A stretch of 64,000 nt of DNA from Candidatus Melainabacteria bacterium 17Bon1m (GTDB lineage: Bacteria > Cyanobacteriota > Vampirovibrionia > Obscuribacterales > Obscuribacteraceae): NCBI GenBank assembly GCA_032128875.1, contig JAVLKG010000001.1:1017453-1081452 (forward strand), given 5' to 3'. Under the pieces are notes generated by a model that worked only from the letters and a program-made list of their open reading frames with translations, was not told the DNA's origin and made no database searches. A program made the translations under genes and the position numbers. Shown in pieces: positions 1 to 64,000 of this stretch. How positions within the stretch are numbered: the stretch's first letter is position 1; each line of letters starts with the position of its first letter.

Positions 1-1092
1 ATTGCATGGCTGCAGCGCGGTGCCAGAGCGCGTCAGACAAAGGCACGTGGTCGCATTAAGGACGCGGGGGAGCTGATGGAGCAGTTGGCGGAAGTGAAGC
101 AGCGAAATTCGCTCACTTCGCCTGTCGAAATAGGCTTCGACTCATCTGGACGCAAAACTAAAGAACTTCTCTCTTTGAAGGGCATTTCTAAATCGGTCGG
201 CGGACGCAAGCTTTTGTCGGATTTTGATTTGGTAATTTCGCCTGGGACAAAACTCGGAATTGCCGGTCGTAATGGCACAGGCAAGACAACTCTTTTGAGA
301 ATCATTGCGGGCGATTTGCAACCTGACAGTGGAACAATCAAGCGAGCTGACGAACTCAAGGTTGTCTGGTTCGATCAAACCAGAGAACAATTGGATCAGA
401 CGAAAACCCTCAGAGACTCGCTCAGTCACCAGGGAGAGTCAGTTACTTATCGTGGCAGAAACATGCATATAGCAAGTTGGGCGAGGAAGTTTTTGTTCAA
501 GCCCGACCAATTGAGCATGCCGATCAGTTATCTTTCTGGCGGTGAGCAAGCGCGCATTCTCATTGCTAACTTGATGCTAAAAACCGCTGATATCCTCATT
601 CTTGACGAACCAACAAACGATCTCGATATTCCATCGCTTGAAGTTCTTGAAGAAAGTTTGGAGGATTTCCCGGGAGCGGTGATTCTCGTAACTCACGACC
701 GAATGATGCTCGACTCTGTTTCTAAATATCTTCTTGCGCTCGATGGGAAGGGCAAAGCCGAGTTCTTTGTTGATTACGAACAGTATGAGCAGGTTGCCGA
801 AGAGTTTGCCGCTGAAGAAGATGTTAAGCCTGCCAAGCAAGAGAAGCCTGCAAAACCAGCAGGTAAAGTTCGTTCGGGCTTGTCCACTGCTGAGGCGCGC
901 GAGCTGGAGCGGTTGCCTGACAAAATTGAAAAGAAAGAAGCATCGCTTTTGACAATTCAGGCTGATATGAGCAAGCCAGAGGTGTCATCGAATCACGTAA
1001 AACTGCAAGAATTGATGAAGCAGCAAGAGCAAGTACAAAGGGAACTAGATCAGCTATTCAAAAGCTGGGAAGAACTTGAAGCCAAACGGTAA
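1..1092 (+). CDS. uup: ABC-F family ATPase, Uup-like (5' partial)
   Basis: Frame is open from base 1 (IAWLQRGARARQTKARGRI linker). Second ABC domain has GRNGTGKT, LSGGE and LILDEPTNDLD; C-terminal coiled coil. Confidence 0.85.
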   Translation: MAWLQRGARARQTKARGRIKDAGELMEQLAEVKQRNSLTSPVEIGFDSSGRKTKELLSLKGISKSVGGRKLLSDFDLVISPGTKLGIAGRNGTGKTTLLRIIAGDLQPDSGTIKRADELKVVWFDQTREQLDQTKTLRDSLSHQGESVTYRGRNMHIASWARKFLFKPDQLSMPISYLSGGEQARILIANLMLKTADILILDEPTNDLDIPSLEVLEESLEDFPGAVILVTHDRMMLDSVSKYLLALDGKGKAEFFVDYEQYEQVAEEFAAEEDVKPAKQEKPAKPAGKVRSGLSTAEARELERLPDKIEKKEASLLTIQADMSKPEVSSNHVKLQELMKQQEQVQRELDQLFKSWEELEAKR

Positions 1093-1094
1093 TC

Positions 1095-1144
1095 GTGGGT
1101 GCGCGTTGCACGCGCCCAAATAGGAGCGCGGGCGGCTCGCTCGC
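1095..1144. repeat. REP-like palindrome pair
   Basis: gtgggtgcgcgttgcacgcgccc is almost identical to 58099-58121, followed by a second GC-rich palindrome. Confidence 0.7.
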
Positions 1145-1168
1145 ATTTTTTCACAAAGAGGAAAGGAA

Positions 1169-2533
1169 ATGAATTCGTTATCTGCGCGCCTGGTAGTCTT
1201 AGCCGCAACACTGTTGGCAGCAGGCACTGCACCTTTCGCTTTTGCTGATGACGCGTCTTTCAAGAAGCACATGGACGCGGGAGTTGAAGCGCTTAAGAGC
1301 TCCAACTATTCCGATGCCGCCAACAGCTTTTCCGAAGCACAGAAGGTTGCTGAAGCTGACCATAATGATTTCTATCTTTCGCTGAGCATGAGTAGAATTG
1401 CTGATATTCGTTTGCGAGAGAAAAAGTACAGCGAAGCTGAGACACTGTTCAAGCAGTCACTGGTCCTCGCTGAAAAAGCAAAAGGACCTGGGCGGTCCGT
1501 TGTATTGATGGATCTGAATTCGCTGGGGACTCTGTATATTGCACAAAGCGATTATGCTCAAGCCGAAACATATTTGAAGCGCGTAATCGCCATGCTCGAT
1601 AGCAACACATCTGACGAAGTCGTCAATCGTAAGTTCTTGCCGACCGCGCTCGACAATCTTGCTGTTGTCTATCGTAATACCAAGAAGTTTGACCAAGCGG
1701 AAGCTCTCTATAAGAGAGCAATTCCGATGTGGGAAAAGCTTGCAGGGCCGGAAGACTCTGATACCGCCACAAGTATCAATAATTTAGCGGCGCTTTATTA
1801 TTACGAGCGGAAATATACGGAAGCTGAGCCACTTTTTGTTCGTTCGCTCGCCATTAGAGAGAAGACCCTTGGCGCAAACCATCCTGAAGTCATCAACAAC
1901 GCGAACAATTTGATTTTGGTCTATCGCGCATTGAAGAAAACATCCGAAGCTGAAGAAATTTCGAAGAAATTTGCTGGAGCAAACGGTGGTGACGGCACTT
2001 CTCCTGCTGTTTTGACTGGTGCGGGCGTTGATACTGATGAATGGTCAAAACACGTTCAAGCTGGACGTGAACATCTTAACGCTCAGCGCTACGCAGAAGC
2101 AGAGAAAGAACTTCAAGCTGCTGTAGCTGAAGCCGAGAAGGGCGGAGTCGAAGATCGTCGATTGGCAGCCACCTTATATAATCTCGGCCACGTCTACGCT
2201 AAACAGAAAGACTACGAGAAAGCAGAAGCAACGTACAAACGTTCGTTGAATATTTGCGAGAAAATCTGCGGCGACAAGGACAAAGAAGTACATCGCACAA
2301 TGACGAGTCTTGCGAAGCTCTATACAGAAGAGAAGAAGTACGAGCTGGCAGAACCTCTGTTCAAGCACGTTATCGATGTTCAGCAGAAAGCACTTGGTCG
2401 CAATCACCAAGACGTTGCCGAAGCGCTGAACAATTTAGCTGCGATGTATTCACAAGCCGGACGCAAGTCTGAATCAGCTTCTTGCGAGAAGCGCGCTAAA
2501 TCAATTGGTGCGAAGAAAGGCAAGATTCAATAG
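1169..2533 (+). CDS. Secreted tetratricopeptide-repeat protein (kinesin-light-chain-like TPRs)
   Basis: Signal peptide ending AFA; repeated NNLA.LY...KY.EAEPLF.R.L.I.EK.LG..HP motifs; RBS ggaaagga. Confidence 0.9.
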   Translation: MNSLSARLVVLAATLLAAGTAPFAFADDASFKKHMDAGVEALKSSNYSDAANSFSEAQKVAEADHNDFYLSLSMSRIADIRLREKKYSEAETLFKQSLVLAEKAKGPGRSVVLMDLNSLGTLYIAQSDYAQAETYLKRVIAMLDSNTSDEVVNRKFLPTALDNLAVVYRNTKKFDQAEALYKRAIPMWEKLAGPEDSDTATSINNLAALYYYERKYTEAEPLFVRSLAIREKTLGANHPEVINNANNLILVYRALKKTSEAEEISKKFAGANGGDGTSPAVLTGAGVDTDEWSKHVQAGREHLNAQRYAEAEKELQAAVAEAEKGGVEDRRLAATLYNLGHVYAKQKDYEKAEATYKRSLNICEKICGDKDKEVHRTMTSLAKLYTEEKKYELAEPLFKHVIDVQQKALGRNHQDVAEALNNLAAMYSQAGRKSESASCEKRAKSIGAKKGKIQ

Positions 2534-2552
2534 CAAATTATTGAGAAATTAA

Positions 2553-3785
2553 GTGAAAACGCATTGCAAAAGAGAGCGCTTCATACTTCCGAGTTTTCTG
2601 TTAGCACTGTTTGTCTGTTTTGTGATGTGTGAGCAAAGTGTTTCTTCTGCCGCGGTTGGTTTTTATAAATTTGAAGATCTTCGTTGGGGTCTCGTTGATA
2701 GAGAAGGAAGAGTAACTCTTTGGGAATCTGACATCGTACCGCTCTCAGGTAGATCTGAAGGTTTGATTGTCTTTGGGAAGAATAAAAGTTTCCCAAATGG
2801 AGGAGTGATCGATAAGCTCGGCAAACGTCGCAAACTTAGAGACTGGGTGCTTTTTGAAAAGACCAAGTTTGTTGATGGTCTAGCACTGGTTAAGGATTGG
2901 ACGAAAGAGAGAAAGTGTGTTTATTGCAGATTGGACGGAAAGAGAGCGTTTAAAGAGACGTTTAACAATGCTGAGCCGTTTTCTGAAGGATTAGCCGCCG
3001 TAGCTAGCCTCAATGGCAAACGATGGCAATCGGATAGAGGTTATGACTGGAGATACATAGATCAGACTGGGAGAACAGTTTTACCAGGTCCATACTCTTT
3101 TGCTGGCCCCTTTGTCAATGGAAGAGCCGTAGTAGAACGGAGAGCGAAGAGGTATGTGCGAGCGTTGATAGATCGAAAAGGTACCATTTTATTTGAGATG
3201 AAAAACGCAGAACTTTCGAACTTGAGTTCTGATGGATATTCGCTACTAACTTACTCGGCAAAAGATCAAGGCAGAGCAGAATTGAATGAAAGTCAATTGA
3301 AAGAGGACGAATTCAATTACATACGAATGAACGACTCTAGGAGGAATTGGGCGGGCCCATGGCGTACCGTCCGTGATTTGCTAGACATGGATGGGAAGGT
3401 GGTTGCGCGCGACGTTCCCATGTTGAATTATTCCGACGGGCTAGGGCTTGTGCCTTCAAAACATGGATTCGAGTTTGCAGATAAATCTGGAAAAGTAGTC
3501 GTGTCTTGGACGGCGGAAGATCGGCCAACTCCATCGAAGCAGCCAATTTTCGTTGAAGGCTTTGCGATTCTGCCAATCGCGAAGTATCGAACTTGCGGTC
3601 GTCTATACCGTGGTTATGAGATGCCCTCACACCAACCTATTTTGGGTTTCCTCGACAAAAAATCCAAACTGTTAAATGTCAAACTGCCGCCGGGGCGTTT
3701 CATATTGGATGCCTATCCATTTTCTGAAGGTGTTTCTGTAATTGAAACAGCAACAATAGCAGTGGACAAAACGGCGCGATTCTAG
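2553..3785 (+). CDS. WG-repeat (WG_beta_rep/KWG) secreted protein
   Basis: Hydrophobic N-terminus; repeats WGLVDREG, PFSEGLAAV, WRYIDQTG, PFVNGRAVV, PFSEGVSV. Confidence 0.85.
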   Translation: MKTHCKRERFILPSFLLALFVCFVMCEQSVSSAAVGFYKFEDLRWGLVDREGRVTLWESDIVPLSGRSEGLIVFGKNKSFPNGGVIDKLGKRRKLRDWVLFEKTKFVDGLALVKDWTKERKCVYCRLDGKRAFKETFNNAEPFSEGLAAVASLNGKRWQSDRGYDWRYIDQTGRTVLPGPYSFAGPFVNGRAVVERRAKRYVRALIDRKGTILFEMKNAELSNLSSDGYSLLTYSAKDQGRAELNESQLKEDEFNYIRMNDSRRNWAGPWRTVRDLLDMDGKVVARDVPMLNYSDGLGLVPSKHGFEFADKSGKVVVSWTAEDRPTPSKQPIFVEGFAILPIAKYRTCGRLYRGYEMPSHQPILGFLDKKSKLLNVKLPPGRFILDAYPFSEGVSVIETATIAVDKTARF

Positions 3786-3790
3786 TGTTC

Positions 3791-5182
3791 CTACTTTCCT
3801 AAAAGTCCTTGTAAATACTTTGTACAGCGAGGAAATGCTTGGCTCAGACCAGTAGATCTCTTATTGTCGCTTGGCGAAATTGTAGCGAGGAAAAGTTCTG
3901 CGAACATCTCCGAACGTCCTGCATCATTTTCTTGCAGAAAATACTCCCAGGTTCTTCTCTGTTCGCTGCCCAAGTATTTTCCATCGTCTTCATATGCTTT
4001 GACGAATTCTTCCGCCTTCGAGTAGCTGCCGGTATGGTCGTATGCATGCCCCATCTCATGCAGCGCTGTCGTAGGAAGATACCAATTTTCCTGTAGTGGG
4101 CTGTTTTGCCAAGAAACTCGTTCGCAGAGATAAATCTTCTTTGGACCAGGACTAAACATGCCACCACAATTGTCGTAGCCACCACCATGATACCCACGCG
4201 GTTTTTCAATGTTTAGTTCTGGATGTGCAGACAACATGTCTGGCACAATGAAGATGGTGATGCCAGCGCTTTTTACCGACTCTTGAACTCGCTTCGGCAC
4301 TTTTGCGATGGCTGTTCTCACTTGCTGTTCTGTTTTGTCTGTGTATTGCGTTCTTCGAAAAATTTCGATTGGTACAAATATCTCTGCTTTTGGTTGAACG
4401 ACTGTTGGATTAGGAGGTTGTGAAGGATAGCTTGTTGTTCTCTGTGATGTGTTGGTCCTGCTTGCAGTCGTTGCAGTACTGCCGCCAACCGGAACCGTTG
4501 GACTGCTTGTGGTGTATTTTCTTGGTGTTCCTTGCGGCTTCCTTCCACCTCCTAGTTCAACGTTGAAACTTTGCTTGCCTCGTTTCACCTTCAGGTGTAA
4601 CGCACCACCGCTGGGGTTAGAGAGCGACTCCAACAAATCCTGATCTCCAGGGTACTCCCTCACGTTTGTCCCATTTACATACTCAATTTGATCGCCCGGA
4701 CGGAGTCCTGCATACCAGGCTGGAGAACTCTCGTCAACGCTCTCAATGCGATAATTGTTCGAGGCTGATAGTCCAGTGTAAATGCCACCATGTTTGATGT
4801 CATCCTGTTCGGAGGCTGCTTCGATCGCTGCCTCCGAGACTCCACGCACAAGATCACATTTGTATCGGTTAGCTCCTCTCACTATGACTAGCGACAGCTT
4901 TGTACCCGAAGGTCCAGTTATCAGATTTACAACCTGCTCCAGTTTCTTTCCAGCTGAAGGCACATTGTTTACTGACTCTATTTTGTCGCCGCGAAGTATG
5001 CCCGCCTTTTGCGCAGGCGAGTTTGGCATAACATACTCAACAATAATGTTCTCGTTGAGTTTCATTCCCGTGAAGCCTTTGTCAGCAAACGCAATTTGGC
5101 AACTTACTGTCGCTGCGATCAGTAAAGCTGTTTTCGCCGATTTGAAAAACTGCATGGTCGTTGCTCTTTGTGTCATCGTCAA
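3791..5182 (-). CDS. Secreted protein with two PDZ domains and a C-terminal ATLF/PPEP-like (M34) zinc metalloprotease domain
   Basis: Signal peptide; SPAQKAGILRGDKI and SPAWYAGLRPGDQI PDZ motifs; Thr/Ser/Pro linker; KPRGY..GYD, LHEMGHAYD, SEMFAELF, AFPRC. Confidence 0.8.
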   Translation of the reverse strand: MTMTQRATTMQFFKSAKTALLIAATVSCQIAFADKGFTGMKLNENIIVEYVMPNSPAQKAGILRGDKIESVNNVPSAGKKLEQVVNLITGPSGTKLSLVIVRGANRYKCDLVRGVSEAAIEAASEQDDIKHGGIYTGLSASNNYRIESVDESSPAWYAGLRPGDQIEYVNGTNVREYPGDQDLLESLSNPSGGALHLKVKRGKQSFNVELGGGRKPQGTPRKYTTSSPTVPVGGSTATTASRTNTSQRTTSYPSQPPNPTVVQPKAEIFVPIEIFRRTQYTDKTEQQVRTAIAKVPKRVQESVKSAGITIFIVPDMLSAHPELNIEKPRGYHGGGYDNCGGMFSPGPKKIYLCERVSWQNSPLQENWYLPTTALHEMGHAYDHTGSYSKAEEFVKAYEDDGKYLGSEQRRTWEYFLQENDAGRSEMFAELFLATISPSDNKRSTGLSQAFPRCTKYLQGLLGK

Positions 5183-5356
5183 CTGTTGTTCGTCCAGACC
5201 TGATATACCACTTCTTTCTCATTCTTCAATCAAGTGTGTATCTAAGGGAGTACGTCGAGAATTTGCGCTTCTCTTAGAACAAAAAACACTTGTTCTCGAA
5301 GAGTTTCCTCGTCGATTTCATTTGTAGGAAGGTTGGACATCGTTTTCGGTTCGATA

Positions 5357-6235
5357 CTAGTAGTTCGAAATAAAGAGCTCTGAACCTATCTTACTTTCTT
5401 TCTTCAAATTGCAGTTGTTCATGCCGTATTGAAGCTGCCAGTTCTGAATATTCGCCCAACGATAGAGTTTGCGAATTTCCGGGCAGTCGTCGTAGGTGAT
5501 GAGAAAGCGGTGCTTAGGTGTTTCTTTCAAAACTTTTGCCAAGCGCACGTGATCGAATTCGTGCAAGATGCCACCACGTCCATACAAGCGTGATGCTTTA
5601 AAGTACGGCGGATCAATAAAAATGAAAACGTTTCTGCCCGGCTTTTGGATCACGTGCTCGTAATCTAGGTTTGTGATTTCAACGCCACTCAACGCTTCTG
5701 GCATAGGCGCAAGGCGTTGAATTGATGATGCGGTAAAACGTCGCAAACTAGCCGCGCTGGAAAATCCACCTGCGCGAGTGGTACCAGAAAATGTGACGCG
5801 ATTGAAGAAGAAAAACAGAAACGCCGCGCGATATCGATCTGGCGTTTTTTCTGAACGCGCTTTCAAAAAATACTCTTTGATTTTTTCAGCATCATCTCCG
5901 AAGCTTTGGCGCAAAAGCTCCAACTCGCGCATCAACCGCGCACATGTTTCCTCATTTTGCACCGCTTTCCAAAACGCATGCAGCTCGCTGAATTTATCGT
6001 TGATCCAATACTTTTCTGCGAATCCCTTAGATTTCGCGTGGAAGAAAACGCTCGCACCGCCAACCAGCGGTTCGCGAAATTCTCTGGCGGACGCTGGAAA
6101 AAGTTGAGCTATCTGATCGATAGCTTTCTGCTTGCCGCCTGGATATCTCAAGGGCGAGCGATAACGTCTCTCGGTGCTCGCGGTTTCTGCGTCGGCGCCC
6201 GGAATGATGATTGTGGCGTTGTTAGTGACAGCCAT
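5357..6235 (-). CDS. DNA N6-adenine methyltransferase, Dam/D12 class (apparently orphan)
   Basis: SPLRYPGGK, FREPLVGGASVF (SAM-binding motif), IND, FIDPPY catalytic motif. Confidence 0.9.
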   Translation of the reverse strand: MAVTNNATIIIPGADAETASTERRYRSPLRYPGGKQKAIDQIAQLFPASAREFREPLVGGASVFFHAKSKGFAEKYWINDKFSELHAFWKAVQNEETCARLMRELELLRQSFGDDAEKIKEYFLKARSEKTPDRYRAAFLFFFFNRVTFSGTTRAGGFSSAASLRRFTASSIQRLAPMPEALSGVEITNLDYEHVIQKPGRNVFIFIDPPYFKASRLYGRGGILHEFDHVRLAKVLKETPKHRFLITYDDCPEIRKLYRWANIQNWQLQYGMNNCNLKKESKIGSELFISNY

Positions 6236-6346
6236 CGGCGTAATAATAGCAGCGTTGCCAATCCTGTCCCACTCATTTAGTTAATGGGAGCGACAGAGTA
6301 TATCTAATGTGCTGTATGCTCGCTGTCTGTTGTGATTGAGGCGTCG

Positions 6347-7324
6347 ATGCGCGACCAGTGGAATAGAGACACCGAGAGAGCCATACTCAGCAATGAGGAT
6401 GCCGAGATTCTTCTCAGCTCTCACTTTCCTAATGTTGAAGTCGCGAAGGTTGAACCGACGAAGGGCGGATTGGCAAATGCCAGCTATTTGGTAGCCCTCA
6501 AAACAGGGCAGCGTCTCCATCTGCGAATTTGTCAGCGCGACCCGTCGGCTGCAGAAAAGGAATTTCGCCTGATTCAATTGGTGCAGGGAAAAGTGCCGGC
6601 GCCAAAACCGCTGTATTTCTCTCTTGTAAATCCCGTCAACAGCTTTCCCTTCATGATCTTGGATTGGGTGGAAGGTGCCCGGCTTGAGAGCATCATCGGT
6701 GAACTCTCTCCACGCAGTGTCGAGCATCTAGGTAAATCTTTAGGTGAAACACTTGCGCTGATTCATGGATTTAAATTCGAACAGTTCGGATTTTTCGACG
6801 ACCATTTAGAAATTCCATCTCCCATGGAGATGGGCGGCAATGGGCTACTTCAGTATGCTGAGGAGTGTCTCTTAAAAAATTTAGGTGAAGAGCGTTTAGG
6901 GGAAGATTTAACGAATGAGGTTCTCAACTTTATAAAGAAAGAGGCGCACCTGCTCGATGAGTGGTCTGGAAAGCCCTGTCTCACTCATTGTGACTTCAAT
7001 AGTTCCAACATTCTTATGAAGAAAGAAGAGCAAGGCTGGGAAGTAGCTGCAGTAATTGACTGGGAATTTGCCTTTAGCGGAACACCCTTTTTTGATCTGG
7101 GCAATCTCTTGAGACCCCCTCTGGGAGAGATTCCCGGTATGCAGGAGGCTGTCGAGCGAGGCTACCGTAACGCTGGCGGCGATTTGCCAAATGAGTGGAG
7201 AAAAATGAGCAAGCTCACAGACCTTACCGCGTGGCTAGAGTTTCTCACGCGTAAAAATGCTGGTATTAACCTCATTTCCGACTGTAAAACGCAAATATGT
7301 AAAACGATGGGTGAGTGGGACTAA
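6347..7324 (+). CDS. Aminoglycoside phosphotransferase/choline kinase family protein
   Basis: GGLANASY, HCDFNSSNIL (Brenner motif), VIDWEFA. ATG 6347 chosen; ORF is open from 6332. Confidence 0.85.
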   Translation: MRDQWNRDTERAILSNEDAEILLSSHFPNVEVAKVEPTKGGLANASYLVALKTGQRLHLRICQRDPSAAEKEFRLIQLVQGKVPAPKPLYFSLVNPVNSFPFMILDWVEGARLESIIGELSPRSVEHLGKSLGETLALIHGFKFEQFGFFDDHLEIPSPMEMGGNGLLQYAEECLLKNLGEERLGEDLTNEVLNFIKKEAHLLDEWSGKPCLTHCDFNSSNILMKKEEQGWEVAAVIDWEFAFSGTPFFDLGNLLRPPLGEIPGMQEAVERGYRNAGGDLPNEWRKMSKLTDLTAWLEFLTRKNAGINLISDCKTQICKTMGEWD

Positions 7325-7329
7325 GGGCA

Positions 7330-7356
7330 GGAACCTTTGAGGGTTTCCCCAGTCTC
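7330..7356 (+). promoter_or_regulatory. ECF-sigma-like promoter (GGAAC-N17-GTC)
   Basis: GGAACc-tttgagggtttcccc-aGTCtc; same spacing as the copies at 32937, 34120, 35442 and 37919. Confidence 0.65.
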
Positions 7357-7444
7357 TTTCGAGGAATTGCTAAGGCAATCACACAGCGGGACCCCTGGTT
7401 CGAAGCCACACGAGAATCGCTGTTGTCGGAAGGAGGATTCCCAA

Positions 7445-7948
7445 ATGTTTAGAAACCGATTAATTGCAATAACACTCCCGGCGATTGCGCTTTCGGCATC
7501 ACTACCGGTTTTTGCAGACACAGTAACACGCTATGAAATTAGAAGCACCACAGATGGTGTCGCCCCGATTTTGCAGCCTGGTGTTGTGGAGTACAGAAGA
7601 TTTAGTTCTTCAACTGTTCCAAATGTAGTTGAAACGCGCACTATCACCAACAGTGTTGTTGCGCCTAGACCATTGTTTGTTCCATCGACTGCCTCATCAG
7701 TGAGACTCATCGAGACTCCTGTTGTTGCGCCGGTAACAAACCGAGTATTGATTCCAAGCCCGGCTCCGGTAGTTATGGAAAGTCGCGTTATTTCCCAGCC
7801 GGTTGTCATCCAACGCGCACCTGCGCCTGTTGTGATGGAAACCTATAACCCGCCAGTTGTTGTTGAGAAACGCTATAAGCACAGACATCACAGCGATCGC
7901 CATTTGCTTGATGTCGGCGTTCCTCTCATTCATATGAGAGCGTTCTAG
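7445..7948 (+). CDS. Secreted Val/Pro/Thr-rich hypothetical protein
   Basis: Strong RBS aggagg before ATG 7445; signal peptide ending VFA; PAPVVME repeats; His/Arg-rich tail. Confidence 0.75.
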   Translation: MFRNRLIAITLPAIALSASLPVFADTVTRYEIRSTTDGVAPILQPGVVEYRRFSSSTVPNVVETRTITNSVVAPRPLFVPSTASSVRLIETPVVAPVTNRVLIPSPAPVVMESRVISQPVVIQRAPAPVVMETYNPPVVVEKRYKHRHHSDRHLLDVGVPLIHMRAF

Positions 7949-7992
7949 CGACTCACAAAAGTCCGTTGACGGGCCTCGTGCCCGCCGATGAT

Positions 7993-8041
7993 GAGGAAGG
8001 AAGGTGCCCTGCCCCGGGAGCCTTCCTCTCCTCTATTTTTT
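7993..8041 (+). terminator. Intrinsic terminator
   Basis: gaggaaggaagg...ccttcctctcctc hairpin followed by a T run, downstream of 7948. Confidence 0.6.
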
Positions 8042-8245
8042 GGATGTTTTTGCCCGTGGACTCCTAACGCTTCCGGCCCTCGCCCGGGAAAGCGTTGTAA
8101 AGGTCGTAATTCCACCATGATCTCTTCACATATAAGATGAAATCTCCCGGTGTGGGTGGTGAAAACCGGGGGGTTAACGATTGTGCATTGCTTACCAGCA
8201 ACCTATTCTGGACGCATACCCTTTGCAGACCGACCTCTTCACTCT

Positions 8246-9409
8246 ATGACTTACGAAAATTTCCAAAATGCTGGGTACTCCCAGCCGGAATCTACCAACA
8301 GCGGCGTTTATGAAGACGCTTACCAGCGTGCAAACTGGAGAGCGACTTTCGGCGGTGATGTAGGTCAAAACTACCGGGAAGGGCAGCAAGCGCAGCAAAC
8401 GCAGAGTGGCGGACAGTGGCGTGCAACTTATGGCGGTGATGTGGCGCGGACTTACCGAGCAGGTCAGCAGACTGAAAGTTCGGGACAATGGCGCGCTACC
8501 TATGGCAGCGACGTCGGACAGACATTCAGACCGGGTGTTCAGAATGAAAACTCCGGCGAATGGCGTTCGACCTATGGTCGTGATGTAGCTCAGACCTTTA
8601 AACCGGGTGTGATGAATGAAACCTCCGGCGAATGGCGTTCCACCTATGGGCGCGACGTTGGTCAAACCTACAGATCAGGCATCCAAAACGACGGTACTGG
8701 TTATGTCGACAGCACCGGGCAGTGGAGACAGAATTACGGCTCCGATGTCGGACAGACTTACGTTCCTGGCAACGGCTACGTCGATAACAGCGGTCAGTGG
8801 AGACAGGATTATGGCTCGGACGTAGGCCAGACTTACGTTCCTGGCAACGGCTATGTCGATAATAGCGGTCAGTGGAGACAAGACTACGGCTCTGACCTCG
8901 GTCGCTACCAGGTCACCGACCCCAGTGCTGCTGGCTATGTTGAACCTTGGCGGCTGTATTACGATGACTCGCTGCGCACAGCTCAAGGTCCGCAGTCATT
9001 TGATCAATATGGACAACGCGATCAATACGCTCAATACGACCAATACGCCCAGTACGCGCAGGACTACCGCCAGACAGACCGTTATGCTGCCACAGACCCG
9101 AGCATGCAATACGAACAATATGAGCGCTCGGCTTATGACCCACGCCAAAACGTTTTATATGATCGCAACGGTCGACCCATGGCATTCGGAAATGAATACA
9201 GTTACGACTTCGATCCGCGTCAACAACAATATCTTCAAGTAATGATGCTGCGCCAGATTCTCGGCATGATTCACAATAATGGCGGTCGAGTCAATTTCTA
9301 CCGCGACGACCGTGGCTACTATGATGGCAACAACGGCGGTCATCAGCACCACCACCATCATCGCCAACACAACAATGGTTCACGCCTCCAACTGCGCATG
9401 AGTTTCTAA
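8246..9409 (+). CDS. Low-complexity Q/G/Y/R-rich repeat protein (8 x WRxxYGxDV units), His-rich C-terminus
   Basis: ORF open from 8150; probable start MTYENF at 8246. Repeats of 24-30 aa, including a near-exact 75-bp DNA duplication around 8716-8890. Confidence 0.8.
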   Translation: MTYENFQNAGYSQPESTNSGVYEDAYQRANWRATFGGDVGQNYREGQQAQQTQSGGQWRATYGGDVARTYRAGQQTESSGQWRATYGSDVGQTFRPGVQNENSGEWRSTYGRDVAQTFKPGVMNETSGEWRSTYGRDVGQTYRSGIQNDGTGYVDSTGQWRQNYGSDVGQTYVPGNGYVDNSGQWRQDYGSDVGQTYVPGNGYVDNSGQWRQDYGSDLGRYQVTDPSAAGYVEPWRLYYDDSLRTAQGPQSFDQYGQRDQYAQYDQYAQYAQDYRQTDRYAATDPSMQYEQYERSAYDPRQNVLYDRNGRPMAFGNEYSYDFDPRQQQYLQVMMLRQILGMIHNNGGRVNFYRDDRGYYDGNNGGHQHHHHHRQHNNGSRLQLRMSF

Positions 9410-9515
9410 ATCCGGTGCTCCGGCAAATACAATTTTCTTGTGATCTGAAAGTTTGTCCGCGGTATAGTATGCCCCTGTAAAAGCACGTTAGCACACGGGT
9501 TTTCAGGAGGCGTTT

Positions 9516-10910
9516 GTGGCTGCTGTCGAGAATTTTGATTACCTGATCGTAGGTGGCGGAAAGGGCGGCAAATCCTTAGCGATGTCCCTTGGACCTGCCA
9601 GCAAGAAAGTTGCGCTTGTCGAAGAAGGGCAGATAGGCGGCACTTGCATCAATGTAGCGTGCATCCCCACTAAGACGATGGTGGCGAGCGCAAAACTTCT
9701 GCATCATGTGAATCACGGCGAACACTTTGGACTGTCTGTGACAAACGGTGGCGATCATATAAAGGGAGTCATCGACCGTAAGCGCCGAGTCGTAAAAGGC
9801 ATGGTTGATACGCACAAGCAGCTATTCAGCAGTACCCCAAACATGGAATTCATTTTGGGAATTGCCAAGTTTGTCGATCACAAGGTAATTGAAGTCAATA
9901 CTGTAGATGGTGGCACCAGAAGGCTCACCGCCGATCGCATCGTCATAAATACAGGTAGCGCCCCAATGGTGCCAAATACGCCAGGCCTCGCTGAAGCGGG
10001 CTATTTGACCAACGCCAGCATTATGGAATTGGAAGAGCTTCCTTCACATCTGTGCATTGTCGGCGGTGGCTACATTGCGCTTGAGTTCGCACAAATTTTT
10101 AGACGTCTCGGCAGCGATGTAACAGTGCTTTTGCGAACGGACAGATTTTTGCCCAAAGAAGATGAGGACATTGCTTTAGCAATTAAGGAGGTCTTAGAGA
10201 AAGAAGGTATCCGCTTTGTTTCAGGCGTGGATGTTACATCTGTTTCGCGGACGGGTAAAACCGCAAAACTCGCATTGAAGAAAGGTGATACAGACGAAAC
10301 TTTGGAGTGCTCGCATATTCTCGTTGCCACTGGCAGAGTTTCAAACAATGAAAAACTCCATCCAGAAATGACTGGTGTAAGACTCGACAAGCGTGGATAC
10401 ATCGAAGTAAGCGAGTATTTGGAAACATCTGCAGAAGACATCTGGGCGATTGGTGACTGCAACGGCGGTCCGCACTTTACGCACGTCAGTTGGGATGATT
10501 ACCGTATACTGCGCGATTTGTTCCTCCACAGCAAAAAGCGTTCAACCAAAGGGCGACTCATTCCCTACACGTTGTTCGTTGACCCAGAACTTGGGCGTGT
10601 TGGAATCACCGAGCAAGACGCGCGCAAAGCAGGGCGCGAGATTTTGATCGCTAAGATGCCGGCAGCAAAAATTCCCCGCGCCACCACTTCCGGTGAAACA
10701 CGCGGATTGCTAAAAGTCGTGATTGACAAGAATTCAAAACAGATATTGGGATGTTCAATCTTTGCGCACGAAGGCGGCGAAATAATGTCTGTCGTTCAAG
10801 CTGGAATGCTTGGCAATTTGACATACGAGCAAATGCGCGATGCTATCTGGACTCACCCCACGATGGCTGAGAGTCTGAATTTGTTGCTAGCCAACGTCGT
10901 TGAGGGCTAA
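9516..10910 (+). CDS. Pyridine nucleotide-disulfide oxidoreductase (RclA/YkgC-like, MerA/Lpd family)
   Basis: GGGKGG, GGTCINVACIP redox disulfide, GGGYIALE, WAIGD, HPTMAE; no C-terminal Cys pair; RBS ggagg before GTG. Confidence 0.85.
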   Translation: MAAVENFDYLIVGGGKGGKSLAMSLGPASKKVALVEEGQIGGTCINVACIPTKTMVASAKLLHHVNHGEHFGLSVTNGGDHIKGVIDRKRRVVKGMVDTHKQLFSSTPNMEFILGIAKFVDHKVIEVNTVDGGTRRLTADRIVINTGSAPMVPNTPGLAEAGYLTNASIMELEELPSHLCIVGGGYIALEFAQIFRRLGSDVTVLLRTDRFLPKEDEDIALAIKEVLEKEGIRFVSGVDVTSVSRTGKTAKLALKKGDTDETLECSHILVATGRVSNNEKLHPEMTGVRLDKRGYIEVSEYLETSAEDIWAIGDCNGGPHFTHVSWDDYRILRDLFLHSKKRSTKGRLIPYTLFVDPELGRVGITEQDARKAGREILIAKMPAAKIPRATTSGETRGLLKVVIDKNSKQILGCSIFAHEGGEIMSVVQAGMLGNLTYEQMRDAIWTHPTMAESLNLLLANVVEG

Positions 10911-10917
10911 AGCGGCC

Positions 10918-10967
10918 GGAGCGCCGCCTTCCAGGCGGCACAGGGTGATGCAAGGCATCGCCCCAAC
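10918..10967. repeat. REP-like palindromes between convergent genes
   Basis: gccgccttccaggcggc and gggtgatgcaaggcatcgccccaac, the latter similar to 55581-55605. Confidence 0.6.
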
Positions 10968-11001
10968 GAAAACCTCGCGCAGCCTATGAAACCTTGCTTT
11001 A

Positions 11002-12282
11002 CTATTCCAGTCTTGCTCTAACAACTGGTTTGAGTTCTTCGGTTAGTTGCTTTGCGAGAACTTTGTGTCCGTTTGCGCTCATATGCGGATCATAGAAAAG
11101 CGGCACCTTCCTGTCGTTGTACATCAAGAATGCTTTTGTCGCATCGATCCAAGTGACACCATTTTTAGTGGCAAAGGTTTTTAATAATTCGCTTTCGGGA
11201 ATATTGTCGTATCCATTTACCTGTGGCAAGCGAACAAGTACCATGTCCGCTCCAACAGCACTACATTCCTTCTTCATCTCATTTAGGATTTGGTTGTGAA
11301 CCGGCCACCATTTCCGCAATTCAGCTTGCTTTTGTGGCAGCATTACACTCGGTAGTTTCGGACTGTAGACAGCTTCCGGCTCAATAAACACACCATTGAC
11401 GCATGCCGGACCTCTCGCTGCTTCAAACGTTGTTTTCTTCTCGGTGACGGCTGCGCCGAATTTTGTTTCGCCGTGCTTAATTCCATCCATGAAAATTGTC
11501 ACTTGCTCAACGGCTTTGGCGATGACTCCCCATATGCGGCTGTGCTCTCTAAGCCAACCAGTTGCACTTACGCGCAGTCCTTCCGGTGATTGCAGCCAGG
11601 CATTTTGCCTGTCGTAATTACAAAGAAGTCGATTGTTAGCATCCAGGGTAAAGTTCGGACGTGCGCGGAAGAAGCCGCCACCCTCTGGGGACAAACCTCG
11701 TGTCGAATCGACCGATTCTGTGACAACTACAATATCCGGACTGAATTTGACTGCGAGGTTTTTCATGCGCATGTAAATTTGCGCGATGTTGTACGCAGAA
11801 ATTCCGAAGTTGAGAACCTCTATTTTTTTGCCTTCGACGCTTGCGTCTGCAGCAAGAGATCGTTCAATCACCTTGCAGAAGTTTTGTTCACGAGGAACCT
11901 GCAGCGCTTCAGTGTACGAATCGCCCACAACCGCTATGCGTATCGTGTCCTTGCTTTTTTCTATGGGAAACTCGCGGTCCAACATTCCGGCGCTGTTCAC
12001 TCGTGTGACGGAGTATCCTTCGTGCCGCCAGGTGATGTGCTTATTGGGCATCATTACCCAACCAATTTCAGGGTCGCGTTTCAAATACTCTTCTTCGCCC
12101 AGTCCTGCGTATGCCAGGCAAAATTCGAGCATCAATATAGAAATGACAATACTTCCTACAAGAACCGCAGCGACGGATGCGGGGGTGTTCGTTTTTGACT
12201 TGTTTGTTTTGGGTTCGCGACTCACCACCGGTACACTTTCGTGTACTGCGTTTGAAATTGGTGGTGTCGTGGTTTTGACCAT
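11002..12282 (-). CDS. SGNH/GDSL hydrolase-like O-acetyltransferase partner (AlgJ/AlgX/PatB-like), membrane anchored
   Basis: N-terminal TM; IAVVGDSYT, VLNFGISAY, DPHMSANGH; immediately downstream of an MBOAT gene. Confidence 0.8.
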   Translation of the reverse strand: MVKTTTPPISNAVHESVPVVSREPKTNKSKTNTPASVAAVLVGSIVISILMLEFCLAYAGLGEEEYLKRDPEIGWVMMPNKHITWRHEGYSVTRVNSAGMLDREFPIEKSKDTIRIAVVGDSYTEALQVPREQNFCKVIERSLAADASVEGKKIEVLNFGISAYNIAQIYMRMKNLAVKFSPDIVVVTESVDSTRGLSPEGGGFFRARPNFTLDANNRLLCNYDRQNAWLQSPEGLRVSATGWLREHSRIWGVIAKAVEQVTIFMDGIKHGETKFGAAVTEKKTTFEAARGPACVNGVFIEPEAVYSPKLPSVMLPQKQAELRKWWPVHNQILNEMKKECSAVGADMVLVRLPQVNGYDNIPESELLKTFATKNGVTWIDATKAFLMYNDRKVPLFYDPHMSANGHKVLAKQLTEELKPVVRARLE

Positions 12283-12297
12283 CTAAGTGAAACTGCC

Positions 12298-13923
12298 TCA
12301 GAACTGGAAGTAGATAAATGAGGATGGTTGCGTCGGTGCAAAGGCAATTGCCGTTACTGCGACGACTGCATAAAACGGAATTCTGACCGCCCAACCGATT
12401 GCATCTAGCGGGCGTAATTGAATTTGCTTTTCAGAAAGAAATCTGGGCAGGCAGAAAATTGCGGCATAACCGCTGTAAATCAACAATGCTGCGATGACCT
12501 GCGAGCGCATCAAAGCGGTCCAAAGAAGGGGGGCCGAAGCTGTTGCAGCGGGCGTTGCCGATGCAGTTGCAGAAGCCGTTGATGCCGCTACCGCCGTAGC
12601 TGTTTGCCCGACACCGAAGAACATCACTTGCATGATCTGCATCGCCTGGGTGACCGTGTCTGCTCTAAAAAGCGTCCAACCAATAATGACCAGAAGGAAT
12701 GTGAACAACACTGAGGCGACCTTTCCGATGGCATGAGCATGGAAATTGCTCAATGCAGAATTCTTCTTCGCCAAGCTGTCATACCAGTTGTTCAGCGCTA
12801 ACATCGCACCTTGGTATGCCCCCCACACTACAAAGTGCATGGCCGCACCGTGCCAGAGTCCGCCAAGCAACATCGTCAGGAAGAGATTTCGATTCTTGTT
12901 GGTTCTGCCCCCGCCCAACGGAATGTACAGATAGTCGCGCAGCCAAGTCGATAACGAGATGTGCCAGCGGCGCCAGAAATCAGAAATGCTTTTCGCCAAA
13001 TACGGAAAGTTGAAGTTGTCCGGCAACGATATGCCCAGCAACAGCGCACTGCCTCTGCCCATATCCGTGTAGCCGGAGAAGTCAAAATAAATCTGGAACG
13101 TGAACGCGAGGACCGCCACCCATGCGTCACCGGTGCTCATGCTAACAGCGGGATTGAAGCCAGCGTTAGCCAAAATTGCCAGGTTGTCTGCAATCGCCAC
13201 TTTCTTGAACAGCCCCTGGAGGATCAGTGCCAGACCAGCGTGCATGTCAGTGCTGCGGAATTTTAGTGCGGTTCCGTTGTGTCCAGGGCGAGTATCAAGT
13301 TGTTCGATGAAGTGCTCAAAGCGCTTGATTGGTCCTGCAATTTGTGATGGGAAAAACGCGGCGAACAGCGCGAAGTCGACGGGGTTACGAACTGGCTTTT
13401 CGCCTTTCGCGACGTCCACCAGGTAATGAATAAATTCGAACACGAAGAAGGAAATGCCTAGCGGCAGAATGATATCGAATGTGATGGCATAGAATTTTGG
13501 CGCATTGATGTGGAAGAAGGAAGCGCCGCTATTCAATGCATCAGTGAAGGTCGTGAAAAGAAAATTGACGTACTTGAAGTAGATCAAGCAACCGAGGTTT
13601 ATCACAAGTCCGAGTGTCAGAGTCAGGCGAGTAGCTGTCGACATCTGCGTGTTGACGGAATGTGTCGTGCTTTGCGCCAGTTCCTGGTTCACAACCCGGT
13701 TCTGATTTTTGCTTTGATTCTGCAGTTTCCCCAGCAGCAAGCCGATGGCGTAGTTGACGGCGGTGAGAGCTGCAACCATTAGTCCATACTTCGGAATCCA
13801 ACTCATATAGAAGACGTAACTCGCCAACAGCAAAACCGGCTTCTTCAGAGCACGAGGCGAGAGCCAGTACAGTGCGAAAACCACCGGAAAAAATATGAAG
13901 TATGAAAGGCTGGTGAAAAGCAT
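12298..13923 (-). CDS. MBOAT O-acyltransferase (AlgI/PatA/DltB family)
   Basis: LPLGISFF, FPSQIAGPI, QIYFDFSGY, FWRRWHISLSTWLRDYLYIPLGG, GLWHGA, C-terminal FIYFQF. Confidence 0.95.
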   Translation of the reverse strand: MLFTSLSYFIFFPVVFALYWLSPRALKKPVLLLASYVFYMSWIPKYGLMVAALTAVNYAIGLLLGKLQNQSKNQNRVVNQELAQSTTHSVNTQMSTATRLTLTLGLVINLGCLIYFKYVNFLFTTFTDALNSGASFFHINAPKFYAITFDIILPLGISFFVFEFIHYLVDVAKGEKPVRNPVDFALFAAFFPSQIAGPIKRFEHFIEQLDTRPGHNGTALKFRSTDMHAGLALILQGLFKKVAIADNLAILANAGFNPAVSMSTGDAWVAVLAFTFQIYFDFSGYTDMGRGSALLLGISLPDNFNFPYLAKSISDFWRRWHISLSTWLRDYLYIPLGGGRTNKNRNLFLTMLLGGLWHGAAMHFVVWGAYQGAMLALNNWYDSLAKKNSALSNFHAHAIGKVASVLFTFLLVIIGWTLFRADTVTQAMQIMQVMFFGVGQTATAVAASTASATASATPAATASAPLLWTALMRSQVIAALLIYSGYAAIFCLPRFLSEKQIQLRPLDAIGWAVRIPFYAVVAVTAIAFAPTQPSSFIYFQF

Positions 13924-14261
13924 TGTTCTAAAAGCGACAAAAGGGCAGTGCTGTGAGGTTTTTAGCCCGTTGCCAACTCTTATTTTTGCTGGTTATGTCT
14001 TAGTTTTCTTTAGCCGAGGCTCAGATTTCAATGGGTAATTCCTGGGAGGCTCTATGTGAAGTTTTCAAACCCTTGAATAGCTGCCCTAAACTGCTCTCTA
14101 CGTGGTCTACACCATCTTGTTATGTTCTTCTCATTTTTGTTGCCAAGGGCGTCAAGGACCAAACAAAAGCGCAAAATTGGGGTTCGCACGTCTCTCCTCC
14201 TAAAGCCCTCGGTTCAATCGTAGAAGAGGAAGTTGGCAGTCTGAATAGGATGAATTACCAA

Positions 14262-14765
14262 ATGAACACGAAAAATCGCATCGCATCACTTTCCTTGCTT
14301 GTCGGCAGTCTTGCTGTTCTGATGAGCCCGTCCGCTTTTGGCGAAGATGCGAAGGCGACCCCGGAGTCTGTTTATACGAAGTATCACCAGACGCTGCTGA
14401 ATGCGAAGACTGTAGACGAAGTCACGCCCTTCATGTGCGCGGGACGCGTCAAAGAAGTGAATACAACGCCCAAAGAGGAGAAGGCGATGTTTTTCGGCTT
14501 CATAAAAGAAACCTGCCCCAAGGACGTACATATTGTTTCGTCTAAAATAGACGGCAGCACTGCGAATCTCAAGCTGATAGTCGGTGATGGCAAGCCCGTT
14601 GTTTTGGATCGACCCCTCCTCGGAAAAGTCAAGGAAGAAACCAAAGGCGAATGCTTGATGGTTCTCGAAAACGGTGTGTGGAAGGTTGACAAAGAAAGCT
14701 GGAAGTCGAGCTCAGTCTCAGTTGATTCCGATGCTCCGCCAGCAGAGTCGCCGAAGAGTAATTAG
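14262..14765 (+). CDS. Secreted hypothetical protein
   Basis: Signal peptide ending AFG; C-terminal MVLENGVWKVD typical of NTF2-like lipoprotein-type domains. Start inferred; ORF open from 14031. Confidence 0.7.
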   Translation: MNTKNRIASLSLLVGSLAVLMSPSAFGEDAKATPESVYTKYHQTLLNAKTVDEVTPFMCAGRVKEVNTTPKEEKAMFFGFIKETCPKDVHIVSSKIDGSTANLKLIVGDGKPVVLDRPLLGKVKEETKGECLMVLENGVWKVDKESWKSSSVSVDSDAPPAESPKSN

Positions 14766-14805
14766 TCCCGCAAGAGTCCCACAAAACTTAGGTCTGTTAG
14801 TCGAA

Positions 14806-15366
14806 ATGCAAATTGAAGAGCGTCCTCTCTCTCCTGTTTTGAAGTCGGAGTTGGACGCTCATTTGCGTGATGGGTTGCGCACAATAGGTGGGCAAGGCAT
14901 TGCTTCAGATGCGGATAAGCTCGGCGCAAAATTGAATGAGTTTCTCATCGAATTCGAAAAAGCAAAATCGCAATTTAAAGAGAACCAGATTCAATTGTTG
15001 CTAGTTCAAGTGGGTGCTGTACTCGCGCATCTTTTTGTTGTGAAGTACGGCTGGGCATGGACCTGCGCGAAGGATGAGAATGAGCGCGACTTTTATTTCA
15101 TCGTGTCGCGCGATAAGAAGTTGATGTTGCAACCTTGGACATTCTTACAGGATTGCGTTCAACAACCGGACTTCCATGAGGTTGTGAAAAACATTGTTGC
15201 TGTGCCGGAATTGGCGTCACAGAGTGATGAAGTGATGAATTCTGATTTGCTCTACCAAGACATCGGCATGGCATTTATGGCTATGGGCTCTCTGGTTTCG
15301 ATTTCGCAAGGAGTCGGTACGATTCTCGAAGATGTACTGCCTCCCGACATGGAGACGAAAAACTAA
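14806..15366 (+). CDS. Hypothetical protein
   Basis: Open frame filling the gap; start MQIEERP inferred to avoid overlap with the upstream gene. Confidence 0.6.
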   Translation: MQIEERPLSPVLKSELDAHLRDGLRTIGGQGIASDADKLGAKLNEFLIEFEKAKSQFKENQIQLLLVQVGAVLAHLFVVKYGWAWTCAKDENERDFYFIVSRDKKLMLQPWTFLQDCVQQPDFHEVVKNIVAVPELASQSDEVMNSDLLYQDIGMAFMAMGSLVSISQGVGTILEDVLPPDMETKN

Positions 15367-15370
15367 GCTG

Positions 15371-16042
15371 TTAATATTTGATGCCCAAACTTTCGAATGG
15401 CTCTGTCAAATCCGTAGGTAGGGGCGCGTGAATCGTTATGCTTTCATCGTACACATTGCGGAGCGTTAGCTCAAGTGCGTGCAGTGCCATGCGGTTGAGC
15501 CCGTGAGTCTCCCGGAAAAAACGGTTGACGTCGCCCTTTCCATATCGAACATCACCGACAATTGGATGACTCAAGTGTTTCAAATGTCGGCGAATTTGAT
15601 GCAGTCTGCCGGTTTTTGGACGGGCTTCAACTAATGACCAGCGGTCTTTGTGTGCGATGGGAATGAACTCAGTAATTGCCGGCACGCGGACGTGATACTT
15701 CTCTTTTGGAATGGGATGGTCGAGCAGGCAACCTTCTTTCATTGGTCCGCGAACAAGTGCCAAATAGCGTTTTTGAAACCCGCCTTCTTCCATTTGCTTT
15801 TGCAAATTTCTTGCGGTGTCTGCATCCAGAGCGAATAAGAGCACTCCGCTCGTGGCACGATCTAATCGATGTGCTGCGAAAACCTGAGCATGCACAATGT
15901 CGTCGCGAACAATGTCTGATGCAGTAATTGGATCATTGTCCCACCCTCGATGCACGATCATGCCAGAAGGCTTAGAGACCGCGATCATGTGTTCGTCACG
16001 GTACAGCACTGGCAATTCTGGTCGGGGTTCCAGCTCTTTCAT
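15371..16042 (-). CDS. truC: RluA-family pseudouridine synthase, TruC-like
   Basis: AVSKPSGMIVH, HRLDRATSGVLL, TGRLHQIRRH, HPIVGD; no S4 domain. Confidence 0.75.
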   Translation of the reverse strand: MKELEPRPELPVLYRDEHMIAVSKPSGMIVHRGWDNDPITASDIVRDDIVHAQVFAAHRLDRATSGVLLFALDADTARNLQKQMEEGGFQKRYLALVRGPMKEGCLLDHPIPKEKYHVRVPAITEFIPIAHKDRWSLVEARPKTGRLHQIRRHLKHLSHPIVGDVRYGKGDVNRFFRETHGLNRMALHALELTLRNVYDESITIHAPLPTDLTEPFESLGIKY

Positions 16043-16089
16043 GTCGTGGGGTTTAAACCAGTTGTACGTTTTCTTCTATTCATCTGCTG

Positions 16090-17424
16090 TTAGTGACCGG
16101 CACCACCTGCAGTTTCAACAACCTCGCCCGAGTCTTCGACTCGCGCAACCAAAAGGGCTGCCACAAGCATTGATGCGCCACCGAGCATAACAACATATAG
16201 GGGGTTGTTGTGAAATACATGTTTTACCAATGGCTGGAAAGTCACCGACGCTAGAATTTCAGGAATGACGATGAAGAAATTGAAGACTCCCATGTATACG
16301 CCAGTGCGCGCTGCCGGAATAGCGGCAGAAAGGATTGCGTAAGGCATTGCCAAAATTGACGCCCAGGCGATTCCGACACCAATCATGGTGAACTGAAGAG
16401 TGTTGGCATCTTGAATGAAATAGACGGATAGTAAGCTTAAGCCACCTAATGCAAGCGCCACTCCGTGTATGAGCTTGCGACTAAATTTCTTTGCAAGCTT
16501 TGGCAACATGAATGCGACGAGAAAACAAACGATCGAATAAACGGCGAAGCACCAGCCTGACCATTCAGTTGCTTTGTCGAACAATTCAGAACTGGGACCA
16601 GGCGCTTTGAACACGTGATAAGCCGTCGTTAGTCCGAAGAACATCCACATGCAGAAGAGCCCGAGCCACGTGAAAATTTGCACTACGGCTAGCTGCTTCA
16701 TGGTCTTAGGCATTTCGCGAACAGCCTCGGGGATTTCTTGGAATACTTCCCTCAGCAATCCTAGAAAGCCCGGATTCTGAGCGCGATGTTTTTCAAACGC
16801 TTCCATGTCTTCAGGTGGATATTCGTTTGAGAGAAACACCGTCCAAAGGACGCACAGCAAGAACATTGCTGCGCCGATTTTGAATGAATATTGAACGGTC
16901 AAGGGAACGCCGTTGGGTGCAAGACCGGTCACGCCGAAGTTTCTAAACAACATCGGGAGGGCATTAGCCATGGTGGCACCGATGCCGATGAAAAAGCTCT
17001 GCATGATGAAGCCGGTCGTTCGTTGCTCATGGTTCAACTTGTCCGCGACGAACGCGCGGAAAGGTTCCATGCTTATGTTGATTGATGCATCGAGTATCCA
17101 GAGAAGCGTGGCAGCCAACCACAGCGCGGAGCTGTCAGGCATAAGGAAAAGCGCAACGGAAGCAAGAATTGCTCCGACAAGAAAATACGGACGGCGTCGC
17201 CCCAGCTTGCCCCAAGTTCTGTCGCTCATAGCGCCAATAATTGGCTGGACCAATAAACCAGTTACCGGTCCAGCTAACCACAAAATTGGAATGTGTTCGG
17301 GATCAGCACCAAGCTTGGTGTATATGGCGCTCATGTTTGCCAATTGCAAACCCCAACCGAACTGAATTCCGAGAAATCCGAAATTCATATTCCAGATTTG
17401 ACGGAAGCTCAGCCGCGGCTTCAT
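16090..17424 (-). CDS. MFS transporter, maltose/sucrose-type (SLC45/MalT-like)
   Basis: QIWNMNFGFLGIQFGWGLQ, GLLVQPIIGAMSDRTW..LGRRRPY, GVYMGVFNFFIVIP. Confidence 0.85.
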   Translation of the reverse strand: MKPRLSFRQIWNMNFGFLGIQFGWGLQLANMSAIYTKLGADPEHIPILWLAGPVTGLLVQPIIGAMSDRTWGKLGRRRPYFLVGAILASVALFLMPDSSALWLAATLLWILDASINISMEPFRAFVADKLNHEQRTTGFIMQSFFIGIGATMANALPMLFRNFGVTGLAPNGVPLTVQYSFKIGAAMFLLCVLWTVFLSNEYPPEDMEAFEKHRAQNPGFLGLLREVFQEIPEAVREMPKTMKQLAVVQIFTWLGLFCMWMFFGLTTAYHVFKAPGPSSELFDKATEWSGWCFAVYSIVCFLVAFMLPKLAKKFSRKLIHGVALALGGLSLLSVYFIQDANTLQFTMIGVGIAWASILAMPYAILSAAIPAARTGVYMGVFNFFIVIPEILASVTFQPLVKHVFHNNPLYVVMLGGASMLVAALLVARVEDSGEVVETAGGAGH

Positions 17425-17425
17425 C

Positions 17426-18013
17426 TTACTTCGCCAAGGGTGGCTGAATCAGCCTGTCGAGCACATGCAACGTGCCGTTGGTACACGGAATATCAATCAC
17501 TTTCATCAGTGACTTGTCGGCGTAATAATCTCCACCTGGGTTGGAGATGCTTACGCTGTGCCCTTCATGTGTTTTTACTGTGCCCATCTTTGCGAGATCG
17601 GCGGCACTGTAATTGCCATCGATGATGCAATATTCCAAAACCTGACGCAGTTTTTTCTTGTTGTCGAACAATTGGGATAGATCGTCTTGCGGATAACGTT
17701 TAAACGCGTCATCGCTTGGTGCCAGGAAAGTAAAGGGTCCGCCGCCCTTCAATACTTTGTCGAGTTCGAACGCCTGGGTCAAACCATCACGCAAGGTCAT
17801 GAAGCGCGTCACTTCGTTTTCCTTGAGTGTATTGATGATGTCTAACTTCTTGCGCTCGAATCCTTCCTTTTCACTGTATTTCGTTGTCTTGGCGGCAATT
17901 TTGACCCGGTCTGCCTTGTCAGAAGAGGTTTTTGCATCTACCGCGTTGATTCCGCTGGCAACTCCAAGAAATAGTGCCAGCGCTGTGGCTACCGAGTTCC
18001 GAACCTTGGACAT
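17426..18013 (-). CDS. Secreted fasciclin (FAS1) domain protein
   Basis: Signal peptide; GPFTFLAPSDDAF and TNGTLHVLDRLI motifs; stop codon 1 bp from the MFS start. Confidence 0.9.
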   Translation of the reverse strand: MSKVRNSVATALALFLGVASGINAVDAKTSSDKADRVKIAAKTTKYSEKEGFERKKLDIINTLKENEVTRFMTLRDGLTQAFELDKVLKGGGPFTFLAPSDDAFKRYPQDDLSQLFDNKKKLRQVLEYCIIDGNYSAADLAKMGTVKTHEGHSVSISNPGGDYYADKSLMKVIDIPCTNGTLHVLDRLIQPPLAK

Positions 18014-18088
18014 TGTGCGACCCCCATGAAGTCCAGTGAGTAAGGCTTAGATTCTAACCCTTTGAAAACTTCCAAGCGTTAAATGAAA

Positions 18089-18148
18089 GGACGACGCTTG
18101 GCGCCGCCCTGTTCAGTTGATATGTAGGAGCGATGCCGTGTATCGCCC
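18089..18148. repeat. Two degenerate REP-like palindromes
   Basis: ggacgacgcttggcgccgccc and gtaggagcgatgccgtgtatcgccc. Confidence 0.55.
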
Positions 18149-18189
18149 GGTTCAAATTTCGAATCTATCTTGAAAACAAAGTGCCCGTA

Positions 18190-18657
18190 CTACTCAGGCC
18201 ACTTAATTGGGTCCATGTTGGGGATGCCGTCTTCAAACGTGTGTTGTCTCAGCGAATTTTCGCGGACCTGAATGCAAATGGAGACCATCGGTTCTTCACC
18301 TGTGTTGCGCCATGTTCTCAATCCGTTCGGCGCGATACGCACAATTGAGCCTTCGCACACATCAATCACTTCGTGATCGACCTGCATTTGACCTTTGCCT
18401 TTGATAAAAATGTAGACTTCTTCATTTTCTTTGTGCTGGTGGGAGAAAGGCATGGCGCCACCGACCGGCAAGGAATTGATGGAGATTTCGCAACCGGTGA
18501 AATCCAAATGGTCTTTGAGGAAATGCTTTCCTTTGATTTCTCCACGTCTTGGGTGATTCATCTTGTGCTCAGCCCACTCTGCAAGAGAGCCGCCATTGTA
18601 ATGCGAGTAATTTGTGCCCCGCTTTGTCTCATTATTCATTGTCTTTGTCTCTGACAT
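18190..18657 (-). CDS. Cupin domain protein
   Basis: PFSHQHKENEEVYIFIKGKG cupin motif; RBS aaggag. Confidence 0.9.
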   Translation of the reverse strand: MSETKTMNNETKRGTNYSHYNGGSLAEWAEHKMNHPRRGEIKGKHFLKDHLDFTGCEISINSLPVGGAMPFSHQHKENEEVYIFIKGKGQMQVDHEVIDVCEGSIVRIAPNGLRTWRNTGEEPMVSICIQVRENSLRQHTFEDGIPNMDPIKWPE

Positions 18658-18775
18658 TTTTCGCTCCTTTGATTTGATAGCACGCTCGTTGCTTTGCTAA
18701 ATCTGCGTATGCGTTCGCCGTCTGTGCACATGCACAGAGCGACTTGTATTTAGTACTGCGGGCGATGCCCCAAGT

Positions 18776-18863
18776 TGTTTAACGAACTGACTGGAATTGC
18801 TTTACGCGTTGACTTGACTTGTTTTACGAACTGACTTGATTTGTTTTACGAACTGACTTGAAT
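18776..18863. repeat. Tandem repeat, 4 x 22 bp (tgttttacgaactgacttgaat consensus)
   Basis: Units at 18776, 18798, 18820 and 18842; the last contains the TetR stop codon. Confidence 0.9.
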
Positions 18864-19442
18864 CGCTGTGATTTGATTGCGCAGGCTGGTGGCAACAGAG
18901 TGCATGTATGTTAGATCCGAATACAGCCTCGTCAACATGATGCCACCTTCAAGAGTGGCTATGAATGATCGGGCTACTTGCTGCGCATCTGTTGATGGTT
19001 TGATATCGCCTTCGCTGATGCCATTCTCTATCAACTTTTCTACTGTTCCAAGGACTGAATCCATCGCCTTTTGAACGCGGATTTTCATCTCCGGATGCCC
19101 ATCGTCACACTCTACAGCGCTGTTTAACAACGGGCAGCCCCCAGTAACCGGCGGGTCTGATGCGACACTCATGAATGCATCTACAAATGCCATCAGCTTG
19201 TCGATTGCCCTCTCTTTCATATTTAGATGGCGCGTGACTTCGGCAGAGCTTACTTGAAATGCGAAATCAAATGCTTCGAGAGCCAGTTGGTCTTTGCTCG
19301 GAAAGTGGTTGTAAATTCCTCCCTTTTCCAAACCTGTTGCGTTCATCACGTCAGACATGGACGCGCCAAAGTAGCCACGGCTGTTGAATAGAGCCGCTGC
19401 CTTACCCAAGATCATGTCGCGGGTGACTTTACCTTTGCCCAT
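18846..19442 (-). CDS. TetR/AcrR family regulator (LmrA/YxaF/NemR-like)
   Basis: HTH GYFGASMSDVMNATGLEKGGIYNHFPSKDQL; GGCPLLN; start MGKGK at 19442. Confidence 0.9.
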   Translation of the reverse strand: MGKGKVTRDMILGKAAALFNSRGYFGASMSDVMNATGLEKGGIYNHFPSKDQLALEAFDFAFQVSSAEVTRHLNMKERAIDKLMAFVDAFMSVASDPPVTGGCPLLNSAVECDDGHPEMKIRVQKAMDSVLGTVEKLIENGISEGDIKPSTDAQQVARSFIATLEGGIMLTRLYSDLTYMHSVATSLRNQITAIQVSS

Positions 19443-19454
19443 ATTTCTCAAAAT

Positions 19455-19500
19455 CGGACCGAACGGTCTGAAATATACTCCCCGGCTTTGTGTCTGTCAA
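19455..19500 (-). promoter_or_regulatory. Sigma70 promoter with palindromic TetR-type operator
   Basis: TTGACA (19500-19495), 17 bp, TATATT (19477-19472), then the palindrome CAGACCGttCGGTCCG (19470-19455). Confidence 0.8.
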
Positions 19501-19517
19501 GCAAATCCGCAACAGCT

Positions 19518-22433
19518 TTATTGGGCTTGCTTTGCCGGCTCTGGGGTGGCTGGACGAACGCGCGCCAGGATTTCGGCGAACTGCTGTTGTGCGACTTCAC
19601 TTGCCAAAACATCCGACATGCGCAAGAAAGTCAGTCCGTTATAGAAGCCGTCGTTGGGGTTGTCGCCCCATCCCTTTAAGAGTCGAGCCATTCTTTCCCA
19701 AGCGGCTTTGTCGTAAAGGGTTCCTGCCAGGGCGTTTTCGCCTTTGATAATCAGACCCTGATTGTTGGCTTCCTTGCCGACCCATTTTGCCAATGAGTTC
19801 GGCAGTGACTGGGCGATAGCGCCGTCCTGTCCGTCAGGCAATTCGAGAGCTGTGAAATGTGGCACGACCCGTGAGAACGGGCTCTTGGTCTGGAGGTCTT
19901 TGAATACACTGAGCAGTGGTCTGTAGCCGTAGCCGCCTGCTTCGTTCCAGTCTTCTGTTCCGGTCGAGATTAGTCCGGCGGAAAGTTCTGCTTGCCGCCC
20001 GGTGAAGACGATATTGCCGTTTTCCCAATAACCCATACGCCAGTGTACGCCTGGGATCTTCGCACCGAGGTCGATGCCTGCGAATGCCGAACCTTTGGAA
20101 CCAAACACGTCGAGGGCTGAAGAAAGTACCTGGTTGCCGTGTTGTTGCAACGACTTGCTGTACCAGTCGAAGAAGTCTTTGCCATATTGCGTGTTGCGGT
20201 AGTCACCGCTTGCATAGAAGTCTTCAGCGTTTTTCGGCGGTTCGATCGCAGTGCCGTACTTCTCTCCCCATGCTTGTTTTGCTGCTTCTTCGGAGCCGTA
20301 TTTTTCAATTGCGAATGTTTTCAACGACTCGCGGGCGAGGTCAGAATAGGCTTGTAGCGAGCCTCTTGTCGGCCAGCCGCTGCCTTGATCGTGGTAGTTG
20401 TATGACGGATACCGCAACTCGCCTGCAGGTCCGAGGCTGACGTTGATTTCGGCGATGATCGGAGCTTTTCCGGCAAAATGATTTTGGAATTCGGTAAACA
20501 CGTTGCGGTAAAACGGCAGAGCATGTTTCGTTGCCCAAAAGTCTACATACTCGCTGCTTACGTTGCCTTGTTCACTCTTAAACTTGCCGACATCCGGGTT
20601 GGATGAACCGATGCTTGATTGGAGCTTGCTCCAGATCCACATCGGAATCGGAACATTGGCGGTATCTCCGACGTTGCCTCCGCATTCGTGCAACGACAAA
20701 ATCGGCACCCACTTAAGTCCTTGCGATGCAATTTTTGAAGAGAGAATGTCGTAATACTTGAATTGAAATTGTCCCGGCTTTGGCTCGACGGCGCCCCACC
20801 AGACATCGGTGCTCACTGCGTCGGCGCTCAGTTTTTTGGCTCGCGCTAATTCGCCGTCATAGTTATTCCATGCATCTTTGTATTTCGGATTTTCGGGGTC
20901 ATGCACACTGCCGATTTCTAGCGGGCCCATCACGTTCATCGTGATCATGTGTCCGTCGAGGCGGACGATCTTGCCGATCGGATTGTAGTTGCGGTGCTCC
21001 CAAGGCGTCTTGCCTGTGGCGAGTTTTATCCTTCCGGCTTCGCTTGTTTCAAGCCAAATTGTGCCTTTGGCTGTGGGGAAAACATGCTTTGCTCTCTCGG
21101 CGGCAGTCAGTTTTTCAGGAAAACAGGTGGCGAGTATGTCGGCGGCATTAGCGGCTGGACGAATTCCTGGCTGTCCTTCTCCAAATCTTTGAACGAAGAG
21201 GCTCTTTATGTCGCCAAATTTTTCAACACCAAGTACTCTTTTCACTTCCCTGACATTGAGAGTCGCTTCTCCCTCGTGTCTGGCGGTGAACTTGTCCAGC
21301 GCTTCTTTTCCATCAACGACGACGAACTCACGAGCCTGCGTGGTGCGTCCAATGTGCCAACGCTCCAACGCGTTGGAAACCTTCTCTGCCGGCTTGGCGA
21401 GCACTCTTTCGACGTTCGCGTGTGCTTGGCTTGAGGAAAACTTTAGACCTGCACCGGCTCCGAGTACACCAACACCACCGTCGATTACCCCTTTCTCTAC
21501 AACCTTCGTCCAGTCAATCGGCTTGCCTTCGGCCTGCTGGCGCATGATTTCGCCGCTGCCGCCGTTAACCATACCGAAGCTGCCGCCCATGACCATGCCG
21601 GACGCCAGGGGATTTTGGACGAGGCGCCCACCCATGGCTTTGTTGACGCCATAGAAGGTACCTTCTGCAGCGCCAAATACTGCGGCATCGAAGAGCCAGG
21701 CTTGCGGGTTGATTGTCTCTGCCTTGAGGCGTTCGGCCTGCTTCAGCGGGTCGGTAAATGTTTGGCGATCGAAAACTATATCTGCATCCCGAGCGGCTAT
21801 GCCCATGAAGACGCCTTTGGTTGGTGCAAAGCTATAGTTTCGAGACACTGCTCCGAAAAGCATTTTGATTGACTGTCCCTTGACCGCACCCAATGTGAAA
21901 TCGGCGGCTCGCTGCATGGGCGTGTCGTCCGGACTGGCCTTATCGAGCCCGTAGGTTACAAGAGTGGTTGCAACGCCGATTTTGCCACGTGAGAAGAGCG
22001 CCGCGGTCTTCAAAAACTCTGTGCCAAGGTGGTCGTATTCTTTGCGCTGTGCCTCGTCTTTAACCGCAATGGAAAGAGCGCTGTCGACGGCATTTTCCAG
22101 ATAGCTATGTCTGGGTTTTGGTGCTGGGTTTGCCTTGATGTAGAGGTCTGAAGCTTCGGCCAAATGCGCGTACATGATGGCAGAAACGTTCTGATTCGCC
22201 GCATCCAGCGCTTGATTCTGCGCCCCTTCCGGGGGCCGATTTTGCTCGACTGTCTTACCCTTTGCGGGCAGAATCTCAGGCATTATTATTTCGCGCGACA
22301 AGAGAGAACCAGATTCTCTTATGTAATTGTTTTTGCTCTCAGATCTCAATGGGGAAAGTCCCAAAAGCAAGCAGATTGCTATGGGAAACATACGCGCGCC
22401 ATTTAATCTAAGGCGAACTCGTTTTCGAATCAT
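19518..22433 (-). CDS. GH14 beta-amylase with a long N-terminal domain of unknown function
   Basis: DVWWGAVE, HECGGNVGD, LGPAGELRYPSY, KIPGVHW, FTALE, GENAL, TFLR within about 19560-20948. Start uncertain (22433, 22391 or 22283). Confidence 0.9.
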   Translation of the reverse strand: MIRKRVRLRLNGARMFPIAICLLLGLSPLRSESKNNYIRESGSLLSREIIMPEILPAKGKTVEQNRPPEGAQNQALDAANQNVSAIMYAHLAEASDLYIKANPAPKPRHSYLENAVDSALSIAVKDEAQRKEYDHLGTEFLKTAALFSRGKIGVATTLVTYGLDKASPDDTPMQRAADFTLGAVKGQSIKMLFGAVSRNYSFAPTKGVFMGIAARDADIVFDRQTFTDPLKQAERLKAETINPQAWLFDAAVFGAAEGTFYGVNKAMGGRLVQNPLASGMVMGGSFGMVNGGSGEIMRQQAEGKPIDWTKVVEKGVIDGGVGVLGAGAGLKFSSSQAHANVERVLAKPAEKVSNALERWHIGRTTQAREFVVVDGKEALDKFTARHEGEATLNVREVKRVLGVEKFGDIKSLFVQRFGEGQPGIRPAANAADILATCFPEKLTAAERAKHVFPTAKGTIWLETSEAGRIKLATGKTPWEHRNYNPIGKIVRLDGHMITMNVMGPLEIGSVHDPENPKYKDAWNNYDGELARAKKLSADAVSTDVWWGAVEPKPGQFQFKYYDILSSKIASQGLKWVPILSLHECGGNVGDTANVPIPMWIWSKLQSSIGSSNPDVGKFKSEQGNVSSEYVDFWATKHALPFYRNVFTEFQNHFAGKAPIIAEINVSLGPAGELRYPSYNYHDQGSGWPTRGSLQAYSDLARESLKTFAIEKYGSEEAAKQAWGEKYGTAIEPPKNAEDFYASGDYRNTQYGKDFFDWYSKSLQQHGNQVLSSALDVFGSKGSAFAGIDLGAKIPGVHWRMGYWENGNIVFTGRQAELSAGLISTGTEDWNEAGGYGYRPLLSVFKDLQTKSPFSRVVPHFTALELPDGQDGAIAQSLPNSLAKWVGKEANNQGLIIKGENALAGTLYDKAAWERMARLLKGWGDNPNDGFYNGLTFLRMSDVLASEVAQQQFAEILARVRPATPEPAKQAQ

Positions 22434-22438
22434 GGCTC

Positions 22439-23671
22439 TTATGTTTCTTTGAGCGGGTCGTATTCGTCTGCGGACAAACCGAAGGTCCAGGCTACGCCCT
22501 CGCGAGCGGTTTTGGTGTCGGGCGGAACGCGCAAGAAATAGTTGTTGTAAGTCCCGTCAGGCTCGGGAGTTGAATTGACTACATGCACAATGACTATGTC
22601 TTCGTGATTGTCGCCGAAATGCTGACGATAGAGGACTCCGCTCTTGTCTTGCTGAACGACTTGCGCCCCAGAGTCTTTGATAAAGGCTTCCAAACCGTAC
22701 ATCTCAAGCATCATTCGACGAATCTCGACGTTAGGCTCATAAAAAATAAGCGTCACGTCTTTCTTGATGCCAAACTCTAAGAACCGCTCAGGAACGAATG
22801 TTCCGTGCCATGCAAAAGTTTCCCACCCGTCTTGATACTTTATCGCGCCGCCAATGGTATTGTGCAAGAGCCCCTCGCGATCAACGCTGACGCGATTTGG
22901 TCTGTCTATCATCAAGCACACATCTTCAAACGGCCACCATATATGCCCGAAGCGCGCTAGATGGAAATACGGCATGATTTCCGGCACTCTAAAGCCTGCT
23001 GCACCAGTTATGTCGTAAAAGGGCAACTCGGCGTCTAAGTTGCCATATCCGGCAGACGCAAATTGTCCCATCGCAGAAATAGCCAATCCGCAGGTTAGCG
23101 GACGGTCGTCGAATTCTTCGAACGGCTTTGTATATTCTTCAGGCAAAACATAAGTCAGCTTGTTTATCAACATGGTCAAAAGCGCTGGTGGTGCCAATTG
23201 GCCCCACACAAGCTCGAGGTTGATATTCTCCACGCCGGGTCCGACGTGCCCGACAAAACTAGCAAGAACAGCCTGGCGTATTTGATGCGGCAGAGTTGCG
23301 AACGAACGTCTGAGTGCGGGCGTCAGTTTGTTTTGGATTGTCGTCCACCACTGTTTGTCGCCCTTGTCCTCGATCAGTTTCCAGAGTTTTGCACTGCATT
23401 GGTTTCTAAAATTGGTGACTACCTGCTTGTGAACACTGTTAGTACCCTTTGAGACCAATGCAGCCGAAACGGCACCGTGAAATGGCGAATCGAACCACAC
23501 GAAATAGCGCGGAGGTTTTAAGCCGGCGTTTGAGTAAATGTTACAGACTGCTTCCTCAGCCTTGCGCCGGTCGCAAGGCGAAATATTAAACGCCACCGCC
23601 TTGGAGCGTTCTACTACTTTCTTTACCGCCTCATCAGCGTTCTGACCAACTTCGAACTGGGTCGAGGACAT
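22439..23671 (-). CDS. DUF6745-family protein
   Basis: DRRKAEEAV..IY..AGL..P..FVWFDSP, WWPFEDVC...DRP, GLLHN, NVEIRR.M.E, NSTPEPDGT...YFLRVPP...TAREGVAWTFGL....Y.P..ET. Confidence 0.8.
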   Translation of the reverse strand: MSSTQFEVGQNADEAVKKVVERSKAVAFNISPCDRRKAEEAVCNIYSNAGLKPPRYFVWFDSPFHGAVSAALVSKGTNSVHKQVVTNFRNQCSAKLWKLIEDKGDKQWWTTIQNKLTPALRRSFATLPHQIRQAVLASFVGHVGPGVENINLELVWGQLAPPALLTMLINKLTYVLPEEYTKPFEEFDDRPLTCGLAISAMGQFASAGYGNLDAELPFYDITGAAGFRVPEIMPYFHLARFGHIWWPFEDVCLMIDRPNRVSVDREGLLHNTIGGAIKYQDGWETFAWHGTFVPERFLEFGIKKDVTLIFYEPNVEIRRMMLEMYGLEAFIKDSGAQVVQQDKSGVLYRQHFGDNHEDIVIVHVVNSTPEPDGTYNNYFLRVPPDTKTAREGVAWTFGLSADEYDPLKET

Positions 23672-23673
23672 AC

Positions 23674-23982
23674 TTAGTCGACTACGAGCCTTGTAGAGCC
23701 AGGGACGTATTCGCGCTGCTGAACAACTCGATATATTCCGGGTTTGAGCGTGATAGCGCTGTGCTCTTCATGTACCAATATGGCGCCGTCAAGAGCTTCA
23801 ATAAATCTCTCCGCTCCATGCTGATACAGCTTTGCAAAACGAGCATCTATGGCGTGCGCGTGTCCCGTGGTTTCGCCCCATGCCAGAACAATTCTCTGTT
23901 CAACCGGTTTCCTCTGGGCGTTTTTTGGCAAAGTCTGAACTCTCGCCAACAAAACGTCTCCCTGTCTGTAGGTTTCAACCAT
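23674..23982 (-). CDS. Small His-rich conserved protein, partner of DUF6745
   Basis: YRQGDVLL, LAWGETTGHAH, HEEH, PGIYRVVQQREY; RBS ggag before ATG 23982; 2 bp from the DUF6745 start. Confidence 0.8.
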   Translation of the reverse strand: MVETYRQGDVLLARVQTLPKNAQRKPVEQRIVLAWGETTGHAHAIDARFAKLYQHGAERFIEALDGAILVHEEHSAITLKPGIYRVVQQREYVPGSTRLVVD

Positions 23983-24144
23983 GTTTCTTCTCCGTTCGGG
24001 CAAAGGGCGCCTCAGCGTTCTTATACCCATTTACTCATATTTTGATGTGTTTTGGGGCAGCAGCCCGGTTCTCAACAGGTTGGCTCAATGCAAGTTGCAC
24101 CTGGCTACGGTAAACTTTGCAGGTTCAGAAAAAGGGGAATTCAA

Positions 24145-25437
24145 ATGAGATTAGGGGCCTTTGGAAGCGTATTTTTTGCATTGAGTTTGTTGGCTGGTTC
24201 ATTCGTACAAGTAAATCAGCAATGTTTGGCTGCTACCGCCCGTGGTGCACGGACATCAAACAGTGAAAAGTCCGCACCGGTTTCTGTAGAGCCTACACCC
24301 TCTCACTTTTCGAACAAGGCTACCGCGCCATGTGACTGGACGCCTATGATGGTCCTTCCGGTCAGCGCTCCGCGCCTTTTCCGCGGCAGTGACAATCTCT
24401 ACAATCTCGTGTACGAAGTTCACTTGATCAATTACAACGCTGCGCCCTCAAAGATTTTGAGCTTCGAGATTCTCGACAATAATGGTCGTGTCCTAAAGTC
24501 ATATTCGCCTGCAGAACTCAAAAAGGTTACCCTCAACTTGCGAGACTCGAAGTCCGGAAAGTCGAAGGATGAGAAAGGCAACTCGTTTGCAGCTGGCGCT
24601 TCCGGCATCCTCTGGCTGAATCTCGAATTTAAAGACAAGGAAAGTGCTCCAAAAGAACTTCTGCACAAAATTGTCGTAGAAACAGACTTTGCCGGCAAAA
24701 CGCGACGATTTGAAAACGCGCATTACAAGGTTAAAGTAGAGGAGAAATCACCAGTCGTTGTTGGACCGCCGCTCAAGGGCGGACGTTGGTATGTGGCGGG
24801 CGGATATGCCGGTGATTTCGGGCACAGACGTGCTTTGTTTCCACAGGGCAACCGACTTGTAGCGGCTCAACGCTATGCTATCGACTGGCTGCTAATGACT
24901 AATGACGATCATGTTTTCAATGGGGATGGAAAAGAGTGTTCGCAATACCCGGGTTATGGCAAACCAATAATCTCGGTTGCTGATGGCACCGTCATTGGTA
25001 TCGTCGACAAGTTCGAAGATCAAGTACCAAATCATGCTAAAGGCGACCAACTTGCCTTTTATCCGGGCGGCAACACGGCTGTAGTCGATATTGGCGATGG
25101 CAATTACGCTTTCTATGCTCATATGAAACCAGGCAGCATAAAAGTTAAGGAAGGTCAGAAGGTAAAACGCGGCGAGGTGATCGGATTGCTCGGCAGCTCC
25201 GGCAATTCGACCGCTCCGCACTTGCACTTTCACGTCATGGATGGTCCCTCGATTCTTGGTTCTCAGGGCGTCCCATACGTCTTCGATAACTTTTCTGTCA
25301 AAGGCATTGCCAATGAAGAAGCAACGATCAAATCGATGGACAAAGATGGCCGCGCACCTGTTGTTAAGTCGAAGTTCGACGGGAAGCATTCCGAAGAGTT
25401 GCCGCGCGAAGGCATGCTGATCGTTTTTCCAGAGTAG
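24145..25437 (+). CDS. Secreted M23 family metallopeptidase
   Basis: Signal peptide; H...QRYAIDW, YAHM, GSSGNSTAPHLHFH. Confidence 0.9.
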   Translation: MRLGAFGSVFFALSLLAGSFVQVNQQCLAATARGARTSNSEKSAPVSVEPTPSHFSNKATAPCDWTPMMVLPVSAPRLFRGSDNLYNLVYEVHLINYNAAPSKILSFEILDNNGRVLKSYSPAELKKVTLNLRDSKSGKSKDEKGNSFAAGASGILWLNLEFKDKESAPKELLHKIVVETDFAGKTRRFENAHYKVKVEEKSPVVVGPPLKGGRWYVAGGYAGDFGHRRALFPQGNRLVAAQRYAIDWLLMTNDDHVFNGDGKECSQYPGYGKPIISVADGTVIGIVDKFEDQVPNHAKGDQLAFYPGGNTAVVDIGDGNYAFYAHMKPGSIKVKEGQKVKRGEVIGLLGSSGNSTAPHLHFHVMDGPSILGSQGVPYVFDNFSVKGIANEEATIKSMDKDGRAPVVKSKFDGKHSEELPREGMLIVFPE

Positions 25438-25457
25438 CCCAAGAGGTTTTACCGCTA

Positions 25458-26573
25458 ATGTCCAAGCGACGTCGAACGAAGCGCAAACCGCGAATGACAC
25501 ATTTGCCTCCAGGGTCAGCGCCCGGCACTTTGATTCCTGCGCCGGATGCAGTGAAAACGACGCTCCACCTAATCGCTTATGGACCAGACGGTCTGGAAGA
25601 GAAAGAACTGAAAGACGCCGGTGAAATCCGCAAGTTTATCGGCAAATGGCCCGTTATTTGGCTAAATGTTGAGGGACTCGGAAGTGCCGAGGTCGTGAAG
25701 GAAGTCGGTGAGATTTTCAACATTCACCACCTGGCTCTGGAAGATGTCCTCAACGTGCACGAGCGGGCCAAAATTGAACGCTACAACGACGATCTTTTTC
25801 TTGTCATGCATATGATGGAATTCAAAGATCACCTAGAACAAGAACAGTTGAGCGTCTTTAGTGGCAAGCATTTCGCAGTCACATTCCAGGAAGGGCCCAT
25901 TGATACCCTTGACCCCGCGCGTGAGCGAATACGAAAAAATCAAGGTCATATTCGGAAATTGGGTTCGGACTACCTGATTTATTCGATTATCGATTCTGTC
26001 CTCGATAACTATTTTCCGATTTTGGAAACATACGGAGAATTGCTGGACAAGCTGGAGGACGAGATTATCACTAAGCCCAGTCACGAAGTTGTCGCAAATG
26101 TGCATGCTGTGAAACGCGAGCTGCTAACTTTGCGCCGTGCTGTTTGGCCGTTGCGCGAAGCAATCAACACTTTGATTAGAGACATGGAAGTTACTTTCTC
26201 GGAGGAGACTCGTATTCACTTGCGAGACTGTTATGACCATGCCGTCCGCATTATCGATTTCATTGAAACCTACAGAGAATTGGCTGCAGACCTTATGGAT
26301 GTTTATCTTTCGAGTCTGAGCAATCGTATGAACGAAGTGATGAAAGTGCTCACGATTATCACCACTTTGTTTGTGCCACCAACTCTTATCGCTGGTATTT
26401 ACGGCATGAACTTCAATACGGAAGTATCGCCATACAACATGCCTGAACTCAACTGGTTCTTCGGATATCCATTTGCGCTATTCCTGATGCTCGCACTCAC
26501 TTTGGGCGTTGTGATTCTGCTCTGGTACAAGGGCTGGCTGGGTGTTTTGAGCAGGAAGAACAGCGAGAACTGA
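25458..26573 (+). CDS. corA: Magnesium/cobalt transporter CorA
   Basis: HHLALEDV, MNEVMKVLT, GIYGMNF, MPEL, two C-terminal TMs. Confidence 0.95.
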   Translation: MSKRRRTKRKPRMTHLPPGSAPGTLIPAPDAVKTTLHLIAYGPDGLEEKELKDAGEIRKFIGKWPVIWLNVEGLGSAEVVKEVGEIFNIHHLALEDVLNVHERAKIERYNDDLFLVMHMMEFKDHLEQEQLSVFSGKHFAVTFQEGPIDTLDPARERIRKNQGHIRKLGSDYLIYSIIDSVLDNYFPILETYGELLDKLEDEIITKPSHEVVANVHAVKRELLTLRRAVWPLREAINTLIRDMEVTFSEETRIHLRDCYDHAVRIIDFIETYRELAADLMDVYLSSLSNRMNEVMKVLTIITTLFVPPTLIAGIYGMNFNTEVSPYNMPELNWFFGYPFALFLMLALTLGVVILLWYKGWLGVLSRKNSEN

Positions 26574-26747
26574 GGGTTCAAAGCTGTTGAATTTCGATTT
26601 TCTTTCGAATGTTAATGCTTTCTCTTTCGAACAGCTTTCAAACTTGCTTTCATTTTGCTGTTGCTGAAACGAGCATTGCAACTAGCTTTCATGCGTTTGC
26701 GTCGCAGTGAGGTTTCTGATAGGCTGGAATCAAGGAGGTTGCATCTG

Positions 26748-27077
26748 ATGAGAAATCGCAATGCAATCATTAGCTTATTCGCGGCGATTCTGTTGCTGGG
26801 GCTGATTTTTATCGAGCCACAACGACTGCATGCTAGCGATCGGAAATTCACTCAGTACGAGGGTCTTTATTGCAATGTGGCTGTCAGCTCGACCGTCACG
26901 TTGGCAGAATCGAAGCCTCCTAGAGTTGATTCATTCGATGTTTCCTCACTTTTAAATGTCGTCTTCTCGGATATTTTGCTGCATCCGAGTCTCGCCGAGT
27001 GCTTCACGCCTGAGAGCAGAGCGATATGTTTCGTACCACAGCCATTGTGGCTTTTGAAAAGATCGCTGCTGATTTAG
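26748..27077 (+). CDS. Small membrane-anchored hypothetical protein (leader-like, ends PLWLLKRSLLI)
   Basis: Perfect RBS aaggaggt before ATG 26748; N-terminal hydrophobic helix. Confidence 0.6.
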   Translation: MRNRNAIISLFAAILLLGLIFIEPQRLHASDRKFTQYEGLYCNVAVSSTVTLAESKPPRVDSFDVSSLLNVVFSDILLHPSLAECFTPESRAICFVPQPLWLLKRSLLI

Positions 27078-27259
27078 AAATTCAACATTGACTCAAAACT
27101 TTCTCGCTGATCTGGATTTGATCAACGAAAGTTTTGCATATCCACAAGTTTTAGTGCTCGTCCTGCCTTGATGCAAGACGTAAGCATTGCATCTATTAGC
27201 ATCACCTCGCTGTTCGCGTTGTAGATGCAGCTTTGCACAATCTTCAAGAGGTTTTATTT

Positions 27260-27472
27260 ATGAGCGAATTCAAAATGTTAGGTATTGCATTCTCAACGAT
27301 GATTGCTTCCAGCGTCGTTGCTGCTTATGTCATGCAGTCCATGAATGCAACACCAGTTGCGCTATTGAGTGTCACAACCATTGCAGCCCTGCTCTCTTAC
27401 ATCTGCGTCTGTGTGTACCTGATGCCACGCGTCAGATTGGCTGCCCGTGCTGACGGAGAGCCTGATGCTTAA
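27260..27472 (+). CDS. Small two-TM hypothetical protein
   Basis: RBS agagg; two hydrophobic helices. Confidence 0.55.
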   Translation: MSEFKMLGIAFSTMIASSVVAAYVMQSMNATPVALLSVTTIAALLSYICVCVYLMPRVRLAARADGEPDA

Positions 27473-27519
27473 TTGCATAAGTTTTTGGCGTTGTAATTAT
27501 CCGAAAGGAGGAATCCACT

Positions 27520-28008
27520 ATGGACGAGGAAAATACTTACATTCGCGCCGGTCGATACGATACACCTGCAACAGAGTTGTTTCATTTGTCGCAGAATCCC
27601 AGCAGCCTGATTAGAGTTCGAGTTGCTGAAAACCAAGCAACACCGCAGGTTCTTCTTGAAGAGTTGAGTACCGATAGCAATGAGGACGTTCGCATTGCGG
27701 TAGGTGGCAACCCGTCTATTCCGTTTCAGGTGTTGATGCGTTTGGCTTTTGACGAACACGTCGATGTGCGATTCAGTTTAGCGGAAAATCACTGCATCAA
27801 TATTCTTGCATTGCTGTGTTTGGCAGGCGATGAAAATCCGTTTGTCTCTCAAAGGGCATTGAAGACGTTGCAGCGTGTCGCATTAGGAAGGCGGAGCGAT
27901 TTGAAGAGGAAAGACGACTCCCCTGATTTGACTGTGAAATTGAAACAAGCGAGGCCAAAGCTTCGGTCGCTAGGGTTGAATCCGCGCGCAGTCTATCCGG
28001 CGTGTTAG
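27520..28008 (+). CDS. Leucine-rich-repeat-variant (LRV)/HEAT-like repeat protein
   Basis: Repeats IRVRVAENQATP, VRIAVGGNPSIP, VRFSLAEN; RBS aggagg. Confidence 0.8.
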   Translation: MDEENTYIRAGRYDTPATELFHLSQNPSSLIRVRVAENQATPQVLLEELSTDSNEDVRIAVGGNPSIPFQVLMRLAFDEHVDVRFSLAENHCINILALLCLAGDENPFVSQRALKTLQRVALGRRSDLKRKDDSPDLTVKLKQARPKLRSLGLNPRAVYPAC

Positions 28009-28865
28009 TGTTGTTTCAGTCCCATTTGATCGAAAATGGAATCTAGCGAATCCGGTGTCGCTTTGGTGACTGTCACGTCGCGGTCGTCCCTTGCGCGTTT
28101 GTATCCAGAAGGAAGTTCGAAGGTGTCTTTTGGCACCGAAGCTTTTGTTATCGATGTGGTTTCGAGCAAAATATGTTCTTTGCTTGGAGTTGCACTTGAC
28201 GCTCCTGGATATCCAAAACTCTCTTTGCTGAAAGTTTTCAGTGCTAAGGGAGTTTTGGCGGCGCGCGGAGTTCTGTACAACTGAAGCATGACTTCCGTTC
28301 GCTCCTTTGCGCATGCTGCTTTGTCGACCCAGTAAATACCTGCTTTTCCATAGCTGAAATCGATCGGTTTATTCATGCGCAGTTTTGCTTTTGCACTAGG
28401 ATCTGCGGTCATGAAGAAAACATCCGCGTTGCGATTCAGTATTTTTTCATCGCCTGCTTTGACAATCGGCCATTCGCTAGTTGCCGACATCATTGACCAC
28501 GTCGCACGCAGTCCGTGCTTTCTCCAAACATCCATCGTCATGTCGTAATAGAGTTTGCTTTTCTTGTTGTAGACGAAAACCTTCCAATCTGGACCTTTGG
28601 CAATGATCACGATGTGTTTGCCTTTTTCGCTTATTTTGATCGCATCAGGCGCAAGAATCACCTCAATGGGGCCAAGATAACCGTGCTTTTGCTGCCAAAT
28701 TTCTACTTGTTTGCTTGTCGGGACTGCTAGTGTCACTTGGGTGGAAACATCGCTCAAGAGCAAGGCTAAAACTAAAGGCACAGCGAAGCCCAATGCTAGA
28801 GCGTGCGCCCGATTAAATCGGACCCGGCATTTGTCAGGCGTTCGACTGTCCCATTGCATCGACAT
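28005..28865 (-). CDS. Secreted hypothetical protein (DUF4412-like)
   Basis: N-terminal hydrophobic segment; VYNKKSKLY and TFELPSGYK motifs. Confidence 0.6.
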   Translation of the reverse strand: MSMQWDSRTPDKCRVRFNRAHALALGFAVPLVLALLLSDVSTQVTLAVPTSKQVEIWQQKHGYLGPIEVILAPDAIKISEKGKHIVIIAKGPDWKVFVYNKKSKLYYDMTMDVWRKHGLRATWSMMSATSEWPIVKAGDEKILNRNADVFFMTADPSAKAKLRMNKPIDFSYGKAGIYWVDKAACAKERTEVMLQLYRTPRAAKTPLALKTFSKESFGYPGASSATPSKEHILLETTSITKASVPKDTFELPSGYKRARDDRDVTVTKATPDSLDSIFDQMGLKQH

Positions 28866-28992
28866 ATTTTAGATCAGACACCGAATTGCGCCCACTGATT
28901 GCCCTTTTGACAACCGGCGTGGCGCTCCCATTCGTGGCAACACCCCCATAAATGCGCTATGCTTGAAACTGTGAAATTGAGGTGACAGCTTC

Positions 28993-30258
28993 ATGAGTTC
29001 GGGCGAAAATTTGCCCTGCATATCATCACCCGAAGAGTTTGCCGAGATGGTCAAGACCGCGCTCAAGACCCGTGGCGAAGCAAGAACGCTGCGTTACGAG
29101 CCGGTTAGATTCGCATTGATTGTTGAAAACGAAAGTGGGGAGCCTCAGCAACTGTTCGGGCTGGCGGCGATGTTTGATGAATACAACACTGCCCACGAAA
29201 CCGAGCGCAATTCGGTTATCGATCGTTACTGTAGTTTTTTCCTTGGCGTAAATAGAAATAGTTTGCCGGATACTTTTGCTGAAGCAAAAGACGGATTGAT
29301 GCTAATTATTCGGCATCGTTATTTGTATCAAGTGATGCAAATGCGTTTAGCCCTCGAGCAAGGGATCACTGCTAAGAGCGATGAATTGCCGCAGGATCAA
29401 GAAATTCCCCATGTTATTGTCGGCGATGATTTTGCTGCAGGACTGAGTTACGATTTTCCTGATGCGATGATTCAGATTACGGGAAGACAGCTCTCTAAGT
29501 GGGGAGTTTCTTTTGATGAAGTCTATCAGTGTGCGCTGGAAAATCTAAGAAAGCGCAGCGAGAAGCCGCTTGTCGAGGCTGTTACCGGTGTCTATATCTC
29601 CAATTGGCAAGATGGCTATGATGCATCGAGAATTCTTCTAACAGACATGATTCAGAACTTGCCTTTTAAAGGCACTCCCGTTGTGATGTTACCCAGCGCC
29701 GAGAATATGGTTATGACCGGCTCGGACGACCTAGAGGGTTTGGCCTCCGTACTAAATGTTATTGAGCCCATGGCTGATAAGCCACGATCAATGGTTGGAG
29801 TCCCGCTGGTTTTGCGCGCTGGTGAATGGGTTCCGTTTGAGATGGCTCCAGAGCATCCGCTGTACGAGCGGTTTCGCGTGCTGCGAATTTCTGCCACCGC
29901 TCGCAGTTATGCAGATCAGCGTGGAGTCGTTTCTGAATGGTTGCAGAGCATAGGTGAGCCGGCAGTTGTAACACCTTACCTGGCAACACAGCGAAAAGAC
30001 GGCTCTGTTTCTAGCTGCAGTGTTTGGCCGGAAGGAGTTCCGTGTGTAATTCCTCGTGCTGACTCCGTTGTGTTTACCGGAGACTCGCAAGACTCAAATC
30101 AGGAAGTCGTCGCCTGCAACACATGGGAAAGGGTTTTGGAGGTTGTTGGCGGATTGCTGAAGCCGACGCCCTTTCATCCTGAACTCTACAGAGCAACTCG
30201 GTTTCCATCGTCCACCGAACTTGCTCAAATTGGCATGGGCGTTTCTTATTTGAAGTAA
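28993..30258 (+). CDS. DUF1444/YtpQ-like hypothetical protein
   Basis: SYDFPDAM, LSKWGVSFDEV...ALENL, DGYDASRILL. Confidence 0.6.
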   Translation: MSSGENLPCISSPEEFAEMVKTALKTRGEARTLRYEPVRFALIVENESGEPQQLFGLAAMFDEYNTAHETERNSVIDRYCSFFLGVNRNSLPDTFAEAKDGLMLIIRHRYLYQVMQMRLALEQGITAKSDELPQDQEIPHVIVGDDFAAGLSYDFPDAMIQITGRQLSKWGVSFDEVYQCALENLRKRSEKPLVEAVTGVYISNWQDGYDASRILLTDMIQNLPFKGTPVVMLPSAENMVMTGSDDLEGLASVLNVIEPMADKPRSMVGVPLVLRAGEWVPFEMAPEHPLYERFRVLRISATARSYADQRGVVSEWLQSIGEPAVVTPYLATQRKDGSVSSCSVWPEGVPCVIPRADSVVFTGDSQDSNQEVVACNTWERVLEVVGGLLKPTPFHPELYRATRFPSSTELAQIGMGVSYLK

Positions 30259-30380
30259 AAAGGTTACGGAGTTGCATTTAGATCGTCATGATTAACGATG
30301 TGAAGCTTGCATTCAATTCCGGTGTCGAATTGCAAGGGAGCCAGAATGGTGTCTCTCGCGCTGTTGTCCTCGATCTGGGC

Positions 30381-30995
30381 ATGAAGTTCGAACTTTCCTG
30401 GGATCGTTACATTCGTTTGTCGCATACAGCCGAAGCAATTAAAAGATACTTGTCGTCGGGAGCCACCATCCTTGATGTTGGTGGGTTTGACGGAGCTTTA
30501 GCTCTTTTCCTTCCTGATTTTTTTATTGACGTAATTGACCCTGTCACTACGGGCGGCAGCGGTTTTGATCTTCCAACAACATACACGAATGTTGTTGCGA
30601 TCGATGCGTTGGAGCATATCGAACCGTCGAGAAGAGATGAATTTCTCACGCAACTTTGCCGTGCTGGTGACAAGCTGTGCTTTATCAATTATCCCGCACA
30701 ACACTCTGAGAGTGCGCAAAAGCTTGTATTTGAGCTTACGAACAATCCTCTAGTTAGAGAGCATGTTGAGTGGAAACTTCCGGATAGCGAAGCAGTTAGG
30801 ACTTTTCTTGCAGATAGAGGATATGAAGTCGAGTTGCAACATTATGGCAGTGTCTCGCAATGGGTGTCTCAATATCTCTTGCAGACATTCGCTCCCGATG
30901 AAGCTAGTGTGGCTAGCCGTTTTTTGGTGGAAAATCATCTTACAGAGCGCTCAAAAATTTGGCTCTATGATCTTGTGATTGGTATTAAGCGCTAG
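30381..30995 (+). CDS. Class I SAM-dependent methyltransferase
   Basis: ILDVGGFDG, VAIDALEHI; start at 30381 inferred. Confidence 0.8.
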   Translation: MKFELSWDRYIRLSHTAEAIKRYLSSGATILDVGGFDGALALFLPDFFIDVIDPVTTGGSGFDLPTTYTNVVAIDALEHIEPSRRDEFLTQLCRAGDKLCFINYPAQHSESAQKLVFELTNNPLVREHVEWKLPDSEAVRTFLADRGYEVELQHYGSVSQWVSQYLLQTFAPDEASVASRFLVENHLTERSKIWLYDLVIGIKR

Positions 30996-31270
30996 TCCAG
31001 CGAACAGAGCGATTAGTCTGTACAATACCAAGCATGAATATATTGAGTAAACTTCAAACTATAGAAGGGGGGCGTAAAAGCGTGGAAGCTTTGTTTTGGT
31101 CGATTGCAATCATCGCATCTTACTTTGCACTGCAATTGTGGATTTTGCCCCGATTTGGAATTTCCACTTGAATGTCGCGCAGCTGTTCGGTCGAACAGAA
31201 AAAAGGTGATTTAAAGACAGAGAGTAAGCAGCTTACGGAAAGTAGAAAGCCTGAAGCACCAGAGTAGGCG

Positions 31271-32224
31271 TTATCGGCTATCGCCGCCGTGACCGCTTCC
31301 ATCGCCATCTTTTGCAAGGACAAGTGTTGATTTCGAACCCTGGGCACCGGCGATGGCTTTTCCTGCGTGATCACCACCACGAATACAGTAATTGGATTGC
31401 TCATCGCTGCTGGAATATTCAATTTTTCCCGCAGATATCGAAACGGGCGCCTTAAGTCTTTCCCTATAAGCACAGGTCATATTATTGAAGACGGGGTACT
31501 CGAGTTTTCCAGTAAAAGGATTCGGTAAAGCATTGCCGAATTTTTTCTTTTTAGGATCACCCCAAGGAAAGTAATATTTGAACTCATCATCCACGGCTTT
31601 GGGAAATTTGAAGTGCTCTTCTTTGTACAATTCAGCAGCCCACTGCACTGTCCGCATGTTGGCCTTCACCTGTGAATCTGGATCATTGGAAAGCACGTAG
31701 GTCAGTCGCTTATTCTGGGGGTCAAGCATTGCTTTGCCGTTGCCGGAACCAACTCTAACAGTAAAATCTTTGCCACTAGCAGCGATACTATATTCGACTG
31801 AGCCCGGATCCATTTTTCCGGGGGGAGACTTTCTGCATTTCTCCGGATCAGCGATTTTGCCAGTAAGAATCGGCTTGTGCTTCCCGAGATATGGGTTAAT
31901 TGGAATAGACCAAGATGTGAAAGTTTTGTCGTCGCACTCACCGAAGATCATGTATGACATGAAAGCATCATCCACCTTCTTCGGCAGCACGCCTTTGTGG
32001 TGACTTGCATATCGTTGCGCGGCTGATCTGACACGCTCAGCCACTTTCATCATGTACTCTTGTTTTTCTTTTTCGTTCTTGAATTGCGGGTTGACCATCT
32101 TCTCAACCGGCGCAAAAAGCTCCTCAGCTTGAGCGATTGCCGGAAGCAAGAGCGCGGCTTGCCCCAGTAGCGACAATGCAGACGCTGCCAAAAAAATCCT
32201 CAAGTTTATAGAAATGACCACCAT
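31271..32224 (-). CDS. Secreted protein with two tandem pilin/pseudopilin-like globular domains
   Basis: Signal peptide; internal duplication (VRSAAQRY...P..VDD.F..Y...INPY.G versus MRTVQWAAELY...P..VDD.F..Y...NPFTG). Confidence 0.6.
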   Translation of the reverse strand: MVVISINLRIFLAASALSLLGQAALLLPAIAQAEELFAPVEKMVNPQFKNEKEKQEYMMKVAERVRSAAQRYASHHKGVLPKKVDDAFMSYMIFGECDDKTFTSWSIPINPYLGKHKPILTGKIADPEKCRKSPPGKMDPGSVEYSIAASGKDFTVRVGSGNGKAMLDPQNKRLTYVLSNDPDSQVKANMRTVQWAAELYKEEHFKFPKAVDDEFKYYFPWGDPKKKKFGNALPNPFTGKLEYPVFNNMTCAYRERLKAPVSISAGKIEYSSSDEQSNYCIRGGDHAGKAIAGAQGSKSTLVLAKDGDGSGHGGDSR

Positions 32225-32379
32225 CGATTGGATTATATTCGATGACTAGGTGCTTTGGGTCGCCCGTAGGGGTGAATGCGACGGGTTTTGAGTTTTGTTT
32301 TGCAGGTAAACCAGTTTCATTCTGTTGCGCAAACCAGTAAATTTCAGTTGCATATTGATGTTGCATCTAAAATATTGAA

Positions 32380-32907
32380 ATGAAAGTTTCGAGTCAGGTA
32401 ACGAAAATTACAGGCGATGCCGTCTTCGACAAAAGTCGACGTTATCGCTATTCGCTTTCGCGCCAATGGAACGCAGAACTACCAAGAGTTGTATTCGTCA
32501 TGCTCAACCCGAGCAAGGCCGATGCATCTCTAAATGATCCGACTATCTCTCGTTGCATCTCATTTGCAGTTAGTCACGGATGCGGCGCTCTGGAGGTCGT
32601 TAATCTGTTTGCTTTCCGAACGGCTTATCCCGAAGAGTTGCGCTCTTGTCGACGTCCTGTTGGAAAGCTCAACGATCAGTACATAACTGAGGCGGCCGAA
32701 AGGGCTTCGATTGTGGTTGTAGCCTGGGGGAATTGGGGTTATCTGCACGGACGAGATGCTGAAGTGCTCGAGCTGATCGCCGCCAAGAACCCGCTCTTTT
32801 GCTTTGGCATTACTCTAAAAGGGCAGCCGCGCCATCCGCTGTTCCTTCCCTCTGATATTCGTCTGGTTGAGCTTCCCCGTAAAGTCTCGCCCGGTTTGGC
32901 TTTTTAG
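32380..32907 (+). CDS. DUF1643 family protein
   Basis: YRYSLSRQW, FVMLNPSKAD...DPTI.RC, NLFAFR, VAWG, PRHPL. Confidence 0.9.
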   Translation: MKVSSQVTKITGDAVFDKSRRYRYSLSRQWNAELPRVVFVMLNPSKADASLNDPTISRCISFAVSHGCGALEVVNLFAFRTAYPEELRSCRRPVGKLNDQYITEAAERASIVVVAWGNWGYLHGRDAEVLELIAAKNPLFCFGITLKGQPRHPLFLPSDIRLVELPRKVSPGLAF

Positions 32908-32936
32908 CGTTTTGGCGACGTTTCAAAAAACTCTAA

Positions 32937-32963
32937 GGAACTTGGAGGTACTTTCCGCGTCTC
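32937..32963 (+). promoter_or_regulatory. ECF-sigma-like promoter (GGAAC-N17-GTC)
   Basis: GGAACt-tggaggtactttccg-cGTCtc upstream of 33031. Confidence 0.7.
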
Positions 32964-33030
32964 TCCGGCAGGTTTCCCGAAAAAACGATTTACGGGGCAG
33001 GGCAGGGGACCTAAAGACGTGGAGTGATTT

Positions 33031-33471
33031 ATGTCCAAGAGTTTTATTTCAGTATCAAAAATGATCTCAGGATCGGTTCTGGTGGGCACCACAATCTGTC
33101 TTCTTTGCTCGTGCTCTCAAAAGGTTTCGGAAACAAGTCATACGGGTGACGGTTACACGGAAAAGACAGAAGTCGTAAGAGAAGGCGACCATCTTAAGAC
33201 CACCACTGTAACAACAGAAATTGACCCTATTAACGGTGATAAGGACGATGTGCATATCACTACGTCCGAAGCTGACGGCATCCATGTGAGACTTCCTGAA
33301 GACGAAACAAATGATGGTCGTGTCAGAGTCCGTGCGCCTTTCGTGAAAATGGATTCCGATGATAACAGCGGTTCTGTGCATGTGCGCGCGCCGTTTCTTA
33401 AGGTGGACAAAGATGGGCATGGTGACCGCGTTCGCGTCAGAATCCCAGGTATCCACATCAACACAGACTAG
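33031..33471 (+). CDS. Putative lipoprotein with VxVRAPF beta repeats
   Basis: Lipobox-like LCSC; repeats RVRVRAPFVK, VHVRAPFLK, RVRVRIPGI. Confidence 0.7.
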   Translation: MSKSFISVSKMISGSVLVGTTICLLCSCSQKVSETSHTGDGYTEKTEVVREGDHLKTTTVTTEIDPINGDKDDVHITTSEADGIHVRLPEDETNDGRVRVRAPFVKMDSDDNSGSVHVRAPFLKVDKDGHGDRVRVRIPGIHINTD

Positions 33472-33522
33472 TACTTAAACCAAATAAACACCAAGCAACA
33501 GATCAACATAAGGAAAAAGAAA

Positions 33523-33963
33523 ATGGATAACGAATTTGTACATGAGTTTAATTCGCTTTTGGCAGGCGAGAGAAGCTGTGTGGAAACATACGATCTGGCG
33601 CTTAGTAAGGCAAAACAGGCTGACGTTTTGGAAACCTTGACCTACTGCCGTAACAATCACATGGCACGTGTTGCTCTGTTGACCAGTCACGTGCTGTCGA
33701 TGGGTGGCACTCCGAATGAAGGTTCGGGTATCTGGGGCGGTTTTGAAAAGTTCGTTCAGGACAGCGCTGCCAATGAGCGAGATGCTGTCGCTATGTTAGA
33801 ACAAGCTGAAGCAGAGCGTTTGGTCAATTACGAATCGCAACATGAATTGGTGATTGGACCAGTGAAAGTCTGCCTTGCTAACGAATTGCTCCCGGCGCAA
33901 CATGAAACGCACCTTGCATTGAGTACGTTATTGAAAAATCTGCCGGAAACCAAAGCTGCCTAG
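33523..33963 (+). CDS. DUF2383/PA2169-like ferritin-fold stress protein
   Basis: FNSLLAGERSCVETY, GGTPNEGSGIWG, LLPAQHETH. Confidence 0.85.
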   Translation: MDNEFVHEFNSLLAGERSCVETYDLALSKAKQADVLETLTYCRNNHMARVALLTSHVLSMGGTPNEGSGIWGGFEKFVQDSAANERDAVAMLEQAEAERLVNYESQHELVIGPVKVCLANELLPAQHETHLALSTLLKNLPETKAA

Positions 33964-34119
33964 TTTTAGAGCGCTTTGTCTATCCGTTGAATCCAGCGAC
34001 CTCGCAAGCGCAACTGCTTTTGCAGCACTAACAAGTTAGACCGCCAGCATTATCCCCTCTCGCCATGAGTAGGGGATTTTTGCATGTTTTATAAAGTTCG
34101 ACACTTTTCTCATACGGGT

Positions 34120-34146
34120 GGAACCGTTTTTTTTCACCGGCGTCAA
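34120..34146 (+). promoter_or_regulatory. ECF-sigma-like promoter (GGAAC-N17-GTC)
   Basis: GGAACc-gttttttttcaccgg-cGTCaa upstream of 34180. Confidence 0.7.
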
Positions 34147-34179
34147 ACCGGTATTCAACAATAAGTAAGAGGAAGTTTT

Positions 34180-35295
34180 ATGCCACAATCCACAAATGGC
34201 CGAAAGCTTCGCTATGGTATTGTCGGTCTTGGTCATATTGCCCAAGTCGCCGTCTTGCCGGCTTTCGAGCATGCGAAGAAAAATTCTGTACTAGCCGCAT
34301 TTGTTTCTGACGATGGGAAAAAGCTTAAAGAGCTTGGTAAGCATTATGGAGTTGACGCGCTCTATGACTACGATCATTTTGATGAATGCTTGCGTGAATC
34401 TGAACTGGACGCCGTATATATAGCTCTGCCCAACAATATGCACAAAGATTTTTCCATTCGCGCCGCAGAAGCTGGGGTACACGTTCTTTGTGAAAAACCT
34501 ATGGCGATGAACAGTGAAGAATGCATTCAAATGATTGAAGCAGCTGACCGAAATAATGTGAAATTGATGATTGCCTACCGGCTTCATTTTGAAGAAGCTA
34601 ACATGAAGATGGTAGAAGTTTGCCAGACTAAGAAGATCGGCGATCCACGCCTGTTTAACTCGACTTTTACGATGCAAGTCAAAGAAGGAAACATCCGCAC
34701 AAAAGGTGGTATGGGGGGCGGACCACTCTATGATATCGGCATATACTGCATCAACGCAGCCCGCTATCTTTTCCAAGCCGAGCCTTTGGAAGTGACTGCA
34801 CTTGCTGCTTCTTCCAGCGATGAAAGATTTGAATCAATCGATGAAACAGTCGGTGCCGTGATGCGTTTTCCTGACGAAAGAATTGCGACATTTGTCTGCA
34901 GTTTTGGCGCATCGGATAAAGGTCGATATGACGTTGTAGGTACCGAGGGACACTGCTCGATGGACCCGGCATATGATTATGCGATGGAATTGAAATACGA
35001 AATCAAGCAAGGTAAACGAACGACTGAAAAGGAAATTCCAAAGCGCGACCAATTTGCGCCAGAACTTCTTCACTTTTCCGATTGCATTATTAACGACACC
35101 ATTCCTGAGCCAAACGGTTTAGAAGGGTTGGCGGATATGTTGGTTATCGAAGCGATTAATGAATCGTTGATGACGGGCAAGACAGTCGGAGTCAAGTTAT
35201 TGGAGAAGGACTCTCGTCCTGGTCCGGAGCAGGTAATGAAAAAGCCTGGTGTGGATAAACCAAAACTGGTGCACGCCGAATCCGGCTCGAAATAA
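34180..35295 (+). CDS. Gfo/Idh/MocA oxidoreductase (glucose-fructose oxidoreductase-like)
   Basis: YGIVGLG, HVLCEKPMA, GGGPLYDIGIYCINAARY. Confidence 0.9.
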   Translation: MPQSTNGRKLRYGIVGLGHIAQVAVLPAFEHAKKNSVLAAFVSDDGKKLKELGKHYGVDALYDYDHFDECLRESELDAVYIALPNNMHKDFSIRAAEAGVHVLCEKPMAMNSEECIQMIEAADRNNVKLMIAYRLHFEEANMKMVEVCQTKKIGDPRLFNSTFTMQVKEGNIRTKGGMGGGPLYDIGIYCINAARYLFQAEPLEVTALAASSSDERFESIDETVGAVMRFPDERIATFVCSFGASDKGRYDVVGTEGHCSMDPAYDYAMELKYEIKQGKRTTEKEIPKRDQFAPELLHFSDCIINDTIPEPNGLEGLADMLVIEAINESLMTGKTVGVKLLEKDSRPGPEQVMKKPGVDKPKLVHAESGSK

Positions 35296-35301
35296 TAGTT
35301 C

Positions 35302-35380
35302 TTGCAAATTGACTGTAGTGGCGACGCCATGCGTCGCCCAGTTTGCAAATTTAACTGTAGGGCGACGCATGGCGTCGCCC
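35302..35380. repeat. Direct tandem pair of GTAG-headed REP units
   Basis: ttgcaaatt..actGTAG(t)ggcgacgc..gcgtcgccc occurs twice (35302-35339, 35343-35380). Confidence 0.8.
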
Positions 35381-35441
35381 GTTTCGGAACAACACCTTTT
35401 GCCAGTAAACGCAGACTGGCGCCACGTTTCTAAACGAATGC

Positions 35442-35468
35442 GGAACTATTGCCCGGCTCTTCGGTCTA
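35442..35468 (+). promoter_or_regulatory. ECF-sigma-like promoter (GGAAC-N17-GTC)
   Basis: GGAACt-attgcccggctcttc-gGTCta upstream of 35520. Confidence 0.7.
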
Positions 35469-35519
35469 ACAGAAAAGCATCAAGAAGAGCATCAAATAAG
35501 GCATCGAGGAGACATCTTA

Positions 35520-36179
35520 ATGAACAAGATTTTGAATGCAATTTTCGGACTCTCCGCCGAATCCGGCGAAGCCGCTCATGCCGACATTGTTGAAATGTTG
35601 AAGGCTGATCACAGACGAGTAGCGGAATTGTTTGCAAGATACGAGAAATTGCCAGCAACTGCAACTCGTGAAAAGCGTAAAATCTTACGTGAAATTTTTG
35701 CTGAACTCGAGATTCACACGAAGTTAGAAGAAGAGCTTGTGTACCCAGAAGTTGAAGGTGCAGAGGAGCATGTAACTGAGGCTCACGAAGAGCATCATGT
35801 CATCGATCTGATTATCGCCGAGATAAAGAAAGTGAGATCGATGAATGAAAAGACTGATGCGAAAGTGAAAGTGCTTAAGGAAATGATTGAGCATCACGTC
35901 AAAGAAGAAGAGTGGGAAATGCTCCCAAGACTTCCCCAGGATGAGTTGGAAGAGATTGGTGCAAAGGTAAAGGTTCGCAAAGAAGAACTACTGGGCAAAG
36001 AGTTTCCAGAAAAGCATATGGAACGTGCTGGTGTTCAGCCAGTGGAAGAATTGTACGGTGGCAGCGAGACAGGCGAAGTTGTTTCGCAGAAAGATGCAGC
36101 AGAAGAAAAGCCCGTCACAAAAGAATCAACAACCAAACCGAAGACCAAGCGCTCACGTAAGAAGCATTCAGCTGCGTAG
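35520..36179 (+). CDS. Hemerythrin-like (HHE) domain protein with basic tail
   Basis: ADHRRV, HTKLEEELVYP, EEHHVI, HHVKEEE. Confidence 0.9.
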   Translation: MNKILNAIFGLSAESGEAAHADIVEMLKADHRRVAELFARYEKLPATATREKRKILREIFAELEIHTKLEEELVYPEVEGAEEHVTEAHEEHHVIDLIIAEIKKVRSMNEKTDAKVKVLKEMIEHHVKEEEWEMLPRLPQDELEEIGAKVKVRKEELLGKEFPEKHMERAGVQPVEELYGGSETGEVVSQKDAAEEKPVTKESTTKPKTKRSRKKHSAA

Positions 36180-36268
36180 TTTCGGCGTGTTCTGAATACG
36201 AACCGCCAAAACATGAACCTGGTGACCCTAATTAAGCCCACCACCGACACTAGATCGAGGATAGATTA

Positions 36269-37855
36269 ATGACTTTCTCCAGACCTTCCAAACCAATTTG
36301 GGATGACTCAACGGCGATGCCTGAATTTCAGCCGCTGGCGACTAATACCAGTTGTGATGTCGCGATTATCGGAGCGGGGGTGACGGGCTTGACCACCGCT
36401 TATTTGCTTGCGAAAGAAGGAAGGGATGTTCTAGTCCTCGATGACGGAGATGTTACTGGCGGGCAGACCGGGCGCACGACAGCCCACTTAACCGCTTTTA
36501 TGGATTTTCGCTACGAAGAACTTTTGCGCATGTTTGGCCAAGAAAAGACCACGAAAATTGCTGCAAGCCAGGTTGATGCTGTCGACGAAATCGGACACAT
36601 CGTTGCGCAAGAGCGTATCGATTGTGAATTCGCCAGGGTAGACGCATTTCTTTTGCTGGGGCGCGAAGACAAGACAGAGACACTGTTTAACGAGATGCAA
36701 GCGATGCAGAGTGTCGGGTTTGCAAATGTTGTTTTTGGCGAAACATCTCTTTGGGGGCACAGGGAAATTCCTTATCTGATGCTCAATCATCAAGCGCAAT
36801 TGGATATTCGCAAGTATATGTATGGTCTTGTTGCGCGTATTACAGAACTTGGTGGTCGAATACATTCGGGCACTCATATTGCTAGCTTCGAGAAGGGACA
36901 GCCTGCCGAACTTACGACTTCAAACGAACGCAAGATTACGGCTAACCATGTCGTGGTGGCTACCCATACTCCAATTACCGATTTGATTTCTATCCACACA
37001 AAACAGACCGCATATCGCACCTATGTGATCGGTGCGCAGGTCGAGCAAGACATCATCCCGCCAGGACTCTTCATGGACACGGAAGACCCTTATCATTACA
37101 TTCGCAGCACTCAATTGGGCGACAAAATGTATGTGATTATCGGAGGTGAAGATCATCGAACCGGGCAGGAGTCTGACTATGATGAGCGCTACGACAAATT
37201 GGAAGATTGGGCTAGAGAAATGCTGCCACAACTGGGCCCAATAGAATATCGCTGGTCAGGTCAAGTTTACGAACCTGTCGACGGTCTTCCCTTTATTGGC
37301 AAGGATCCAGGCCAGTCGGACAACTTCTACGTTGCCACCGGATATTCGGGCTCTGGTATCACCAATGGCACTATGGCTGCAAAGCTTATTAGAGACCAAA
37401 TTCTTGGAAAGGAAAATGAGCTGTTGGAGATTTACGACCCTGGTCGTAAGACCGCTGCAGCATTACCTGAATACGTAAAAGAAAACATCAATTCCGTAAG
37501 TCAGTATTCAAAGCATTTTTCAGGAGGGCAGGTTGCTTCTGCTGATGAAATTCCACCAGGTGAGGGAGCTGTCATCGCTAGAGGCGTTCAACACTTTGCT
37601 GTCTATAAGGATGCTAACGGGTCTGTTATTGAATGTTCTGCGGTATGCCCACATGCAAAAGGGATTGTCTGTTGGAACACCGCTGAGAAGACGTGGGACT
37701 GTCCAGCACACGGCTCCCGATTTAGCTGTACCGGTGAAGTGATTGACGGCCCTGCAAATACTAATCTGGAAGCGAAGCAAATCAGTGGTGAGCAAGATGA
37801 GTTTATGCAGATTCAATTGCCCCTGAAGAATCCGACCAAACTGCCTAGTCTCTGA
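36269..37855 (+). CDS. FAD-dependent oxidoreductase with C-terminal Rieske [2Fe-2S] domain (YhfW-like)
   Basis: IIGAGVTG, TGRTTAH, WSGQ, CPHAKG...WDCPAHGSRF. Confidence 0.9.
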   Translation: MTFSRPSKPIWDDSTAMPEFQPLATNTSCDVAIIGAGVTGLTTAYLLAKEGRDVLVLDDGDVTGGQTGRTTAHLTAFMDFRYEELLRMFGQEKTTKIAASQVDAVDEIGHIVAQERIDCEFARVDAFLLLGREDKTETLFNEMQAMQSVGFANVVFGETSLWGHREIPYLMLNHQAQLDIRKYMYGLVARITELGGRIHSGTHIASFEKGQPAELTTSNERKITANHVVVATHTPITDLISIHTKQTAYRTYVIGAQVEQDIIPPGLFMDTEDPYHYIRSTQLGDKMYVIIGGEDHRTGQESDYDERYDKLEDWAREMLPQLGPIEYRWSGQVYEPVDGLPFIGKDPGQSDNFYVATGYSGSGITNGTMAAKLIRDQILGKENELLEIYDPGRKTAAALPEYVKENINSVSQYSKHFSGGQVASADEIPPGEGAVIARGVQHFAVYKDANGSVIECSAVCPHAKGIVCWNTAEKTWDCPAHGSRFSCTGEVIDGPANTNLEAKQISGEQDEFMQIQLPLKNPTKLPSL

Positions 37856-37918
37856 AAACTCCATGCCCTCGCCGTTTAAGCGGGTTATAGACGCTGGGGT
37901 TTTCCCTATATCTGTAAA

Positions 37919-37945
37919 GGAACATGTAAAGCAATTCTGGGTCTT
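37919..37945 (+). promoter_or_regulatory. ECF-sigma-like promoter (GGAAC-N17-GTC)
   Basis: GGAACa-tgtaaagcaattctg-gGTCtt upstream of the small ORF at 37978. Confidence 0.65.
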
Positions 37946-37977
37946 TAAGTCCATAAGTGGAGATGGAGGCGACGAAA

Positions 37978-38181
37978 ATGAAAAGCAGTTCCGAACAAAA
38001 TATGAATGAAACGTCTTATTCAGTCGTGCAATTGAACAATGATTTGAAGCGAATGCTGTCTGTTCAATTCAAGGAATTCATTCACCACATTGAAGATCAC
38101 GAGCGCGTTGCGAGCATCGACTTTACTCGACCGAGACGCACCATTGCTTGGATCTCCATGTACGATAGAAAAATCGCTTAG
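37978..38181 (+). CDS. Small hypothetical protein (67 aa)
   Basis: RBS ggagg before ATG 37978, upstream ECF-like promoter and downstream hairpin. Confidence 0.55.
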   Translation: MKSSSEQNMNETSYSVVQLNNDLKRMLSVQFKEFIHHIEDHERVASIDFTRPRRTIAWISMYDRKIA

Positions 38182-38183
38182 TC

Positions 38184-38290
38184 GCTGCCCGTCTACTTTA
38201 ATTGCGTTGAAACGTGAGAGAAGTAGACGAGCAAGTTTGAGTTAATATCTCGGATACAGAAGTGTTTTGTCACATCGGTGTGCCCAACTT
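38184..38290 (-). ncRNA. Candidate ECF-dependent small RNA A
   Basis: Follows the minus-strand promoter at 38321-38295; no credible ORF; TAACTCA then hairpin gctcgtctactt/aagtagacgggc. Ends are approximate. Confidence 0.4.
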
Positions 38291-38294
38291 TGGG

Positions 38295-38321
38295 TAGACC
38301 TCCGTCAGCATACTAAGTTCC
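38295..38321 (-). promoter_or_regulatory. ECF-sigma-like promoter with no downstream CDS
   Basis: Minus strand GGAACt-tagtatgctgacgga-gGTCta. Confidence 0.6.
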
Positions 38322-38429
38322 CAACTTACCAAGTTAGATTTTCCGCCTTCTTTACTTGATGCAGAGGCGCCACGTTTTAGAGCACCGTTCAACTATTTCT
38401 AAAGTTGGCTCATCCATGACTCGGATGCG

Positions 38430-38457
38430 GGAACTGTTACCCTCACGCGTTGGTCCC
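38430..38457 (+). promoter_or_regulatory. ECF-sigma-like promoter (one base longer spacer)
   Basis: GGAACt-gttaccctcacgcgtt-gGTCcc upstream of the BON gene. Confidence 0.5.
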
Positions 38458-38550
38458 ACAACTGCGAGTTCAATAATGCCTTCGTTGCACTATTGCTCAC
38501 TGGCATTTATTACCGCAAAACAATCAACTCTATGAGAGGAGTTTTGTCAT

Positions 38551-39144
38551 ATGAAGACCCGAGCCTTTTTCACCCTTTCATCCGTTTTGGCGTCGTTAGC
38601 TCTCACTATCGCTCCAGTCCTTGCAAACAACGGTGTGGAGTTGAAAAATCGACTTGATTCTGCGGAAAGCAGAGGGTCGGTTTCGCGAGAAGCGCTTGTA
38701 CAGTTGCGGGCGGATCAGACAGCACTCGAGAAGCAGGAAGCGGACATTCGCGCTAAATACGATGGCTTGTTGCCGGCTCGAAAGGCTGTAAAGCTTACCA
38801 AAGAGCGGAAAAAGCTGATTGCAAAACTCGACAAAATCGAGTCGAGAAAGCCTGATAACACAGCTCAGAATTACGGTGATGCCCGCAAAGAGTCTCCGAC
38901 ACCACAAGTGCAATCGGGAAAGAAAGCCGACATCGATCGATTGCTTGCGATCAGAAAAGAGTTAGTTGGCGACAAGAGTCTTTCCAGCAACGCCAAGAAT
39001 GTGAAAGTCGTTGTGATCAACGGCACTGTCACTTTGCGTGGTGTAGTGAACAGTGAGTCCGAAAAGGTGAAAGTGGCCAGTGCTGCGCGTAAGTTCGCAG
39101 ATGATTCCAAAGTTTTGGATGAATTGGAGGTAAACACTCAATAA
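38551..39144 (+). CDS. Secreted BON (OsmY-like) domain protein
   Basis: Signal peptide; IRKELVGDKSLSSNAKNVKVVVINGTVTLRGVVNSESEK. Confidence 0.9.
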   Translation: MKTRAFFTLSSVLASLALTIAPVLANNGVELKNRLDSAESRGSVSREALVQLRADQTALEKQEADIRAKYDGLLPARKAVKLTKERKKLIAKLDKIESRKPDNTAQNYGDARKESPTPQVQSGKKADIDRLLAIRKELVGDKSLSSNAKNVKVVVINGTVTLRGVVNSESEKVKVASAARKFADDSKVLDELEVNTQ

Positions 39145-39168
39145 CTGAGCCTTGTAGGAGGGTTTGTA

Positions 39169-39696
39169 ATGTCAATTGCAGTTGTATGTTTGGTGAATGA
39201 TTTGATGCAGGCTGACACCATTGTTGGCAGCTTGAAGAACGCAGGTTTTAGAAGCGCGGATATCTCTTTGCTTATGCCCGACACCGCGGGCTTCAGAGAC
39301 GCCGGTTATGAAAAACACAGCAAGGCTCCGGAAGGCGCCTCCGCAGGCGCTGGTGCAGGTATGGTGCTAGGTGGTGCTTTGGGTTGGCTGGCTGGTGTGG
39401 GTGCTCTTGCATTGCCTGGTCTCGGTGCATTCATTGCTGCCGGGCCGATCATGGCAGCATTGAGTGGTGCCGCTGTTGGTGGCGCGGTGGGAGGAATGAG
39501 TGGCGGTTTGATCGGGCTTGGGATGCCGGAGATTGAAGCAAAACAATACGAAGGCAAGATGAAAGAGCTGAATCGCATTTTCATTTCTGTTCACACCGAG
39601 AATAAGGACGAGGTAAAAGTAGCCGAGAAGATTTTCAAAGATCTCGGAGCTAAAGACGTAAACGCTATTCACGAGGAAAAGGCGCATACACGCTAG
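39169..39696 (+). CDS. General stress protein 17M/DUF3341-like membrane protein
   Basis: LKNAGFRSADISLL, KAPEGA, Gly-rich hairpin PGLGAFIAAGPIMAAL, GMPEIEAKQYE. Confidence 0.8.
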   Translation: MSIAVVCLVNDLMQADTIVGSLKNAGFRSADISLLMPDTAGFRDAGYEKHSKAPEGASAGAGAGMVLGGALGWLAGVGALALPGLGAFIAAGPIMAALSGAAVGGAVGGMSGGLIGLGMPEIEAKQYEGKMKELNRIFISVHTENKDEVKVAEKIFKDLGAKDVNAIHEEKAHTR

Positions 39697-39743
39697 TTTT
39701 TAAACCTTACTGAAAATTTGAAAAACTAACAAAGGAGATAGAT

Positions 39744-39941
39744 ATGAACTGGGATCAAATTGAAGGCAATTGGAAACAATTCGAAGGTAAAGTAAAAACT
39801 CAGTGGGGCAAACTCACTGACGATGACTGGAAACTGGTCGAAGGAAAGAAAGATCAGCTGCTCGGAAAAATTCAAGAGCGTTATGGTCATAGTAAAGAAG
39901 CGGCCGAAAAGGAACTCGATGAGTTTTGCGCAAGGCTCTAA
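39744..39941 (+). CDS. csbD: CsbD/YjbJ family stress protein
   Basis: MNWDQIEGNWKQFEGKVKTQWGKLTDDD...GKIQERYG. Confidence 0.95.
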   Translation: MNWDQIEGNWKQFEGKVKTQWGKLTDDDWKLVEGKKDQLLGKIQERYGHSKEAAEKELDEFCARL

Positions 39942-39979
39942 TTGCGTTTGCCTCAGTTAGATTGCTTCATAAAAGCAGG

Positions 39980-40009
39980 AAAAAGTCCCGCCTATCGCGG
40001 GACTTTTTT
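39980..40009 (+). terminator. Intrinsic terminator (bidirectional-type)
   Basis: aaaaagtcccgc-ctatc-gcgggactttttt. Confidence 0.85.
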
Positions 40010-40059
40010 GTGAGCTGAAATAACTAATTTGACTCTTTTTTAGCTCACGCGTGAAATAC

Positions 40060-40140
40060 AAGAATAAGAAATCGGCGTAGGCACATGCAAACCTACGCCG
40101 ATTTCTATTGTCTTATGAGTTATCGATCCTTGTTCTCTGA
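40060..40140 (-). ncRNA. Candidate ECF-dependent small RNA B, ending in a strong terminator hairpin
   Basis: Follows the minus-strand promoter at 40171-40145; TAACTCA then agaaatcggcgtagg/cctacgccgatttct stem and U-rich tail. Confidence 0.45.
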
Positions 40141-40144
40141 TTAC

Positions 40145-40171
40145 TGGACTAAGCGTCTATACCAAAGTTCC
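40145..40171 (-). promoter_or_regulatory. ECF-sigma-like promoter with no downstream CDS
   Basis: Minus strand GGAACt-ttggtatagacgctt-aGTCca, with an AT-rich tract upstream (40177-40198). Confidence 0.6.
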
Positions 40172-40308
40172 CAACCAAAAAAAGAAATTTTGTTTTTTGC
40201 GCGATTTTAGATCTTTGGTTCCGAGAGACAGCCCTGGTCCAATTTTCTCCAATTGGGTAGAATTGGCTCAGCTGTATCCGGAGTTCTTTGAATTGAAGAT
40301 TGTTGCGT

Positions 40309-41988
<1,680 letters not shown>

Positions 41989-42218
41989 CTATATAGTTGC
42001 AGAATATCTCGCCGGATCTTTACCGGGGACCTCTCGTCCAACCCTCTCCATAAATATAATGGATCTCCAGCCCGTCTGGCCGCCAATCTTTGAGGTTTTC
42101 TCTAAGTCTATACGGATCCAGTCTCGAGTCCACCCTTTATCTATGCTTGACGTACACGATTGGATCCTCAAGAGGATGGTCTGAAACGCCCAGCCCATCT
42201 TGTCATCCGGGCGTGAGC

Positions 42219-42503
42219 CTAATCGCCAATCTTGGGAACCTTGAAAAAGACCCCTTCTCGATCCGGAGCATTCTTTAGTAGAGATTCATGTCCAGGTGGC
42301 GTTACAACTTCGTCTTCTCTCAGCGCATTAGGCATAGGAATGGCATGAGACATGGGTTCTATGCCATCGGTCTGCACATCCTTTAGTTCATCAAACGCGT
42401 CGATTATCTTGGATAGCTGCTCGGCAAAGAGTTCTTTTTCTTCCGGCGTAAGCTCAAGCCGCGCCAGCTTTGCCACATGTTCAACATCCTTGATGGTAAT
42501 CAT
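42219..42503 (-). CDS. gatC: Asp/Glu-tRNA amidotransferase subunit C
   Basis: MITIKDVEHVAKLARLEL...LREDE...NAPD..G.FFKVPKI. Confidence 0.95.
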   Translation of the reverse strand: MITIKDVEHVAKLARLELTPEEKELFAEQLSKIIDAFDELKDVQTDGIEPMSHAIPMPNALREDEVVTPPGHESLLKNAPDREGVFFKVPKIGD

Positions 42504-42913
42504 TTCAAAAACCTTCCCTGTTGTGGCTGGGAGCATATATTCTGCCTCACCTGCCAAACGCAATAACCGCAGCCAAATTACCACAGATCCCCGTACTCTT
42601 GACGGCTGCGCGAAGTAATCGAAACGTGGAGCTCACCCTCCAATTTCTAGCGAAATCGCAAGAACTTTCAGGTGCACCTGTAGCCGCAAAAATTCAAAAA
42701 GGACGCTATGGTCCATGGCGCTTACCTTTCGCTGATCTTTCTTCGGATGAGAGTCAAGTAACAAATTTTGGAGCGGAGTGCAGTTGAATTTTGCGCAAAA
42801 AATCACGCTACTTGGCAGTTGCCAGGGTGAAAGCGCCAATTAGCGCACCGCAATACAAGCAGCAGCTCTAGATTTCTGCTAAATTCAGTGAATCTATATA
42901 GATCGAGATCAAG

Positions 42914-44086
42914 ATGGGAATTCTGGGCGAAACAGGGCTCATATTAGCTGGATTAGTAATTATTGTTCTTGCAGCTGAGCTCTTTACAAATGGGATCGAA
43001 TGGTTGGGGCAGCGGCTCCAATTAAGCGAAGGTGTCGTGGGCAGCGTTCTGGCTGCAGTTGGTACCGCGTTGCCGGAGACGTTGATTCCATTCGTTGCAG
43101 TGATATTTTTCGGTGCAAAAAATGGTGAGTCTGTAGGTATCGGGGCAATTGCCGGCGCCCCGTTCATGCTCAGTACTCTGACTCTAGGTCTTTGTGGCTT
43201 GACGGTTTTACTGTGCTCTAAGGCTGGCAGTTCCAATCGTCCTAAAGAACTGCAGCTCAATCAGGTGGTAATCGCTCGCGATTTGCGCTTTTTCACTGCT
43301 GCCTACGCCATTGCTATGCTCGCAGTTTTGGCGTCTCCGTATGTTTATGTTCGCTACGTGATTGCGGTTGTTCTTTTCCTTATTTATCCGGTTTATCTCT
43401 GGCAGTGTTTTCAGCATGAAGGAGAAGTCGGAGAGCAGCCAGAACACTTGTTTTTGGACCGCCTATTTAAGTGCGGTTCGGACAAATTGCGTTTGATTAT
43501 TCCGCAGATCGTCATGGGGCTTGGCGGTATTATCGGCGGTGCGTTCATTTTCGTAGACCATGTCGACGATTTGGCTCGCTATCTGGGATTACCCGTTGTG
43601 GTCCTCTCTTTGATCATTACCCCGATAGCAACGGAGCTTCCGGAAAAGATCAATAGCGTTCTTTGGGCTCGCCAGGGAAAAGACACACTGGCTTTGGGAA
43701 ACATCACGGGCGCTCTCGTGTTTCAGAGCTGCATTCCGGTAGCATTCGGCGTGGGTTGCACCCGTTGGAATCTCGACAGCGGAACGATTTTGACTGGCAT
43801 TGTCGCAGTCATATCAGGAACGATTTACATGCTTTTGCTCAAAGCAAACAAGCTGACTGCAACACATTTGACCTGCGGTATGCTCGCTTATGCCGTATCT
43901 ATAGGTTCTTTCGTCTTAATAGACTATCTCGATGGCGGACTGGAGTACTTGAAGCCAGGTGAGGAGGCTCCTCCCATGCATCATGGCTCGTTCGAGCCCA
44001 CTGAATCTAAGTACGCACAACCGATTGCTTATGCCGGAGCATCGGCAAATTACACCTTTCCTCTTATTGAACCGAGTCGAGCTTAA
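42914..44086 (+). CDS. Sodium:calcium antiporter (CaCA family)
   Basis: Alpha repeats VGTALPE and IATELPE, GNITGA; many TMs. Confidence 0.9.
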   Translation: MGILGETGLILAGLVIIVLAAELFTNGIEWLGQRLQLSEGVVGSVLAAVGTALPETLIPFVAVIFFGAKNGESVGIGAIAGAPFMLSTLTLGLCGLTVLLCSKAGSSNRPKELQLNQVVIARDLRFFTAAYAIAMLAVLASPYVYVRYVIAVVLFLIYPVYLWQCFQHEGEVGEQPEHLFLDRLFKCGSDKLRLIIPQIVMGLGGIIGGAFIFVDHVDDLARYLGLPVVVLSLIITPIATELPEKINSVLWARQGKDTLALGNITGALVFQSCIPVAFGVGCTRWNLDSGTILTGIVAVISGTIYMLLLKANKLTATHLTCGMLAYAVSIGSFVLIDYLDGGLEYLKPGEEAPPMHHGSFEPTESKYAQPIAYAGASANYTFPLIEPSRA

Positions 44087-45168
44087 GCTTCGTACGGTTC
44101 TATTTTTGAAGCTTCTTTAGGTTCCAAAACAGGAGCTATCGCTGAGTCGTAAATATTCTCTTCCGGTGCTCCCACAGGCTTGTGTGGCGCCGACTCCAGT
44201 GGCGGGTAGAGATTGTCCACGACGAGCTTGATGCAGGCTGCTACCGGAATAGCGATAAGCATGCCGAGCGCGCCTGCTGTAACTTCACCGCACAGGACTG
44301 CAAAGATAACAACGAGTGGATGCAGCTCTACAGCGTGCCCGATGATGCGCGGAATGATGACGTAGTCTTCCGTCCAGCGAGCCAACGTGTAGCAAACGAT
44401 GATACCCAGCGCAACGTCCATACCGTGTTGCGCGACACCGACTATGGTGGCTGTGCTAGTGGCGATGATAGGGCCCAAGACTGGAATGATTTCAAGAAAA
44501 CCGCTGGCAATTGCAATAACTAGCGCGTATTTCAGTTTGAATATGAAGTGCAAGAAAACCCACGTAACAGTGGACATGATAGTGATGAGCAGCAATTGCC
44601 CACGCACGTACTTGCTCAACATTACGTTCGATTGCTGGGTGATGTTAGTCACCATCTGCCGTTGCTCTTCAGGAATGAAGCGCAGGAAAAATTGACCGAC
44701 CCTGTGGCTGTCCGTAATGAAATAAACGGAGGAGACAACGCAAACCAAGACACCCAGAGCGCCTTTGGAGAACAATTCCACACCATGCATGAATTCTTCC
44801 GGTCTGAAGATATGGTCTAGGTTGTTAGCCAATTTGTCCGCTGTGTCGGGCGGCAATTGCCATCCAAAGGATTGAGAAGCGGAGGCGACAACATTGTTCG
44901 CCACCTCTTGTCTCTGGCTCCAGAGGTTTGTCACCTGGTCAACGAGCATCGGACCAAAGAACCAGCAGAGCGCAAAGATAACTCCACCGATTCCCACGTA
45001 GATGGCGAGCACCGCCGCTGCCAAAGGTACATTTGCTTCTTTGTGCACGTAGCGCACGAGAGGCAATACCAGGTAAGCGAAGATGCCGCCAATTACAAAG
45101 GGCGGGAAGATTTCCCTAATGTGATAGAGAAACCAAATGAGCAAACATAGTGCGACCCACTTGAACAT
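44083..45168 (-). CDS. AI-2E family transporter (PerM/TqsA-like)
   Basis: YVRGQL, EIIPVLGP, PRIIGHAVELHPL, GMLIAIP. Confidence 0.9.
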   Translation of the reverse strand: MFKWVALCLLIWFLYHIREIFPPFVIGGIFAYLVLPLVRYVHKEANVPLAAAVLAIYVGIGGVIFALCWFFGPMLVDQVTNLWSQRQEVANNVVASASQSFGWQLPPDTADKLANNLDHIFRPEEFMHGVELFSKGALGVLVCVVSSVYFITDSHRVGQFFLRFIPEEQRQMVTNITQQSNVMLSKYVRGQLLLITIMSTVTWVFLHFIFKLKYALVIAIASGFLEIIPVLGPIIATSTATIVGVAQHGMDVALGIIVCYTLARWTEDYVIIPRIIGHAVELHPLVVIFAVLCGEVTAGALGMLIAIPVAACIKLVVDNLYPPLESAPHKPVGAPEENIYDSAIAPVLEPKEASKIEPYEA

Positions 45169-45191
45169 AGATGCTTATCGCTTGCGCCTTT

Positions 45192-46439
45192 CTAGCGAGC
45201 GGCTACTGGTTGTTGTTCCAACTTCGAGAAATCATGGACGCCTGCGCGAACCAATTTGCGCAGCAACCACGAAGCGCGGAAGCGCTCTCCGAGGTCTTTA
45301 TGGTAGCTGTCCATTTCGTTCAAACACCAGTCGAGACCTTTCTCTTCAGCGATGGTGAGAAGACCGCGAGTGAGTCCACAACCGAATTCCATTGCGACAT
45401 CGACATCAGAAGGTTCGATGACATGCTCTTGCAATGCATAGACAGCTTCGTTGAACATCGGCAGCAACACGCGGTAGGCTTCGAATTTCTTCGATGCTTT
45501 GGCTTCGGTATTTGCGTCTTTCTTCGCAGCTTCGATCAGTTTTGCCAGTTCTGGATTAACAGTCTTGGGCTCACCCTTCTTGGGAATGGAGCCTTTTTCA
45601 TGCACGAAGAAACCGGCGCCCGATTTTTGACCGAGGAAGCCACTTTTGATCATGTGCTTGAGAAGAGGCGATGGTGTAAAACGAGGACCGTATTCTTTAT
45701 ATAGGAATTCATTGACATGCGCGCAGATGTCGATGCCGGTCATATCGAAAAGTGTGAAAGGTCCCATCGGCAATCCGAAGGCTTCCACTGCTTCGTCGAT
45801 TTCTTGCGGTGTGCCTGCGCCTTCGGTTAATGCCCAGAGCGCTTCATTCATGTAAGGGAAGAGCAATCTGTTGACGAGGAAGCCGGGGCATTCTTTCACT
45901 TCGACCGGAACCTTGCCCATGTCGCGGCAAAGCTCGATTGCAGTTTTAACCGTATCTTTGGATGTTTTGACGCCTGGAATCACTTCGACCAGTTTCATGA
46001 ACTGAGCTGGGTTGAAGAAGTGCATTCCGACAACTTTGTCTGCTCGACGTGTGGCTGATGCGATTTCGGAAATCGAGAGAGCCGAGGTGTTGGAGGCGAG
46101 GATGGCACGAGACGGGCAAATTTCATCGATTTCTTTGAAGATGGCGAGCTTGACTTGAATTTCTTCAAGCGCTGCTTCGATGACGATATCGACGTTGTTG
46201 AAACCTTCGTAGTCAGTCGAACCCTTGATTAGTCCGAAGAGCTCGTTCGCTTCTTCCTGGGTGAGAGTTCCTTTCTTGACCCGCGAGTCGTACATTCTCT
46301 TGATGTTGGCAAGACCTTTGTCTACAAATTCTTGCTTGACGTCTTTGAGGATGACGTGAATTCCGGATTGGCTCAAGACCTGGGCGATGCCGGAGCCCAT
46401 TGCTCCAGCGCCTATGACTGCTGCTCTTTGGACCTTCAT
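45192..46439 (-). CDS. 3-hydroxyacyl-CoA dehydrogenase with duplicated C-terminal domain
   Basis: VIGAGAMGSGIA, ILASNTSAL, GMHFFNP, PGFLVNR, GLPMGPF; start at 46439 with RBS gagg. Confidence 0.9.
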   Translation of the reverse strand: MKVQRAAVIGAGAMGSGIAQVLSQSGIHVILKDVKQEFVDKGLANIKRMYDSRVKKGTLTQEEANELFGLIKGSTDYEGFNNVDIVIEAALEEIQVKLAIFKEIDEICPSRAILASNTSALSISEIASATRRADKVVGMHFFNPAQFMKLVEVIPGVKTSKDTVKTAIELCRDMGKVPVEVKECPGFLVNRLLFPYMNEALWALTEGAGTPQEIDEAVEAFGLPMGPFTLFDMTGIDICAHVNEFLYKEYGPRFTPSPLLKHMIKSGFLGQKSGAGFFVHEKGSIPKKGEPKTVNPELAKLIEAAKKDANTEAKASKKFEAYRVLLPMFNEAVYALQEHVIEPSDVDVAMEFGCGLTRGLLTIAEEKGLDWCLNEMDSYHKDLGERFRASWLLRKLVRAGVHDFSKLEQQPVAAR

Positions 46440-46738
46440 TTCAATGGACCTCTCAGTATCATTAATGCCGCGGACTTGCCGCGATTTTGCCACGTATAGG
46501 ACGCGATTCTGCCGCGCTTTTTTCCGCGATTCAGCTACGTTTCTTGGCTTTCAACTAAGTCGCTATGCTAGCATTTCCGAGATTCAGCTCAGGCCAAATC
46601 AAACAATTGTTTGTATTCTCTGAATCGTCGAGTTCCGTCTCTCGGAAACCAATCTGTTCTCTCTGCCAGGGCGTTCTGCGCTCGGGTCTCGGCATCCCGT
46701 CCAATGTCTCCGTTTCATATTGATTTTGCAGGTTCAAC

Positions 46739-48157
46739 ATGTCCTTAATGACAACTATGATGAGGCGCGCACCGGCTAACGTCGATGCGGTGGATAGCAC
46801 ACCCAAGCACCTTGGCTGGGTCATGCTCACGGCTCTGGGCATCGGCGCCACGATCGGCGCCGGAATCTTCGCGATGCCCGGGATGATCGCGAGAAAAGCG
46901 GGTCCGGCCGGGATTTTGTCTTTCTTGCTGACAGGTGTCATCATCATGGCGGTTGCGGTCTGCTATGAAAAATTCTCACGCGCCGTGCCTAAGGGTGTCT
47001 CCGCATACAGCTACGTCTACCACTCCATCGGTGAACTTTTTGCCTGGGTTGTGGCGTTCGGTCTTTTCATGGAATACAGCTTCGGCTCTTCTGCTGTCGC
47101 TATTGCTTGGGGCGAATATTTAAAACGCGCGACGGGATTCTCGTTGCCGCAAGTTTTGTCCGGACCGAGCGTGGATGCGGCAGGTGTGCATCACTTTGGT
47201 GTAAACGTCGTGGCCATGGCTGTAATCGCAGTGGTGACGGTAATCCTGATTTTTGGCGGCGTCAGTAAATCTGCAAAACTCAATTTCTTCCTCGTTATTC
47301 TTAAAATGGTTTTGCTGGTGATGTTCCTCATCGCCGGCATCAAACACATCAATCCCGCCAACTGGGCTGATTTCATGCCCAAAGGCTTCAACGGCGTTTT
47401 GCAAGGTGCGGCTCTTGCTGTTTTCCCTTATGTCGGCTTCGACGCTCTCTACACATTCGCGCGCGAATCGAAGAGCATGAGAGACACACGACTGGCGACC
47501 TGCTGGTGCGTAGGTCTTGTCGTTTTCCTCTATGTCGCAGTCATGGCAGTGGCTACAGGTCTTGCCCCTTGCTTCATCAACGGACAGGAAAATGCGCTCT
47601 TCGTCGGCTCCGAAGCCGCAGCTCCCCTGGCTAACTTGCTTGCGGCCGCCGGAGAAACTTGGACCGGTCAGTTTATCGCAATTGGTGCTGTACTCGGCAT
47701 CTTCAATGTATTGCTCGTGCTCTGCATGGGTGGACCGAGAATCTTCAGAAACATGGCTGAAGACGGCTTGCTCCCTCCCATTTTCGCGAAGACCAACAAA
47801 GGAAATCCGACGCTCGGCATTTTGATCAACGGTATCTTGGTCGCCATTACTGCGGGCTTCGTACCGTTCGGTGACATTGCTGACATGATGGTTTTGGGCA
47901 CGCTGGTGGCATTCGTTTTCGTCTGCATCGGCGCTCTTAGGCTCAAGCTCGTCAATCCAGCCTTGGCGTTGTTCGGTGCTATTGGTTGTGCGATCTTGGC
48001 ATCAAAACTCAGCTCGCTCGTGTTGATTGTTTATTCCATCACCTGTCCGGTTGGTCTAATCATCTACTTCTGCTACGGCATCAAGAACAGTAATTTGGCA
48101 AAAGGCAAAACCATTGCCGAGCCGCCAGTTGCAGCAGCAGTGGAGCAAGCGTCATGA
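46739..48157 (+). CDS. APC family amino acid permease
   Basis: LGIGATIGAGIF, AGPAGILSF, SAYSY, YVGFD, MAEDGLLP. Confidence 0.9.
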   Translation: MSLMTTMMRRAPANVDAVDSTPKHLGWVMLTALGIGATIGAGIFAMPGMIARKAGPAGILSFLLTGVIIMAVAVCYEKFSRAVPKGVSAYSYVYHSIGELFAWVVAFGLFMEYSFGSSAVAIAWGEYLKRATGFSLPQVLSGPSVDAAGVHHFGVNVVAMAVIAVVTVILIFGGVSKSAKLNFFLVILKMVLLVMFLIAGIKHINPANWADFMPKGFNGVLQGAALAVFPYVGFDALYTFARESKSMRDTRLATCWCVGLVVFLYVAVMAVATGLAPCFINGQENALFVGSEAAAPLANLLAAAGETWTGQFIAIGAVLGIFNVLLVLCMGGPRIFRNMAEDGLLPPIFAKTNKGNPTLGILINGILVAITAGFVPFGDIADMMVLGTLVAFVFVCIGALRLKLVNPALALFGAIGCAILASKLSSLVLIVYSITCPVGLIIYFCYGIKNSNLAKGKTIAEPPVAAAVEQAS

Positions 48158-49140
48158 AAGCAGCGGTAGTCCCAGAGAAAGGCAGCAAGTGGGAAATCAA
48201 GGAAGTTGATGATCCAAAACCAGGCGTCAATCAAGTCTTGATTCGCATTCATGCCAGTGGTCTTTGCTACACGGATGTGCACCAGACCAAAGGCGAGATT
48301 CCGATGAATTATCCCGGCATTCTCGGGCACGAGCCGGTCGGCGAAATTGTCGCGGTCGGCGAAGGCGTGACCAAGAGAAAAGTCGGCGATCGCGTCGGCG
48401 TGCCGTGGGTTCAACACGAATGCGGACGTTGTGAGTGGTGCATGCGCGAGAAAAATGCGTTTTGTCCCAATCGCATCGGCACCAGTTTACAGATGAGCGG
48501 CGGGCACGCCGAGCTGATGGTAGCCTACGCTGAAGGCACCATGCTCATTCCCGAAGGATTGTCATACGAGCAAGCCGCTCCCATTTTCTGCGCGGGTTAT
48601 ACGGTTTATTCCGGCTTGAGAATCGCAGAACCAAAACCACACGAAAAGGTCGCAGTGGTCGGCATCGGTGGCCTTGGTCACTTGGCTGTGCAATATTCGC
48701 GCGCCTGTGGCTTCGACACTATTGCATTGACTCACTCAGGCGACAAGAAAAAACTGGCTTTGGATCTTGGCGCAGATCATGTTGTGGCAAACGGCGAAGA
48801 GCTGGCTAAACTCGGCGGAGCCGATGTGATTTTGGCCACCAGCAACTCTTGCCAGCAAACTTTGGATGCATTCAAAGGTTTGCGAAATGATGGTCGCCTT
48901 ATAATCATGGGGTTTTTCAATGAACCTTTGACTTTTTCCGCGGCAGATTTGCTTTTCAAGCGTGCACGTATTATTGGTTCAATTCAAAACGGAACCGAAA
49001 TGCTGTACGAAGCGCTCGATTTTGCAGCGCGCGGCAAAGTCAAAGTGATTGCAGAAACTTTCGAATTGAAAGACATCAACAAAGCCTACGAGAAAGTTGC
49101 TGCCGGCGATGTACGTTTCCGCGCTGTAGTTGCTAGTTAG
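48154..49140 (+). CDS. Zinc-dependent alcohol dehydrogenase (AdhP-like)
   Basis: GLCYTD, GHEPVG, CGRCEWC...C, GIGGLGH, RFRAV; overlaps the permease stop (ATGA). Confidence 0.95.
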   Translation: MKAAVVPEKGSKWEIKEVDDPKPGVNQVLIRIHASGLCYTDVHQTKGEIPMNYPGILGHEPVGEIVAVGEGVTKRKVGDRVGVPWVQHECGRCEWCMREKNAFCPNRIGTSLQMSGGHAELMVAYAEGTMLIPEGLSYEQAAPIFCAGYTVYSGLRIAEPKPHEKVAVVGIGGLGHLAVQYSRACGFDTIALTHSGDKKKLALDLGADHVVANGEELAKLGGADVILATSNSCQQTLDAFKGLRNDGRLIIMGFFNEPLTFSAADLLFKRARIIGSIQNGTEMLYEALDFAARGKVKVIAETFELKDINKAYEKVAAGDVRFRAVVAS

Positions 49141-49158
49141 CGTTCATTCGCCTTATAA

Positions 49159-49211
49159 GTAGGGGAGCCGCATGCGGCTCCCTGACAGGGAAGCGCATGC
49201 GCTTCCCGTAC
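49159..49211. repeat. Inverted REP doublet
   Basis: GTAGgggagccgcatgcggctccc followed by gggaagcgcatgcgcttcccGTAC. Confidence 0.8.
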
Positions 49212-49223
49212 ATGGGGTAATTC

Positions 49224-49592
49224 ATGCAAATTAAAAGAACCATTCCTATCTTTCGAATTTTTGACGAAGCGAAAGCAAGAGAGTTCTACGTCGACTATTT
49301 GGGGTTCAACGTCGACTGGGAAGACAAGCCGGAGGACAGCCCAATCTACGTGCAGATTTCGCGCGGTGGTCTGATTTTGCATTTGTCGGAACACTACGGA
49401 GACTGTTGTCCGGGGTCGCGCATCTTCGTTGCAATGGATCGAAAAGAACTTGAGCAATATCACGCCGAGCTTTCCAGCAAGGACTACAAGTTTATGAAAC
49501 CCGGCTTGGAATCAATGCCTTGGTCAGAGTTGACTTTCGATGTTTGGGATCCATTCGGCAATCGCATCAGCTTCAATGCGATGAAAGACTAA
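49224..49592 (+). CDS. VOC/glyoxalase superfamily protein
   Basis: IPIFRIFDEAKAREFYVDYLGF..DW, HLSEHYGD, DPFGNRI. Confidence 0.9.
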   Translation: MQIKRTIPIFRIFDEAKAREFYVDYLGFNVDWEDKPEDSPIYVQISRGGLILHLSEHYGDCCPGSRIFVAMDRKELEQYHAELSSKDYKFMKPGLESMPWSELTFDVWDPFGNRISFNAMKD

Positions 49593-49737
49593 GTTTAAAC
49601 GACGCTTGGCCGATCTAAGTCCAGCGTTCGTATCCGTGCTGCGAAATATATTTTTCTTCGGACGGTGTGGCAGTTCTTCACCACTGACGTTTTTCGCATA
49701 TCGCTTCGCGATCGGACCGAGAGACGCTTCGATGTGA

Positions 49738-51243
49738 TCACTCAACATTCGAGCTTCCCTTTTCTTTCGAAGCGCTCTTGTCTTTAGTGATGTCTTCGTC
49801 CTTCAAAACGCTTTTGCCTTGAGGAATTTCGGATGCAGAGCTTGCTTTTTTCTCAGCACTTTCGGTCGATTCGATCAGATTGGCCAGTTCTTTTGAATCC
49901 GGCAATGCTGGAATTGCGAAGTCTGGAACTTGCTCCAAATAAATGTCTCGTTCTGTCAAATTGCACAAGTTCATTGGCACGATGATTGGCTTCTTCTGCG
50001 CCAATCGTGCTCTTATTGCTTCTACTGTTTTTAGTTCGTTCAGCAGATTTAAGTCACGAAATGCATGCGCTCGTTCTCTTTGAACTTTTGCCATTTCTGT
50101 TTTTCCTTGCGCTTGCAAGAAATCTGCGAACTCCAAAGTGTAGACTGCCAGTGCGATATAAGAAGGATTGTTAGCGCCGGCCATAGAATCAATTGTGTTT
50201 CGGTAATACAACTCGGCTTCTTCCGGGCGATTTTGCTTTGCACGTATTCGCCCCATTAAGGCATCGCATCGCGGCTGGCATTCCAGCTCGTCCTTGTACC
50301 GAAGTGCCAATTCGCGTGCCTTTTCGACGTATTGCTCTGCTTCCTCTAGATTATCTCTTTCGGTTTCGATCGAGGCTTTGATAAAGTCCAGCCTCCAGCC
50401 GATATATTGCTTCACGCGCGGAGTAGCTTTCTTGATTGCCTCCTGCAGCGCTTTGTCTGCTTCGTCAATCTGCCCCATTCTGACCAGGCAAAGGGCGAGG
50501 TTGTTCAACAAAATTGCCTCGGCGCGCCTGTCGGCTGGTCGTTTTAGCAGATCGCGGAAAACCTCTGCGGCTTCCTCGAATTTCCATTGCGATAGAAGAG
50601 CTACAGCCAGATTGTTTGCGACGCCCCAGTTCTTCGGCGATTTTTTCCGGGCTTTTGAGTGGGGCTCGATCAAACCCCAACTGTAAAGCGTCACCGCTTG
50701 AAACTCTACAAAGCGCCCTTCCAGCATCAGTAGGCGCACGAAAGCATCGGTGGCTGCAATGTGCGAATTGTGCGTGTACGGATACCACATGGTCGTCCAG
50801 TACAAAGTGTTTGGCAACATGCGCACAACGCGAGTGTAGTGGCGGTTTTTCATCGCAGTGGTGATTTGATGCGCCATTATTGTTCCGGTCAGCCAGGCGA
50901 AAAACAGCAGACCAAAGAAGATTTGGAAGAACGAATAACCAAAGAATGCCGACAGTATTGCCGGCGGTAGCGTCAGACCAATGATCCACAGGATCTTGGC
51001 TGTGTACATAGAGGGCCAGTCTTTTGCGCCCCTGTCGATCAATTGTTGGGTTAGCTCATCGTCAATGAGGTTTGGTGCCTGCATCTCTGCTTTCAGATCC
51101 CAAAAAGCAGAGAGGTCTGACCCTGGCGATCCTTCGCGTGCCATGACTTCAGCGCCGGTGGACGCCGGAACCTGAGCCGATTGCGATGCCGCTGGAGACT
51201 CCGGGCTAGCAGAATTGTCGCTGGAAACCTTTTCGTCCGTCAT
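49738..51243 (-). CDS. Membrane-anchored TPR protein
   Basis: Two TMs followed by TPRs (ANNLAVALL, LLNNLALCL). Confidence 0.75.
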   Translation of the reverse strand: MTDEKVSSDNSASPESPAASQSAQVPASTGAEVMAREGSPGSDLSAFWDLKAEMQAPNLIDDELTQQLIDRGAKDWPSMYTAKILWIIGLTLPPAILSAFFGYSFFQIFFGLLFFAWLTGTIMAHQITTAMKNRHYTRVVRMLPNTLYWTTMWYPYTHNSHIAATDAFVRLLMLEGRFVEFQAVTLYSWGLIEPHSKARKKSPKNWGVANNLAVALLSQWKFEEAAEVFRDLLKRPADRRAEAILLNNLALCLVRMGQIDEADKALQEAIKKATPRVKQYIGWRLDFIKASIETERDNLEEAEQYVEKARELALRYKDELECQPRCDALMGRIRAKQNRPEEAELYYRNTIDSMAGANNPSYIALAVYTLEFADFLQAQGKTEMAKVQRERAHAFRDLNLLNELKTVEAIRARLAQKKPIIVPMNLCNLTERDIYLEQVPDFAIPALPDSKELANLIESTESAEKKASSASEIPQGKSVLKDEDITKDKSASKEKGSSNVE

Positions 51244-51285
51244 CTGGTTTTGAGTCCCTTCAGACCATGCAGGCCGAAAGCTTGC

Positions 51286-51756
51286 TTACCAGCTCTTTTG
51301 GAAGCTTGAAAGAACCAAATTTACCCAGGCGTCGTTGGAGTCGTGCATGGCGTAAAGGATGATTTCAGGCGTGATTTCTTTCTTCTTCTTCTCGTCCTGC
51401 AATTCTTTTGCCTTCTCCATAATCTTTATGGCAGAAGCATTTGAGCGGACGAGGTTGGAGAAGTAGGTGCGCTGTTTGCCCATGCGCAGGCCGATGTCTT
51501 TGCGAATGGCTCCGACGGTGAGGTCTTTGCGTTCTAAGATCATGCTCGCCAGCTTGCCGTCGAACGCCACAAGTGCCAGCAAAAGCCCGGCGTCTGTGAG
51601 CATACCGTGGTTGCAGTCGTTAATGGCGAAGGTCACCAGGTTGGCTGCTTCTTCGCTCAAGGCGTTAAGGATTTCAGGAGGAACCTCCAGGCTGTCGATT
51701 TCGACCTCGCCCAGCGGAGGCGCGTCTATTTCATTCCCTTCGTCGTCATAGTGCAT
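51286..51756 (-). CDS. Stand-alone Clp N-terminal-domain-like protein
   Basis: Two repeats resembling Clp_N (LTDAGLLLALV; ITPEIILYAM); acidic N-terminus. Confidence 0.6.
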   Translation of the reverse strand: MHYDDEGNEIDAPPLGEVEIDSLEVPPEILNALSEEAANLVTFAINDCNHGMLTDAGLLLALVAFDGKLASMILERKDLTVGAIRKDIGLRMGKQRTYFSNLVRSNASAIKIMEKAKELQDEKKKKEITPEIILYAMHDSNDAWVNLVLSSFQKSW

Positions 51757-52465
51757 CTGGCGGCTTTCCTATCTTTATCGACCTAATAATATCGCGAGTA
51801 GTACGAGAACCGGGTGATTCTACTTGGTATCTCTTTTGCGCTTCTTCACATGATCGGCAGAGGAAAAGCGCCAACAGCCGCCATACATCGGGCTTTTCAA
51901 GAAGATCTCGCTTGATCTTGAATAAATCTAATTGCCACGCTTCGGGAAATCCATTTTTTAAGGCGAGGATAAGGTCCTCATAAATCTCAGGATTCCAGCC
52001 TGCTTGAGACCGAAGGAAGTCGATCAGGTCTTTGCTTGTGTGGATATTTTCAATTTTTTCCGGGTTTACGCTGAAGTGAGGCTCATGTATGACCGCTACT
52101 AGAAAATCCCGGACCGCATAGAAATCAGGCTCTTCTTCTGATTCATTTTGTACCGGCAGTAAGAAAGTGTCGCCGCCCTTCAGGTGGACATAGAGCGCCT
52201 TCTGCTCCGGATCCTTCGGGAGATCGACTTCTCGTATGTCTTCGTACCTGATGGTTCGAGCTTTCTCGCCCTTCACTCGGTAAACGGCTTGATCGCTGAT
52301 AAGAATGAAATCCTCTTCGTTGTTGATGTAAACACCGTAGAGCCTTTCATCTTTGGCAAGAATCGAATTCGAAAAAACCGAAGTATCGTGAGGCCTGGCA
52401 AAACATTCAATCAAGGACAGATGTCGCGTAATGTATTTTTCAATGTTGAGCCAATACGAGGGCAT
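51746..52465 (-). CDS. Hypothetical protein
   Basis: 239-aa ORF co-oriented downstream of polA and overlapping the next gene. Confidence 0.65.
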   Translation of the reverse strand: MPSYWLNIEKYITRHLSLIECFARPHDTSVFSNSILAKDERLYGVYINNEEDFILISDQAVYRVKGEKARTIRYEDIREVDLPKDPEQKALYVHLKGGDTFLLPVQNESEEEPDFYAVRDFLVAVIHEPHFSVNPEKIENIHTSKDLIDFLRSQAGWNPEIYEDLILALKNGFPEAWQLDLFKIKRDLLEKPDVWRLLALFLCRSCEEAQKRYQVESPGSRTTRDIIRSIKIGKPPDAL

Positions 52466-52504
52466 CGATGTTTCGTCTTGTCGAGTTGTTTCCGTCGGTC
52501 TAAA

Positions 52505-55474
52505 TTACTTAGCTTCCATCCAGTTTGGACCAACTCCGATATCCACTACCAGCGGCACTTTCAGCGGTTGTCCGTATTCCATTGATTGCGTGATTACTTT
52601 CTTCGCGAGCTCTAATTCTTCGTTTGGAACTTCAAGTACAAGTTCGTCATGCACTTGCAAAACGATCTTGGTCTTCATATTGTTTTCCTTCAATTCTTTG
52701 CTCAGACGAATCATCGCCAGCTTCATGAGGTCTGCTGCACTGCCTTGAAGAGGTGCATTGAAAGCGGCTCTTTCGTCGGCTTGCCGGATCATTGAATTGC
52801 GGTCATTCAAATATCTGAAGTGTCTGCGGCGACCGTAGATCGTCTCTACGTAATTTTTCTCGCGGGCAGTTTCGAGGGTTTCAGAAACTAATTTCATCAC
52901 GTTGGGGTATGTGTTGAAATACTTTTCGCGGAACTTCTTAGCCTCGGCTGTAGACACACCCAAGTCAATGCCTGTGCGGTAATCGCCTTGTTGATAGACG
53001 AGTGCGAAGTTCATTGTCTTACCAACCGCGCGCATTTCTTTTGTAACTTCTTCTAGTGGAATATCGAAGATTTCTTTGGCTGTGCGTTGGTGAATGTCCT
53101 GATTCTTTTGAAACGCGTCGATGAGCGTCGGGTCTTCTGCCATATGCGCGAGCATGCGCAATTCTATTTGCGAGTAGTCGGCGGAAACCATCACCCAGCC
53201 TTCTTTTTCCGGAATGAACGCGCGGCGTATTCGGCTGCCGATTTCGGTCCGGATTGGAATATTTTGCAGGTTCGGATTGGTGCTTGAAAGGCGTCCTGTT
53301 GCTGCGACTGTTTGGTTGAATGTTCCGTGCAAACGATTGTCTCTTTGGCTGACAAGTTTGGTCAGGCTGTCAACGTATGTTGAACGCAACTTGGAGAGAT
53401 GCCTGTATTCGAGCAGCTTGGGAATGATTATGTGCTCGTCTTTCAGCGCTTCCAGAGCTGCAGCATCAGTGGACAGACCTGTCTTCTTTGTTGTTTTGCC
53501 TTGCGGTTTTAATCCCAAATCTTCGAACAGGACTTTCTGAAGTTGTTGTGTCGAATTGATATTGAATGAATAACCGGAAAGAGCAAAAATCTCTGACTCC
53601 AATCTTGCGATGTCCGAAGACAGTTCAATGGAGAGCTTCTTGAGATACGCAGTGTCGAGCGCAATACCGTTCTGTTCCATCTCGGCAAGAACGCACGAAA
53701 GTGGCAGTTCAATCTCGTTGAGAATAAACAGTTGCTCTTTGTCCAACATAGGCAAGTATGTGCGAGCAAGCTCCAGGGTCATGCGAGCATCGTCAGCCGC
53801 ATAGGGAGCTGCTTTTTCAATTGGCACCATTTCCATGGTGACCTGTTTTTTGCCAGTACCAATCAACTCGGCAATTCGCACCATCTCATAATTGAATACT
53901 CTGCTGACCTGATCCTTCAGTCCATGCTTTTCATCAGCATTGAGAATATAGCTTGCGATCATCGTATCGAAGGCTACTGGGCACATTTTGATGCCGTAGA
54001 GCGACAAGACATTCATTTCGAACTTTGCGTTCTGTGCGATTTTACCGATCTTGGGATTCTCTAAAATTGGCTTCAGTCGTTCGATAACGAGATCATGATC
54101 GAGCTGCTGTTGCGTGAGAATACCTGAGTGTCCAACCGGAATGTATGCGGTTTTCGGTCCACTTCCATTGGTGCTGGAATTCTCGCTGACGGAAAGTTTT
54201 CCGTCAGTGAGGCTGAAGCCCCCGCCCCAGGCAAATGCGTAGCCGACAATGTTTGTATCCAGCGATTCGATTCCGCTGGTTTCTAAATCGATGGCAAATG
54301 CTTGTTCGTTGGAAAGTTCGTCAACCAGATGATTGAGAGCATCTTCGGTCGTGATGATCTGCGGCGTCGGTGGTCCAAACGAGCGTTGCTCGTATACCGG
54401 CGCGTTCGATGCTGGTTCTATCGAATCGAAGAGACCGAGCTGACGACCTCCGCCACCCAAGCCCGTTTCTGCACCGACTCCTGCGCCAACGGGGATCTCC
54501 GATTCGACCTCAACGCTAACAACTGTGAGCGATGAGATTTCCCCGGACTGTGCCGGCATCGCGACCGCGCCACCAGAAATTTTGGAGAGCACAATGGGCA
54601 AGCGACTGACAATTTTCTTCATACCGAGGTTTTGGAAAAAGTCGTTTGCTTTGCTCGTATCGATAGAGTCCAGACGGCAATGAGCGAAGTCGAATTCCAT
54701 TGGTACATCGAGCTTGATTGTCGCAAGCATCTGGCTCTTGTAGGCAATTTCCTTGCCTTCTGTTAGTTTTCCTTTTACCGATTTTGATTTCAACTCTTCG
54801 ACATGTTCGTAGATGCCATCGAGAGTTTTATATTGCGTCAGAAGCTCTACTGCTGTCTTTGGTCCGATGCCTTTGACGCCGGGAATATTGTCTGAGGAGT
54901 CGCCGCAAAGCGCCTTGTAATCAATGATTTGCTCTGGCCAGACGCCCATCTTTTCAAAAACTTCTGCGCGTCTGTAGGTCACCAAACCACCGCCACGTGC
55001 CGGCGGCATGAGAACCTGAATGTCACCGTCTACGTCGGTAACGAGTTGAAATGCGTCTTTGTCTCCGGTGAGAATGTCGACGCGAATGCCGCGGCGTTCT
55101 GCATCTTTGGCAACGGTACCGATGACATCGTCCGCTTCGTAGCCGGGCAATTCATATAAAGGAATGCCCAACATTTGGACACCCTCTTTGATGAGCGGCC
55201 ACTGCTTCTTCAGGTCGTCCGGCATTTCCAGACGATTTGCTTTGTACTCGACATACTCTTCTTTACGGAAGGTGGGTTCCTCGCGGTCGAATGCGACAGC
55301 GAGCATTGTCGGGTTGTGCTTTTCGATCAGATCGAAAATGGAGCTGAAGAAGCCGTATAAAGCACCAGTCGGAATACCGGATGAACTGCGCAATCCCATG
55401 GAGAAAAGCGCGTAGAACATGCGGAATGCCAGGGAGCTACCGTCAACGAGAACGAGAGTCTCCTTTTCTGCCAT
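52505..55474 (-). CDS. polA: DNA polymerase I
   Basis: 5'-3' exonuclease (LVDGSS, EADDVIG, GDSSDNIPGVKGIGPKTA), 3'-5' exonuclease (IDLET), TGRLSS, DYSQIELR, QVHDEL. Confidence 0.99.
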   Translation of the reverse strand: MAEKETLVLVDGSSLAFRMFYALFSMGLRSSSGIPTGALYGFFSSIFDLIEKHNPTMLAVAFDREEPTFRKEEYVEYKANRLEMPDDLKKQWPLIKEGVQMLGIPLYELPGYEADDVIGTVAKDAERRGIRVDILTGDKDAFQLVTDVDGDIQVLMPPARGGGLVTYRRAEVFEKMGVWPEQIIDYKALCGDSSDNIPGVKGIGPKTAVELLTQYKTLDGIYEHVEELKSKSVKGKLTEGKEIAYKSQMLATIKLDVPMEFDFAHCRLDSIDTSKANDFFQNLGMKKIVSRLPIVLSKISGGAVAMPAQSGEISSLTVVSVEVESEIPVGAGVGAETGLGGGGRQLGLFDSIEPASNAPVYEQRSFGPPTPQIITTEDALNHLVDELSNEQAFAIDLETSGIESLDTNIVGYAFAWGGGFSLTDGKLSVSENSSTNGSGPKTAYIPVGHSGILTQQQLDHDLVIERLKPILENPKIGKIAQNAKFEMNVLSLYGIKMCPVAFDTMIASYILNADEKHGLKDQVSRVFNYEMVRIAELIGTGKKQVTMEMVPIEKAAPYAADDARMTLELARTYLPMLDKEQLFILNEIELPLSCVLAEMEQNGIALDTAYLKKLSIELSSDIARLESEIFALSGYSFNINSTQQLQKVLFEDLGLKPQGKTTKKTGLSTDAAALEALKDEHIIIPKLLEYRHLSKLRSTYVDSLTKLVSQRDNRLHGTFNQTVAATGRLSSTNPNLQNIPIRTEIGSRIRRAFIPEKEGWVMVSADYSQIELRMLAHMAEDPTLIDAFQKNQDIHQRTAKEIFDIPLEEVTKEMRAVGKTMNFALVYQQGDYRTGIDLGVSTAEAKKFREKYFNTYPNVMKLVSETLETAREKNYVETIYGRRRHFRYLNDRNSMIRQADERAAFNAPLQGSAADLMKLAMIRLSKELKENNMKTKIVLQVHDELVLEVPNEELELAKKVITQSMEYGQPLKVPLVVDIGVGPNWMEAK

Positions 55475-55520
55475 TTCAATTCCTCCGGTGTCTTATGTTC
55501 TTTCCATTTCTTTTAGGCAA

Positions 55521-55605
55521 GGGCGCGCTGCACGCGCCGCTTTTCGGTTTTCTGAAGACTAGATGAAAATCAGAAGCCGAGGGCGATGCATGGCATCGCC
55601 TCTAC
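55521..55605. repeat. Two REP-like palindromes
   Basis: gggcgcgctgcacgcgcc and gggcgatgcatggcatcgcctCTAC. Confidence 0.7.
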
Positions 55606-55608
55606 AGT

Positions 55609-57402
55609 TTATTGCGCGGCAGGCGCGGCTGGGGCCGCTGGTGCTGCGGATGTTCTTGGTCTGGGCGGTCCCATTACTTGCCCGATTGCATCAGACAAGC
55701 CCGAACCTTCGCACAATGACGGCGCTTCGATGCCCAGGATGCTGGTTACGGTCGGCGCGATATCGATTGGGCTGACAGTTTGGCTGAAACGTCCAGCGCG
55801 TATTGAGCTGCCACAAAGAATGAGCGGCACTTGAGTGTCATACGCAAACGGCGAGCCACTGCCGGTTCCGGCAGTTTCTGAGGCAAACACATATCCGGGT
55901 TTTGGATAGATGAGCAATTCGCCCGAACGATTCCAGTAATAGCTGCGTCTTTGCGCTTCAGCATTGCCGCCGCTTTGGACTTGGTTGAGAATCAACTGGT
56001 GACGGCAAAGAACATCGCCGACTCCGGCAATGGACTTAGCCAACTTGGCTGCAACAGCCTCTACATCAGCCTGGCGAACTTTTTGCTTTTCCAATGTTTC
56101 CAGCTTTAAGTAGACGTTGGGTGGCGAGAATTCATCAATCCAATCATCCGGAGCGATCTGCGAATCTAGTGCAGAATCGAGCAAATTTTTGAATGTCTTG
56201 GGATCGATTTTGCCGGTGTTCATTCTGCGTTCTTTGAGGAACTCAGGAATCGGCATGGTGCCATGCGCTGCAGTAAAGACGATAAGCGTGTTGTTCAAAC
56301 CGACCTTTTGATCTACGACTTGAAACAAGCTGGAGAGCGACTGGTCCATTTTGAGGACGAGGTCTTCAGCTTCTTGGCTGTATGGTCCGAACGACTGGGT
56401 CAAATGGTCTCCGGCAGCCAAACTCAGGCAGAGCATGTCCGGCTCATTATGCTGACCGAGGAATTCTTTTTCGATTGCTTCTTTGGCGAAGTCGCAGGTC
56501 ATTTGATTTGCCCACGGTGTCATCGCAAATGCGTTGTAAAAAGCCTCGCCTTGTCCGCTGATGGTGTGGGGGAAGGTCTTAGACCAACCGGCTTCAGCCT
56601 TTTCGTAGGGATAGTCGTCGCGAGTAGATGCGCCGTATTCGGTCTCAGGAAGGCTTCTTTGCCATGGCTTGCCGTTGTATTTGTCGGCATAGCGTTGTTC
56701 GTTGAATGCTTTGGCCCATGCCGGTAAATCGACGGAATATTGAGATGAGGTGACGAAATTTCCGGTTGTGCGATCAAACCAAAAGGCGCCGTTGGCAAGA
56801 ACGCCGGCCAGCATCAAGGCTGAAGTATCGCGCAGCGAGCAAGCGACGACTTTGCTTCTGCCATTGGTTGCGAGTTTCATCTGGTCACCAATTGTGGTGC
56901 CGACCAGACGCATCGAGCTTGCACCTTGACCGCTGGCACCGACCAAGTGGTAGGTATCATCGGCAGTGGCACTCATTACTCTGTTTTTCTTAGGAACGTA
57001 CCATTCGTCAGCGACGATTCCGGAAAGCCACGGATTTGCTCCAGTGGAAATAGCTGCCTGCCCGCAAGCATTTTGCGAGGTAGCATAGCTGAGGCGGCAG
57101 TTTGTGTAGTTGGCACCGTGCTCCATCAAGTAGCGCAGTCCGCCGCTGCTCAGCTTGTCTTGGTAGCGGCTCAGATAATTGTATGAGAAATGGTCCGCAA
57201 CTATTAATAGTACGAGTTTTGGTCTTGCCGATTGCGAGGCTTGAGCCAGTGCGGGCGGGCAAATGCTGTTGATGCCCAAACAAATCAATACAAGCAGTGT
57301 AAGAAATGCTCTCAACAAATGCACAGACAATACCTCGCTAAAAGTAGTAACCGGCACCCCTTGCCGAAGTTCAAACCGATGACGAATCACAGCCATCGAC
57401 AA
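55609..57402 (-). CDS. Alkaline phosphatase superfamily protein, PafA-like, probably catalytically degenerate
   Basis: RPKLVLLIVAD, TTIGDQMKLATNG.SKV, AFWFD..TG.FVTS, RSG, GSP..YD..VPL; catalytic residues substituted. True start probably lies downstream of 57402. Confidence 0.85.
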   Translation of the reverse strand: MSMAVIRHRFELRQGVPVTTFSEVLSVHLLRAFLTLLVLICLGINSICPPALAQASQSARPKLVLLIVADHFSYNYLSRYQDKLSSGGLRYLMEHGANYTNCRLSYATSQNACGQAAISTGANPWLSGIVADEWYVPKKNRVMSATADDTYHLVGASGQGASSMRLVGTTIGDQMKLATNGRSKVVACSLRDTSALMLAGVLANGAFWFDRTTGNFVTSSQYSVDLPAWAKAFNEQRYADKYNGKPWQRSLPETEYGASTRDDYPYEKAEAGWSKTFPHTISGQGEAFYNAFAMTPWANQMTCDFAKEAIEKEFLGQHNEPDMLCLSLAAGDHLTQSFGPYSQEAEDLVLKMDQSLSSLFQVVDQKVGLNNTLIVFTAAHGTMPIPEFLKERRMNTGKIDPKTFKNLLDSALDSQIAPDDWIDEFSPPNVYLKLETLEKQKVRQADVEAVAAKLAKSIAGVGDVLCRHQLILNQVQSGGNAEAQRRSYYWNRSGELLIYPKPGYVFASETAGTGSGSPFAYDTQVPLILCGSSIRAGRFSQTVSPIDIAPTVTSILGIEAPSLCEGSGLSDAIGQVMGPPRPRTSAAPAAPAAPAAQ

Positions 57403-57620
57403 GTGGGTTCTAAAGGAGACTGAATGAGGCGCTTGACTTGCCTTCGGCCATCCTATAACGAGTAATTTTACGGCCCTTGAGATGATGTTTTCAGCCGTTT
57501 TGGGACGCGATAGTGTAACGCTTTATATTGATAACTTTGTGAACTTAAGGCTCTTTTGGAATTACCACTCTAAAATCAGACGAATCAGCACCAGACCAGC
57601 GATTTAAGTGGAGAGTGGTT

Positions 57621-58040
57621 ATGAGCGAGCGAACAAAATTATTAAAGAAAGCAGTCATGACTGGCGTTGGCGGCGCTACCAATGTAGACCGCATTAAATC
57701 GGCCATCAAAGACGCAATGAACGACTTGGTTAAAGTTGGACAAGATCTTCTCGACGATTTGGAAGAAAAAGGTACCAATAAGACCGATTCAGTCCAACAA
57801 TTCATGAAAAACCTCAAGTCCGAAACTGAGAAGAAAGGATTTGAAGTTGAAAAGAAAGTTTCCACCAACGTTAAGGGTTCAATGAAGAAGGCTGCCAAAG
57901 AGCTCGGCCTCATCACCCGCGAAGATTGGGAAGAACTCTACGAGCGCATCGCTGCTATCGAAGATGCAGTCGGCGTAAGCGCTGGTGACGAAGAAGGCGA
58001 AAGCAAGAAGAGCCGCAAGAAGAACAAGAACAACAACTAG
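57621..58040 (+). CDS. Phasin-like (PhaF/PhaI-type) coiled-coil protein
   Basis: LLKKAVMTGVG...DLVKVG...ELGLITREDWEELYERIAAIE; basic tail. Confidence 0.6.
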   Translation: MSERTKLLKKAVMTGVGGATNVDRIKSAIKDAMNDLVKVGQDLLDDLEEKGTNKTDSVQQFMKNLKSETEKKGFEVEKKVSTNVKGSMKKAAKELGLITREDWEELYERIAAIEDAVGVSAGDEEGESKKSRKKNKNNN

Positions 58041-58066
58041 TTCTACTGCTCTTAAAGACGTTCAAA

Positions 58067-58121
58067 GGGGTGCAGCGATGCGCCCCTTTTGCTTATGCGT
58101 GGGGGCGCGTTGCACGCGCCC
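58067..58121. repeat. Terminator-like hairpin plus REP-like palindrome
   Basis: aaaggggtgca..tgcgcccctttt and gtgggggcgcgttgcacgcgccc between convergent genes. Confidence 0.7.
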
Positions 58122-58145
58122 TTTTCTCATTTTTGTATAGCGCCC

Positions 58146-60932
58146 CTACAGCATTTCAGAGGGCAGGGGCGGTATCTGAGGGATTTGTTGCCCTGTCAGC
58201 GGGTTCGTCAAGTAGGAGCCTGATTGGCCAAGGTCGGTAACCGGCAACGGGGTTCGTAGTTGGAATTCTCCCGCCAGCCCCGGCACTTCACCATTGCGAC
58301 TACTCGGCTCGCGCCAGTCCCCGTCGGGAATACTGACCGGTTCTCCCATGCTGCCTTCACTTCTCGTTGAAATTAAGTCCCGCAGGACCACCGACCAGCT
58401 TACTTTCGGCTCCGCACCTGTTTTCACTGCATTAGGGCAGTAGTAAACCATCTGCCCGGCGGGTATTCGAATATTTCCGAAGGCATAGTCTTTGAACGCG
58501 AGCAGTGCTTCGACTGGCTTTGAAGCGTTTTCCTTAGCGGCGTCAGCAGATGCTTTCTTCGCTGCTTCTGTTTTCGCTTCCGTTCGAGATTTGCGTTTTT
58601 CAGCTGTTTCGACCAGAGCATTGGAATCAATAACGAAAGTCACTTTGGTCCAACTTGGGATTTCTCGTGGCTGCAGCCAGTATAGTTTGAGCGGCAGACC
58701 TTCCACAAAAATGGTCCTGCTGCCTGTCTCCAGAAGATCATTCGCTTCCGCGACCAGGTGCATATCGGGATTGGTCCAGTCCGAAATCAGCTCTCCTTTT
58801 ACCGGTTTTTGCGGTTGTGGAACGGACTCGAGGCGTCGGCGCCTTTCCTCTTCTGTCAGCAAAAATTCTTCTTCTTGAATGGGCACCGGTTGCGGCAGAA
58901 AGACGAAACGCCCACCCAGGAGGAAGCCTCCTGAGGGAGCCTGAGTGCGTGCCAGCCCGTTGACTAAAATTTGATTTGAGTGAGTGCAGAGATCGTAAGT
59001 TGTGATGCCAATTTTGTTTGCGTTGAGCGAAACAAGCCTGGCCGTTTCATTCAGCTTTCTGTAACGGTCGCGCTGATCTTTGTCTTTGATGAGCAGCTCT
59101 TTTAGCTCTTCCAGTCTGTCTTTCGCAAGATTGTACTGGCGCAGATTCTCGCTGTCTTTTGGTTTGAGCGGACCATTTGCTTTCTTCGAGTTATCCGGGT
59201 CGAATGGCATTTGAGTGCGAATGCGATGCATTCTGGCAGACACCGAAGTGAGCTCTTGGCGCTCGAAATACATCTTTTGATCGAGTTCTCGCAGGGATGC
59301 TTTGGCGCGATTCACCATTTGCTTTGATGTTTCCAGAGACTCTAGTGCGGCAAGATTCGTCTCGTACACTGCTGATAGAAAATCTTTGAGCAACTGCTTG
59401 TCGAATCTGTCTTTGCCGGACAGCACGCACTTTCCATTGGCATCAACAACAAGGGGCAGTGATGAAGACGGCGGAATCTTGTTGCGCGCGATGCGCTGGT
59501 CGCGAATGGCGAAGCAATGACTCAGCGCAAGCTGCCCCGGACCGTCGGGGTTTGTTTGATTCAGCAGAGCATATTCTCTTGAGCCTGTATCGGCTGCCAG
59601 ACAGCTGTTTGCCTGATTCATCGCGCTGTCGATTGATGCAGTTTTGATCGCTTGGGCAAATTGCTGGTTCATCATTTTCGTAAAATTTGCCGGTTCGACG
59701 AGCGGCCCCATTTGCTTTAGCCAGTCGTAGAGAGCATGAGCGAGAGCGCTGCCTGGAGAGAGACCGCCCGAGATTGTCTCCATCGGTGGCGCAAGACTAC
59801 CTTTGCCAGGCACTTCCGTTCCGACGACTTGTTGCCATTCTCCTTGTCCTGTCCAGGCTTTGAAATTCAAGATGTCGGAAAGACACCCGAATTGATTGGG
59901 TTTTCCCTGAGGAAAATTGACCACGAATGCTGATGACCTGGGGTATGCTGGCTCGCCTCCAACCACTGCACATGCGGTTTTTATGACTTTCTCTTTCGTC
60001 CCCTTCTCTTTCGTGCGCTCGTAAATGACGTCGAGTTGCACTGCCCATGGTGCAGTTCCGTGGCTGCCTGGCTTAAACCAAGCTGGCTCTATAATTCTTG
60101 TTGAGCGCGGTTGACCGAGAAAAGTAACCGTCTGCCCATCAGGCATGGGGACTGGAATTCCTGAGCGGTACTGTCCGTCTTTTACAAAGTCTTTGCCGCT
60201 GTCTTCCAGAGGCGCAAATGTTTGCGTGCTCAGTCGACCAGCCTCCACCGAGCCAAGGGTGAGCCGAACGTCTACAAGATTAGGACCTCTGCCTTTCACA
60301 TCTTCAGAAAGAAGTCGAGACACTTCCTGCAAAATAGAATCGCCTTCGTTGTTCGAATCAGCACTGCTATCTGGCTCACTGTCGGTGCCTGTCAGTTGTC
60401 TTGCCACTCTTTCAGGCTGCTCCGACATGCTCGGATCTTGCACTGGCACTTGCTCAATTGCGGAGAACATACGCCGGGTAAGCTCTGCTTCTAACTGTTT
60501 TGCAATCTTGAAATCGCGCTTGCTTAGCTCAATAAGAGCCGGACTATTCAATTTTTGAGCAATCAAAGCATCTACACGCAACGTTGCATAGAGCGAATTC
60601 AAGCCGATCACGCGAGGATGTCTTTTCCTTTCGGTGTACGAAAGCTCCTGTGGTGGCGCCGTATCGACTAATCCCACCTTGCCGATAGAAGGATGCGAAG
60701 CGGTGATTTCAGATAGTGAGCGCGCCGCCAGGTACACAGCACGATCAACCGAATTGGAATCCTTGTGCTGCTGATTGAGCGTGCAAACTGCAAAAACGTA
60801 CAATGCCACAATGACGCTGCCGACAAATGTGGCAGCGACAAGAAGGGTCGTGTGCTGTACGTCCTTACGCACAACCTTCGCTTTCGTGTCGGGCTTAGTA
60901 AGTTCTGCAGTCATACTTTCCTTCTTCCCCAT
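58146..60932 (-). CDS. Large membrane-anchored hypothetical protein (possible TadG/pseudopilin-like N-terminus, central coiled coil)
   Basis: Single N-terminal TM followed by VDRAVYLAARSL helix; 928-aa open frame. Confidence 0.65.
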   Translation of the reverse strand: MGKKESMTAELTKPDTKAKVVRKDVQHTTLLVAATFVGSVIVALYVFAVCTLNQQHKDSNSVDRAVYLAARSLSEITASHPSIGKVGLVDTAPPQELSYTERKRHPRVIGLNSLYATLRVDALIAQKLNSPALIELSKRDFKIAKQLEAELTRRMFSAIEQVPVQDPSMSEQPERVARQLTGTDSEPDSSADSNNEGDSILQEVSRLLSEDVKGRGPNLVDVRLTLGSVEAGRLSTQTFAPLEDSGKDFVKDGQYRSGIPVPMPDGQTVTFLGQPRSTRIIEPAWFKPGSHGTAPWAVQLDVIYERTKEKGTKEKVIKTACAVVGGEPAYPRSSAFVVNFPQGKPNQFGCLSDILNFKAWTGQGEWQQVVGTEVPGKGSLAPPMETISGGLSPGSALAHALYDWLKQMGPLVEPANFTKMMNQQFAQAIKTASIDSAMNQANSCLAADTGSREYALLNQTNPDGPGQLALSHCFAIRDQRIARNKIPPSSSLPLVVDANGKCVLSGKDRFDKQLLKDFLSAVYETNLAALESLETSKQMVNRAKASLRELDQKMYFERQELTSVSARMHRIRTQMPFDPDNSKKANGPLKPKDSENLRQYNLAKDRLEELKELLIKDKDQRDRYRKLNETARLVSLNANKIGITTYDLCTHSNQILVNGLARTQAPSGGFLLGGRFVFLPQPVPIQEEEFLLTEEERRRRLESVPQPQKPVKGELISDWTNPDMHLVAEANDLLETGSRTIFVEGLPLKLYWLQPREIPSWTKVTFVIDSNALVETAEKRKSRTEAKTEAAKKASADAAKENASKPVEALLAFKDYAFGNIRIPAGQMVYYCPNAVKTGAEPKVSWSVVLRDLISTRSEGSMGEPVSIPDGDWREPSSRNGEVPGLAGEFQLRTPLPVTDLGQSGSYLTNPLTGQQIPQIPPLPSEML

Positions 60933-60997
60933 TTGATAACATGCACACTAGACGTCATGAAAGATGAGGAATAAGGAGAGAGATTCTCCTGATAAAA

Positions 60998-62008
60998 ATG
61001 GTCACTCGCAAGGGAATCTCCAGGTTAAAACGTCCGGTTGCCGGTTCGCCGAGCCGCAATATTGCTCGCTATACGGCGCTAAACTCTTTGACTTGCTGGA
61101 TTGCTGCATCTGCTCTTAGTTTTTTTTATCAGCCCGCATTATCCGCCCCTGTGCCGAAAAGCAGCGTATCTTCACTGGCTCTGGATTTGCAGAAAGTGGA
61201 CGAGCTTACGGAAGCGCGCAGCTTTTACAAGGCACGGAAGGTTTTAGAACCCTTGCTGGCTGCACATCCCAAGGATTCACAGGTGCACAAATGCGCGGGT
61301 CGGTTGTTCGCGAAAATGGGGCTTTTGCCTCGCGCGATTGATGAATACAACACGGTCGTGGCGCTCGAGCCCACCAATTTATCGGCATATATCGAACTTT
61401 CCAAAGCTTACATGGCGCGTGAAGATTTCAATCATGCCATGGTCTTTGCGCGGGAGGCTCTGAAGATCAATCCGAAAGCGTCCGAAGCAAGGCTGCTCCT
61501 TGTTCGCATTCTTATGGCGAAGAGCTTGTTGCTGGAGGCTGAGCAAGAACTGCAAAGACTTTTGCGCGGAGATCCGAATGATGCACAAGTGCATTTTATG
61601 GCGGCGAACATCTACCGAGAACGCGGTGAAGGGGCTCTGGCTCTTACTCACATTGAGAAAGCAATTCAGCTAAATCCGCAAAAGCATGATTGGCTACTTG
61701 AGAAAAGCGATATTTGCACGCTTCTTAATCGCCATGATGATGCGAAGGCGTCGCTGGAAAAGTTATTGCAGTATGAACCAGATTCGGTTGAAGGGCTAAA
61801 CAGGCTGGCTCGCGTCAAAGAGAATTCTTTTCGCGACTACGATGGAGCAATGGAATGCTACAAGCGAGTGCTTTCAATTGACCCTGACTCCGTAACGGCA
61901 TTGGCAGGAATTGAGCGCCTCAAGTCAAAGAAAAATGACCTGGCTGGATTGTGGAAACATCAGTTGAAGACCAATCTCTCGAAGCTGATGAACAAATCGA
62001 AGAATTGA
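60998..62008 (+). CDS. Secreted TPR protein
   Basis: Signal-like segment; repeated TPRs (ALKINP, AIQLNP, VLSIDPD). Confidence 0.85.
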   Translation: MVTRKGISRLKRPVAGSPSRNIARYTALNSLTCWIAASALSFFYQPALSAPVPKSSVSSLALDLQKVDELTEARSFYKARKVLEPLLAAHPKDSQVHKCAGRLFAKMGLLPRAIDEYNTVVALEPTNLSAYIELSKAYMAREDFNHAMVFAREALKINPKASEARLLLVRILMAKSLLLEAEQELQRLLRGDPNDAQVHFMAANIYRERGEGALALTHIEKAIQLNPQKHDWLLEKSDICTLLNRHDDAKASLEKLLQYEPDSVEGLNRLARVKENSFRDYDGAMECYKRVLSIDPDSVTALAGIERLKSKKNDLAGLWKHQLKTNLSKLMNKSKN

Positions 62009-62016
62009 CTTTACCT

Positions 62017-62083
62017 GTAGGGGAGGCGCATGCGCTTCCCTTACAAAAGAAAAAAAAAGAGGGCGCATGCAATGCGCCCCCAC
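62017..62083. repeat. Inverted REP doublet
   Basis: GTAGgggaggcgcatgcgcttccc and gggcgcatgcaatgcgcccCCAC separated by an A tract. Confidence 0.8.
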
Positions 62084-62118
62084 GAATTTCTATTTGATAG
62101 GTCGATGCGTTTGGCTAA

Positions 62119-63444
62119 TTATGTGCTGCGGGTGAGAACTCGCTTCGGTCCGTGGATCGGATCTTCAATGACGATTGTTTGGTCACGCTGAGGTCCGACA
62201 CTGACGATGGCGATGGATACATCGAGTTCGTCTGCCAGGAAGTCGAGATACTTGCGGGCTTCTACAGGCAGATCCTTGTAGCTGCGGCATTCGCTTGTCG
62301 AGCTCTTCCAGCCTTTGAAGGTTTCGTATATCGGCTCCATGTTTTTGAAGGAGGCGCCGATAGAAGGAAGTTCCTTGAATGTCTCGCCTGTGGTTTTGTC
62401 TCTGTAGGCGTTGCAAATCTTGATTTCGTCGAACTCATCGAGAACGTCAAGCTTGGTGATAGCGAGGCAGTCGAGTCCGTTGATTCTTACTGAATAACGT
62501 CCGAGCACTGCGTCGAACCAACCGCAACGACGCGGACGACCGGTCGTTACGCCGACTTCAGCCCACGCTTTACCGATTTGGCGGAGCATGTCGCCGACTT
62601 CACCTTCTTGTTCTGTCGGGAAAGGACCTTCGCCAACGCGGGTCATATAGGCTTTCGATACACCGATGACGCGGTCAATGATTGTCGGTCCGATACCGGC
62701 GCCGATGCAAGCCCCGCCTGCAGTCGGGCTTGAGCTGGTGACGTAAGGGTAGCTGCCGTGATCGAGATCGAGCAGGGTTCCTTGAGCACCTTCAAACAAA
62801 ATGTTTTTCTTCTGTCCGACCGAGTTGAAAATGATGGCTGCGGTGTCGGAAACATACTTAGCCATGCGCTGTCCGTATTCATAGTATTGAGTAAATACTT
62901 CTTCTACTTTCAGCGGCGGCAAATTGTAGAGACGTTCCAAAATAACGTTCTTTCTTGGGATCATCCATTCCAGTTTGGAGCGCAAAACCTTCTCATCGAG
63001 CAGGTCTTCAACACGGATACCAGAACGTGCGCATTTGTCTGCGTATGTCGGTCCGATACCACGCTTGGTGGTACCGATTTTTTGATCGCCGCGTGAATCT
63101 TCTTCGGCTGCGTCAATCATCAGGTGATATGGCATCGTAACGTGCGCGGTGGTTGAGACTCTCAGCTTATCTACGCTAATCAAATTGCCTAGAGCTTCCA
63201 CTTCAGAGAGGAAACGCTCTGGGTCGATTACCATGCCAGGACCCATGATGCAGGTCTTCTGGTACAAAGCACCGGATGGGATCAGGTGGAACTTGTATGT
63301 TTCACCATCGACAACGACTGTGTGTCCGGCATTGCAACCGCCTTGATAGCGGACAACTACATCGGCGTTTTTGGCGAGAAGGTCGGTAACTTTAGCCTTA
63401 CCTTCATCTCCGAACTGTGCGCCTACAACTATTACGTTAGCCAC
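62119..63444 (-). CDS. purA: Adenylosuccinate synthetase
   Basis: [48 protein letters not shown]. Confidence 0.99.
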
Positions 63445-63548
63445 CGGTTTCGCCTCTCAAATTAGTGTGAAAACACGACGAATCACGCCCCGAAAAAGGG
63501 CTTGGTCAGTGCGGGAGGGCCCTTAACGCTTCACATGGGCAGCCGCTT

Positions 63549-63590
63549 TTAGACCTCAGATAGTCTAAGATACTCGCCAAGAGCTGTCAA
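63549..63590 (-). promoter_or_regulatory. Sigma70 promoter of purA with overlapping inverted repeat
   Basis: TTGACA (63590-63585), 17 bp, TAGACT (63567-63562); inverted repeat TTAGAC..GTCTAA over the -10/TSS. Confidence 0.65.
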
Positions 63591-63722
63591 ACACTTGATT
63601 GCGCATGCGAAGTTAAGTATTTCTTCGCTGCAGTCTGCAGGCTGGAAAGGTCACCGCAGCAAGGTTCTAGTACACTTTGATAGACTTCTCTTTCGTGTAT
63701 TTCTATATCTGAGTTTTCGGAA

Positions 63723-64000
63723 ATGCCCGCAGATACGCACCAGACAAACATATTCGATAGACATCTTTCCGGGCGTCAACGACTGGCCGTTGAGCTTCTG
63801 ACCGGTGCTCTCACTAAAGGAAGATTGGCAAATGCTTATCTTCTTACTGGCCGCATTATCGATGATAAATGGCAACTGGCAAAGCAAATGGCAGCATTCC
63901 TCAACTGCGAGCGGACGCGCTCGTACTGGCAAAATGCGCAGTCTGAGAATCAGCCTGTTCAAAATCTATTAGGGTTGCCGATTGGCGACGAAGTTTTTCA
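63723..64000 (+). CDS. holB: DNA polymerase III subunit delta' (3' partial; not in the ORF track)
   Basis: Own translation: MPADTHQ...QRLAVELLTGALTKGRLANAYLLTGRIIDDKWQLAKQMAAFLNC, a clamp-loader N-terminus with degenerate Walker A. Confidence 0.75.
   Translation, partial: MPADTHQTNIFDRHLSGRQRLAVELLTGALTKGRLANAYLLTGRIIDDKWQLAKQMAAFLNCERTRSYWQNAQSENQPVQNLLGLPIGDEVF

Follow-up and report, generated by a model that had tools for sequence, protein, structure and literature searches.

The locus considered here raises the question of why a beta-amylase is carried on some 450 residues of N-terminal sequence, and on which side of the producer's envelope such an enzyme works. The window, by which we mean the whole 64,000-nucleotide stretch of DNA that was analysed from Candidatus Melainabacteria bacterium 17Bon1m, contains an uninterrupted 971-aa open reading frame at positions 19518-22433 on the minus strand (stop at 19518-19520); the frame given in the initial annotation is thus real and open throughout. 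An alignment of orthologues, together with the frames of related genomes, places the true start most likely at Met51 (MPEILP..., position 22283), giving a predicted coding sequence of 921 aa at 19518-22283. With a near-identical copy excluded, the start aligned with Met51 or later in 20 of 21 orthologues, and the remaining one had an extension of its own, unrelated to the 50 in-frame codons that lie upstream here (22284-22433, minus strand). These codons were seen only in the window's protein and its 99% copy, and they probably represent untranslated intergenic DNA.

The upstream codons include a signal-peptide-like stretch, MFPIAICLLLGLSPL, and the initial annotation had cautioned that translation from 22433 or 22391 would make the protein an ordinary Sec-secreted beta-amylase. 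The frame is indeed open upstream, and the stretch would score 2.60 on a 12-aa hydropathy window, but we consider this reading very improbable: the extension is missing in all orthologues save the near-identical copy, the open frames in three genomes of the same genus (just 912-914 aa) are too short to hold it, a leader of this kind was found in 0 of 128 representatives of the family that shares the N-terminal module, and a start at 22433 would lie just 5 nt past the stop of the upstream gene. On the Met51 start, the polar leaders of the family (mean GRAVY -0.81) and the hydropathy windows revealed no Sec-type N-terminal signal peptide. Because the orthologues place the true start at Met51, the product is, as predicted from its sequence, a beta-amylase fusion without a signal peptide. 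There was no clear ribosome-binding site ahead of either candidate start, and promoter and terminator scans at the gene gave background-level scores. The stretch was also present in three RNA-labelled runs, but as contigs of 22-57 kb that represent DNA in the library, and these runs are therefore uninformative on transcription or the transcript start.

The C-terminal half of the protein is a predicted active, intact GH14 beta-amylase (19569-20948, minus strand; aa 496-955). Glyco_hydro_14 (PF01373) was the only Pfam match in the protein, covering aa 520-952 with an E-value of 7.7e-86 and 289 bits against a cut-off of 27, and an NCBIfam search returned nothing. All three motifs pointed out in the initial annotation were found: GPAGELRYPSY at 20400-20432 (aa 668-678), which holds Glu672, GENAL at 19728-19742 (aa 898-902), which holds Glu899, and the GH14 loop motif HECGGNVGD at 20664-20690 (aa 582-590), all on the minus strand. 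We take Glu672 to be the catalytic acid and Glu899 the catalytic base. In phmmer alignments the protein matched solved beta-amylases from Paenibacillus polymyxa (3voc, 1.3e-59) and Bacillus cereus (1b90 and its relative 1vep, about 1e-58), with which it shares the (beta/alpha)8 catalytic domain; GPAGELRYPSY (GPSGELRYPSY in 3voc) and GENAL aligned column for column, and the GGNVGD loop aligned as well. Membership of GH14 thus rests on both the profile threshold and the two catalytic glutamate motifs. The protein stops about 16 aa past the GH14 domain, whereas the solved Bacillus chains extend about 100 residues beyond the aligned part, a tail that is presumably a starch-binding domain. The Bacillus enzymes are Sec-secreted; unlike them, the present protein has neither the tail nor a signal peptide, and carries a 450-aa head of two domains instead. 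The absence of CBM20, also proposed at the outset, was borne out, as Pfam yielded GH14 alone at E<=0.01, and the smaller domain of the head is common to non-glycosidase members of the family and so gives no indication of a starch-binding module.

Within the N-terminal 450 residues, two domains were confidently predicted. They follow a polar leader (22122-22283, aa 51-104), whose first 20 or so residues appear disordered (pLDDT 42-51 over the first 20 model residues) and give way to a long helix kept only among orthologues. Domain A (21360-22121, aa 105-358; pLDDT 87.1) is a Gly/Ala-rich helical bundle and constitutes the common N-terminal module of the family, with near-invariant residues at K142, F147, D178, G182, K185, G186, G207, G211, R215, D249, G287, G291, E295 and G329. 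Domain B (20961-21335, aa 367-491; all three features on the minus strand) is a small alpha/beta domain and a second common module, for which the AF2 model had a pLDDT of 90.7 and a pTM of 0.85. The Gly-rich stretches noticed earlier lie at aa 279-296 and 319-329, within helices of the predicted bundle, although they can be called hydrophobic only to a moderate degree: past Met51, the N-terminal region has no 19-aa window that reaches 1.2 on the Kyte-Doolittle scale. Across the family the maximal 19-aa hydropathy had a median of 1.27 and 4 of 100 members reached 1.6, with a GRAVY of 0.02. The hydropathy windows gave no classical transmembrane helix in domain A, leaving the idea of a membrane-inserting domain unsupported; its variable positions are nonetheless unusually apolar, with a mean Kyte-Doolittle value of -0.12 in the helices compared to -1.34 in GH14 and -1.18 in domain B, the soluble controls. 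This pattern would fit a membrane- or partner-contacting surface. A prediction of domain A self-association from two copies scored 0.00, which counts neither way.

In agreement with the earlier view that the N-terminal half is unlike a carbohydrate-binding module, it corresponds to no known CBM or anchor and had no match in Pfam (aa 1-519, E<=0.01), NCBIfam, PDB sequences or fold libraries. The model of domains A and B together gave no usable match with Foldseek against the PDB (best E 0.08, TM up to 0.23) or with VIA-align wide (best Z 5.6), and the same was true of domain B on its own (Foldseek best E 0.24, VIA best Z 2.6), for which the ESM Atlas also provided no usable match; such null results do not prove that the folds are new. 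Several candidate relatives of domain A were rejected. An 'internal virion protein' found by searching PDB sequences with the profile (E 0.017 over 62 residues) was judged a chance match, and the ESM Atlas scores of 0.91, 0.90, 0.88 (an RHS-associated cluster) and 0.85 (PT-TG) fell within the stated chance range. Pre-toxin TG (PF14449) was likewise absent from the Pfam results for aa 1-519 (E<=0.01), and its ESM Atlas hit ranked 24th.

Searching with the N-terminal half, as the initial annotation had proposed, revealed that it recurs with many different C-terminal domains and is not confined to GH14. Domain A occurs in 6 proteins of this genome, whose C-termini differ, and two more share domain B alone. 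The N-terminal head of the latter two (paralogues C7 and C9) was considered as a divergent domain A, but hhalign gave a probability of 0.19% and an E-value of 0.32, indicating a different head. Among 1.84 billion proteins, the domain-A profile matched 453 cluster representatives at E<=1e-3 and 281 at E<=1e-30. In the best 150 representatives, which range from 277 to 2150 aa, domain A starts at a median residue of 73; it is always N-terminal and never stands behind a signal peptide. Domain B was present in 14 non-GH14 representatives of the family in addition to the two paralogues with the other head. The C-termini of 145 representatives fell into 33 BLAST components, and a Pfam run on 134 representatives, with domain positions checked on 20, detected more than 15 families in the cargo: PGDYG (7), AAA_33/Zeta_toxin (4), GP30.3 (4), LRR (at least 5), GH14 (3), HD (3) and TPR (3), with one each of NUDIX, Peptidase_M28, FHA, ChaN/EreA-like, RHS repeat and PolyA_pol, and GH15 just under its cut-off. 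One further representative (P0097) carries an ART/ADP-ribosyl exotoxin domain at aa 355-514, so that C-termini of the ART, zeta-toxin and RHS types, which belong to known toxin families, are all represented. Most of the scanned C-termini had no Pfam match, and that of paralogue C5 matched nothing in the PDB by sequence.

The distribution of domain A is sharply bounded. It was found in 87 of 107 Obscuribacterales genomes, the order being assigned by homologue names, with 1-14 matches each, compared to 0 of 300 other sampled genomes of the phylum; class genomes outside the order gave one weak match (E 2.5e-6) in 294. One N-terminal domain joined to many unrelated C-termini defines a polymorphic family, and on the sequence evidence the head is a predicted portable N-terminal module, lineage-specific and previously undescribed, of a large family of this type. 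The literature we searched on secretion, effectors, predation and beta-amylase in Obscuribacterales, Melainabacteria and Vampirovibrionia, in which subscription journals are thinly covered, contained nothing on the domain or the fusion. The genes of the family are scattered or stand in tandem pairs among housekeeping genes, with no conserved partner. Regulators of the OmpR type are encoded close to 4 of 6 paralogues, an association that we judge weak given 89 such regulators in the genome. The C-terminal tails of the family had a net charge of 0.95 against a background of 0.53 (p 0.008) and a proline count of 1.77 against 1.26 (p 3e-5); since these shifts are small, the rows non-independent and the background drawn from one genome, we rejected tail composition as a secretion signal.

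We also compared the fused enzyme with the short GH14 forms of the lineage. In a GH14 tree of 136 rows, the fused forms (29 in all) cluster: they call for 4 label changes, whereas shuffled labels give 26.7. In the window, a gene for a SUC/SLC45-like MFS sugar:H+ symporter (16090-17424, minus strand; Pfam MFS_1/MFS_2) lies 2.1 kb downstream in the same orientation. The gene is single-copy in this genome, and its best solved relative is the plant sucrose transporter SUC1 (E 7.4e-21). Such a symporter was found within 10 kb in 7 of 15 long-GH14 loci (8 genera), and in 5 of those 7 (two other genera) the symporter gene comes directly after the GH14 gene in the same orientation, the two being separated by 21-32 nt or overlapping by 4 nt. 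Another genus contributes 4 loci, in which the gene directly upstream of the long GH14 encodes a Na+:solute symporter and a phosphoglucomutase gene is adjacent. A sugar symporter therefore directly adjoins the fused beta-amylase in 9 of the 15 loci, while 4 had no transporter among their classifiable neighbours; synteny with TetR, cupin and DUF6745 genes held within the genus only and was set aside. MalQ was present in none of the 15 long-form loci, whereas in this genome it adjoins the short leaderless GH14, as it does in 6 of another 12 short-GH14 loci; none of these further loci has the MFS symporter gene. In plant plastids, beta-amylase breaks down starch and a GH77 glucanotransferase then metabolises the maltose; the pairing of the short leaderless GH14 with GH77 MalQ resembles this pathway, a likeness that belongs to the short paralogue and not to the fused gene. 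These neighbourhoods add support to a possible action of the fused beta-amylase outside the cytoplasm.

The explanation to which we give slightly better than an even chance is that a delivery module specific to this lineage bears a beta-amylase whose site of action is outside the cytoplasm of the producer. The head formed by domain A, with domain B, would take leaderless cargo out of the cytoplasm and bring it to the cell surface or the medium, or else to another cell, two destinations that we rate about equally. There the beta-amylase may clip maltose off the non-reducing ends of alpha-1,4-glucan, supplied by detritus or by the glycogen or starch that other cells contain; the co-encoded symporter would import the released sugar, and the separate leaderless GH14 paralogue beside MalQ would handle the cell's own glucan. 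What the analysis shows is the architecture of the protein, with its intact catalytic motifs and no signal peptide, the modularity and taxonomic range of its head, and the contrast in gene neighbourhoods; the export, any action of domain A on membranes, the nature of the substrate and the uptake of maltose are inferred. The initial annotation had likewise proposed a delivery domain with beta-amylase cargo; the modular head on varied cargo supports that part. In the 7.55-Mb genome, which is 93% complete, TssC, VirB4 (PF03135), phage/T6SS sheath, FHIPEP and WXG100 had no match, so that no marker of T3SS, T6SS, a contractile sheath or WXG100 secretion was found. The genome does encode VirD4-like and TraG-P-loop ATPases as well as three secretins, all unlinked to the family, and the T4SS-like ATPases are core genes that also occur in genomes without domain A. 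The suggested connection to Vampirovibrio fell away, since the organism is not Vampirovibrio and its close homologues are labelled Obscuribacterales or Melainabacteria, and neither the targeting of prey nor starch rather than glycogen as the substrate found support.

Against delivery, moreover, stand the lack of export machinery tied to the family, of a conserved partner gene and of a classical transmembrane helix in domain A, as well as the 4 long-GH14 loci with no transporter among their classifiable neighbours. The first of these points also favours a reading of the head as an address label inside the producer, in which domain A (and B) would tether the cargo to the membrane on its inner side, to a storage granule or to some large complex, and the beta-amylase would degrade the cell's own glycogen there. 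A cytoplasmic beta-amylase is normal in the lineage because the short GH14 forms are mostly leaderless, 58 of 113 having the first barrel strand inside their initial 12 residues; this organism has glycogen-synthase-like and MalQ genes; and the neighbouring symporter and phosphoglucomutase, the latter a cytoplasmic enzyme that adjoins the long form in one genus, are equally compatible with a purely cytoplasmic sugar operon. The FHA, TPR, HD, NUDIX and kinase cargos would equally suit signalling or regulation within the cell, as might the OmpR-type regulators, weak as that association is. A cytoplasmic beta-amylase already stands beside MalQ, however, while the fused clade lies beside symporters; the ADP-ribosyl exotoxin-, zeta-toxin-type and RHS cargos, the multi-copy polymorphism and the tandem pairs form the pattern of delivered effectors; and no known granule- or membrane-binding family matches the head. 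We regard the intracellular label as a real contender but a less likely one.

The absence of an N-terminal signal peptide would also suit a type I surface tether modelled on the retention modules of LapA-like adhesins, in which an ABC/TolC-type exporter passes the protein out with its C-terminus leading until the folded head stalls in the outer-membrane channel, so that the enzyme stays displayed on the cell. A compact, confidently folded head does precede the variable passengers, the adjoining symporter would benefit from a cell-bound enzyme, and the tails are slightly more basic and Pro-rich than the crude one-genome background, but neither RTX repeats nor a common motif were found in the tails of eight paralogues, cargos dependent on NAD or ATP, such as ART and the zeta-type kinases, would serve no purpose on the cell surface, and type I components are too common to discriminate; we find this arrangement quite unlikely. 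A role in anti-phage defence or abortive infection, with domain A as a membrane-damaging effector and the variable C-termini as sensors, is hardly credible in spite of the Gly-rich helices with apolar variable positions and the sensor-like LRR and TPR C-termini of some members: PADLOC models matched 0 of 9 proteins (the target, seven paralogues and the ART member), a beta-amylase, an aminopeptidase or a NUDIX hydrolase would make a poor sensor, and sugar transporters are conserved alongside the beta-amylase member.

Returning to delivery as the preferred reading, the closest parallels are the LXG, MIX, PAAR/RHS and CDI-type polymorphic toxin families, which have a conserved N-terminal trafficking domain. 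The present family likewise joins one N-terminal module to unrelated C-termini, including ART, zeta-toxin-type and RHS domains, in multiple copies and tandem pairs, but domain A matches none of those types in Pfam, the T6SS, T7SS, T3SS and contractile-system markers were not found in this genome, and among the cargos is a glycosidase that would release nutrients and whose gene is linked to that of a sugar importer. A glucan-degrading enzyme as a delivered effector, as proposed here, has a counterpart in LamA of Legionella pneumophila (PMC8262857), which is reported to be an amylase that the Dot/Icm type IV system injects. In contrast to LamA, the present family is tied to no Dot/Icm-like system. 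The enzyme family and delivery signal of LamA reportedly differ from those of our protein as well. In a bolder version, which we consider possible but doubtful, domain A, with or without domain B, would be the recognition or self-translocation module of a hitherto undescribed delivery route, private to Obscuribacterales, that sends dozens of enzymes into other cells. If so, the cargo would comprise ADP-ribosyltransferases, kinases and nucleotide hydrolases, along with a beta-amylase converting a victim's glycogen or starch into importable maltose, and a supposedly free-living order would be a predator or parasite like its cousin Vampirovibrio.

These findings draw attention to a family that spans hundreds of clusters and occurs in the majority of genomes across an entire order; it has no name, profile or recognisable fold and yet has the architecture that marks delivered effectors elsewhere. 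The separation of the fused form beside symporters from the leaderless form beside MalQ suggests that the lineage uses GH14 intracellularly in a maltose pathway resembling that of plants, an unusual arrangement among bacteria. With its easy enzymatic read-out and conserved transporter partner, the beta-amylase member makes the hypothesis testable at the bench. If the head is a delivery module, it would show how non-photosynthetic relatives of cyanobacteria interact with other cells, and would point to secretion by a route other than the numbered systems.

The open reading frame at 19518-22433 (-) runs uninterrupted for 971 aa, and its sole Pfam family is Glyco_hydro_14, which covers aa 520-952 with an E-value of 7.7e-86 and a score of 289 bits, the cut-off being 27; aa 1-519 had no Pfam match, and an NCBIfam search of the 971-aa protein gave none either. 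The initial annotation had described both Glu motifs and HECGGNVGD in the C-terminal half, Gly-rich stretches in the N-terminal half and the lack of a CBM20, and all of these features were recovered. The two Gly-rich stretches occupy aa 279-296 and 319-329; in the C-terminal half HECGGNVGD (aa 582-590) comes first, followed by GPAGELRYPSY (aa 668-678) and GENAL (aa 898-902). Pfam finds GH14 alone, without CBM20. When the C-terminal 480 aa were compared with solved structures, they matched 3voc, a beta/alpha-amylase from Paenibacillus polymyxa (1.3e-59), as well as the Bacillus cereus beta-amylases 1vep and 1b90 (about 1e-58), with the GGNVGD loop and both Glu motifs, whose glutamates we take to be the catalytic acid and base of GH14, in register. 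The chains of the Bacillus enzymes continue for about 100 residues past the aligned part, whereas the window protein ends about 16 aa after its GH14 domain. As an enzyme, judged by its sequence, it is a member of GH14.

It had also been proposed that an upstream start would add a signal-peptide-like segment, and this was contradicted by an alignment of the window protein with the 22 proteins found to carry its N-terminal region. Among these, only a 99% identical copy had the first 50 residues in common; 20 of the 21 other orthologues begin at the column of Met51 (MPEILP...) or later, and the remaining one has its own, unrelated N-terminal extension. Stop-to-stop frames in three same-genus genomes span only 912-914 aa. 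Furthermore, of 128 family representatives whose leader is complete, none had a signal-like hydrophobic stretch, and the upstream extension of the window frame scores 2.60 on the same hydropathy measure. No clear ribosome-binding site precedes either start candidate. On the strength of the orthologue starts, the same-genus frames and the leaders, we place the probable start at 22283, which would give a protein of 921 aa, and we read the putative signal peptide as intergenic DNA read as if translated. Directly upstream of the GH14 gene is that of a 410-aa DUF6745 protein (E 5.8e-56; 22439-23671 (-)), parts of which are syntenic only in some same-genus genomes, and a 118-aa protein without a family is also encoded upstream (23674-24030 (-)).

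The AlphaFold2 model of aa 51-515, built from a 117-row alignment, was confident (mean pLDDT 87.1). Its first ~20 residues are disordered and lead into a long helix; the model contains domain A, a bundle of about eleven helices at roughly aa 105-358, and the alpha/beta domain B at aa 367-491, which reached pLDDT 90.7 and pTM 0.85 when modelled alone. Neither the A+B model (Foldseek best E 0.08, VIA-align best Z 5.6) nor that of domain B (0.24 and 2.6) had a usable match in the PDB, which is no proof of a new fold in either case, and a domain-A profile had no significant hit in the PDB sequences, the best E-value being 0.017.

The N-terminal half had been suggested to insert into membranes. Domain A has a GRAVY of 0.02, and its most hydrophobic 19-aa window has a median of 1.27, with 4 of 100 members reaching 1.6, and it is not a membrane domain in the classical sense. 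In an inside-out test, in which we took the hydropathy of the third of the alignment columns that varies most, the soluble controls GH14 and domain B gave means of -1.34 and -1.18, with polar or charged fractions of 0.50 and 0.45, whereas the variable third of the domain A helices was unusually apolar (-0.12, against -0.02 for the conserved third; polar or charged fraction 0.30). This pattern fits a bundle surface that contacts lipid or a partner protein, and proves neither. The conserved positions of domain A are glycines in GxxxG spacing together with K142, D178, K185, R215, D249 and E295.

The idea that the same head might precede different C-terminal cargos was borne out, as domain A recurs both in the genome and in its relatives, fused to varied C-termini. 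The window's genome encodes it in five more proteins, 462-1768 aa long and with differing C-termini, one of which carries PGDYG and four of which have no Pfam match. A profile of six sequences, searched against 1.84 billion cluster representatives, retrieved 453 proteins at E<=1e-3, of which 281 also passed E<=1e-30; among the best 150 of the 453, whose lengths are 277-2150 aa, domain A starts at a median of residue 73, and the C-termini of 145 fell into 33 BLAST components. A Pfam scan of 134 of these 150, the 16 longest being left out, identified PGDYG (7), LRR families (at least 5), phage GP30.3 (4), AAA_33/Zeta_toxin (4), GH14 (3), HD (3) and TPR (3) and, once each, ART/ADP-ribosyl exotoxin, NUDIX, Peptidase_M28, FHA, a ChaN/erythromycin-esterase-like domain, an RHS repeat and a poly(A)-polymerase head; a GH15 cargo scored 21.7 bits, barely below the cut-off of 22. 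The Pfam domain lay C-terminal of domain A in all 20 singletons scanned individually, and in the representatives P0097 and P0105 the ART and M28 domains occupy aa 355-514 and aa 442-657, respectively. The C-termini of most family members had no Pfam match, and in 14 representatives without GH14 domain A is followed by domain B.

Two domain-A paralogues of the window's genome (G000), at G000:C5:584986-586827 (L009:4001-5839 (+) in the extracted locus) and C22:22867-24663 (L011:4004-5797 (-)), have in common a C-terminal domain, 41% identical along 544 aa, that matched nothing in Pfam or among PDB sequences; its pattern GEWDNHA(L/M)NM ... NIDLG is reminiscent of an atypical or lipid kinase catalytic loop. 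Two further proteins of this genome have only domain B in common, behind a different head of about 250 aa (LVEDF...PVNA...NYWAQQSG...PVEEGD), which also occurs in a 482-aa protein adjoining a domain-A gene; the second-head proteins lie at L014:4004-6838 (-), L015:4004-6226 (-) and L013:6003-7451 (+). An hhalign comparison did not connect this head with domain A (probability 0.19%), and we treat the two as different.

Domain A was present in 87 of the 107 genomes of the order Obscuribacterales, with 1-14 matches each, and in 28 of the 39 that are >=90% complete and <=5% contaminated. None of 300 genomes sampled elsewhere in the phylum matched the profile and, within the class outside the order, one of 294 did so weakly (E 2.5e-6). 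Genera without it mostly have smaller genomes. In G054 and G055, two genomes of a genus with 13-14 copies, tandem pairs of large domain-A proteins (819-1518 aa; loci L039, L041, L042 and L043) are inserted in otherwise syntenic housekeeping neighbourhoods.

GH14 itself occurs in 65 of the 107 genomes, in a long form of about 860-1060 aa and a short form of about 450-550 aa. The second copy in the window's genome (489 aa, 46% identical) has no leader and opens directly with the first barrel strand MKIKHITINVMAPL; in a protein collection, this strand lies within the first 12 residues in 58 of 113 short forms, the strand pattern having failed to find it in 38. On a FastTree phylogeny of 136 GH14 domains, with no outgroup and local support values only, the 29 forms carrying domain A or B account for 4 label changes, compared to 26.7 with shuffled labels, and the short rows found within the long clade include at least some contig fragments.

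The two forms also differ in their neighbourhoods. The leaderless short gene (G000:C8:253874-255343 (-)) lies divergently beside a GH77 MalQ, a 4-alpha-glucanotransferase (G000:C8:256266-257822 (+); E 9.2e-182). Twelve further short-form loci, from four genera, were compared: MalQ lies within 8 kb of the GH14 gene in 6, and none of the 12 has the MFS symporter gene described below. The GH14-MalQ pair resembles plant starch breakdown, which uses a like beta-amylase/amylomaltase pathway; to our knowledge, such a cytoplasmic pathway is unusual in bacteria. MalQ was absent from all 15 long-form loci, drawn from eight genera. In 7 of these, the MFS symporter gene at 16090-17424 has an orthologue, 75-97% identical, within 10 kb of the long GH14. 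Five of the seven, from two genera, have it immediately downstream in the same orientation, either 21-32 nt away or overlapping by 4 nt; three genes intervene in the window's own genus. The MFS gene is single-copy in the window's genome, and the solved protein closest to its product is SUC1, a plant sucrose transporter (E 7.4e-21), followed by SLC45A4. Four loci of another genus have a Na+:solute symporter directly upstream and an adjoining phosphoglucomutase, assigned by Pfam in one locus and through the same BLAST clusters in the other three. In 4 of the 15 there was no transporter among the classifiable neighbours. The simplest explanation for a disaccharide symporter beside a maltose-producing enzyme is that hydrolysis takes place outside the cytoplasm and the product is then imported, the alternative being an all-cytoplasmic sugar operon.

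A search of the window's genome for export machinery found no TssC, VirB4 (PF03135), phage/T6SS sheath, FHIPEP or WXG100. It has three secretins, two encoded in tandem (G000:C2:317855-320781; open frames of 800 and 807 aa) and one on contig C6, and four VirD4/TraG-type matches, one accompanied by a relaxase. Another, chromosomal VirD4-type protein of 983 aa adjoins a 939-aa TraG-P-loop/AAA_10 (VirB4-like) ATPase (G000:C1:802250-808895), with no relaxase among the scanned neighbours of the pair. This ATPase is full-length and 71-99% identical in 106 of the 107 genomes, a distribution by which it is a core gene, and since these include genomes without domain A, it cannot be tied to the domain-A family; because such conservation is much higher than a mobile element would show, it may be part of a core type-IV-like machine. 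Domain-A genes are scattered or in tandem pairs amid housekeeping genes. Four of the six (near G000 C5:584986, C1:553455, C14:71739 and C22:22867) have OmpR-type response regulators within 7 kb, in some cases accompanied by histidine kinases; as the genome has 89 homologues of this regulator, the association is weak (p of about 0.01 in a rough binomial estimate).

The source genome comprises 7.55 Mb in 35 contigs and is 93% complete. Vampirovibrio, for which type IV secretion has been proposed (PMC4451040), had been brought up as a parallel; the organism is not Vampirovibrio, and the close homologues of the window protein are labelled Candidatus Obscuribacterales, Candidatus Melainabacteria or "Cyanobacteria bacterium" by their sources. 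All or most of 18700-24100 is present in public runs labelled as single coded organisms (A and B) and not as metagenomes, in one case within a contig of about 42 kb, and in three RNA-Seq-labelled runs it lies in contigs of 22-57 kb, i.e. DNA. This suggests that the bacterium lives alongside other organisms or contaminates their cultures.

By analogy, the architecture of the domain-A family is that of delivered polymorphic effectors, and several cargos (ART, zeta-type kinases, NUDIX, HD) have substrates only inside cells; the beta-amylase member is linked to sugar importers and stands separate from the housekeeping copy. For these reasons we lean, with confidence little better than even, towards the head as a delivery module that places its cargo outside the producer's cytoplasm. 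Such a system would work like the polymorphic toxin families, but its head matches none of theirs, no known apparatus could be linked to domain A in the window's genome, and one of its cargos is a nutrient-releasing glycosidase. The main rival, in which the head is an intracellular address label, we regard as rather unlikely. A type I retention-type tether seems to us improbable, and Sec secretion would be very surprising; a defence system is equally hard to credit, as PADLOC matched none of nine proteins.

We found nothing in the literature on domain A or on its fusion to GH14; a precedent for an injected amylase is Legionella LamA (PMC8262857). If delivery is the function of the head, it would carry its cargo out of the producer's cytoplasm to the surface or into another cell, and the beta-amylase would hydrolyse glucan outside the cytoplasm to maltose, which would then be taken up by the symporter.
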